A DNA stretch of 60,563 nucleotides, filler included, from Platydemus manokwari (taxonomy: Eukaryota), in NCBI GenBank assembly GCA_037951405.1. It is 5 parts of 5 records of this genome, joined end to end, with 100 filler letters (N's around TTAATTAATTAA, not from the genome) between each part and the next. Parts side by side here need not be neighbours in the genome. Positions count along the whole stretch, not along the records: positions 1 to 14,027 come from JBBMOY011550300.1; 4 more parts are not named here. The stretch is one strand, 5' to 3'. The translations under genes and the position numbers were made by a program. The notes beneath the pieces were generated by a model. The model was not told the origin of the DNA. It did not search any database and worked only from the letters and a program-made list of their open reading frames with translations. Shown in pieces: positions 1 through 60,563 of the stretch (position 1 is its first letter; each line of letters opens with the position of its first letter).

Positions 1-212
1 TTATTAATTAAAACTTATTTTGCGCATTATTTTTTTTAAATCAAATTATAATTCCTTAACGAGTTAAATTTACTTATTCTCGTTGACAATTTGAAACATG
101 TTTACGTCTTGTTTTAATAACAAATATTTGACCTTACTAGTTATGGAAATTATTCAATAATTTTTAAGATGATTTACTCTTCATATCAAATTAATCTTAT
201 TTTTTATTTTAG

Positions 213-526
213 CATGGACATTTAGAATTAATAATTCTAGTACTTTCTATTGTATTTAAAGGCAGTGAAAGTTGTTTTCCATTGCAATATTCAAAAAAAT
301 TTTGTTAGAAAAGAAATTTTGTCATTCATATTTATAATTTTTATTAAATTTTATGAAATTATAATTTATTACCAATAAGAATGGGATTTAATTAAATAAA
401 AATGTTTTAGGCATTGAAAGAAACGGTATAGCTCCCAAAAGGTTTTTCTTTAAGTTTTCGGTGCCAACAAGAAATTGTCACGCTTGCTGTTCCGAAAGAT
501 GCCGTTTTGATATTTATTGTGCATAA
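213..526 (+). CDS. Small secreted cysteine-rich peptide, copy 1 (5' partial; start exon probably upstream of the window)
   Basis: Exons 213-303 (after ttttAG) and 411-526, with a phase-1 GT-AG intron at 304-410. Translation: HGHLELIILVLSIVFKGSESCFPLQYSKKFCIERNGIAPKRFFFKFSVPTRNCHACCSERCRFDIYCA*. Hydrophobic signal-like segment plus 7 Cys. Same exon phases and last-exon length (116 nt) as the paralog at 2446-3052. Confidence 0.8.
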
Positions 527-2445
527 AATAAATGTAATTGTGTTTGATTTTTCATTGATTGGGTTGGATTACTACATGTTTATGAATTGTATAAAGAATA
601 TATTATTAATATTACAATTAATTATATAAAAAAAGCAATTTCATCGGGGACCGCGTTTGTTTGAATTTCGGTTTTTATTTCGTTCTATTTTATGACAACC
701 ATATTGGTCAGAAAGATTGGTATCTTGTCACATTTACTCGTCACCAGTATATTTTTGAGCATCTTGATTATAAGGGGTATAAGATCCTTGATTTTTAAAA
801 TCAGAATCAATAAATTGTAAATAATTAAAAATTATTCTTTTGACCCAAATATATTTGTAAGAATGCAGCAATATATATCATGATTTCATGGAACCTATAT
901 TATGCTAGCAAACCAATAGTGATTGGGTATTGCCAGGGTTTAAAAGTCAAGAAATTCAATTAGTCAGTGGTTTAAGTTCAAATTATAAAAGAAATGTTAA
1001 AACGATTAATTATTTAAAAGAAACTATACTGTAAATATGACTGATAGTTTATCCTAAATATCTGAATTATTTTCAGTAATTAAGGCGTAGTTCAACTTTC
1101 AAGTAGAAAATTAAATATATAAATAATCTCGATAAATAAATAATGAAACAAATTTTATAACAAAGTAAAAATAACGATAAAATAATAATATTAATCGGTT
1201 TCTATAATTATCTGGGGTTTATGGATTTCGAGCATGTCACATAAAATGACAAAACACAATCTATGTAGTTGGCAGAAATGATGCTGCTAATTAAAGAAAG
1301 ATTGATTTTAAAAGAGTCACAAAAGAGCCAAAAAACGTTAACACAGGCCTGGGAAATATGATATCACATAAACACAATTTACTTGAATGCCTAATGAAGT
1401 TGATTTGAAATAACAAATCAAATGTTCTGGAATGTATTGAATGCAAAGGAATAAAACGGCTGGGCCTAATGTGTCAAAAGTAAATGTAAATATTCAAATT
1501 TTAGCTTTAATCTTGAAATTTACGAGTTAAATGATGCATGAATTACTTATTTTAAAATTGATACAAAAATGTGAACTTTGTTCTCTGCCAGTCTTTTGAC
1601 AATGAATGGTATACCTATGAGTACCATAGGAAATAAATACGATGAAATTCTTTTTTCAATAAAAGTAATTAAAAGATTCAGGTTCTTTAAATCTTAATAT
1701 TCGTTTTAGAAACCAGTTCTTGAAAGACATTATTGTTTCTAACTTCTTGAAAGATGGTGCTTGTAATAACATGCTTGAGGTTTATTTTTGTATTCAAATT
1801 ATCAGCGAGATAAATAGAAGAGTTTGAGTTAGTATTGAATAACGAATAGAAATGTAATTATTTAGTGTTATTAATATGGATTTTTTGATAAATATAATGA
1901 AATTTTTGTCATCATTTGTGTTTCACTTTTAAATTTTATAAATAAATTCGAAATACAGATAAATAATAATAATAATAATTTTCTGATATTGAAGGATATT
2001 GTAATAATTCGCTTGAGTTATCAAATATTTTTTATAACCAAATCATTATCAAAGAATCTTGTTCAATTTATTTAAATACACCATCTGTTCTATTTGTTGG
2101 CAATAAGCTTTTGATTAAATAATTACAGTGATTATCGTAACCAGTAACAATATTATGTTGAACTAATATTCCAGAATCCATTTGTAAGTAAAGTACCAAT
2201 GATTACATTTTTCACTTCAATAAACAGCACGATTCTATTTTAAATTCGATAATTTAGACTTAAGTAACAAATACCAAGAAACTTTTGGGAAAGGTTTTAA
2301 AAAGTTCAATTAAGCAATAATAATTATTATTTCTTCTTTAAAAAGTACATCATAGAGTACAAATTCTAAATAAGTAAGATTCAAATTAATATATGTGATA
2401 ATTTACCTTTTTTTTACATAATTTACATTTAATTTGTGATCATTT

Positions 2446-3052
2446 ATGGTAAAAATTATACGATGGAATTTTATCTTTTTTATTACCGTACATTTGGATA
2501 CATTTATCAAATTTAAATATTATAATGCATTTGAAATTGATTCAGTACTAATTTTACAAAAATATCGATTTTGAAAATTTCAGTATTTGTAAATGATTTG
2601 TTTTAATATCTTAAGTGAATTAAAATGTTTTTCGTTATTTTTTTGAATTTCGTAATATAAAAGCATGTAATTATATTAAGATTTACTTAATTTAAATCAT
2701 TTTTTAAGTTTGAAAAATTTGAAAAAAAACTTATTTTAGAAAATAAGCCTATATTTAATTGCTCTATTATTTTGCACTATATTAATTAGAAAGAACAAAA
2801 GCTGTCAATCGGAAATTTATCCACAACAATTCTGTTAGATTTTTATTTTGAAATTCCATTTTAGTAATCTTTCTGTAAAATTATTTACAAAATAATCTTT
2901 TATTTTAATCAATTGATTTTTATTTCTGATATTTAGGCATCGACAGAAATGGTATAGCGCCAAACATGTATTTTTTTGAATTTCGTTTACCATTTTATAA
3001 TTGTTATGCCTGTTGTTCACGACAATGTCGATTTAATATTTATTGTTTATAA
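2446..3052 (+). CDS. Small secreted cysteine-rich peptide, copy 2 (~70 aa)
   Basis: Exons 2740-2833 and 2937-3052 (GT-AG, phase 1); putative ATG|GTAAAA start exon at 2446-2448 is less certain. Translation: MKISLYLIALLFCTILIRKNKSCQSEIYPQQFCIDRNGIAPNMYFFEFRLPFYNCYACCSRQCRFNIYCL*. 27/48 residues identical to copy 1 from the first conserved Cys, with no indels. Confidence 0.8.
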
Positions 3053-3135
3053 GTTTGTAAGTTGTGAGAAATAAACCGTTTTGAAAATTACATCCAGTTA
3101 GAATTTATCGATATATATTTTACTGTTTATATCTT

Positions 3136-3420
3136 TTAACACATTGATGGACAATAGGAACAAATGAAGTTCGAAATTTAATACTATGTGTGTATTTAAG
3201 CTGAAAGTCGTGTATTAGGTGGAAAACAAAAATCAACCGAAAGAATTGTTTCCAAAACATGACACTAGTCTTCTATTTGTACGCCGGTAAATGCACATTT
3301 GTGCCGCTATAGCCGCATCGTCCATAAAAGACCGTTTCGTTTTAGACGGCTATTGCCGTCATGCCACATAGTGAACTTCGCTTTGACGGTTATAGACGCA
3401 AGTTTCCGTCAACGTGTTAA
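3136..3420. mobile_element. Non-autonomous piggyBac-type element (MITE) flanked by TTAA
   Basis: TTAA at 3136-3139 and 3417-3420. Imperfect TIRs CACATTGATGGA (3140-3151) vs reverse complement CACGTTGACGGA (3405-3416), 10/12 match, both mismatches CpG-type transitions. Interior more GC-rich than flanks. Confidence 0.55.
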
Positions 3421-3930
3421 AAGATTTTTAAAAATGATTTGAAAAGATTTTAGTACTAAGATAAATTACTTTCGGGACACCTTTTTGATTTTAATAGCGA
3501 TGCTTTCAGAGATCTAAAACTAGAAGAGAATTTTCTAACAAACAATGATTGAAGAAAGATTTAATTTTTAACACATTACTGTAAGTGGAAATACCAACAG
3601 TTTATGGTGTATTTCTCAGGTTAAAATGAACACAATGAAGCAATTTAGCCAATTAATATATCATACGTGGGTACGATTATCGTGCTGATGTGCACAGTGA
3701 GAAATTGATACTTTATATGATAGGAAAAAATACCAGTTTTCAATCTGATAAATCCAGGCTACAAAACGAAAAGTAGACTAGTTTCTTTGTGATGTTCTCA
3801 TCCACAATAATATATTTCTGTTCCTGAAAAAATGTTCAATCTGAATTTAAAAGTAATTATAATAATGTCAACGTGATGCGTGGTGTTCTTAGTTGGTGGA
3901 ATAACTTCCAGATCTTACTAGATGAAGAAA

Positions 3931-4473
3931 TATTGGGTATATCACAAATCAATCAAAAGGGTCACAAGAACCAAGGGAAGAACCCTAAAAAGGGTCAATA
4001 CACACAGACGTGATAAACACACGTGCCATTAACCAATCAGATTCGTTCTAAAGTTAATACATATTTAGAAGCTAATAATCGACAAGCACATACCTACCAA
4101 TGGTAGCAAGCTGAAATATCTGCCAATGGGAAATCAGATATAAGGAAAATCTCAAGTAAATCTATTCATGAATAAATCCAGCAAATGTAAAACTAAGATA
4201 CCGTGACATCAAGCAGATACCCGATAGGACTATAAAAGAGGTTGAGTACCATGGATTGCTGCCAGTCTTTTTTGGTCGGTAACTTCAGTGCTTAGCTTAT
4301 GTGTGATTTGATTACTTTCCATTCTGTTTTTGACTTTCGAATGATGATCCCACATTGAATGATTTTCTTTGTGAATTGCGTAGAGATTTGTTGTTGTTAT
4401 TATCGAGACTTTGAATGTATTATTTTAGTTAATATAAATTTTCAGATTTAAATTGTTGTTTGATAACGCAGCT
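3931..4473 (+). mobile_element. Interspersed repeat, solo-LTR-like, copy 1
   Basis: ~540 bp colinear similarity to 53713-54258 (shared AATCAATCAAAAGGGTCACAA, GTCAATACACACAGAC, TTTTAGTTAATATAAATTTTCA). Internal TATA-like CTATAAAAG; degenerate TG...CA-like ends. Confidence 0.6.
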
Positions 4474-4699
4474 AAAGGTTCTTGACAACAATTTCCAATA
4501 GATAATTAATTAAACAAAAATTTTTGTCAATTACTGAGATTTCAAATTTTAGTCCTGAACACAGTATAAGCAGTAATCTAATAATCATAATCTAACCGAA
4601 TAATTACATTCCTATTTATGACTTTTCACAATTTTTATTGTTTCAAATAAAATCGTTTCGTTATTTAAAAATTCTATAAATCAAAGTATGCGGCATGTT

Positions 4700-5300
4700 G
4701 TTCAGAAAGGTGATATAAAATCCTGGTGGATGAAAGTCAATGGATCTTTAGAAAACCAGTTAAATTTAAATTGGAATTGAATTGTTTTCCTAAAAAAAGT
4801 TGTCAAGTCGTAGTGATCGGTTGGGCGAGTTCTGGCGAGTATGGAGAATGATTTAGAAGTTTCAACTCCAATTTTAAGTTTTGCCATAGTCATTTGTGCT
4901 TGTATGGTCTGTGGAGCATTTTAGGCAGTTTTTCTTTAAGTTTTTGCATCATTTCATCCAGTTGGTTGCAGTATATTTATGTTGTGATCGATGACTCATA
5001 TTTCAAAAAATTATAATAGATCATACCTGCAATACATCATCAAATACTCACTATCAACTCTTTTTGATAAATATTATGTTTTGAAGTGTGTTTATTATCC
5101 AACCATAGTGCTGTATGTTTTTGATTATCAGCATAAATTTATCTGATAAATTTCTCATCACAAGTGACAATTCGATTTGAGACTATATGGCAACATCAAG
5201 CATGGTTCCAATTGCTTTTGTTTCTGCTTCTCATTCATTTCGTGTAGAATCCTCTTGCAAAACTTTTTCACTCTACCGATTTAAGCTTGATAACACCTAA
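4700..5300 (-). mobile_element. Degenerate mariner transposase fragment
   Basis: Minus-strand motifs RIVTCDEK (~5152-5175), IYCNQLDEMMQKLKEK and HSPYSPELA (~4824-4850) match the mariner signatures IVTCDEKW and HPPYSPDLAP. Interrupted by stops and frameshifts. Confidence 0.8.
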
Positions 5301-8300
5301 CTTCAAAGATAATTCGTAGGGATTCTGAGGTGATTCAGATTCGAAGGTTACCTATATTTTATTATTAACCTTTCATTCTAAGCGACCACGTGGCTCACTT
5401 GGTGTCAAAATTACTTGCACAAAGTTTGGCGAACCAATTCGATACTGTCTTCTGCTTAGTAAAATATGAGTCAAACACGCTATTGATGTTTCATGTGGTT
5501 TGTGATGATGCAGTAGCTCATAAGTGCTAATTTCTGATTGTTCAATTTTCAACTAAATTAACTTTTAAAACAGGCAAAAAAATAGAAAAAAAGATAAAAT
5601 ATTAAGCCAAAATCATATTAAGGTGTTAATGTTGATAATTTTCTAGTATATAATTTTTTAAAGATAATTAATAAAAACTTAAAAAATTTTCTTGAAATTA
5701 TAATACTTGTTTGATTACTGTGTACCAATTGATTTGCAGACAATCGCAATTATTTTGCCTTGAGTAAATTAATTCAACTGTGTGTGGCAAAGCAAACGCA
5801 TATTTTCTCTCCCCAATGTTGTGCGAATTCATTTTAGTGAACAGAAACGCTTGATGTTAAGCCTTCTTTGTTATTTAGGAAATGAATTGGAAAATGGTGA
5901 GAGTTCGTATCCAATATAAGCAAATTAATGTATAATTAATAAGTGTGCTTCGTGATTGATTTTCTTAAATTCATAAAGTGAACAGAAATATTCCAATGAA
6001 GATTCTTCTACGGGATAACTTATAATCACTTCCTTTGGTTATAGTGTAGGAAAAATTTCGATTTAACCTGGTTCGAAGTATTTTTGTTAACACAAATAGT
6101 GAGTTTTATTGTCTCTTGACTCAACTCGGCAGAAACAAATCGAGTAAAAAAATTAATTTGTATTTTCCAAAAATTATCACCTTAAAATTAAAGAATAACA
6201 GATTATCATTATTCAGAGATTTAACAAACACCTCGTTATTGTGTCAAAAATAGTCTGAGAGAACATAGGAGGTAAAACTGGTGAATAGTTTCCCTTAAAA
6301 TTACGCCTTTCAATTAGAATGTATAAGGAATAAATAGGTAGTATTTATTGCGATTATCTGTAGTGATTGATAACGGTTCTTGGTGATAATCATTGCAGCA
6401 GTTCTCTCAATTTGTTACAATTATTATTATCTACTTAGACACTCACCTATTTTCTACACACGCAAACACCCTTTCATTCAATATATGGATATATTAACAC
6501 AAAATTAAAATATGTTCCTAAGTTTCAAGTGTTCCAACAGTTTTCTTAATTTTCCTGAAAATTTTACTTCAAAACACAAATTACTACCCACTCCACGATT
6601 ACCTTTTACTATTATAATACTTTTAAAATCAATAAAATTCGAAGGTCGTAATTGATAATTTTTATGGTTCCTGTCACTAAAAATCAATCTTTTGATTGTA
6701 CAGTAAATGTTACTAAAACTTTTCCTTATATTTTCCTCATCTAACAAGACTTGATTCTTGCTCGTTGGGTTTGTGTTGTTGGAAAGTTATTGTCACTCAA
6801 CAGCGTGAGTTATGAATGTATTATTTGTTATTACCATTTATTTATTCTTCCAAACAAAATACACTAATTGGTTTATTAAAAAATTATTGAATTAAAATTT
6901 TCACACAACAATCACGCGTTTAGCTGCTTGTTTAGATCACAAGTACTATATTTTAATTTGTTGAAATTAAAAAAATAGATTTCCATTTTATATTTTAATT
7001 GATATCCAAAAGGGCAAATTCTTTAGGAACTTCATTGATTTACTCAAAGAATAACCATTACTAAAGCTTAAATCGGTAAAGTATTCTTCGTAATTAATTA
7101 AGCTTTATATTTGTTCGATAACTTACTCGAAACAATGAGTTTATGATTTATAACTTTATGACTAGACAACTCCAAATTAAATTTTTAACTTTTGTTTTCG
7201 TCGATTTTCATGTCAGTTTAAATAGTTATCTGATTTGGACTTTGATCCAATAATTAATAGAATTTTTATTAGATTTTGATTAATTTCTGGTACCTTGTAT
7301 CATTAATCATATTATTTTTCTCTTCACTTTTTAATATTTACATTATTTTCGTACTACTTTGTACCATAACCTGATTTAATTGCTTTTATCGATTTTATTA
7401 TTATTGAATATTTGAATATTAACCTATCAAAGTTCTTAAGGAACATTTGACTTCTTTTTAAATTACTGCTCCTTTGAATTTCCTATCCTCCAGAGTTGGA
7501 AGGCATTAGTTCCCAACTTTGGTTGTTTCACATTTTCATGGTATAATAGCGTTAGACAAAAAATTTATGACATCACACATTTGCAATAGCATTTGCAGTT
7601 AATATCGTCTTATTATAAATAAATTTTATTGGCTCAAGTTTTTGTCATGTATTCAAATTTATCTAATGCAAACACGCAACCTAAGCTTCGACACTTCTAA
7701 GAATTGGATATTGATGAAATTCGCGATATCTCAAACCCAGAAAACTTTAAAAATAGAAATATCATCAAATTCCATCACTATTCATATGCAAATTTAGTGG
7801 AGAATCATCGTGTTATCTCAGCTAACACTAGAACAACGGTATGATATCTAATAAATTGGGATAAAATTTTAGATCTTTTTAATATAAATTATCTAAGTAT
7901 GTGACAGAATGAAATCTCATTATTTAAGAGAATATGAAATACTTGAAAGATAGTTTCATCGTTTTTGAATAATTTAATGGATATTTTTCTGAAAGATTTA
8001 TAAATGCTGGTGCCCATATTGAATATAAAATTATACTACCATACCACTGCGTTATAAATTTTAATATATTGTCAATATTTTAAATTTTATTAAGATAATA
8101 ACTTATAATAATTTTAAAACAGGGAGTTATTTTTCAATGACCTTGTAAATTAATTATTAACTAGTTATTGATAAATACCTTAATGGATATACTGGGCAAG
8201 AAAATTGTTAACAATAATGATTACAGAGTCTCTGTGTAAAAAGAATGGCAATTCACAGAATCCAAGTTAAAGATGGATGATAGATTTAATTAATAAATGA

Positions 8301-10365
8301 TAGAAAATTCAGGATCGTCTAAATCGATGTAAAGTGTCCGATGGACGAACCTGTTTTAATGGTCCAAACTGTTCAAAATAATGTAGAGAAATACTCAGAC
8401 CTCCGAAATGCGATAAAAAGCGGTCAGACTAGAATTTTCACTTTTGTTATAGGGGTTCTAGGGACTTGGCAGACACATATAAACGACAGTGTCATAAATT
8501 AACGAGGGATGGATAAGAAAATGATAAATAAAATAGTTCTTGCATGAATAAAGTCGAATACAAATGCGGGTTATCTGCAAAAGAAGTTCTACGCGGAAAG
8601 ACAACAGCAAAAAGGCAGTTTTAAAAAAGAGGAATTGGATATCCCAGACAATATCGATTGTAAGACAGAGACATAATTGATTTAAACGTTGAATTGATTG
8701 TATGCTTGACCTAACGAACTGTGGTTGTTGAAACTATAGGAGGAAAGAACCATGTACAGAACATATTTCAATGGATGAGTATTTCAATTATCGATGTTTA
8801 TGAATAAATATTTATAATAGTTAAATCACTCAAGACAGAATAATACGATCAATATTTAACACATATTGTCAAAAAAGAGGGCATTAATTAATTTCATAAA
8901 TAATATATACATTTCAATTTACATACAATGATATCGAAAGGACATTTGAATACAATTAGTTAAATATATCCTGAGATATATATTGTGGTACAGCTAGTTT
9001 GTGAATTCATTTAACTGAGGTGTGCAAATGTGCTTTTTGTTCTTATTATCCATATCATTTATCAATTTAAAAATCCGAATATACTTTTCAGAGTTTTTAA
9101 AAGATTTTATAAGCTACAAACATAAAATCCAATCAAATTACTACACATTATCCTCTATGTAAATTATAGAATTTTGAATTTTTTTATGTTATTTTGACGA
9201 ATGGTACTTGAAGCGAATTTTTGCATACTATATATAAAATTAAATTTGAGATGTTAGTTAAAAGTCGTGCTAAAGGTCAATGAAATTATCGATAGTCGCA
9301 GGTCATTATCATTACTGATCTGCTTAATAATAATAAGCCAAATAAATAGTTTTGGTAAAATTTTATTTGAATACTAGTTAAGATAGAAGACTTTTATGCA
9401 ATTTCAAAAACCCAATCTATTGGAACTTATGAAGAACGCAAGCCAATGTTACCAGTCATCTTTGATGTATAAATAGATTCTTAAGCTATCGTAAGAAACA
9501 CTAAACATGTTCAGATAAATATCGGATTTTCAGATGAAATCAAAATTAAGTGAATGAGTGAACAATTAAAAAGTGTACAAAGTTGAAGGAAGTAATTGTT
9601 TATTCGGTGAATATATGGCGAAACCAATGGCAAGAGATAATGAAGAAATGCGGTATCATTTTGTATTGAACTTTCTATTTGCAAAATGCTCAATAAATTG
9701 AGAAACAATGAAGTATCAATTATATGGAAAATATTTTTACAATGGAACATAATTTTCTGAATCAAATACAGCAAATAAAGTTACGTTTATTAGAAAACTG
9801 GTTAAAAATCAAGAAAAAGTAGGTTAATGATGTTTTTGAATTTCAAATGAAAATAATAATATTTAATTTATTAAATTTAAAAACATTCGCGTATTGGAAA
9901 TTTACTTTTCGTTACAACTAACTCAATATAAAAAAAATAATTTAACTTGAAATTTAAGTAAACAATTCTATTTAATATTCGTATAAAATTGACCAAGTGA
10001 AAAATATTAAAAGAAAATTTAAATGCTGAACAATTTTTTATAAAAATAAAATCCCCCAAATGTTCAGGACTTTTGCAATCCAATACATAATAATATGTAA
10101 ATCGATTACTGTCATAATAATAATTCATTAATAGTTTTATTGTCAAAAATATGTAGTCAATTATTACAATTACGATAAAACATTTTAGTTTAATAAAATT
10201 GTACAAACTGGCCTAATTTAAAGTGATATCATATATCAATTGTTTCTTTATTTATCTACTAAATTTTGTTTTAAATCTATTTAGCAGCCTGTTTATTGAA
10301 CTAGTTTGTACTTAACTTTAGAAATTTTTTCTCAACGATGATACATAATAAATTATCATCTATAG

Positions 10366-10488
10366 TAGAGGTGGCCAACTTTTGTGTACGTAAGATCGAC
10401 TTTTCATTTGAATAACATCTCACGCAATCGACTAAAATTGGCTTCAAGATCGACCAGTCGATCGCGATCGATCGGTTGGCCACCCCTG
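10366..10488. mobile_element. hAT-type MITE (123 bp)
   Basis: 14-bp TIRs TAGAGGTGGCCAAC (10366-10379) and GTTGGCCACCCCTG (10475-10488), i.e. CAGGGGTGGCCAAC consensus. 8-bp flanks ATCTATAG and ATATACAG (6/8 match). Repeated internal GATCGAC motifs. Confidence 0.75.
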
Positions 10489-10861
10489 ATATACAGCATA
10501 TCTTTACTATTTTATAATTTTAACAAATTTTGTCATATCAAATATGGTTACTGAGAAACTAAAGAAATTAAAAATATTTGAATATTGTTTCGTTACTGAT
10601 TTAATATGCACTGAAATTTAGAATTATTAGTTTACTAGGAAATTATTTAACGTGATTAATTTAAGTAGACTAAACCTAAAAATCTAGCAATTTTTTGATT
10701 GCTTGTTTATTTAATATTTATATTTGCCCTTGAAAGCAAATATTTCAAATTCAAAATTATTTACGTTATTATTTAACCATGTCATTCTACTTTTACCTCG
10801 CTTTCATAGAGCTTTTCTTATATAACTTGTAAACTTAAATTAAAGTTATTACGTTTTAGAT

Positions 10862-12511
10862 ATGCTGACACCAAATTCACCGTTGATGCAAACATTGCTT
10901 GGAACATTTTTTACTTGGGGTATGACGGCTTTAGGTGCTCTTGGTTGTCTGATGCATTATTCTAGAATCGAAAGTGTAATATATAATTTTACATTACTAT
11001 TAAGTTTGCAAGGGTTTTATAGTTGAAAATTATTGATTGGTTAACTTTCAAGTTTTATTGAAAATCAAATTTGCAATATTAAAAATATAAATCATTTGAA
11101 TATTTTGCTTTTTCTAGAGGAAGCTGCTTGATGCTAGTCTTGGATTTTCTGCAGGAGTTCGAATGAATTTATGTACTATTTCTTATTAACATAATTTAAA
11201 GGTTATGTTAGCTGCTTCATACTGGTCATTATTATCCCCAGCAGAAGAAATGGCTAACAGTGTTGGTTATGGTAATTTCAGCTTTATTCCTCTCGCAGTT
11301 GGTCTGCTGATGGGATCGTATTTTGTTTTTCTTGCTGATAAATATGCACCAGTGGGTTCATTCTCTGATTTCACCTCAATTCATACGTCACTTGACGATC
11401 GTATATCACTAGACAAAAACGATATATCATACAACAAAACGATGAGTTCAGGTAAACGTTATCTTTATTGTCACCTTGGAAAGATGTCAATAAATAATAG
11501 TTACTCATTTTCAAATAAATTAAACGATAATCTTATTCCTATTAGATATGGAGCTCAAACAGCGTAAAAGTACAGAAATAAATCATAAAGTCAGCACAGA
11601 ATCAGTTACAAATAAAAATACTAATGTTAGCCGTCGATTACTTTTAATGATGATAGCAATCACGATACACAACATTCCTGAAGGATTAGCAGTTGGAGTG
11701 GCTTTCGGAGCTGTGGGTAAGGGCAAAACAGCGACTATATCTAATGCTAGGTATACCATGGATTACTATAACACTATCATTTATTATTACTGAACTTTGT
11801 TAATCAATAGTTGATTATTCAGGAACCTCGCACTCGGAATTGGAATCCAAAACTTTCCTGAGGGTTTAGCAGTTAGCTTACCTTTAAAAGCCGCAGGGAT
11901 GTCTCTCAGCCGAAGCATTTGGTTGATACAGTATTAATTTTACAGATAATTAATTATTTCTAGGTACGGTCAACTGTCTGGTCTTGTAGAACCAATTTCC
12001 GGGATTATAGGATGTTTGGCTGTTCAGCTAATCAGTCCTATTCTTCCCTATGCGCTTTCATTCGCTGCTGGTGCCATGATATACGTGGTTTTCGATGATA
12101 TTATTCCTGAATCTCAACATATGTAAGCATTTCTGCTATTTGTTAACGTCATAAAATTAATGTGAAACATTGAATTGATCTAATCTCTGTGATTGACACA
12201 CACATAAACACAAGCACCAATTATCGAATAACTAATACAGTATGCAAAAAATCGCATGACTCATTTTGCACAAAACATCGAGACATACATTTGCCAGCAA
12301 GGACAAAAAGCACAATTTCACACCTCTGTTAAATGAATTCACAAACTAGCTATACCGCAATATATATCTCAGGATTGATATTTAACTGATTGTATTTAAA
12401 TGTTTCGTGATTAATTTTTAATTATATTTTAGGGGCAATGGCCAACTCGCGGCAATATCTGCAATTTTTGGATTTGTTTTGATGATGTGCTTGGACATAG
12501 GGCTTGGTTGA
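10862..12511 (+). CDS. SLC39A11: Zinc transporter ZIP11 (GufA subfamily), 7 exons
   Basis: Exons 10862-10975, 11118-11156, 11202-11451, 11546-11750, 11823-11921, 11964-12122, 12433-12511; all GT-AG and in frame. Motifs [92 protein letters not shown]. Confidence 0.95.
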
Positions 12512-12576
12512 TCTCTGTGGATCAAAATAGCTTCAGTGATCTAGATATATTGTTTTATGTCAAATAGAGATCGTTT

Positions 12577-23978: not shown

Positions 23979-26900
23979 AAAGCACATACTGTTGATGTGT
24001 CCTCCATCTGCACCCCCAACCCACCCTTCCAACACCCCCTCCCCCACCGTCGGTCCGATATATTGTTTTGATTATTAAATGTCCTTTCGCTCAAATCGGC
24101 CTCTATTTTTGAAGCTTTATTTTTTACATTTATCTTTCATATTACTTAATAAATTCACTTTTCTTATCATTATATTTTATTATATTGTTGTTATTATAAT
24201 GTTGTTGTCTTGCATCAATGATGTATTCTGATTTTATTATTATTATTATTATCATTATTATTATTAATTCTATTCGTATTGACAACCACGAGCACTTTAT
24301 CACTCTAGACAGTCGTTATATCAGTTTGACAATGTTTTTATGGATGATTTTTGATGAGGTGTGTTGTTTACTATATTTGACCAACATTATTTCGTCACGA
24401 GTTTATATACGAGTTTGTTTTCAACTATTTGAATTAATCATTTATTATCTGTGTATAGTTTTCTTATCAATTTTTTGACACTTTACATCTGTCTGATTAA
24501 GCCGTAAAATATTTATCGTAATTGTCAACGTTACAGCTATCATGTATGGTCACACCATATAAACGTCTACGGATTGAGATCGATATTCAAATCTGTTGTT
24601 TTTATTATTAATTTACCAATTGTCAGATGTATTTATGTGTTTTATATATAGCATGCAGCAAAATTTTCATCCACGGACTTGATATAGATATTTTTGTTTT
24701 GTGTTAAGAATTTGTTTCAGAATCGGTGCAGCTTCTTTTTATTTAAAGATATTTTTGAATGAAGCTCGTTTATTAACTAATTTACTGAATATATTTTCTG
24801 TGTATATTTTCGAAAATCTTTTAAAAAAATACATAGATATGCTTTGATGATATCGATTAAATGTTTCGAAAAGCAATTGATTGGATGAAATCCTTTGCTA
24901 TATTTTCATCCTTATATTTCGTACATTTCCATCATATTTTGAATAAGATCGCACCCAAATGAAAACTATTTGAAGGTGAAGAAATAATTTATAACGATTT
25001 ATCACAAAACTAGTAGATGGTGAGTAGATTCGAGATGTGGCTTTGTGAATTTTTATTTTAAAAAGTGGAAAACAATAAAAAATGTTTCGAGGATAGAAAT
25101 TGCTTAGCATCTTTCTAGTCGATAGCAATATCTTTGTTAAAGCGATATTATAATATTAATTTTTTTATCTAATCATTGATTTCAATTGTATTTACAAAAA
25201 TTATAAAAAACCTGAAATATTTTCAAATTTATGCAAATTATTGGTGACTTAAAGTTGAGCAAAACAATTTAATTTCAATCGGTTCAAAGTTTGCCGATCT
25301 AAATGACTTGTTTAAATGTCGTTGAATAAATATATATATAAGTTCGAACGAATAAAGTTGAATGATATATTTCCGAAATTATTTCCATAACTACTGTTTG
25401 AGTTTTCAAAATATATTTCAATTAAAAATGAATTTTAATTTTTTCAATCAAAATCAATAATTGACCTTCTTTTTCATGCGGATGTGTGATTGTTTGAAAT
25501 AGATCTCAATTTATTCTGTGTTTATAAATAATAGGATTATCTGTTCTATTGTTCAATGAATTATTGACGTTTTCCTAAATGTAGAAACACATATCGTTGC
25601 TAAAAATAAAAACACTAATAATAGTAAATAAAATTTTAAAAAATTAAATAAAAATCGATTTTATCTGAACGAATTTTGGAAATAAAGCATGACAAGCACA
25701 CAGAAACATGTGACCCAAGTAAAAAGTACAAACAACGAAGCTTCAGTGTTGAGTATGTAAAAAATAAGCTTTTTGAAAATAATTAAATTCTATGGAAAAT
25801 TATAAAAAAAAATCGTTAGTAATTTAGTTAAAACAAAAAAATAAAAATTGATTGGAATATTCCAGAATAATTTGTTTAAATGAATCGATTTAATATTGTA
25901 TGCCATGGCATTAAAAAAAGGGTCCACTCTTGGCAAAATTTCCAGTCGGAAGCCAAGCTTTTAGTTGATATTTTGTGAAGTATAGTTTGTGTAAGTGTAC
26001 CGATTAGTACACAACAAAGAATATTGTTAGCCTTCTATTTTAAAGTCAGAGTTTAATTAATTGTTGAGGACCCAACAATTATTCGGTAAGCCCAAATTTG
26101 ACCACAGCAATTATTTGAAAGTCAACAGTATGATCATCGCAAGAATTATATTAACAGAATTATATTACTGCCTTTTCTAAATTTTATCAACATTACTTGA
26201 CAGATCAGATAATCAATGATTACAGGAAAGTGTTGAGTTAGATAATTTATGATTTTCGGAAAGATGACAATATTTACTCCATGTTCTTTAGTGATCAGAG
26301 TAGTATGTGGACAAGAGCTACCTATTGATAGAAATGAAGAATAGAACTTAATTAGAAGTCATCTTATAAAGGTTTGTCATTCATTTGTCACAATCGGTCT
26401 TGCAATATAAACTATAAGTAACAATTTAATAATATTCAAGCTTCACTTCAAAATTCTAAACATTGACAAAATACTTTCTTAACCGCCTTGATAACTCGAA
26501 AGCGGAAAAATGGCAAAAATTATAATTTTCACAACACTTTTATAATAAGCTGGGCAAATTTAAGTGATTATATTTATGATTATATTGCATCTATTTCGAT
26601 GAATTATTTAATGTTTAAAGCGTTCATGATTGTCGTTTTTTGAAGAAATAACATGAATTATAATTCGATTTCACCATTACATAACAAACTATGCAACACG
26701 TTAATACATTATTCATGTTATGTATGATGATGTACATTAATTCATAAATTCTAATAGCTGTTTTTCTAATTAAAGAGCTCGCATTCCTTTTAGATTATAT
26801 CAGTGAAAATCTTAAACGAGAACAATCAATAATTTCTCTGTTTAGCTAATTGATTTGATGCAGCAGTCAAATATGATGAAAGAATCTGAATTTGAAGCAT

Positions 26901-27320
26901 TTTTTACTTTCTATTTTAATTCTGAATAAAAGAAAGAAATTCTGCCTGGTAGTCGGGATGGTTTTGTAAATGTTTATAGATCGCTTTCCCTTCTCATTTC
27001 CTTGCTTTCCAATCACAATTTTTCTTCAAATTTTAGATTCTTCATTGACTCACTGACAATGAACTCAATTTATCATATGGCCTACATTTCAAAGGATTGT
27101 TTCCAACACCGTTAACCACTTCATTATTTTGGCACTCGATTAGAATTACATTCAATTCAATATCTATATTATGTTTTTAGATAGTCTATACAGAACAGTC
27201 TAAATCTCATACAATCATTTCACATTTGATTCTAAAAAAGAAATAAAAATAGAAACCTTCATATAAAAGGAATAATAATTGAAATCCAATCCATGTTTTG
27301 TAATAATATATATAACTATT

Positions 27321-27620
27321 CCCTTTGACACTGTCACACAATAGGTAGATGATTTTCGATAAATTTGATCCTAGTTGGATTAACCAATGGCATGAAGATG
27401 TGAAAATAAGAAAATATATTTGAATAAAAACGTCAAAATCGAATGTGGACTGTTTAGGATTAGTGGTGTTGAGAAAGGATTATGTCAGCAGAATTCCAAT
27501 CAACACAACTAAGTTGACTCTGCTGATACATATTGCTGACAAAACAAGACACATGGCTACAGTTTAGATTAACAGGTAAAGCTGTGTTGACACTGAATCA
27601 TGTCTGAATTTCATCACATT
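27321..27620 (+). mobile_element. Possible highly decayed non-LTR reverse transcriptase fragment
   Basis: Broken-frame peptides PFDTV, SWINQW, ISGVEKG and ADKT occur in the order expected for RT motifs (AFDTV, WI..W, SGVPQG, ADDT). Confidence 0.3.
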
Positions 27621-27768
27621 GAAAGTACGAAAACTAGAAAATGTTTTCCGTAAATTTTAGAAATAATATTTATACTAAAACCAAATTTTCGTACAACAAT
27701 TTTTTGTACAAAGGTTAAAATATTCATAAAATCTCATAATAGCGTTCCTTTACCAATATCATATATTT

Positions 27769-27868
27769 NNNNNNNNNNNNNNNNNNNNNNNNNNNNNNNN
27801 NNNNNNNNNNNNTTAATTAATTAANNNNNNNNNNNNNNNNNNNNNNNNNNNNNNNNNNNNNNNNNNNN
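27769..27868. other. Artificial assembly spacer
   Basis: N44-TTAATTAATTAA-N44. Confidence 0.97.
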
Positions 27869-28356
27869 ACAATTCACCATAGTGTTGTTAGATAATAATA
27901 ATAATCAATAAACTAGTTAAGTTTAGATAAAATATGTTCGGAATATCTGTTGAGTCTTAAAATCCTCATACTACTTTGCAATGAATAAAATCCTGTTAAT
28001 GAAACAAAAATTCTGTTTAAATTAAGTGAAGTAGCGAAAAATTCTGGTCATTACCTCTTATCAAAACTTTGACGGAAAATATTCGAATTACTATTGTCAC
28101 TAAAATAATAACAATTCTGATCAAGATTAACCTCTAATAATTTAGCCTCTATTTCGAATTTCACTTTGAAATTTCCAACCACAATTTGAAACTATAGAAA
28201 TTCAATCTACGAAGTTAATGAAGATGTGATGATATTTTATTGATTGATTTCCATTAAATTCAGTGCAGCTTATCAAAATTAAATGAATTGAATACTAACT
28301 ATTGCTGTCACAATTTTTCTCAAACAATTTTTCTCAAAACACAAGGAAAATGTCAA

Positions 28357-28412
28357 CTAAATTTGTAATGTCGTATTTGATTCGTTGATTTTAAGCCAAT
28401 ATGTTTATATAA
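28357..28412 (+). promoter_or_regulatory. Putative proximal promoter of GPCR copy 1 (CCAAT + TATA)
   Basis: GCCAAT at 28395-28400 and TATATAA at 28406-28412, 37 nt before the ATG. Block conserved with 39619-39676 upstream of the paralog. Confidence 0.6.
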
Positions 28413-28449
28413 CGCCGAAAATAAAATTTTCAATCTTAATACAATTGTA

Positions 28450-29511
28450 ATGACAGATAAATATAAGGATTTTATTGATCGTTATTTTCAAAGTAGTGAG
28501 TACTTGAATCAGTACACGTATTTATTGTCTTGCGCTTTGGTCAGATCGAAATATTTTAATCATTCTTCGGTTGATATCATACAATGTAAATTTAATGAGA
28601 TTTTTGTCTTTATTATTGGTTATTTCAACACAACCATGTCGTTTGTTGGATTGATTCTAAACAGTTTAGCAATTTTTCATTTCAGTAGAAAGCATCAAAT
28701 GTCCAAGCACAAAGTGTACATGATAGCTCTAGCAGTCTCATATATGTTAAATAACATTTTTTGTGTTTGGCTGTATTATTTTCCAATTATTGCACTTCCT
28801 GTCTTTACAGAAGGTAAACATTATTGGATTTTATCATCGAAAAGTAAATTGCTATGTAAATTTACATTTCCAATAGTTTATTTCTGGAACCAAATGTCTT
28901 TAATAATTTTATTGATTTGCGGAATCGATCGATTCTTGGCGATTAAAATGCCCCTTCGTAATCGACTATGGGGAAAAAAGATAGCATTCATTACTTTAAT
29001 TAGTTCGATTATGTTTAATTTGATTTGTTGTGTTCCACATTGGATCATGTTGAAAACAGAATATGATAGAGACTCTCAAAAATATACCTGTGTTGCAAAT
29101 CAATATCCTGATTTCCTGAACATTTATATTTATTACTTATTACTTTTTCACCCCCTTGGCCTCATATGGATTATAATACATTTGATCATTAATTTGGTCT
29201 TAATACATGCTGTTATAAGTCATTCGAAATATTCAATGAAATTAATTGGTAACCAACGGGTTGAAAACAGAAATCTTCGAACCTCTGAGATCAGATCATG
29301 TGTTGAAGTATTTACATTATCGATTATATCATTTATAATAATTGGTGCATCTGGAGTTTTACTTTTTGCAGCTACATGTTTAGTTGGTAAGTCTATCGCA
29401 ATATTTTTGAAACGATGTAGCGATATATTCATGCTTATTTATATCATCTCATTAAATATCAATTTCATCCCGTTTTTAGTAAAATTTTATGCAAAGAAAC
29501 AATGCCGTTGA
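28450..29511 (+). CDS. Intronless orphan rhodopsin-like (class A) GPCR, 353 aa
   Basis: Seven hydrophobic segments; TM1 GLILN, TM2 YMIALAVS, Cys at start of TM3, IDRFLAIKMP (DRY-like), ECL2 Cys. No canonical NPxxY. Confidence 0.9.
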   Translation: MTDKYKDFIDRYFQSSEYLNQYTYLLSCALVRSKYFNHSSVDIIQCKFNEIFVFIIGYFNTTMSFVGLILNSLAIFHFSRKHQMSKHKVYMIALAVSYMLNNIFCVWLYYFPIIALPVFTEGKHYWILSSKSKLLCKFTFPIVYFWNQMSLIILLICGIDRFLAIKMPLRNRLWGKKIAFITLISSIMFNLICCVPHWIMLKTEYDRDSQKYTCVANQYPDFLNIYIYYLLLFHPLGLIWIIIHLIINLVLIHAVISHSKYSMKLIGNQRVENRNLRTSEIRSCVEVFTLSIISFIIIGASGVLLFAATCLVGKSIAIFLKRCSDIFMLIYIISLNINFIPFLVKFYAKKQCR

Positions 29512-30949
29512 TTAATTTAGGTTTTAGATTTGGTGTTCAATTTTTGTTGAAATCTAACTATTTTATGGATTATTATTGATAATTCTCTATGTTGTTGATA
29601 AATAACTATCAATCTGACATCTGCCATTAGAATAATTTCTATTATTAAATGTATATAATGTGTAGTGTAGTTTTATTACTAGCTGCAATCTCGTGTAATT
29701 CAAAAGAATTAGTTATTTTTTCTTGAAATTTCTGACTTTGTTTAAAATTATAAATATATCTTAGGAAATCTAATTAATTTCGAAAAAAAATATTTATTTA
29801 TTATATTTTATCGCCTTAACTTTATGTGAATTTAATGCCGATTTTAAGATCGATAAATCGCAAGGAATAGCTACAACTAAAAGTGTTGAATTTAAATATA
29901 AATTTTAAATTAAATTAAAATGGTTTGCAAACGCAATTGTTGGATAAAATTTGAGGGGTGACCTTATCATATATTCCAGAATTAAGAGATGCTGTTTAAA
30001 AAAACTTGCCATGGCGAAACAATTGAAATTTTTAAATTTTACAAAATCACTGATTTCAATATTTTATGACTTATTATTAATATTATTAATATTATTATTA
30101 TTAAATAAAGAAATATTTGTAATATTTCATTTTTTTTCTGAGAAGTTCTATTTTATTCCTTTATATAAAAAATGTGTTCAATAAATGAGCAAAATTCTAA
30201 TAGCAGCCAATTGAAAGATTTGTGTTCTTTATGGAAGGTAATTTATAGTACATGTTAGTCCATTTCTAACTAATTCATATCGCATAACAAGTGGAATATT
30301 TTTCAGGAATTCTACTTTGACAGTAAGATTTAATGGTGAGAATTTCAAAAAAATTAAAAAATTTACTATCGGTTCGAGAACACTTTCGACGTTTTATATT
30401 TGATATTAGATTAAAATATATAAAATATATGAAAATTATATGCATGTCGAGAACTAAAATCAATTTTCAAGTCTCAAATTGAGAATAGTAGGCAGAAGAG
30501 TGAGATTCATAGTTATAGAAATTTGAAATTTTCTCGAATGATTTTTCCTTAAACAATAAAATTTATTTAGTAAAACACAAAGTTTATATTTAGTGAAACA
30601 ATAAAGAAATTTGTCTTTATCTGTTTAATAAAAATCTGAACTTCATTTATTTACCATTTAATTATAAAATACCAAGAACTATAAGATTAAGTAAATTATG
30701 GTATAGCAAATTTAATTTAAAGATCTTATCAATATATATAAAATGCAGCTAGAATAACCACAAATGTTGTATTTTAATAAATTGCCTTCCATGACTTACA
30801 TCGACATTATTACCAGATTCTCTGTAGTTTAATTAGATGAATAATTCGTTTAATGACCAAGACATACATGATGACAATTTTTTGGATTATACTCTTCAAG
30901 GGAAACCAGAGTATCTTGGACGTATTTTACTCTTCACTATTTTCTGAAT

Positions 30950-31210
30950 CAGTGTTTTTCAACCATTTTGCTGGAAACCCACGGAAACATTCCTCTGATT
31001 CAAGGAATCCATGTGCAATAATGTAGCAATTTTAATTACGTTAAATTTAGTACATTTAAACAGTAACTAATAATAAAATAATACAAATAATAATGAAATA
31101 ATAATAATTATAATAAAAATATAGAATTTCGAAATTGAATTTAACATGTTGTTTGTTTGTTCGTTGTTCTAATTTAGAAATTGCGGAACCCATGGAGTCT
31201 ACTTGCGGAG
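30950..31210 (+). mobile_element. Partial hAT (Charlie-like) MITE
   Basis: Begins CAGTGTTTTTCAAC (hAT-type terminus), with subterminal GGAAACCC/GCGGAACCC repeats. Right TIR not found. Confidence 0.45.
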
Positions 31211-34200
31211 TGTACTATAGATAACCTTATCTTCAGTGTTCAAATAACTTCTTCACACCCTAATTATGTAGTTTATACAAGTCTTGATATTTTGGCTTTA
31301 GGCTTTAGTTTAAAGAACGATTTTGGGTTTTGAATCTATATATTTTGAAAAGAGAATAATTCTAATACCCTGAATCAAATTTTTCCCAAAGCTTGGGTTA
31401 AAAATAAAATCTTTTTGCACCTCAAATTAATGAATATTTGTGAAATACGTTCTACATGATATCACTGAAACAGTTTTGTTATAATCATTTTGTTTTATTT
31501 TTTCTTTTAGAGAATAGCATATATTTGATAAGTTTTGTTATCACGAAGCTTTATTTCTTGATGAAAGATGATGTAAGTTACCAAGTTCCTTTATAAGAAT
31601 ATCTTTTATCAGCATTTTATTTTTTAACCAAATTTCTTTAATAGGTTTCCAAAATTGTTTATGATTATTTCTTTAGATTTTATATTGCAAACTTCCAATG
31701 CAGTAACAAGCATTTATTTGTTAAATTTTTCTTTTATTGATCCTAATTTTATCAATATTCTTTCATTGCTGATATTTTGTCAATTGTTGATAGTCAAATG
31801 AGTCCATTACCTTACCAAACTGCGATTGTTATCTTATCAAACAATCATATTTCCTTTTCTTGTAAAGATTGAAAAGTCAATTTAGCTTCGTTATAATCTA
31901 GGTGTTACCTTTATTGTTTTAGAGAGTCCTTTTAAAAATTTTTTAAAAGATGCTGATTTTAATCCTCCGTTACAATTACCAAAATTAAACTCAGTTATGA
32001 ACTCCAACACATATTTGTTCAATTTTTGTTGGAGTGGGTCTAACTGTTTTGAAAATATAAAGTTATACTTTTCTTTACTTGAAGAATTATTTGTCGGTTA
32101 TATATCTTTGATATCTCAGAACCATACAACATATTCGTATTAGTTATGATAAAATAACATAATTTCATTTTATTCGAACAGTGTATTTTTATAATTCAAC
32201 AGTCAATGAACAATGGAGTACTTCATAGATTATTGCATTCTTTTAACTATATTTTGCTTGAAATGTGTGATTAATGCTAAACTGGTTACACATCAATTAA
32301 TTTTTCAACTTTAATCGATTTTTCGTTTAAAATACATGATTTAGCTTTGGATATATTTTAGATCATAATTAAGAAATATAAAGAATACAGATTGATTACT
32401 ATTACATAACACATTTTTAGTCATTTAATAAGTAACATTAACAGTGACACTCGATAATCACCAATTTACAATGCGATGAAAGACGTTGTGAAAAAAAGTA
32501 TATCAATATAAGATTTCGTGGATCACAAAAGTTGAAGTGAAAATGTAAAGCAAAAATAGCGATGATAAAAAGACATTCAGAAACGCTGAAAATGTTTTTC
32601 AAAAAATCGTTATCATAATAAATATTCAATATAATCACAATTTATCGATTTATTAAAATATTTACGCAATTTTCAACAAAAATCTTTAGAATAAACATTG
32701 TGCTAATAATCAATCATTTCTTCCTTAAGCAAATAATTGCAAAGCCAACTTACATAAGAGAAATTTCTCCAATGAGCTTTAATCGGAAATGTTATTATTA
32801 TTATTTTTATTTTTAATAGATGTTAATTTATAATTTAATTTATTATTAAAAGTGATGACAGTTGTGAATTTTGTAGAGAAAGTATGCAAACAATGAAATA
32901 TGTACCCAAGGAGAAAATTTGACGTGAAATGAGATTTTCTTCATTCTGGGAGAACAGTTTATTATTTACTTTATCATTTATTCATCTGTAGTTTCTTATA
33001 AAAGAGAAGCCACTCGAAAATAAAGAAAAAATAAAGTTAGCTACTTTCAAACATATTATAATTTTGTTTTATTTTAATAAATGTATTTACCAATTGATCA
33101 GCACATGAATATCATTTGAAAAAGTTATTTAATTGAGATAACAAAATTTAATTATATTTTAGATATTTATTTTATGCTTTTCACAATATATCTCATAATT
33201 CCAAATATAAAATATTACTTCCTAATATTTCTATGTTTGTTTAAATAAAGCATTTAAAAACACATTTAAAACTATTATTTAAATTATATTAAAAATTTAT
33301 ATATTTGGCTTAAGTTAAGAAAATGATCCTTTGGCCAAATGCTAATGTAATGTATTTTCGAGCATTATTTAATATAAAAGTTTATGTTTCATCATCCATT
33401 TCTACAACGATATTTTGGCCTATATTTATTTTTAGATGCCAATTTATTTATTTATTTATTCATGGGTGTATATCTTGATAAATGATTTGAAAATCTTAAT
33501 TTTATTTTGTTAATATTTGTTCATTGTTGGTTCACTTATGGATGTAATTTACCCAATACACTTTTGTGTGAGTCCTGTGCACCAAAACTACCTTATTCAG
33601 AACGTCGAAAAGGGACAAGAGCAATTTATTGAACCAAGCCACTATTCGAATTCTGAAACTTATATATATATATCTGTGGCATCTTCTCTTTTACGATTTA
33701 TTTGATTTTAATGAAATATTCATTTCATTACAGTATCGACAGATTTTGAATCTATTTATCCAATCTATTAAAAAGTTATTTATATATTTATTTTGTGTTA
33801 AAATAAAAGTACTTAGTTCCTGGCACTTTTCAATGATTTCCAAGTCACTCTTTTATAAAATAAGTCTAACAATTTTAGATATCATTTCATTCACTTCTAA
33901 TGTTAAAAGAGGTCCTCGCTAATTTTCAATTAATTGCATTTTGATCTACTTTGACTCGTTTTTCAAATAATGAATTTTTCTAGTATATTTTAAAAATTCT
34001 GTGTATATATTATTTAATTCTAAACAATTAAAATTTTTCTCAATACTTACATAAAAAATTCAAAATCTTATTAAAGAATTTAATAAAATAAACTATATAT
34101 AAATTTTGGCAATTCACTCCACAAATTAAAAATTTTATTTTAGGACATTTTTTAACTTTAGCCAAATATTTAATTAGAATAGTAATTAATAAATTGAACT

Positions 34201-36589
34201 GAACAATTAATTAATTTAATTAATGCACAGCATTTCTTATTTATCAGCTAACTCTTTGATTTATGTAAAAAAAGTAGTCAAGTACTCAGAATAAACAAAT
34301 TGTATTCTATTATATTTTCATTAGATTTGTAAAATTTCTATTTCCCTAGTTGTTTAGATATTAAGAAGATTTACTAATCAGGATTTATACTTGAAATTCT
34401 AATGATCTGAGGGAAATCACTTAAGTCTTACTTTTGAATTTTTTAAAATTATCTAAACTTTTTTATCAAATAATTTTATATTTAATAAATATGAATGTTT
34501 ATTAGAAAAAAACAGGAGAATTAGATTCATGCAAGTCACAAACCCATCTAATTTAGTAGTTATGATATTTTGTTTAATTCATTATTTCATGCTTAGTATT
34601 TATGTTTCTCCATTTCTATTAATGAGTTTTCTTTATAAATTCTAGCTTTCATTGTTTTTATATTTATGATTCTATTGATTGAGGTGAAATTATGCAAAAG
34701 AAAAACGGATTAGCATCTTGGAATCTTTGTATTAGCACTTTAACCTTACTTGCATAGCAATCAACCAATCATAGAGGAGCTAAATGGTAAACAACAATAG
34801 GAAAACGAGAAATAGTCACTCAACAACACATACGCAAGACTTGATCAATCCGACTCATAAAAAAATAATAAGCATAAACTAATAATCTTAGAATAAAAGT
34901 TAGGTATCACCACATAGAAGGATCGGGACAAGAGAATAGATGGACAGTGTAGGGAAGGATTAAGATCCAGTTCCAGATCCTGAACAACACCTTTAATAGA
35001 AACACTAACTTTTAGCAATGTTTTTATTTACAATACAATTAATAGTTATGATTTTATAATTACAGATTGTTTAGTGAAAACATATCTAAATAAAATTAGC
35101 TGGGTTTCCTGAGTTTATATCTATTTATTTTTTCAAGTTAAATAAAGATATTTAGCTTGTACATTAATTGAAACGACAAAGAAGAAGAATTTGATTTGAT
35201 CAATCTATTTTGATGAAGAAAAATTGAATTTCACCAACTGAAATATTTATTTAAAATTATATTATTTTTTATTTTTTTGTATTTTTCATTGAAGATAAAA
35301 TATAAATATGGACAAAGATGACAGATAAAAGTTGGTTAGTTTCTGTTTTGAAATTAAGTCTTTATTGTTGTAAAAGAAATTAATATTTTACTGATCCTTA
35401 CACAAATAAAGAGTATCAAAATAAATATTATTTTAAAGCTTTTTTAAAATTAATTAATAAAATATTAATCAAATTAAAATTTAATGAATTCATTTACATT
35501 TTTCTATATCAAATTAAATTGCAGTGAATAGTTTCAAGACCCTAAAATCAAAAAATAAGTTAGAGAATAAAAACATTTGTTTATATTAAATAACATAAGA
35601 CACTTTTTTGACAGTTAAATTTTTCAGTAATTTTTGTGATTAGTAATAGCAGAATAATTGAAATTACTTTCTCAAGCTCTCATCACTATCTGAGTAGAGC
35701 ACCAGACGTTCCATATTGTCTTCCCAACACTTATAAAATTTTTTAACCAAAGTTATGTAAATTAGAATATGGAACGATCAAATCAAAATTATTAAAAAAT
35801 GATTTTGACAAATTTAAACCAATAAAAATTAATATTCATAAATTTTTAATTTATAAATTAAATTGTGAATCTTACTTAGAATTAGATGAGAAAACTAATA
35901 TTCCATTCACAGATAATTTATAGAATTTTTTCGTTGAAGATACATATCTGTAAACAAATAACACCTGGAAATGTTTATGATTATTTTTAAGTATTAACCA
36001 AAGACAAAGTTACTGACTTAAAGTTCTGTGCTCTAAGATATCTAAGAAATTTTAAAAAAATACGAGGCATGAAGCCACAAATGGGAACTGGATTACAAAC
36101 TTACCGACTACAGTCATCATCAATAGTTAATTTCATGGCGTTATTTTATGGATTAATAAAATACAATTTGATATAATCAACAATAACTAAATCGAACCTT
36201 ACTTAGCTCATGTCACTTTATGTGAACAATTTGGAAGCAAACTACTATTAAAACATTAGGTTTTCAAAAGCTATCCTCAATATTTTGTTTTGATGTTCGT
36301 GCTCAAGAAGAAAAATTGATATTATAAGGATGTAATGTAAATATAAACATTGAAAGATCTTGCCTTAAAACATAAAGTTTGTTTTTATATATTAGAAAAA
36401 AGTTGTTGAAATATTTATTAAATAATGGATAATCTATGATATATATAATAAAGCACATTTTATTTATTAAAAATGGGTAAAATGAGAATTTTTTAAAACG
36501 AATATTTAAAAACAGAAAACTAAAATCATTTAATTACAACGAAGAAAAAATACTTACGAATCAAAAAATTATTAATAAATTAAAAAATA

Positions 36590-36900
36590 TAATTGTAAAT
36601 AAAGAAGATTATACAATACGAAAATTCCTGGTGTTTTCCATTATAAGCACCATTATAAGAAATAATAGCAGTTTTGGGTGGTGCTACTGGAGTAATTGGA
36701 GAAATAACAATTACAGTAAATCAAGCAAAACAAATTAAGAAAACAGAATACTTAGAATCTCATATAATAAAAGAATAATTGAAACACGAAGATACTAGTT
36801 CTAAAGGACTTAGTATCTATTTAAATCATTATAAAATTAGGGCATATTATGATTTGATAAAAATACTAGATATCTAAAATTACCAATTTTACACAATTTA
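36590..36900 (+). mobile_element. Decayed repeat homologous to 15045-15269 (Polinton-like)
   Basis: Peptide remnants AVLGGATGVIG...VNQAKQ...KGLSIYLNHYKIRA.YDL align with ANQAKK...NGTAIYLNPWMRRALYDF; contains an in-frame stop. Confidence 0.45.
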
Positions 36901-38550
36901 TACACGCAGAAACACTTAATTTACAATTACTACGATTTATTTTCGGGCACGAAATGTAGATAGTTAATTTGTCCTCATAATAACATCAAACGCGAGAAAT
37001 TACTCAATCTGATTAAGAATTTTTAAATATTTCGTCATTTAATATCATTTTTCTGATAAGTTAATCTTCATGTCGAAACACGTTGTTTTTTGGAATAGTA
37101 ATTTCATTTGTCTTTCTGAAATAAATTAAATGTTTCGCCTAGTCACCACTAAAAATTCAGCATGTCAGGTCAAACAAATAATTTTGCTATTTTTGAAAAT
37201 AGTTAACGATACTCACTTAGATCTAAATTATATTCAAAATCCTAACACGCTGAATGCCAATCATTTATGACTTTAAACATTTTCATTTTATTTTCAACAG
37301 TATTTCGATTAAAAACCAAAAAAATGAAAATGGTTACAAATCTTCAAATAATTTTTTATAAATATTTTTTGATTTTTAAATATAATAAATAATGTAAATA
37401 AGTATAATCAAATAAATATATATAAATATAATAAATAAATAAATATAATAAAAATTAAATAATAAGTAACACAATTATAAAAATTTTATATTCTAAATAT
37501 ATTTTGAACATTTTTAAATTACATTGCAATAAAATTTTTAAAAATTTTTCAAATCTGTCAATAATAATAAACAACAAAAATTTTTCAGTTCGAAATTTGT
37601 TATTATTAATTTTTAAAAGATCTAAAATTTTTATTTTACCTGTCAAAACTTGTTTAGATTAACTAAATAAACAGCAATTTTTTTAAGTAAATAAGATTGG
37701 CAACTTTTTAAGGTAGATGAAAAATAAAATGAAATTAATTCAAAATCATTTTTAATATAAAATCAAGATTCAAAAAAATCTGATTGGTCACGCATATCAG
37801 GTTAGAAATTAAATTATGAGCAGCATCTTACAAAGTTATGTGGGTTCCTTTGAAACTATTTTAATAAGTTTTTTTATAAAATACAGTTATTTTATGTATC
37901 TATTATGCAATAACAAAATGTGATTTATTTTATTTTATTAAAACTAGTGAAATTTATTTATTTTTTTTAAGTTTCATAAGCACAACTTTAAACCCATCCA
38001 CACTGTCATGGTTTCCAAACAAACAGAAAGAACATAAAATAAAAATATTAATTTTGGCTAAGACAACGCATCAACATGTATACATGCCTTAGTCATGGAA
38101 ATCGAAACATCCATTTTGATTCGGGTAAATAAAATGTCACATTAAAATTTATCAAAAGGAAGCATGATACCTACTTTGAGTATTAGTGAGAATTTAGAGA
38201 TTGTCACTTTACAGTTTCAGGTCGATTAGTTTTCATTTAATTCCTTATTTTGTTCAGCTCACTGTGAGGTGATATCAAATGTCTATGAATTTAAAAACTC
38301 AAAAAATAATAGTAAAAATTTATTTGAACACAGAGTGCTCGGTGCATATTTAATAAAATGAATTGACAAAAAACAGCTAATAAAATTATAATAATAAATG
38401 ATAAAACAAAATAGCTATAGATATCAATACTGTTTCATAAAATGATTCATTTTCAACAATAATATCACACAAAATGGCAATGACAAAACTATTCTATCTA
38501 TGAATTAAACGCAGAATACATTTTTAACTCTGATGATATCGTTTCTGCCT

Positions 38551-39582
38551 TTAATGTTTTATTAAAATCGGTATAAAGTTGATATTTAATGAGCTCAAAT
38601 AAATAAGTAAGAATATATCGCTACATTTCCGTAGAAATAACTCGGTGAACTGACCTTGAAAGAAAGAATTAGTAAAAAATAACATTCCGAATGCAGCAAG
38701 TAGTATAAATGATATGATCGATAATGTAAATACTTCGATACATGATCTCATTTCAGAAGTACGAAGATTTCTGTTTTGGTTGTTTGTTAATTTTTTTGAA
38801 TTTTTTGAATGACTTATTATAGCGTGTACAAGAACTAGATTGACTGTCAAATGTATGAAAATCCAAATAACACCAAGAGGATGAAATACTAATATATAAT
38901 AAACATACATTTTGATGAAACCAAGCCGTCCTTTGATATAACATCTAAATTTTTGTGCTGATTCCATGTACTCTCTTGTCAAAATAATCCAATGTGGAAC
39001 ACAGCAAATCACATTGAATACCACTGAACCAATCAAAGTGATTATTGATATTTTTACTCCCCATAATCGATCTCGAAAAGGCATTTTTATCGCCAAGCAT
39101 CGATCGATTCCACAAATTAATAAAATTAATAGTGACATTTGAAGCCAGAAATAAAGAAATGACAATATAAATTTGCAACGAAACTCACTTCCAGATGGTA
39201 AAATCCAATAATGTTTACCTTCTGTTAGGACTGGAAGCGCCATCGAAGGAAAATGAAAAAACCAAATACAAAATATATTAGTCAATATATCTGAGACAGC
39301 TAATGCTATCATGTACACCTTGTGTTTGGTAAAACGACGCGTCTTACAGAATTGATAAATTACATAACTGTTTACCACCAATCCAACAATCGACATAAAT
39401 GTGTTGAAATAACCGATCAAAAAAGAAATGAATTCAATTATGGAACAATATGCAACATCATTTGAAGTAACGTTAAACAATTTTGAACGTACCTTAGCAC
39501 ATGGATATAAATGGAAATATTGATTCAAGTTCTCGGAACTTCTTATAAAACCATTAATAATATCTTTGTATTTCTGAGTCAT
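38551..39582 (-). CDS. Intronless orphan rhodopsin-like GPCR, 343 aa, paralog of 28450-29511
   Basis: Shares long identical blocks with copy 1 (IGYFNT, KHKVYMIALAVS, TEGKHYWIL, ILLICGIDR, ICCVPHWI, FHPLG, NRNLRTSE, SC.EVFTLSIISFI, SLNINFIP). Retains TM2 ALAVSD. Confidence 0.9.
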   Translation of the reverse strand: MTQKYKDIINGFIRSSENLNQYFHLYPCAKVRSKLFNVTSNDVAYCSIIEFISFLIGYFNTFMSIVGLVVNSYVIYQFCKTRRFTKHKVYMIALAVSDILTNIFCIWFFHFPSMALPVLTEGKHYWILPSGSEFRCKFILSFLYFWLQMSLLILLICGIDRCLAIKMPFRDRLWGVKISIITLIGSVVFNVICCVPHWIILTREYMESAQKFRCYIKGRLGFIKMYVYYILVFHPLGVIWIFIHLTVNLVLVHAIISHSKNSKKLTNNQNRNLRTSEMRSCIEVFTLSIISFILLAAFGMLFFTNSFFQGQFTELFLRKCSDIFLLIYLSSLNINFIPILIKH

Positions 39583-39618
39583 ATTTTAGAAAGTGAACAA
39601 ATAAATTTATCATCGATA

Positions 39619-39676
39619 TTATATAACTATATTGGCCTGCAATGTCAGCGAATCAAGTTCGACAATACAACTTTAG
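39619..39676 (-). promoter_or_regulatory. Putative proximal promoter of GPCR copy 2 (CCAAT + TATA)
   Basis: Minus-strand GCCAAT (39631-39636) and TATATAA (39619-39625), 36 nt before the ATG. Homologous to 28357-28412. Confidence 0.6.
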
Positions 39677-42004
39677 AGAACATATTTTAGTAATTTATGT
39701 ATGCCAATAATTGTTCTTGTTTAAATAATTTAATTTTGATAAAATGATCTGAGTTGAATAAAAATCAAAAAGATATTTTTATTCAATTTTCGATTCAACA
39801 AAAACGATATCATTGATTATTAAAAAAAAACATGACTTAGTAAATTGAGTTACTATTATTAGTAATAAATGTTGAAATGGAAATTGTGTAAAGATAGAAC
39901 TGTCAACATTTAAAAAATACGAGTATTGTTTGTTTTAAATAAGTATAAGGCAATAAACATTTTTAAATATCTGCTTCATTTTTACGTCACTGTGTTAATG
40001 GGACAAATGATTATTTTAATATACAATTTTATTAATTCTCTAGTTATCTCTAAGAAGTTTTGTCCAAGTTTCACTTTTATGTATTTTCACATATTTTTGA
40101 ATCTTTATCTTTATTCCTTTTTCCCTTATCTGATATCTATATCTATAATTTATTTTGAAATGTGTAATCGCATTTGTATTATATTTCATTTGCTGCACTT
40201 ATTTTTATTGCTATATTTCCCTCTGTTGAGATGAATTCCTCTGAATGTATAACATTTTAAAAGACATTGTTCTCTTTTTATAGCTTTCCACTTCATTTCA
40301 TTAATAGTAATTCTACACAAATGTCAACTAAATTGGTTTCTGATATCAGCAATATATTTTGGATTTCTATTATTAATTATCAATTTTTTTCCTCTTTCTA
40401 ATCATTTACCTTGAGGTTATTTATTATAAATATTCTATAATTCATATCATATGATTTTCGATCTTTTTGATATTGCTTTCTAAATTTTGTTAACATTTAT
40501 TTATATCATATTTTTAGAGCTCACACTGAAAACGTGTTTGCTTACCCATGGTTAATAAATTTGCCAAATAGCATAACGTTTATGACCAAAGTCTATTAAA
40601 GTTTTTTACTTTTTGAAATGCCAAAACCTCATTACTTTGTATTCTATTTTTTTGTAAACAGACCTACAATGTGTATCCTTAATATAATGCCTATACTTCG
40701 TCTTTTTTATAAATGTTTTTATTTACGATAATTATGTTGCGGATTCCTCGATAATTTCATAATGTTAGGTCACTTTATACTATCAGAAATTTTCCTTTTG
40801 AGTTTGGGTATTTTGCCTGTGCGATTGCACACAAAGAAAAGATATTTAGGGTGATTGAGATCTCTATCATCTACAAATCGATGATGATATTCCCATGTCT
40901 GGTCAAAATCTATTATTCTAATGATTTTGTTTATTTAACAGATAAAGTTAAGTTACGTCTTATATTAAAATACTTTATGGTTATTTTAACATTATAAACT
41001 TTTCCTGAGCTTTAAAATAATATTCCTTTAATTCTACACAACACAAATTATATATATATATATATATCTTCCGGTTTTTAGCAAGATGTTTAGCAGTTTT
41101 CTAGAAGGATCTGGCTAGTTTAAGTAAAATAATGGTGCCTGAACCCACGGGTGCAGTAATAGAAACAATGATAATAATTTAAGTATAAATAAATAGAAGA
41201 AAATCAATGGAAGCACATAATTGTCAAAGCATATAATTAAACGATGTACAAATAATAGTCAGCTAAAGCTTAAACATCAATTTACAAATACCAAATAAAT
41301 AATAGCTATTAGATGACACATAGCCCGGCTTTTATTAAGGTTTTAATTAGAGTAATAATAAAAACCAAATCTACTCTTTGGGTGATTGTTTCAAAAATAA
41401 CTCTTCCTTTTTTCTTTCCAATTATAATCGGTTGGGAATTGCTTATCTTGTTTGACCGAGTAGTCTATACATGGGATATTAATTATGAACTTAGTTTCGT
41501 AGAACGATTATGAAATAAATAAAAATATTTTAATGATTTGTGAGCGTTTATTACAACTTTATTTTGTAGAATAACAGTGGGATTTTTATGAACTTTTCAC
41601 TCTGATAGTTGCGGCATTTTCCTGAATTATTACTTTTCTTTAATAGTGATTCTTCTCTCATTGTTTAATGAATCATCTTTCTTATCATTTACATATTTAA
41701 TTTATTCTATTTTTAGCTTTGTCCCAAAATAATTGACTTTTAATTACTTTTTCGAATTCAATATTAATAAATTGTATCTATGTAATTTCCATTTTTGGAT
41801 AGCTTTAGAGTCTAACTTTCTGAATAATATAAAATATAAAATATAAAAAATCCCAATGTAATAAAAACTTCCATTTCTAGCTGTAGCTCTATTTTATTGA
41901 TTTCATTTATTTGAGTAAAATCAACTATTAATATGATGAGTAAAATGTTCAATATGATGGTAGACCTAATTGCACTAAAACGAATTTTACTATGCATTTC
42001 ATTA

Positions 42005-42104
42005 NNNNNNNNNNNNNNNNNNNNNNNNNNNNNNNNNNNNNNNNNNNNTTAATTAATTAANNNNNNNNNNNNNNNNNNNNNNNNNNNNNNNNNNNNNNNN
42101 NNNN
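42005..42104. other. Artificial assembly spacer
   Basis: N44-TTAATTAATTAA-N44. Confidence 0.97.
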
Positions 42105-43859
42105 TTCATTTTAAAGCGAGTTATAGTATTTTAAAGTATACGTTTACAAACGGCCATTATTTTCCCAACAACCTAATAATAGTCAAAGAAAGCCATTATT
42201 AAAATAATTATTATAACAAAGCCAAGAAGGATTATCAGATTACTATAATGATCATTGAGAATTATTATCATGATTTAAAAACCTAAATCATTAATAAACT
42301 TGGAACTGTGTATTGGGCGCAATGCAAGTCAAGATTCACCTTCCAACAAAGTATAACAGTTTTAATTAATTACAAAGGTTGATTTATTAAATAAGAGAAG
42401 CCAAAATTAAAATAAATTGAAATTACCTACAGATTAAGAAAAATAACTGTAATTAATTTATTAAAAATTTGTTATAATATAAACTCCACTGCGTTTAGTA
42501 ATAAAGTTCTGTTGAGCAGAGACGAAGTCTTGCAGATTCATTGATAGACTTATTGGCTTAATGCTCAAATCATGCGTCAATTCGATTAGACTTTTGTACC
42601 TTGGTTGTATAAGAAGATTTCAAGTACTCACAAATTAAGGAGACCCAAATAGTTTGGCGAAGTTTATCAATGAATAACTTAAATCAAAACAATAACGCGA
42701 GTGAATATACTAAAGATTATTGGGAAAGGAATTGGCTCTGAATATCAAATATTTATTATTAGAATTTTTGTTGAAAAATATAACTTTATATTTTTTCTAA
42801 ATCATCGATAGGAGAATCGAAGACCTTATCAAAATTCTGGACAGAATATTAAGGTTGATAAACTTCATTCTTTTGGAGCAAAACCAAATACCAAAGATGT
42901 TGTTTTGAGGCAAAGCTCGACAGTATAATGAAACACTATAGATTTATAATATCGATCAGTGGTTTATAGGAATTGAAATTACTTTGTCAAAGTGTATGTT
43001 GATCAATGAAGAAATTCACTCAAAGATCTTTTCTTAAATAATGGTTTCCAAATAATTATTGAACAAGGTTCTACTGATTTTAACCCATATTTATATGTTT
43101 TGTCGCACATCGGCGATCGAGCTTTTATTGCCTCATTATTTCATTAATTCAATAAAATTATTTTAATCCTCATGAATTTGAAAAATGTTCTTCATCCATC
43201 ATCACATAATACATGAAAAATTAATAGTTGGAAATTGATTTTATAAACACAAAACAAATGTAAACATTTCAGTTAATAATCGAACTTTTTGTGCCGATCT
43301 GGCCTGATATGCGGAATCCGACACCCAAATAAACGGTTACGACTTATAGAGTTATAAGCTTTATCAATATTCATCTCCAAAACTAATCGAAGCTACAATT
43401 GCAACGAGTGCTTCCGACCACGTGAGAAGTAATAATGAATGGGAATGAACGGTCTTCGAATTCAAATCCACCAATGAGCGAATTATTAAATTAAACAAAC
43501 GGTTTATTGAAATTCCTGCCTGATACTGACAAGTAGTAAGAACTTCATTTGGTTTCCCCGATCTCAAGGGTTACCTCGAGATCAATATTTAAGAAATATA
43601 TTAAAAAGATTAGTTCAGATTAATAGTAAATTAAAGTTATTTTGAATTCATCACAATAGTCTATGTTAGAAATATTTATTAAGTAAAGAACATAAATACT
43701 GCAAAAATACAAAATTCAATATCACAGTGCATAACAAGATACATGTGTTATGACAGTCATGGGCCTATTGAAAGAGGAAAAATATATCGATAAATATTAA
43801 TCTATTCAAATATAATGAGTTAACATTGTGCTCGCTGTACTGTGTCAGATTCACTTTGA

Positions 43860-46800
43860 TTATTTAATGAGGTCGCTTTCTCCAGTTAATTTCAACAAGA
43901 TCTTCAAATAATCTCCTGAGGTGTCATCCTATAAACATTTCTCACAGTATTAGATATTATAATTCTCAACCAGCTACCTTTATCCACTCTCCCAATCTTT
44001 GGGAGAATTCAGCCTGGAAAGCCTTTTTTATTTGAACCATATCTATTTCACATCGAGTTATGACAATTCTCAACAAAGTTCTATCATCGGTACCCAATCC
44101 TTTCATGGCTTTATGAAGAGCTAGTGCAAAATATCTTGGTTTGTTTTGTATGCATCTTACTGGAGAAATAGATGAGATTAATCACAGTTTCTAACAAACA
44201 TTCTCACCGAATGTTACGAGCCCATTCATAATGTCGCCACTCATTTCTGATTTTATTGCCTGTTCCAAAGTCATTTTACTAAGTTTTTCGTATTCTTCAA
44301 ACACTGCTCTCAGGTGTGGATTGGATCGATTAAGAATTATCTGGTGAAATCTGAATAACATTTAAATAAATTGTAATTATGATCAAATTAGTTTTTGATT
44401 ATTTGTTTCGTGATTGGAGTGGCCAATCGTTCGAGTGAATACAGTGAGGAACCTTAGATAATTCTCATACAAAAAACTTAATAATCAAAATGTAAAAAAT
44501 TTGAACTAAAAAATTCATATTAAAGAGAATAAAAAACAAAGTGTTTAGAGGATTAATGTTTGAATCAAGCTTAAAAATAAAACTGAAGCATTTTAAACTT
44601 GACGAAGCCAATGATCCGTCATTATGGAAATCGTCTATTTTGATCAATTCAAAATTTAAAGCCAAATTGGGCTAAATAATCCTCTATTAATAATTACCAG
44701 ATTATTAGGTGGAATCAATAAAGTATTTCAATTCTATCTCAAATTAATTTTCAAAAATCTCTAAAGACATGAATTTTGAATATCATAATTTATATTAAAT
44801 GCCCAGACTCAGGTGATTAATACATTTTAAACACTTTCTGATTATCTTTCTTATTTTGAGAATTCGATTCTTTTCATGCCGTGCTTATATGCTTTATTGT
44901 TTTATAATGTTTTGCTTTGTTCTCATTATTAAATTGAAATGATGAAAAAACAAACCGATACTAGGATATAGAATCAATCAAACTCCATTTTAAATATTTT
45001 TTTACATTTTTATTATAGTTTTTATATTCTTATAATTTTATATGACTTAGTTGATCAGATGTAGTATTCTACACTGGCTTTTTATTAGGTGCGAAGTCGA
45101 GTTTTATTTTGTCAATGTATAAAGGTAGTAGCCAGTATACCCATTACTTTAATAGGTTTTTTATGAAGAAATTATCTGCTTTGACTCGACCTTTTTATGT
45201 AGTTTGAGATTTGTCATAGTTTAATCATGTTCTTCTTTGTCTTTCCTCTTTCTTCTAATTTTATTCAAGTACTGAATCCGGGAATTATATATAGTCCCTT
45301 TTTCCGAGATTTCTTGGTACCCCGAGTTCAGAATGAATGTGAACTTCAATCGGGGACAGAATCCATGGCTAAACGTGGAATTTATTGTCGACTGAGAGAT
45401 AATTTGATTGTATATGGCCCTGTGAATATGATTGTATATGAAGACCAAATCATATAGCCGAGCAAAGAACTATCAATCCGATAGACAAAATATTTCAATT
45501 TTTCAAATCGATAAATCATTTTTGAAGAAATCAAACTCGATTTGAAGAGGGTTATTCAATCAAATTAATAAAATTATTAATTCAAACTTTCAAATCTCTC
45601 AAAAATATTATGTGTACAGGGTTGTCACCCAGTGCATCGCCTGACAAAATTTGCGCAAATTTAATGAAGAGTTAAAAATGACATTCGCTGTGCTGTAATA
45701 AATTCTGCTGATTTAAAAATCTTTTAATTATTGATTGATGAATTACTGTTTGATTATTCAATATCAATAATGTCATGACGGAAAACGCGTCTTTATTGTA
45801 AAGAATTTTATATTATCACACTGTGGTCAACTTTTTGAACAGAAAATCAATCAAGTGCAAATCAGCCTATTTTTGAGTTTAAAGATTTGAATCAACTGTA
45901 AATATTGGCAAAAAAGCACATGCAAACCACATGATTTTAATTAGTGCAATAAAGTTGATGCTATTGCAAATGCTGTGAACGAAATGGGTGACAATTCTCA
46001 ATACGAATGGCATCTAAGAATCTTAGCACATCATAATCTTCTGTTCATTACATTCTTAAAGTGAGCTTGGCTCTCAGAAGATATTTTGAAAATAAAATTT
46101 GAAATGTTTTTCAGGTGGGGTGGGGGTTAGTCAACCCAAAAATAAAAAATCAATATAAACGAAAATGTCAATGTAATTAACTGAATTTCTCTGATTATTA
46201 AAAATAAATGCAGAAAATAAAAGAAAATAAACAATACTTCGACTCATCCGTGCCGAATTTCTTTTCACCAGCCTCGTACAGCTCTTTTGCATCTTGAATA
46301 GCAAGATTTCTGTCAAATGTTTGGCTTTCATCTCGAGAGGCTTGAAGCAATGCAACGAGAAGTCTTTTAAAATGGCTGGACGTTTCACTGATGATGTCCT
46401 TTTCCAAATCTCTGTTTGGATACACTATTTTTGATATAAATTTTTTGAGATTTATCGATTTTTTAAAAACTATGATTACTTCTATTGTATGTCGCTTTAA
46501 ATGCCTTGATTTGGGCATTGGTTCTCGTACATATTATTTCAATTAAGGCATCTTCATCGGTGCCGAGACCTTTCATTGCGAAACGCAATTCCGATGCATC
46601 ATATTCATCAGGACTCAAGCACAGAGCATTACAGATTTTAAAAAAATTCCCACTTAATTCACTATCAAAATCTGCTACCAAATCACGTCCAAAAAGGGTT
46701 TTGAATGTTTGAACGATTGCCATCCTTTGTTTGAAGGATCGACATCCCATGACATCAATTATTGCTGCCTCATCGGTTCCCAGGCCTTTCATTGCAGTGC

Positions 46801-49115
46801 GTAACTTTTCACAATCTGCGTTGACGTTAAAATCGGGGGCAGGGAGTAAGGTTCCTTCTTGCTGAAATGTTATGTATCCACTTATTAATGTGTGAAATAT
46901 TAATATTTATGTTTGTATACCACTTATATATATATATATGTGTGTGTAGGTGTGTGTGTAGGTGTGTGTAGAAAGGATACTAACCACGTATTCTTCAGTT
47001 TCAAAATATGCACTTTCGACTTTCTCGGGTGGCTTTTCTTCAGTTTTCAATTCAATTGGAGCTGCTTTTTCTCCTTTGGCTTGACGAACCTTTTCTTCAA
47101 CAGAATGACCTTTTGGTATTTCTGATGGTTTTGGGCGCAATGATTTCTGAGGCGAAGGAGGTGGTGCGGTTTCTTTAACCGTTTTGGGTTGAGCTAAGGG
47201 TGTCTTGAAACCGGGTTTACCTAGATTAATCGTGACAGTGAAAGATTCGTTACCTTCACTGAAGTCTGCTGCGAATACCTACAATAGTTGAATTAAATTG
47301 CATAGGTGACTATTAACCCACAAGTAGTCGAGTTCTAATGAGATAGAACACAAAAATTAACAGGAAATATCAATTTAATTTAATTTATTCTCTGCTAGAC
47401 AAATGATATAAATAAAATTTTTGGTTCTCCAACCGATACGACCAAAGAATATTAGGATGGGAATTACCTTTGCCATTTTAGCTGAACCAATTGCAGCTTT
47501 GAAATCGGCGTTTCCTCGGGCAAATTGTAATAAATGACCATAAATGTGTTCGATTTGCTTTTTCAAATCCCCATTACCCGGGCTCACGGGCAAAATTTCT
47601 GGTTCGAAACTTCCTTTCGGTTGTTCAACTGGAGGAGGAAGAGCTTTAATCTTAGCATTCTCGAGGTCTTTGAGAGCATTTCTCACTTCTGCTATTGTTG
47701 CTTGCCGGTTCTGGTCGATTTGCTACAGTTTCGACAATTATTGAATGTGACGTCGAATAATATCAAAATAATCAAATAACCTGTGTCAATTGATTAGCAA
47801 TGGCATTCAATTGATGTTGTTGCAATATAGACATATCGGGTTGATGGAATGGTTGTTGTGGATATTGGATCTGTGGTGCATAACCTCCGGAAAATGTTGT
47901 ATTTCCAGGAGTCCGAACATCCCATCCCATTCCAGGATTGCCACCCCATAAATTTATTTGTGTTCCAGAGACATTTGTAGCCGAAAACCCCTGGTCAGCA
48001 GTTCCTATTGGAAAATGGTAATAGTTTTTATCTCAATATTAACTCAATGTTTTTTTAGTACGAACTTTGAAGAAATTGGTCCACTGCATCTTCTGACCAC
48101 GTATGTTGGGGTTTCTTAAGAAAAATTATAGTCGATAACACGATTTTTACATCATTGATTATTTCATTTTTATTTTTCATTTGAAAGGTTTACGCTATAT
48201 ATGAGATACTAAATATAGGTCAGAGAATATATTGATATGAAACCAATAGCCAATCAAAACGAGGGCACAAAGTAAAGTTGTAAGTGAAGGTGAAGTAAAG
48301 TGAAACGACTGGGGGATTGAATTCAACAATGAGACAATTGGTACATCGTGAATTTCAGTTCCTGATCATCGCTTATATCTTGAAAGGAGTACGAAACAAG
48401 TTCAGCGGACAACTTTTTTTACCAATATTTGATTCGAAAACCCTCATAACCCTTGCATGTCGACCTTATCACCAATTACATTAAACATATGCATCTAATG
48501 TTACACCCAATCCGGGCGTTTAAAATTTACAATTCATCGATTTCCACTCCCCCCGCCGATTTTATTTTATAATTTCCAAATTCATTTCATACCGAAGGAA
48601 CGATTTTCGTATTTCGTTTCCCTTCGATGTCGGAATTGTACGAACTATTCGATTCAACTTCATAAATATTTTCATCCTCGCTTCCCATATCGATTTGGTC
48701 GTCGACAAAAAACGTTTTGGTCACAACATGGCTTTCAACTTTAGTCACTCTGACAAAATTCAGTATCTAAAATGAATTAAACAAATAAAAATGATTGCAC
48801 TTGTGCACAGCCATGGCTTTCAAAGTCCTTTTTCCGGGTTTTAATGTAAAAGGACCACTGTATCTAAAGGTGATTTCTTTTCCATTGATAATACGTTTCG
48901 AAGGATTTGGTTTGCATCCGTCAGTTGTGAAATATACAGCACAATTTGGTGTTTCTAAAAATTGATGATACAATGTTATTTTAATTATGATATTTATTAA
49001 TACCAGTATCCAAGTCAATATATGTTCCAGTATCGATATGATTTTGGGGTTTTCCTGATTTATTTAACTTCAACGGGGCTACAACAGGTGCTGCTACTCC
49101 ACCAGCTAATGGCAT
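43860..49115 (-). CDS. Annexin with long DZANK1-like N-terminal region, 12 exons, 735 aa
   Basis: Exons in transcript order: 49115-49004, 48954-48801, 48749-48593, 48114-48066, 48004-47781, 47722-47468, 47278-46985, 46861-46480, 46424-46238, 44350-44208, 44159-43978, 43928-43860. All GT-AG and phase-compatible, 2208 nt. Four annexin repeats ([33 protein letters not shown]...DDTSGDY). The annexin core is certain; exon 48114-48066 is the least certain. Confidence 0.85.
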
Positions 49116-51673
49116 CTTAGTATTTTAATTATTAATTGATTACAAATTTAAAATGGCAGTAATTTGGTAGCTATACTATTCACTAAAATAAACAACTGCT
49201 TTTGTAATATAAACTGATAATATAAACTAATATTATATAAAATTAATATAAAAATAAGTAAAATATTTCATTGTTTTGATTTAGTATTAACCATAATAGC
49301 TTGTAAATATAAAAAATTTAATAAAAATATTTCTATCTAAAAACAGTTAAATTGCAAAAAACAGTAAAAACGTACTTGAATTTATTAATTACATTTTATT
49401 ATTTAGGGCTCATGCATCGTTATAATTTTGAATAATTACGTAACAATTTATTTATAGCTCCACACAATTATCTTTGCATTTGGGTGTAACTTAAAACTCA
49501 ACACAGTAGTCATTAAAAATGTTTATTGTTCAACACTTGGATTTTTATGTATCTCATTCGATGAGAAAAATACAGTTTCTTCATAATTAACAGTTACTTT
49601 TCATAATTTCCAGTTGGACAATTTAAATCTACCGTCACTTTTTGGCTTTTAAATTGAAAAATCATCAATATTAAGAACAATCAATGCATCGATAAATTGG
49701 CCACATATCTTTGCATATGACCAATTAATAAAAATCTAAAAATAACTTAGTTTAAATGACTTTTCAGTAATTCTTTGTATAACATTTTCACAAATATAAG
49801 TTCAATAAGGTTAAAATATTATCGTAGTCTGAATATATAAATACAGTCAGTATTTCCAAGGTAGATATTTAGTACTGTCGAATATCAATACATGCTGATT
49901 ACAATAGTGCACACTTTATTTTATAATGGCTAGGTAATAGATTATTAATAATTAAACAATGTAATGGCAATGGTAATTAAGTAAAAATTACTTTGGGCTT
50001 TAAAAGGTTTCGTAAGCAACAGCATTTTATACTAACAAATGAATCATCCCTGAATTGCTCCTTTTGACAAAATTTCTTTTAATAATAATTTCCTAATGAT
50101 TTCCGTCGAATAACTTTCTGGGAGTAAATAATCTTTGTGAGTGAACTACACTAATTTAAGCTCTTGATATAAGCTAGTTTTCGTGTGAATGATTTGTTTC
50201 TTTGCCATAGTTTGTTGATATTAATTTTTATCATATAATAAAATATTATATTCTTTATTGTCTAACATTTATTTTATTTGTTAGTAAAATTCTTATAAGT
50301 CTGGCTTTAATGAGCCATTTTTCATCTTTATCTGTTTAATTATTATTTATAATTGTTTTATTATTTATCTGTAATTATTATTATTTTATTTTCGTCACTT
50401 ACCTACTTCACACTAATTCATTAATTTTATTATTCTTGTTTAATTCTTAAATTTACTTTATTCCTTGTATCGTTTATTCTTTTAATTTAAATATTTCGTC
50501 ACCATTTGGTTTATTTGTGTTTTGGAACTTAAGAGAATTGCTACGTTTATTGGAGAAAATCAAGTTGTTCTGTGTGTTACTTTTGGGGGTTACTGCGTTT
50601 ATTTATTTATTTATTTTTATTTGATTTGATCAAACTCTACAACTTGATCAGTTCTCAACGTCCGTTTTGACCCTCGGGTAGTAATATTACCTATGAATAT
50701 TGATGTTCTTTCGACTCGATGTTCTCAACTTAAATGTAGATAAGTCGGACGCCGTAGAAATCGATTTAATTAAACTAAACTTTATTTTTGTCTCAATTAT
50801 AGTCTCAACTTTCAATTTATCAGTCTCTTTTAATATTTTAACTATCCAATTATTCCCAATAAAGTGATGAATAATATTGAAATATATAATGATGAAATTG
50901 CGATTCAATATGACCAACGACCTGATCAATAACCAACTAGATTCATTATAAACATATTTCTTATAACTAACAATTATACCAACTATTACTGTATGCAATG
51001 CAATAAAAAGGTTATAAATTACTACCTTTATACGTCATTGATTTTAGCGATACTTTGATACACAAAAAGTTGGATAAAACTTTTCAATATGCAATACATG
51101 GAAGCAGACTGTGGACCAACAAGACACTTCGTGAATATTGGGTTAAGGTCCTTTTCAAGAATTTTTTCCGAGCTCGAGTCGTTAAATAGGGAGAATATGC
51201 GACATAAGTACAATATGCGTATTTTACATGAAATTATCTTATGTTCTTTCTGCATATTCTTCGGGAAATTAGAATATTTCTATTCTATTCCTATACTATT
51301 ACAGGGCATATAATTGAATTTATCTTGGCTTCGGAACTGTTTTAGTGATTTCAATAATAATAATGCTTGTAGTGGCTTTAAACGGGCAAGTGTCATATGA
51401 TGTTCACTGCATTATATAAAGTTACTGGGTCACAGAGAATAATGGGTTTGAATAGAAAAATGCGGGGTTCATTTCCGCTTTCTTGTGTCGATATTTCACA
51501 AATTTAATAGGATTATTTTTGCTGACAATTGTATTGTATTTCGATGTTTTAAAATAGGAGTGAAAATAAGAGTTTTTAAATTAATATTTTTGGTTATTGG
51601 GTAAAAATATTTTTTAATTAGACTTATTTTACTTAGCTAAATATATTAATTTTTAATATTAATCTCCTATTTG

Positions 51674-51773
51674 NNNNNNNNNNNNNNNNNNNNNNNNNNN
51701 NNNNNNNNNNNNNNNNNTTAATTAATTAANNNNNNNNNNNNNNNNNNNNNNNNNNNNNNNNNNNNNNNNNNNN
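51674..51773. other. Artificial assembly spacer
   Basis: N44-TTAATTAATTAA-N44. Confidence 0.97.

Positions 51774-51845
<72 letters not shown>
51774..51845. repeat. (AAT)n microsatellite at contig edge
   Basis: Perfect AAT run of about 24 units directly after the spacer. Confidence 0.95.
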
Positions 51846-52350
51846 TAGTATTATTATTATATATTAATTGTAATATTATTCTATATTGAATTAATAATAA
51901 AAAGAATAAATATTGTAAAATTATGATTCAAACATTTAATTTCGTAGATAAAAATTATTATTAACTTTGCTTTCAGAGATTATATAAAAATATAATCTCA
52001 AACATCTAAATATTTCGTTATTGATTGATATTTTCTTTTTTCAGAAAAGTAGAAAATGCTAACCAGCTGACTCTTCATGTGTATTGAAAATAAAAATATA
52101 TTTTATGTTGTACAGATTATCTTTTAATTGAATACCATCTGTATAAAATAAATAATGGCTTGTTTATTAGAAAATTGTAAACTTCATTTAAATCAATTTT
52201 TGTTTTCAACATTTTATGCCCGCTTTTGATGAAATTTTAGTGACAATATTTGTAACAAACTCTTAATGGCTGAACCCTAAAGATAATTATAATGAATGAA
52301 GAGAGAACAAACTTCCCCAACAATCTGAATAGAAATATTTCCATAATATT

Positions 52351-53490
52351 GTGCAACAGAGAAGGACTCATAAAAAGGCCTACAAAGATCAGTCTACCAC
52401 AATGCGTTTTTGGAAAAGGGGGCAACTGGTATATTTAGATATACTGAACATGAATCACTACTTTTACCTTCTGAGAATAAACATTAAGACAATAAAGAAA
52501 AAACAAATAAAACAATCCTCGAATATTAATGGAAGGTCAAAAGAGGCGAAAAACTGATTTTCATTCCTGACAACTACCCGAATAGATACGTTTGAAATCA
52601 GGAAATCCTTCACTGTGTCTGCGCAATTAAATCACCAAGTAATCTATATCTAGATACAGCCAATGAAGAAAAAGAAAGTAAAGACGGATTTGAATTTATG
52701 GAGACTGTTTAATAACGCTTCGTCTGCTGTCTTTGAATTAGCCGTCCAATCCACAAAAGCTGACTGCTTACCTACCAAAAAAGATTTCGAAAAACATTTC
52801 GTGCAAAAAAGATTCAGAAGACAAATCTTCTTGAATGAAGAGAATCGTCCAAGAGAGGATGTAAAAATTATTGCTCACTAAAGAAACGTATTAAATGGGG
52901 TCAAAACTTTGACTTCAACAAAGTAGTTAGAAATAATTTATGCAATGCTATTCAAAAAGAATCCCTGTGCTCCTGGAGAAAATAAGATAAATTATGAAGA
53001 CCTTCTATATGCACATCCAGAAACAAAAATCATACACAAGATCTTCACACAAATGCCAGATGATCATGAAATACATGCAGAGTGGAAAACATGCACAACA
53101 TTAATGATATTGAAAACTATTGAAGAAGGTCACTATCGGAAAATCAGCTCCTGGCAACTTTTTGCTCTGTACGACTTCTTCTATGCAAACAACCGAGGAA
53201 TTCGATTGATGAAAACAATGATATATCCAGAAGAGCTTAGATCTAGCAAAAAATATATTTCGAAAAATATTGATAATATTCATATAGTACTTTTGGACAT
53301 TAAATCTTGAACCTATGGATTTGACTGAAATTTCCATCAGAATCATGCATTGCCACTATAACCACTGTTAAAGTACTGTTAAATGCTCAGACGATGAAAT
53401 AAAACCAATTAAAGTTGAAAGGGAAGTCCTTCAGGGTGGTATAATATCTATGCTTTTATTTAACATTGCTATCAATCCTATATTAAAATT
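52351..53490 (+). mobile_element. Degenerate non-LTR retrotransposon (RT remnant, probably R2/R4/NeSL-like)
   Basis: Consecutive broken ORFs (52663-52881, 52945-53310) with APGENKINYE, WKTCTTLMILK and YRKIS (RT N-terminal motifs APG.DGI.Y, WK.....LI.K, YRPIS). Then IKVEREVLQGGIISMLLFNIAINPIL at ~53408-53485 (GV.QGDPLSPLLFN motif). Confidence 0.8.
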
Positions 53491-53712
53491 ACCTTGTTGG
53501 AAAAATCATAATTGATGGACGACTATACTTTACAATTGATCACCCATGCGTAATATCTATTAACAAACACACCTTAGATTATTAGGATGTTGGACTATCA
53601 CCCCTTGTTCAAAAGATTCTGGAGTAAATAACCAAGATTCGACAATCGAGAAAGCACTAAAATTGATCAATTTGTTTATTCTGCAAAAATAAACGGAGCA
53701 AACCATGATAAG

Positions 53713-54258
53713 TGTTGGGTATATCATAAATCAATCAAAAGGGTCACAAAAACCAAAGAAAACCCCAAAAAGTGTCAATACACACAGACCCTATAAACAC
53801 ATGTGCCGTTAACCAGCCAGATTCGTTCAAATGTTAATCCATGTTTAGAAGCTAAGAATCGAGAGAAACATACTTACAAACAGCAGCGAGCACAAATATT
53901 AGCAAATGACAAGACAGAAGTAATGAAAATCTCAAGTAAATGGACCCACGAGCAAATTCAGGAAATAAAAATCGAAGATTCTCGACATCAAGTAGACACA
54001 CCCGATAAGTCTTTAAAAAAGGTTGAGTTGCCAGTCATTTTGATCGGTAACTTTAGTATTTAGCTTATATGTGATTTTAGTAATCAGTCTTTTTGATTAC
54101 TTTTAATTCTGTTTTTGACTTTCGGGCTCTGATCCCGTCTTGAATTATTTACTTTGTGAATTGTGAAAAGATTTTCTGTTATTGTTGTTGAGACTTTAAG
54201 TGTAATGTTTTAGTTAATATAAATTTTCATATCTAAATTGTTGATTGATAACACAATA
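53713..54258 (+). mobile_element. Interspersed repeat, solo-LTR-like, copy 2
   Basis: Starts TGTTGGGTATATC and ends GATAACACAATA (imperfect inverted termini). Flanks TAAG/TAGG may be a 4-bp TSD. Homologous to 3931-4473. Confidence 0.6.
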
Positions 54259-55541
54259 TAGGGTAAAGTAAGAGAGAGAATTGAATATTCATCCAAGAAA
54301 ATGTATGCCACATTTTATGTTATTCTTATCAATAGTGAGATAATGATCAAAGTTTAACAAAGACTTGAGAGATGGTTCCAATTATGAAAGGAAAATACAA
54401 AATCGAAGATACGCCAAAATCGCCAAAATAATGTTTATGCAATCGTACCACTTGGAACCCTTTTGACTAATTTGTGATATACCCAACAATATGATTACAT
54501 CTAACAATTTATCAAGGGGCTCAAACTGCGTACAATAACAACTTCATTACCATAATCTGATACCTGATTGCTTTAATTGCACAAAATATAGAATGAAAAC
54601 AAATAAGCCCTATCCAGTTTGTGCAAGGATAATCCATAAACTGTTAGTTACCAGAAATCATTATTAAAACAAGAAAAATATTCTTAGCATGCTGTTGTCT
54701 ACTTAAAAGGCTTTCTTATGACAGTAACGTGTAAAGATGTGGATTGTATTATATTGATATGCGCTGTTATTTCATAGTAAAATTTATTAGATACAACATC
54801 TTTATTAATTTATTCTTATTTTCTGATTATTGATATGAAAAGTAATTACTCTTCATTTACAATCATCGAATATAATCACTTATTGTCGGAGAGAAAGGTT
54901 ATTCTGTAACCAGTTATTTTCAAATGAAGCTCTGATCTGAAGATCAAGTTGGTAAATAAATTCGAATATTCATATAGTACAAACAGTTATTTAAATGATT
55001 AAGTAAAAATATATTTAGGATAAATTCCATTCATAACAAGCAGACAATGAAAATATTAGTTGTTCGATTGCGTTGTAAAACAGTAATTCAAACTGAGATT
55101 TATTCAAAAGGAAAAACAATAACACATCTTACAGCATAAGATTTAAAACTTATCAAAGCAATCAATAAATATTCAAAAAAAGCACCTTTTTAAGATTTAA
55201 TTTGAATTTCAAAATAAATATTTTTGATAAATCTAAAAATTAAAATTTGTGAATAAATTTATTAATTATTTTCAAATATGGATGTATTCACACGACAATA
55301 AAAAATTCAAAACAATTTTAAAGCGGATTTTTATTCACATCTTATCAAATAGGAAGATATCGCCATGATCAGTAATTATTTTAGAAAATATTAATTGTAA
55401 ACGTTAGATACTTTTAAAAATTAAAGCACAGATTAGGAAAATGTACTTCAAAAATAAATATGTTGATAAAAAATTTTCAAAACGAAAGCAGCAATAATTA
55501 AGCAAAAAATATAAAAGTAGTTCTCTATGTCGTTTCAACAT

Positions 55542-57246
55542 CTACTTCTCAGGAGCTTCTGCAGTTTTCTTTTGAACAAATTCTGGTTTCATAGCTGGAA
55601 ACAATAACACTTCTTTGATATTATCCGTGTTAGTCAGGAACATTGTCAATCGATCAATACCAAGACCCCAACCTCCTGTTGGTGGCAAGCCATGTTCCAA
55701 GGCATCCAAAAACACTTCATCGACGTACATTGCTTCATCATCACCAGCAGCCTTATCTTTAGCTTGTTGTTCAAATCGTTCTCTTTGAACGATTGGATCA
55801 TTTAATTCAGTATATGCATTACAAATCTCTTTTTCCAAAACAAAAAGTTCAAATCGTTCAGTGAGTCCAGGAATATCTCTGTGCCATTTGGAAAGTGGAC
55901 TCATTATTTCTGGATGATTCATTATGAATGTAGGATTAACACATTGAACTTCAAGATAATCTCCAACCAATTTGTCTAACAATCGTGAAACAGTTCTCGG
56001 AGCAGGACATTCGACTTTAAAATCAACACATATTTTGTCTAAAGCATCTCTTGCTTCATCTGTTCCCAGGTCTTTAGGATTTGGTAATTTTACATTCAGT
56101 GCTTCTTCCAATCCAGACATCATGTCAATTCTTCTAAATGGTGGAGTGAAATCGACTTCGATATCTTTTCCATTTTTCGTATATTTGAATTTATAATCTC
56201 CTTTAATATGTTTCACTAATCCGGACAACAAATCTTCGGTAATAGTGATCAGATCATTGTAATCAGCATAAGCCATGTAAAATTCTAAAGTAGTAAATTC
56301 TGGATTGTGTGTCAAATCGACACCTTCATTTCGAAATTGTCTTCCGATCTCGTAAACACGGTCCATTCCACCAACAACAAGTTGTTTCAAATACAACTCT
56401 GGAGCGATTCGAAGAAACATATCTAAATTGAAATCATTGTGATGTGTGATGAATGGTTTTGCTGTAGCTCCACCAGGAATCATGTTCATCATTGGAGTTT
56501 CAACTTTAAGGAATCCCATATTGTCGAAAAATTTAATGAGATATTTATTGATTCGAGTTCTATCAGTAAATCTGTCAATGACTTCTGGATTCATCATCAT
56601 ATCCAAATATCTTTGTCGATATCTTGTTTCTTGATCCTTCAATCCATAATGCAAATGTGGAAGCTGTTTCAAACATGGTGCCAATAAGATAACAGTTTTA
56701 GGAATTATGCTGGTTTCTCCTAATTTAGATTTTCCTGGATAACCAACAACTCCAATTATATCACCGCGTTTAATGTTTTCATTCATTTCTTTAAACTTTT
56801 CCATTGATTCGTAAAAGCTAGCATTAGCAAGAACTTGTAATTTGCAATTATTAGATCTAATGTCGAAGAAAACCAATTTCGATCCACTTTCACGTTTGGC
56901 ATATACTCTACCAGCTACAGTAACAACCTCGTCTAAGTGTGTGCCGATTTCAATATTGCCATATCTTGATATGAAAGCATCTAAACTCATTTCAACATGA
57001 AATTTATGAGGAAATGGTTCAGTTCCATTTGATTTCATAGTTTCAATGGCATTTTTTCTAAATTCATTATACTGTTGACTGTCCATCTCATCTTCTTTTG
57101 TAGTTTTTGTAGGCTGTTGTGGAACATTAGCCAATTTAGCTTTTGCTTTCTGTTCCAATTTTAACAGTCTTTTTTGTTCACTAAGGGGAGAGTTAAAAAC
57201 ATTTTAATTATTATAAATTGTACTTTTTACTAATACTTTCCGTCAT
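55542..57246 (-). CDS. KARS1: Lysyl-tRNA synthetase (class II), 2 exons, 553 aa
   Basis: Exon 1 57246-57224, 43-nt intron 57223-57181, exon 2 57180-55542, giving MTESISKNEQKRLLK. OB-fold anticodon domain, [66 protein letters not shown]. Confidence 0.97.
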
Positions 57247-59249
57247 TCTTTTCTAAATGTGTTTTCTTTCAATTTAAACAAATTAGAAATAATAATTATT
57301 TTTGAATTTATTTCTTCTTATGTTAAGCTATACATATTAAAAATTATAATCTGAATTAATTGTAATTAATAATTAATTATTTTCATAAATAGAAATTTAT
57401 TTTTTGTGATATTTATAAATGACTCATTTTTAAACATTTAATTTATTATTATTATTGATTTTTCTGTTATTTTTGTGAAAATAGACGATTATTTCCAATA
57501 AAAAATTTCTATGAAAATATTAAAAGCAATCATTTAAATTGTTTATTAAAATTCTCATTATTTTGTTGATTTTATATTTGAAAAGTTTTTTGTTTTACTT
57601 TACAAATGATTGAATCTAGTTTTATTTTTCTTACGTAGAATGTTTATTGAAAATTGTATCGTTTTGTAAACACATGGAATGTTTTATTGCCAAATTTATG
57701 TAACAATTTTATCTGAAATAATGTTTAAAAGTAATAATTTACGTCAAAGTATATGTAGGAACAAATTGTTATAATTTTTAACTTGAAGTGTTAGGATTTT
57801 TATGGAACAATTTTTGCAATTCCATTGAGGGTATGCCCTTTGAATTAGATAAATAAAAACAATCAAAATAAAGTTCCTCATTAAAAACAAATTCATTACA
57901 AAAAGAATGTTTAATAAAACCTCAGTAGTAGAAACATTGTTGAGAAATTGTATATGTAAAAGTAATTATATTTAGTAAATTCTATAAATGTTTGACATAC
58001 ATCTTAACCATGCCAAATTAAAATTGCATGCTGATTTTAAGTGCTTATGAAAATATCGCGTCACAAATAATTCTAGAAATTTATTTATTTTACAATGACT
58101 CATCGAGGCATTCCTTATATAAGTCCTGACAAACATCTATCGTTGCTACGATTTTATGTCTCCATTATTCTATTAGATGAGTAAATTTAATTAGTCGATT
58201 CAACCAAAATTTAATCCGTGCAATCGATCAAGAGTTTGTTAATGTCCAGTTTAGTTACTGGAAGATCAAACAATGCAAGCGTTAACTTCATTCTAAATTC
58301 AAATTCTAGAATCACTAATATTCATTTACATTTATTTGTCTTGAACAATCGATCCACTACAGAACTACGAAGGGGCATTGCATTGGCAATATTATCCAGG
58401 AATTCTTAAACTCACAAGCGATAGTCATGCTAAAAGTAAATTTACATGATTTTTAGTATTAAGTTTTTTGTATAATTTTGTTGTTATTGTTGCTTGTTAT
58501 TAATATATCTTAGTGTTCCAACTCGACTTTTACTCGAATAACTTATTTATTCATAAATTAGTTGTAAAAGTAATTTTATCGTTTCTAAATAGCACCAAAT
58601 ATATTCTGATATCATTTGATTTTGTCAAGATTCCATTTAAATTTGGAGTTTCAACAGCGTTGTCAAAGAAGCGATTTTGCTGTCATACGTAAGTAATGAT
58701 TGTAGCGGTGCATTTAATTGAGACCTTAAATTTAAATATTCAAGTCAATTATAATTCGTACTAATATTGTCACGCTCATTGACTTCATACAATGAATCTA
58801 GCGCGATACGTAGAAACATCAAAATAGAAAAATGATCTCTTAGTAAAAGAGTTTAATAATTAATTAATCAATAAATTAAGTTAAACCATTATAATTATCA
58901 TATAAATCTAACATTTATGGTTGAGCGGTTTTCAGTACTCTGATTTTGAAAATTTATAATTCATTAATGTCTGTATTGATCAGAAAATCGGCTTTTCTAG
59001 TGTGTGTGTGTATTTTAAAATACTCATTCAAATGAATATCAAAAAGTTTTTCAAACTCATTAAAATTAAAAATAAAAGTTATAATAATCTTATAATATAG
59101 TAAAATGTGTATGTATGATCATGAAATTGCTTATTTTAATTAACAAAGGCTGATAATTAATTATTTAGTTTGTCTTAGTCATAAATAAAAACTAATTGAG
59201 CGAAAATCAATAAATTATCATTGAGTTTAAATTATAAAATTATTTGAAA

Positions 59250-59905
59250 AGGTATTTAAATAGAATGTTAATCCTGAAATAATTGATAGAAATATCTTTA
59301 AATGTTTCGTCACAACAAATATCTTAAAAAAATTATTGATAATAAGTGGCGAAACTTAAAGTAGAAACTACAATGGTGAACTTGATTCCATTCATCACAT
59401 ATCGCAATGATTTCAATTTAGATATGTTTCTTCGAATTACTCCAGAGTTGTATTTGAAATAACTTCTTGTTGGTGAAATAGACCATGTTTACGAAATTGG
59501 AAGACAATTTTGAAATGAGGGTGTCGATTTGACACAATTCAGAGTTTACTACTTTAGAATTTAAATGGCATATGCAGATTGCAATGGCATGATATCACTA
59601 TTACACAGGATTCATTGTCTGAATTAGTGAAACATCTTAAAAGTTGGGGATTTGGTATTGACCGATTGACAATGTTTCTAGCTAACAGTGACAATATTAA
59701 AGATATGAAACCAGAATTTGGTCAAACGAAAACTATCGATGTCACAGAACCAGCTAAGTACTTATATATTTAAAAATATAATGCACTATACACATCTAAT
59801 TATTAGATTTCTTCGTTCCGAATTATTTAAATATCTGTTTATATTTTGTAAGTTTTCAAAATTATTTTTACCAACTATATGTTTTTTGAGAACATTTATC
59901 TGATC
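59250..59905 (+). pseudogene. Partial inverted lysyl-tRNA synthetase pseudogene
   Basis: Homology runs from RYL...NPEIIDR through LKVET...[46 protein letters not shown], then jumps from LVKHLK to [12 protein letters not shown]...MKPEF. Two premature stops, frameshifts and three internal deletions; weak similarity continues into the 3' flank. Confidence 0.92.
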
Positions 59906-60488
59906 AATAAGTTGTTTAAAATTAGAATGTACAAAAATAAATCCAATGTACAACATATTTTGCATAATGCTAACAAACCATACGTGTTAAGTGAGGTCCC
60001 TCCAGAATTGAACGAGTTCCAATCGACTGTGTCTATTTTAAATTATTCAAAGTTAAAAACAGGAAATTAACTAAAACACTTTCTATTTAATAAATCTTTA
60101 ACATCACTCTTATACAAGAAATGTAGCATGAACACAATGATAACCTAATTTTAATATTCATAAATCGCGGCCCGCGTTCCGATTCTTACGTTGATTTTAC
60201 ATAACTCATAATTCAGTGTTGTCAGATACTATTACTTATTTATCGATCTACAATGCAACCGTGACTACACCTGTTGTATTACTAGTAATATTCTTGGTAT
60301 AGCAAGCATTCTATACTTTCATAATTGCTAAGTTAACCGGAAATACACTACAGTATCAAACTAATTCTTATAATTTGATTCTTGTTGAAGAGGATAATTT
60401 CTCATTTTAAAAATTCTTTATATACCGATTATCAATACTGAGTTACTGTAGAATTCAAAAAATATATCGACATATTGCTCAAGTTTCC

Positions 60489-60489
<1 letters not shown>

Positions 60490-60563
<74 letters not shown>
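60490..60563. repeat. (ATT)n microsatellite running to the window end
   Basis: Perfect TAT/ATT run of about 24 units. Confidence 0.95.

Follow-up and report, generated by a model that had tools for sequence, protein, structure and literature searches.

Secreted cysteine-rich peptides include many bioactive molecules, such as defence peptides, ligands, and probes of receptors and channels, and the small intron-split genes that encode them are routinely overlooked by gene callers. Several of the described classes have a defined cysteine pattern with which a new sequence can be compared. The inhibitor cystine knot (ICK) consensus contains six cysteines, spaced approximately as C-x3-7-C-x3-6-C-x0-5-C-x1-4-C-x4-13-C and paired I-IV, II-V, and III-VI to give a threaded ring. 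The insulin signature consists of CC-x3-C-x8-C in the A chain and C-x11-C in the B chain, and in CS-alpha-beta defensins a C-x3-C on a helix is paired with a C-x-C on a strand. A cystine-knot-like factor, TCEN49, is known from planarians.

Two further systems are relevant to the locus described here. [quoted passage not shown] With regard to translation initiation in flatworms, three papers (PMC12582326, PMC9851317, and PMC7346339, all citing Cheng et al. 2006) state that all reported flatworm spliced leaders (SLs) end in AUG and that this AUG is able to act as an initiator.

In the current study, we analyzed a window of 60,563 nucleotides (i.e., the whole stretch of Platydemus manokwari DNA, filler included), in which a preliminary description had reported a tandem pair of genes for seven-cysteine peptides. 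With moderate confidence, we interpret them as two anciently duplicated, functional genes of an undescribed, lineage-restricted family of secreted peptides.

Two split genes in tandem

Splice models rebuilt from the sequence gave two paralogous split genes on the plus strand, ~2.5 kb apart (Table 1). The preliminary description of two spliced paralogues at this distance, with matching phases and with the second cysteine codon (Cys2) split T|GC by the intron, was thereby reproduced in every respect. The joined exons are open reading frames of 207 nt in gene 1 and 210 nt in gene 2. Both Cys2 introns begin with the same donor hexamer, GTTAGA, and their acceptors are TTTTAG (gene 1) and ATTTAG (gene 2). 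Furthermore, the acceptor in front of exon A is the 9-mer TTATTTTAG in both genes; its TAG is an in-frame stop, and exon A begins in phase 0 right behind it. At the other end, the stop lies at the equivalent codon in both genes, one residue past the last cysteine. The sequence around the genes is AT-rich (GC 0.20-0.35), and GC is higher in the exons (0.24-0.38) than in the introns (0.14-0.155).

Table 1. Coordinates of the features assigned to the two peptide genes, in positions of the window
Feature	Position	Strand	Details
Gene 1 candidate cis-spliced first coding exon	98..139	+	ATG + 13 codons, phase-0 donor GTTATG; speculative
Gene 1 exon A	213..303	+	Hydrophobic signal-like segment, Cys1, variable 9-residue loop, first base of Cys2 codon
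Gene 1 intron	304..410	+	107 nt, GTTAGA...TTTTAG, phase 1, GC 0.14 vs 0.38 in exon B
Gene 1 exon B	411..526	+	Remainder of Cys2, RNGIAP motif, aromatic stretch, five Cys, TAA stop 524-526
Gene 1 poly(A) signal AATAAA	527..532	+	Directly 3' of stop
Gene 2 candidate cis-spliced first coding exon	2625..2651	+	ATG 2625; phase-0 donors after 2633 (GTTATT) or 2651 (GTAATA); speculative
Gene 2 exon A	2740..2833	+	Hydrophobic signal-like segment, Cys1, variable loop, first base of Cys2 codon
Gene 2 intron	2834..2936	+	103 nt, GTTAGA...ATTTAG, phase 1, GC 0.155
Gene 2 exon B	2937..3052	+	Conserved core, five Cys, TAA stop 3050-3052
Gene 2 poly(A) signal AATAAA	3070..3075	+	<20 nt past stop

Because the stops coincide and AATAAA follows closely 3' of each, exon B would in each case be the terminal exon of a compact gene rather than encode a domain inside a longer protein.

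A zinc transporter gene in the same window (10862-12511), similar to ZIP11 (SLC39A11), served as a local control for splicing. Its seven exons join into an uninterrupted 314-aa frame that aligns with an ant ZIP11-like protein (E 2e-50). An ant protein (55% identity) was also the sole match of the exon search, and one exon matches Pfam Zip, below the family cutoff. The introns of this gene are 42-310 nt long (GC 0.19-0.30), and two of its six donors (GTAATA, GTTCGA, GTAAAC, GTATAC, GTTGAT, and GTAAGC) begin with GTT. By this standard, the introns and GTT-type donors of the peptide genes are ordinary for this genome.

Constraint on the coding sequence

From Cys1 to the end, the two products share 27 of 48 residues (20 of 41 if cysteines are set aside), with neither an indel nor a stop. 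A tblastn search of the window with exon B of gene 1 returned the exon itself (E 1e-36) and exon B of gene 2 (E 2.6e-16), with no third copy. The C-terminal cysteine pattern did not occur elsewhere in the window in any of the six frames. By codon position, identity in exon B amounts to 27/37, 29/37, and 19/37 for the first, second, and third positions, respectively, the third being the most diverged.

The Nei-Gojobori method yielded a pS of 0.71 (saturated) and a pN of 0.27, and a Fisher test on the synonymous and nonsynonymous counts gave p = 7.8e-5. The resulting dN/dS for the two paralogues, a ratio that the preliminary description had proposed to calculate, is ~0.15 and hence not near 1, and it is a rough value since dS is saturated. 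Compared nucleotide by nucleotide without gaps, the two copies agree at 0.69 of positions in exon B, and the downstream flank, at 0.32, lies at the window background (0.32 +/- 0.05). Across the precursor, residues are identical at 6/21 positions of the signal part, 2/9 of the first inter-cysteine loop, 12/21 of the middle segment, and 11/16 of the last segment. The mature part is 56% identical and therefore better conserved than the signal part.

The introns, which had been called diverged, are not fully so: without gaps, 54% of the positions in their 5' halves are still identical, and they differ little in length (107 versus 103 nt). Neutral sequence has had time to randomise since the duplication. 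Because an open frame, all cysteines, the splice sites, a stop, and a poly(A) signal have been kept while silent sites became saturated and flanks fell to background, we regard both copies, as judged from their sequences, as real coding genes kept by purifying selection and not chance open reading frames. The earlier argument for functional coding sequence, drawn from 27 of 48 identical residues without gap or stop, is thus borne out, with pN well below pS.

A contrary view would be that the two genes do not work and that what is seen is either an ancestral gene pair in decay or open frames that arose by coincidence, neither of which would need a start codon. Exon A indeed has no in-frame ATG in either gene, gene 1 lies at the edge of a sequence piece, and no similar sequence was found in the protein collections (5.8 billion proteins; 1.84 billion representatives). 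Relics or coincidental frames are nevertheless very unlikely, given 48 codons free of stops and indels despite saturated silent sites, a pN far below pS (p about 8e-5), and, in both copies, seven retained cysteines, intact splice sites, a stop at the equivalent codon, and a poly(A) signal; chance similarity is excluded by the E value of 2.6e-16.

Features and predicted structure of the peptides

All the protein features that had been noticed, namely the seven-cysteine framework, the hydrophobic N-terminal segments, the RNGIAP motif, and the aromatic stretch, were confirmed in both copies. The framework, C-x9-C-x21-C-x2-CC-x3-C-x5-C-x1-stop, is the same in the two genes. As expected for a secreted cysteine-rich precursor, the seven invariant cysteines fall within 48 residues and are followed by the gene terminus, with a conserved stop and AATAAA within 20 nt. 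The Kyte-Doolittle mean of the hydrophobic segment over 11 residues is 2.98 in gene 1 and 3.19 in gene 2. The hydrophobic cores comprise 12-15 residues within an exon A that has no Met. Small residues occupy positions -1 and -3 in gene 1; in gene 2, position -3 is Asn, which by sequence would be a poor context for signal cleavage. The two copies differ in net charge (+5.8 with a pI of 9.2 in copy 1; +0.7 in copy 2), and a Lys-Arg pair lies between the two halves of copy 1, whereas copy 2 has no dibasic site.

On this basis, the products are probably secreted, disulfide-rich small peptides. Each gene would encode a precursor of ~70 residues, which the hydrophobic signal segment of exon A would direct into the secretory pathway. 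The likely cleavage site immediately precedes Cys1 (following ..SES in gene 1, ..NKS in gene 2), and processing there would release a 48-residue aromatic-rich peptide. Compact secreted folds seldom have an odd number of cysteines. Three bonds within the peptide could be formed from seven cysteines, which would leave one thiol, either free or used to link two peptides covalently as a homo- or heterodimer.

AlphaFold models of exon B only, which holds five of the seven cysteines, had mean pLDDT values of 63 and 68 (low confidence). Both models contain three beta-strands, at approximately residues 11-16, 20-26, and 32-36, and no helix; the two are not independent, as one alignment is the other with its two sequences interchanged. 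A small three-stranded beta-sheet held by disulfides may accordingly be pictured for the conserved last two thirds of the peptide. A Foldseek comparison of an exon-B model with the PDB returned unrelated large proteins at a meaningless best E of 1.8.

Relation to described peptide families

Homology searches and structure models used the exons singly, and the exons were joined only for translation, dN/dS, and composition. A Pfam search with all four exon peptides, up to E 10, found nothing relevant, its only product being one sub-threshold chance match to a Bacillus sporulation family. PDB sequences likewise yielded nothing relevant, either with the single exon-B peptides (phmmer) or with a two-sequence profile. 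The exon-B peptide of each gene was also compared with a word index of 5.8 billion proteins, which produced no candidate. When a profile of 37 positions was run exhaustively with HMMER against 1.84 billion protein representatives, 0 matches reached E <= 0.001; a profile this short would let through none but fairly close relatives. In JGI metagenome contigs, 489 stretches matched the pattern, none of which was confirmed. The motif strings were found in the literature only as a chance hexapeptide in papers on rotavirus VP6 epitopes. None of the motifs is present in eight supplementary files of a planarian prohormone survey, which bear on the case only if the organism is Schmidtea. As far as these comparisons of single exon peptides reach, the two genes have no known match and appear to belong to no described family. 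The preliminary view that they could not be assigned to any named family was therefore upheld by the Pfam, PDB, protein-collection, metagenome, and fold searches, none of which gave a relevant match.

The preliminary description had gone further and placed the genes in a lineage-specific family of secreted defence, predation, or mucus peptides, with features that it called typical of knottin-type toxins and antimicrobial peptides. Genes under selection and without a named family are what we find as well, but the toxin or antimicrobial label is not supported. Knottin-type toxins or antimicrobial peptides for predation or defence, evolving like venom or antimicrobial peptide families, would fit with products that are small, cysteine-rich, and aromatic-rich, with genes that are tandem and lineage-restricted, and with the strongly cationic copy 1. 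In addition, CC-x3-C-x5-C resembles the second half of cystine-knot frameworks, and the predicted small beta-sheet suits the class. However, no similarity to a knottin was found in sequence or fold (Pfam to E 10; PDB by phmmer and profile; Foldseek at a best E of 1.8), nor did any toxin or antimicrobial peptide model or structure match. The spacing does not agree either: seven cysteines are present, no choice of six fits loops 1 and 2 of the knottin pattern, and loops of 21 and 2 residues are outside it. Copy 2 is almost neutral, and a simple cationic antimicrobial reading is weakened because the net charge is not conserved. Finally, a dN/dS of ~0.15 and a mature region more conserved than the signal are the reverse of what PMC4558851 reports for conotoxin- and MgCRP-like families. 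Spacing and evolutionary pattern thus contradict this label, and a toxin or antimicrobial function of this kind is unlikely.

Two other frameworks were compared. The genes have CC-x3-C-x5-C and C-x9-C where the insulin signature has longer spacings, and Pfam Insulin did not match either exon-B peptide at E values up to 10. Of the CS-alpha-beta defensin pattern, the peptides have the C-x3-C but lack the C-x-C, and the models have no helix.

The insulin comparison bears on the proposal that the peptides are endogenous signalling ligands, be it a hormone, a growth-factor-like molecule, or a distant relative of the insulin superfamily with a B-like C-x9-C and an A-like CC-x3-C-x5-C. Purifying selection and the conserved core suggest a fixed binding partner, as a ligand would have, CC-[S]-x2-C is reminiscent of the A chain of insulin, and the Lys-Arg pair of copy 1 lies between the two halves. 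Nevertheless, the spacings of 9 and 5 residues stand against 11 and 8 in insulin, there is an extra cysteine, a dibasic site is lacking in copy 2, and exon B has no match to the Pfam family. The absence of the motifs from the eight files of the prohormone survey would also count against a ligand, if the organism is Schmidtea. On balance, we hold an endogenous ligand to be rather improbable.

The translation start

Since exon A lacks an in-frame ATG in both genes, the initiator Met of the favored secreted precursors would have to come from elsewhere, and two options may be considered. The first is that Met is supplied by a tiny cis-spliced exon upstream. In gene 1, the ATG at 98 is the sole one within positions 1-212 that has an in-frame phase-0 GT downstream. 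The candidate ATG lies exactly 115 nt before exon A in both genes, and the regions 98-212 and 2625-2739 share 43% ungapped identity in register, compared with 32% for the background, which is near the 99th percentile. The donors of the candidate first exons of genes 1 and 2 are at non-homologous positions, and upstream of the candidate exon of gene 1 (positions 40-97) identity is at background.

The second option, which presupposes that the genome is a flatworm's, is trans-splicing: a leader joined at 212|213 and 2739|2740 would contribute Met through the AUG at its 3' end. Neither an SL RNA nor any other Rfam match was found in the window, and a tRNA scan was empty.

The 5' end also bears on two related alternatives, namely that the hydrophobic segment is not cleaved off and anchors the product in the membrane, or that these exons are part of a larger protein; the cysteine domain would then be a small ectodomain or a C-terminal domain. 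This is suggested by the undefined 5' end of both genes, by the basic residues RKNK after the hydrophobic stretch of gene 2, and by the possibility of eight cysteines per full precursor, the eighth lying in the candidate first exon in gene 1 and in the hydrophobic segment in gene 2. The extra cysteines are, however, at non-homologous positions. Moreover, there is no conserved coding sequence farther upstream, given the background identity of positions 40-97, and no notable open frame occurs between the genes. The 2.5 kb spacing and a separate stop and poly(A) signal for each copy favor two compact genes, and we consider an anchor or a larger protein highly improbable.

Discussion

If the two genes encode secreted peptides, as we favor, these would be extracellular binding peptides released by exocrine or epidermal secretion, acting on a conserved partner rather than in an arms race. 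Gene structure, paralogy, purifying selection, and the lack of known relatives are shown by the sequence, and secretion, cleavage site, disulfides, dimerization, start mechanism, and function are inferred. A conserved partner is favored because the mature core is better conserved than the signal and dN/dS is low. A defence or mucus role may be somewhat more likely than signalling; this is the least certain part of the interpretation, and the evidence fits both. A bolder combination, in which a new fold family, an SL-derived AUG in place of a start codon of their own, and a seventh cysteine linking the products of the two paralogues as a heterodimer would all hold jointly, seems to us quite improbable.

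Very large collections of proteins and structures, searched with single exons, contain nothing that corresponds to this cysteine framework and sequence. Because the genes are maintained by selection, they represent a credible new family that is worth annotating. The pair also offers a clean test case for the translation start, in which a mini-exon can be set against a spliced-leader AUG. Taken alone, the finding is modest; lineage-specific peptide families are common in invertebrate genomes, and no unusual mechanism is indicated yet.

Comparison with known systems

Among described peptides, the ICK toxins and defence peptides of spiders, cone snails, and nemerteans (alpha-nemertides) resemble the products of this locus in that they too are secreted and made as small precursors with a signal segment, have tandem paralogues, carry two adjacent cysteines and then C-x3-C in their C-terminal half, and form, as predicted here, a small beta-sheet. 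They differ in that the peptides reported here have seven cysteines as opposed to six, with loops of 21 and 2 residues outside the usual spacing, and in that conservation here is higher in the mature region than in the signal region, with purifying selection.

Insulin and relaxin likewise come from a short precursor that has a signal segment, with two N-terminal cysteines, a CCS-type motif, and a C-terminal CC-x3-C...C block, whereas the genes reported here have an extra cysteine before the CC pair, do not conserve dibasic sites, and are predicted to form beta-strands rather than helices.

With regard to initiation, SL-AUG-initiated flatworm mRNAs are similar in that the coding exon that comes first in the genome has no ATG and is in frame from the 3' acceptor onward, and the addition of one Met would give a conventional-looking signal peptide in both copies. 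They differ in that a cis-spliced mini-exon fits the same facts at our locus.

Finally, in comparison with mussel MgCRP-I (PMC4558851), the conservation pattern is reversed at our locus and the cysteine framework is another one. The two are nevertheless alike in that they are taxonomically restricted small families with an intron-split precursor and invariant cysteines, and both are of the type of gene that standard ORF and gene calling misses.

The ZIP11-like gene and its convergent neighbor

The ZIP11-like zinc transporter gene, our local control for the splice models of the cysteine-rich peptide genes, comprises 7 exons separated by introns of 42-310 nt, and its reading frame is open over 314 aa once the exons are joined. 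The ant ZIP11-like protein showed 44% identity to it across 203 residues, and one of its exons yielded a match to the Pfam Zip family, under the family cutoff. In addition, within 10853-10864 we observed a TTTTAG acceptor-like site 2 nt upstream of the start codon. This site would be compatible with an intron in the 5'UTR or with an acceptor for trans-splicing, but it may be a chance occurrence in AT-rich DNA.

The longest stop-free frame of the piece (i.e., the part from JBBMOY011550300.1, positions 1 to 14,027) converges with the ZIP11-like gene at that gene's end, and it extends into a (TA)n tract. Its sole Pfam match, to a UBR1-like wing, was sub-threshold (E 0.026), and an exact-sequence look-up of the frame returned no identical record.

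Features of the piece that hosts the ZIP11-like gene
Feature	Position	Strand or orientation	Description
ZIP11-like (SLC39A11) zinc transporter gene	10862-12511	+	ant protein alignment, spliced open model
Short GC-rich element	10354-10500		flanked by imperfect 26-nt inverted repeats
77-nt copy pair	8968-9044 / 12299-12375	inverted (opposite orientation)	92% complementary
Longest stop-free frame	12580-13041	-	154 codons

Repeats and mobile element-like sequences

The short GC-rich element looks MITE-like; its inverted-repeat core reads GGTGGCCAAC / GTTGGCCACC, and it contains a GATC-rich palindrome (10453-10476). Scanning it for tRNAs and against Rfam gave no match. The 77-nt copies are probably members of a small dispersed repeat; in the ZIP11-like gene, the long intron 6 contains the second of them.

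Directly 3' of gene 2 (the downstream copy of the tandem peptide gene pair), GC rises locally at 3230-3400; short direct repeats were seen by eye inside this stretch, which may be a degraded mobile element. Finally, the open frame at 13852-14027 (+), which is truncated by the edge of the piece and had no match in a Pfam search, and that at 8323-8499 (+) resemble by eye the C-terminal regions of ORF2 proteins from non-LTR retrotransposons.

What the first reader, a model, noticed from the sequence alone, without database searches (positions are those of the whole stretch)
43860..49115. DZANK1-annexin chimeric protein: ankyrin and zinc-ribbon modules absent, complete annexin core present
Seen: 12 phase-compatible exons splice into one 735-aa ORF with no intervening stop. 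The N-terminus ([53 protein letters not shown]...[22 protein letters not shown]...[10 protein letters not shown]) parallels the Fn3-like N-terminal domain of DZANK1 (AGSVCVPQIIPLR...IYYTLDGSKP...[22 protein letters not shown]...IVTKVFHV, recalled). A second block ([51 protein letters not shown]) parallels the DZANK1 central domain ([47 protein letters not shown]). No CxxC zinc ribbons are present; a G/P/Q-rich linker sits there instead. In place of ankyrin repeats come a P/K/E-rich linker and four annexin repeats, all keeping GxGTD-type loops and acidic cap residues. Established: annexins bind membranes Ca2+-dependently, and DZANK1 is linked with NINL to dynein-based transport in ciliated photoreceptors. 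Inference: a domain-shuffled adaptor that may couple Ca2+-dependent membrane binding to ciliary or dynein trafficking. It may already exist in databases as a generic annexin, but I know of no functional description.
Basis: partly seen in the sequence, partly recalled or inferred. Interest (0 to 1): 0.8.

Follow-up and report, generated by a model that had tools for sequence, protein, structure and literature searches.

The report
Annexin with a DZANK1-derived head
This is one intact 12-exon flatworm-type gene for an annexin whose N-terminal half descends from the ciliary transport protein DZANK1; the same fusion occurs across flatworms, molluscs, annelids, nemerteans and brachiopods, is labelled only "annexin" in databases, and I found no study of it.

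Summary
On the minus strand, 12 exons with GT-AG borders (49115 to 43860) splice into 2208 nt, giving 735 aa plus TAA.

- **Domains.** Pfam finds Fn3_assoc/CHB_HEX_C_1 in exon 2 and four annexin repeats in exons 8-12.
- **DZANK1 kinship.** An exhaustive HMMER search with exon 6 hit a canonical DZANK1 at E 3.5e-4. A profile-profile comparison aligns residues 4-336 collinearly with DZANK1 3-562 (probability 100, E 1e-41). The zinc ribbons and ankyrin repeats are absent.
- **One gene, not two.** The same architecture recurs in more than 40 proteins from five spiralian phyla. Several sit on intron-free, cDNA-sized contigs. The peptide across the exon 7/8 joint is conserved between phyla, and the introns between the two halves are only 189 and 123 nt.
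- **Placement.** A tree puts the window's protein inside the flatworm clade (100/100).
- **Function.** A nearly invariant SGTQ[IV]N motif in the disordered linker resembles a dynein light chain LC8 site, which leaves a different, testable link to dynein.
- **Literature.** Databases call these proteins "annexin A6-like", "A7/11" or "A11". I found no paper describing the fusion.

It is a real, catalogued but uncharacterised variant of annexin, of moderate interest.

The parts
43860..49115 (-). Whole coding region: 12 exons, 735 aa plus TAA
   Evidence: Splice model rebuilt. One BLASTP alignment covers model 1-731 and Macrostomum P0001 1-764 at 50% identity.
48593..49115 (-). Exons 1-3 (aa 1-141): Fn3_assoc / CHB_HEX_C_1 beta-sandwich (about aa 10-105), then the start of an acidic/Ser-rich linker
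   Evidence: Pfam on exon 2. AF2 of the orthologue gives pLDDT 95-97 for residues 10-105. The best fold match is an accessory beta-sandwich of an Akkermansia glycosidase, 8ayr, at a marginal E 1.6e-3 (no match reached E <= 0.001), rmsd 2.4 over 99 columns. It aligns to DZANK1 3-105.
48066..48114 (-). Exon 4 (aa 142-158): short linker exon
   Evidence: AG/GT borders. The peptide 'DAVDQFLQR' matches Echinostoma 'SMDNFLRR'.
47781..48004 (-). Exon 5 (aa 158-232): disordered G/P/Q-rich linker where DZANK1 has its zinc ribbons
   Evidence: No Pfam hit. Composition and lack of Cys. The orthologue has pLDDT below 50 here.
47952..47969 (-). SGTQIN motif (aa 170-175) inside the conserved block '[11 protein letters not shown]': candidate LC8/DYNLL-binding short linear motif
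   Evidence: [SAY]GTQ[IVM]N is present in 48 of 49 fusion proteins. There is an isolated pLDDT bump (66 against about 45) in a disordered stretch. It resembles the LC8 optimum VSRGTQTE (PMC6607443). Binding is inferred, not shown.
47210..47596 (-). DZANK1-type central domain core (aa 275-340; spans intron 6): SPGxG loop, HxxxH helix, second helix, beta-hairpin
   Evidence: HMMER hit to eel DZANK1 493-543 at E 3.5e-4 against 1.84e9 proteins. hhalign. S, G, H and H are invariant in 31 sequences. AF2 core pLDDT 85-94. No PDB fold match.
46985..47209 (-). P/K/E-rich flexible linker (aa 341-415), ending in the conserved 'YFETEEY' peptide
   Evidence: Composition. The junction peptide is conserved across phyla.
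43860..46861 (-). Exons 8-12 (aa 416-735): annexin core of four repeats, with loops at 46789-46766, 46573-46550, 46263-46243 and 44103-44083
   Evidence: Pfam Annexin. PDB sequence search: annexin VI at 5.7e-90, then A7, B12, A4 and A5. Loops and acidic caps.

Best explanation
Shown: this is a single intact protein-coding gene. It is the flatworm-lineage orthologue of a Spiralia-wide annexin family whose N-terminal head is the front half of DZANK1, and it has five parts in order.
1. An Fn3_assoc beta-sandwich.
2. A disordered linker that replaces the zinc ribbons and carries a near-invariant SGTQ[IV]N motif.
3. The DZANK1 central domain: an SPGxG loop, an HxxxH helix and a beta-hairpin.
4. A P/K/E-rich tether.
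5. A four-repeat annexin core whose type II Ca2+-site residues are all in place.

Inferred, about 0.4 overall: the annexin core docks on acidic phospholipid membranes when Ca2+ rises, and the tether presents the DZANK1-derived head to its partners. The protein would then be a Ca2+-switched membrane adaptor, in the way the N-terminal heads of vertebrate annexins give them partner specificity.

Inferred, about 0.3: one partner is dynein light chain LC8/DYNLL, bound at the SGTQIN motif. NINL is unlikely to be a partner because its binding module is absent.
For: - Gene model.
- Domains.
- DZANK1 homology: HMMER E 3.5e-4 to a canonical Fn3_assoc+DZR+Ank protein. hhalign gives probability 100, E 1.2e-41, collinear over 330 columns.
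- Same architecture in Macrostomum, Schistosoma, Trichobilharzia, Echinostoma, Paragonimus, Lingula, Tubulanus, Lineus, Owenia, Paralvinella and many molluscs.
- Nine cDNA-sized contigs carry the whole fusion. One was checked and holds an uninterrupted 792-aa ORF on 3079 nt.
- The tree follows phyla, with the window in the flatworm clade at 100/100.
- The peptide across the exon 7/8 joint is conserved between phyla. Introns 6 and 7 are 189 and 123 nt, which leaves no room for an intergenic region and promoter.
- Ca2+-site residues.
- LC8 idea: all 121 DZANK1 sequences in hand carry [DE]xx[TSV]QT, and DZANK1 pulls down DYNLL1/2. 48 of 49 fusion proteins carry [SAY]GTQ[IVM]N in a disordered stretch. 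Motif rules are from PMC6607443.
Against: - There is no transcript evidence from this species. The only run holding the locus is DNA.
- Ca2+ binding, membrane binding and every partner are untested.
- The candidate LC8 anchor is TQI/TQV rather than TQT, with Asn rather than Pro/Asp/Glu at +2. Many sequences that do have a TQT anchor fail to bind LC8. The flanking F, Y and W residues could mean the block is a packing element rather than a linear motif.
- The central domain has no structural relative that would hint at what it does.
Confidence: 0.8

Rival explanations
1. Two adjacent genes, a truncated DZANK1-like gene and an ordinary annexin, were joined only on paper by the reader.
For: No RNA data exist for this species. 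Annexin tetrads normally stand alone.
Against: The full architecture recurs in five phyla, including intron-free cDNA-sized contigs. The joint peptide '[13 protein letters not shown]' is conserved across phyla. The introns between the halves are 189 and 123 nt. There is no Met before residue 439, which already lies inside repeat 1.
Confidence: 0.03
2. One reading: the protein couples membranes to NINL-dynein ciliary transport in the way DZANK1 does.
For: The head is DZANK1-derived. DZANK1 works with NINL and dynein in photoreceptor vesicle transport.
Against: NINL binds the ZNF_RBZ zinc ribbons of DZANK1 (aa 244-317), and these are deleted here. The ankyrin repeats are also gone. No expression data link the gene to ciliated cells.
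Confidence: 0.1
3. A membrane-organising annexin (repair, exocytosis, tegument or epidermis) in which the head acts only as a self-association or scaffold module, with no motor link at all.
For: Fn3_assoc domains are generic beta-sandwiches. The central domain is a small helix-hairpin unit of the kind that often dimerises. Flatworm annexins are abundant surface and tegument proteins according to the parasite annexin literature.
Against: Retention of the DZANK1-specific central domain and of a TQ-type motif across several spiralian phyla suggests a specific shared partner.
Confidence: 0.35
4. A decaying or unexpressed gene copy.
For: Three near-invariant central-domain positions differ in the window: 'IYGHL' for 'IYAHL', and 'SAKMAK' for 'EPKMGK'.
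Against: The 735-codon frame is intact, all 22 splice sites are consensus, the Ca2+-site residues are kept, and it is 50% identical end to end with Macrostomum. Other flatworms share similar substitutions.
Confidence: 0.03

Closest known systems
[quoted passage not shown]
   Same: Both share the N-terminal Fn3_assoc beta-sandwich starting at residue 3-4, and the central SPGxG/HxxxH/beta-hairpin domain. Their order is collinear (hhalign E 1e-41). Both have a Q-centred motif in a disordered stretch.
   Different: There is no double zinc ribbon (the NINL-binding part) and there are no ankyrin repeats. The C-terminal half is an annexin core. DZANK1's [DE]xxTQT motif sits just before the central domain, whereas the fusion family's SGTQIN lies further upstream and is not at the aligned position.
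Database orthologues labelled only as annexins: Macrostomum lignano PAA61558.1, Schistosoma 'annexin A7/11', Lingula XP_013384296.1 'annexin A11', Tubulanus XP_074652698.1
   Same: The architecture is identical: Fn3_assoc, linker, central domain, tether, four annexin repeats. Identity with Macrostomum is 50% end to end.
   Different: This is another species, and no protein more than 50% identical over exon 6 turned up in the 1.84e9-protein library. Linker lengths differ.
Molluscan and annelid 'annexin A6-like' proteins of about 1100 aa (Mytilus, Pecten, Haliotis, Octopus, Owenia)
   Same: They have the same DZANK1-derived head and the same junction motif.
   Different: They carry eight annexin repeats rather than four.
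Vertebrate annexins A7 and A11 (long Gly/Pro/Gln/Tyr-rich N-termini) and A6
   Same: They share the annexin core. The best PDB sequence matches are annexin VI and A7. Exon 5 also encodes a G/P/Q-rich stretch.
   Different: From my own knowledge, the heads of those annexins are disordered or short helices. This protein has two folded, conserved, non-annexin domains.

Membership tests
Annexin (PF00191) | Four (or eight) annexin repeats of about 70 residues | tested here: met
   Pfam hits in exons 8, 9, 10 and 11. Four endonexin loops. PDB sequence hits at E 5.7e-90.
Annexin (PF00191) | Type II Ca2+-site residues: (K/M)-G-x-G-T loop plus an acidic cap about 40 residues downstream | tested here: met
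   Repeats 1, 2 and 4 have K-G-L-G-T-D. Repeat 3 has K-F-G-T-D, the usual repeat-3 form. Caps are SE, SE, SE and DD. This is at sequence level only.
Annexin (PF00191) | Ca2+-dependent binding to acidic phospholipids | not testable with these tools
   Needs a liposome co-sedimentation assay.
DZANK1 | N-terminal Fn3_assoc domain | tested here: met
DZANK1 | Double zinc ribbon (PF12773, DZANK-type) | tested here: not met
   No Pfam hit in exons 3, 5, 6 or 7. There is no CxxC, and only 2 Cys lie in aa 1-415. The ribbon block of DZANK1 is a gap in the hhalign alignment.
DZANK1 | C-terminal ankyrin repeats | tested here: not met
   No Ank hit; the C-terminal half is annexin.
DZANK1 | Conserved central domain (SPGxG...HxxxH...PxMGK) | tested here: met
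   HMMER E 3.5e-4. hhalign. Invariant S, G, H and H.
Spiralian Fn3_assoc-annexin fusion family (unnamed) | End-to-end collinear alignment with family members and placement inside the family tree | tested here: met
   ML tree with the flatworm clade at 100/100.
LC8/DYNLL-binding short linear motif | An 8-residue strand in a disordered region anchored by T-Q-T or a tolerated variant | tested here: inconclusive
   The window has N-V-S-G-T-Q-I-N. G(-2), T(-1) and Q(0) match the optimum VSRGTQTE, while +1 is I/V rather than T. The surroundings are disordered. Binding is untested.

The most novel reading that the evidence does not exclude
Spiralians own a Ca2+-switched membrane-to-dynein-light-chain adaptor. 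In it the partner-binding head of DZANK1 (Fn3_assoc, an LC8-type motif and the HxxxH domain) was cut loose from its NINL-binding ribbons and welded to an annexin. Ca2+ transients would then recruit LC8/dynein or LC8-dimerised complexes to vesicle or ciliary-base membranes. This would also show that the head of DZANK1 is an independent functional unit.
Probability: 0.15. Interest if true: 0.7.

Novelty: new variant of a known kind. Interest (0 to 1): 0.45.

Why it matters
Annexin heads decide which partners an annexin brings to membranes. As far as I know, the known heads are short or disordered. This one has two folded domains inherited from a ciliopathy-linked transport protein, and it has been kept across five spiralian phyla.

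It also acts as a natural separation-of-function version of DZANK1. It keeps the Fn3_assoc and central domains, whose roles are unknown, and it lacks the NINL-binding ribbons and the ankyrin repeats.

Planarians, Macrostomum and schistosomes all allow RNAi, so the function of these orphan DZANK1 domains can be tested directly. The schistosome orthologues add a member with an unusual head to a protein family already studied as a source of parasite surface antigens.

Tried and rejected
- **RNA evidence.** The run search found only one holder. Laying it showed DNA contigs covering the introns, with no intron-skipping joints. Splicing in this species therefore remains unverified.
- **ESM Atlas.** Exon 6 gave only sub-threshold bacterial noise. 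Exon 2 only confirmed Fn3_assoc. DZANK1 gave chordate clusters only.
- **Fold of the central domain.** Foldseek against PDB found nothing better than E about 2. VIA-align wide reached Z 3.5 at most, and only on the low-confidence helices. I make no fold assignment and do not claim a new fold.
- **Canonical DZANK1 in Spiralia.** The word search with the eel central domain returned 811 hits, but the 120 listed were all vertebrate except one unnamed Logan entry. The question stays open. P0018 is a DZANK1-type fragment about 47% identical to the vertebrate proteins, from an unknown taxon, so probably not from a vertebrate.
- **Zinc-ribbon relic.** '[12 protein letters not shown]' lines up with 'RVNxSDARFCDWCG' in hhalign. 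I did not pursue this, since no Cys is retained.
- **Other sequence in the piece.** ORFs in the flanks and in intron 9 have no Pfam match. Rfam found nothing in the piece.
- **Literature.** I found no paper linking annexin with DZANK or Fn3_assoc. The parasite annexin survey treats N-termini as merely divergent. A DZANK1-plus-spiralian query returned nothing that contained DZANK1.
Full report
**1. Observation**

I read the minus strand of 43700-49300 and rebuilt the splice model in a script. Twelve exons, each with an AG acceptor and a GT donor, join into 2208 nt. That gives 735 codons plus TAA, from the ATG at 49115 to the stop at 43862-43860.

Intron lengths are 49, 51, 478, 61, 58, 189, 123, 55, 1887, 48 and 49 nt. 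Exons are 40.5% GC against 28.6% for introns. Rfam finds no RNA family in the piece.

**2. Domains in the window's own sequence**

- **Pfam.** Scanning the exons one by one gives CHB_HEX_C_1 (1.4e-7) and Fn3_assoc (5.3e-7) in exon 2. Annexin appears in exons 8 (2.6e-35, two repeats), 9, 10 and 11. Exons 3, 5, 6 and 7 have no hit.
- **Solved structures.** Exon 8 matches annexin VI at 5.7e-90, then A7, B12, A4 and A5.
- **Ca2+-site residues.** There are four endonexin loops, at aa 440-447, 512-519, 597-603 and 672-678. Each has an acidic cap about 40 residues downstream.
- **Zinc ribbons.** Residues 1-415 hold only two Cys and there is no CxxC, so zinc ribbons are absent.
- **Linkers.** The stretch that takes their place is G/P/Q-rich. 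The tether before the annexin core is P/K/E-rich.

**3. Kinship with DZANK1**

An exhaustive HMMER search of 1.84 billion representative proteins with exon 6 alone (85 aa) gave 18 hits. Pfam scans of the long ones split them into two groups:
- Six have Annexin repeats; five of these also have Fn3_assoc. The sixth, Paragonimus P0008, lacks the N-terminal domain in that gene model.
- One, the eel protein P0016, has the canonical DZANK1 set of Fn3_assoc, double zinc ribbon and ankyrin. It was hit at E 3.5e-4 over query 35-85 and subject 493-543.
- A DZR-bearing fragment, P0018, was hit at 8.8e-4.

I then built a profile of the window's N-terminal 415 residues plus 17 fusion proteins. I compared it with a profile of 16 vertebrate DZANK1 proteins using hhalign. 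The result was probability 100 and E 1.2e-41, with 330 aligned columns. Model 4-336 aligns with DZANK1 3-562, collinearly. The zinc-ribbon block of DZANK1 (about 225-420) is one long gap. So the head is the front half of DZANK1 with the ribbons removed.

An alignment of the central domain from 31 fusion and DZANK1 proteins has invariant S, G, H and H, in the pattern SPGxG...HxxxH.

AlphaFold2 of the Macrostomum orthologue gives three regions:
- a confident beta-sandwich at residues 10-105 (pLDDT 95-97);
- a disordered stretch at 110-236;
- a confident helix, helix, beta-hairpin core for the central domain (pLDDT 85-94).

The sandwich's closest solved structure is an accessory domain of a bacterial glycosidase, 8ayr, with rmsd 2.4 over 99 columns; the match is marginal (E 1.6e-3, no match at E <= 0.001). 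The central domain has no convincing structural relative.

**4. One gene or two**

The same architecture is found in many species:
- flatworms: Macrostomum lignano, Echinostoma, Paragonimus, Cichlidogyrus (a fragment), seven Schistosoma species (curassoni, mattheei, turkestanicum, bovis, rodhaini, spindalis, plus further bovis entries) and Trichobilharzia;
- the brachiopod Lingula;
- the nemerteans Tubulanus and Lineus;
- the annelids Owenia and Paralvinella;
- many molluscs.

Mollusc and Owenia proteins are about 1100 aa and carry eight annexin repeats.

Nine family members lie on contigs of 3-5 kb, too short to hold introns. I checked one: a 792-aa ORF runs uninterrupted over 74-2452 of a 3079-nt contig. 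That is what an mRNA assembly looks like.

The window's protein aligns end to end with Macrostomum P0001. A single BLASTP alignment covers 1-731 against 1-764 at 50% identity. The small exon 4 is supported by Echinostoma.

The peptide across the exon 7/8 joint, 'YFETEEYV|QEGTL', is conserved in flatworm, brachiopod, nemertean and annelid proteins, and is recognisable in molluscs. The peptide across the exon 6/7 joint lies inside the DZANK1 central domain.

Introns 6 and 7 are 189 and 123 nt, and the annexin part has no Met before residue 439. The two-gene reading can be set aside, although no RNA from this species was available. The one run holding the locus is DNA.

**5. Phylogeny**

A maximum-likelihood tree of the head region, with DZANK1 as the other branch, recovers each phylum as a clade. 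It places the window's protein inside the flatworm clade (100/100), between Macrostomum and the trematodes.

This fits vertical descent from a fusion in an early spiralian. It also suggests that the window comes from a free-living or otherwise non-trematode flatworm, which agrees with its AT-rich DNA. The species itself is not identified.

**6. Mechanism**

- **Shown.** The annexin core keeps every residue class needed for type II Ca2+ sites, and the head keeps two folded DZANK1 domains.
- **Inferred.** The protein binds membranes in a Ca2+-dependent way and presents the head to partners.
- **NINL.** Dona et al. 2015 (PMC4617706) mapped NINL binding by yeast two-hybrid to the ZNF_RBZ ribbons at aa 244-317, which is the part missing here.
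- **DYNLL in DZANK1.** The same paper found that DZANK1 pulls down only the dynein light chains DYNLL1 and DYNLL2, with the site unmapped. All 121 DZANK1 sequences in hand carry [DE]-x-x-[T/S/V]-Q-T just before the central domain. That is a textbook LC8 motif by the rules in PMC6607443.
- **Candidate motif in the fusion family.** At the aligned position the fusion family has R-Q-x-T, which those rules call a poor anchor. Further upstream, in the disordered linker, 48 of 49 members carry [S/A/Y]-G-T-Q-[I/V/M]-N inside the block 'PFNPxNYSGTQINxWG'. The window has '[10 protein letters not shown]' at aa 167-176.
- **How well it fits.** It matches the phage-display optimum VSRGTQTE at positions -2, -1 and 0, and has a beta-branched hydrophobic residue at +1. 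In the AF2 model it shows an isolated confidence bump in an otherwise disordered region.

I rate LC8 binding at about 0.3. It is a lead, not a finding.

**7. Comparison and novelty**

The protein is a full member of the annexin family. It is not a DZANK1 orthologue, because two defining DZANK1 modules were tested and are absent. It is an orthologue of database entries named 'Annexin', 'annexin A11', 'annexin A7/11', 'annexin A6-like' or 'uncharacterized protein'.

Full-text searches found no paper that connects annexins with DZANK or Fn3_assoc domains. The genome-wide survey of parasite annexins treats N-termini simply as divergent. The held library is incomplete, so a prior description cannot be excluded.

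I call it a new variant of a known kind: catalogued by automatic annotation, but with no description that I could find.

**8. Limits**

- I have no expression data for this species.
- Whether spiralians also keep a canonical DZANK1 is unresolved, because the listed hits were all vertebrate apart from one unnamed Logan entry.
- All functional statements beyond domain content are inference.

Noticed in passing
window:46894-46971 (intron 7): There is a (TG/CA)n-(TA)n microsatellite in the 123-nt intron between the DZANK1-like and annexin halves. Read laying skipped it as a repeat, and contigs break there.
   Followed up: partly
window:45100-46150 (intron 9): Contig depth in the DNA run is about twice that of the flanks. 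Alternative contigs skip 276, 192 and 57 nt between 45803 and 46083, and several loose ends lie here. It looks like a dispersed repeat or indel haplotypes inside the 1887-nt intron. No Pfam hit and no clear terminal repeats were found.
   Followed up: partly
window:49205-49252: A 13-nt tandem repeat (3.7 copies, TAATATAAACTAA) lies about 100 nt upstream of the start codon, in 21% GC DNA.
   Followed up: no
DZANK1 proteins P0016 and P0055-P0173 (e.g. P0016 aa 466-472): Every DZANK1 in hand has [DE]-x-x-T-Q-T-x-G-L-F-Y-P-S just before the central domain. This is a canonical LC8/DYNLL motif and would explain the published DYNLL1/2 pull-down, whose site was not mapped in PMC4617706.
   Followed up: partly
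P0002, P0005, P0006, P0012 (short Logan ORFs): These genomic exon-sized ORFs from other species all run out just after '...G[KR]VS'. That is the position of the window's exon 6 donor ('MAK|V'), which suggests the intron position inside the central domain is conserved.
   Followed up: no
P0018 (Logan, 372 aa): This is a DZANK1-type fragment with zinc ribbons, a VQT anchor and the central domain. It is about 47% identical to vertebrate DZANK1, so probably not vertebrate, and its taxon is unknown. It could help settle where canonical DZANK1 survives among invertebrates.
   Followed up: partly
Central domain, window aa 291-295 (47548-47534): An H-x-x-x-H pair on one helix face is invariant in all fusion and DZANK1 proteins examined ('HIYGH' here, 'HICAH' in DZANK1, 'HVKYH' in schistosomes). 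It is possibly a metal or partner site, and I have no explanation for it.
   Followed up: no
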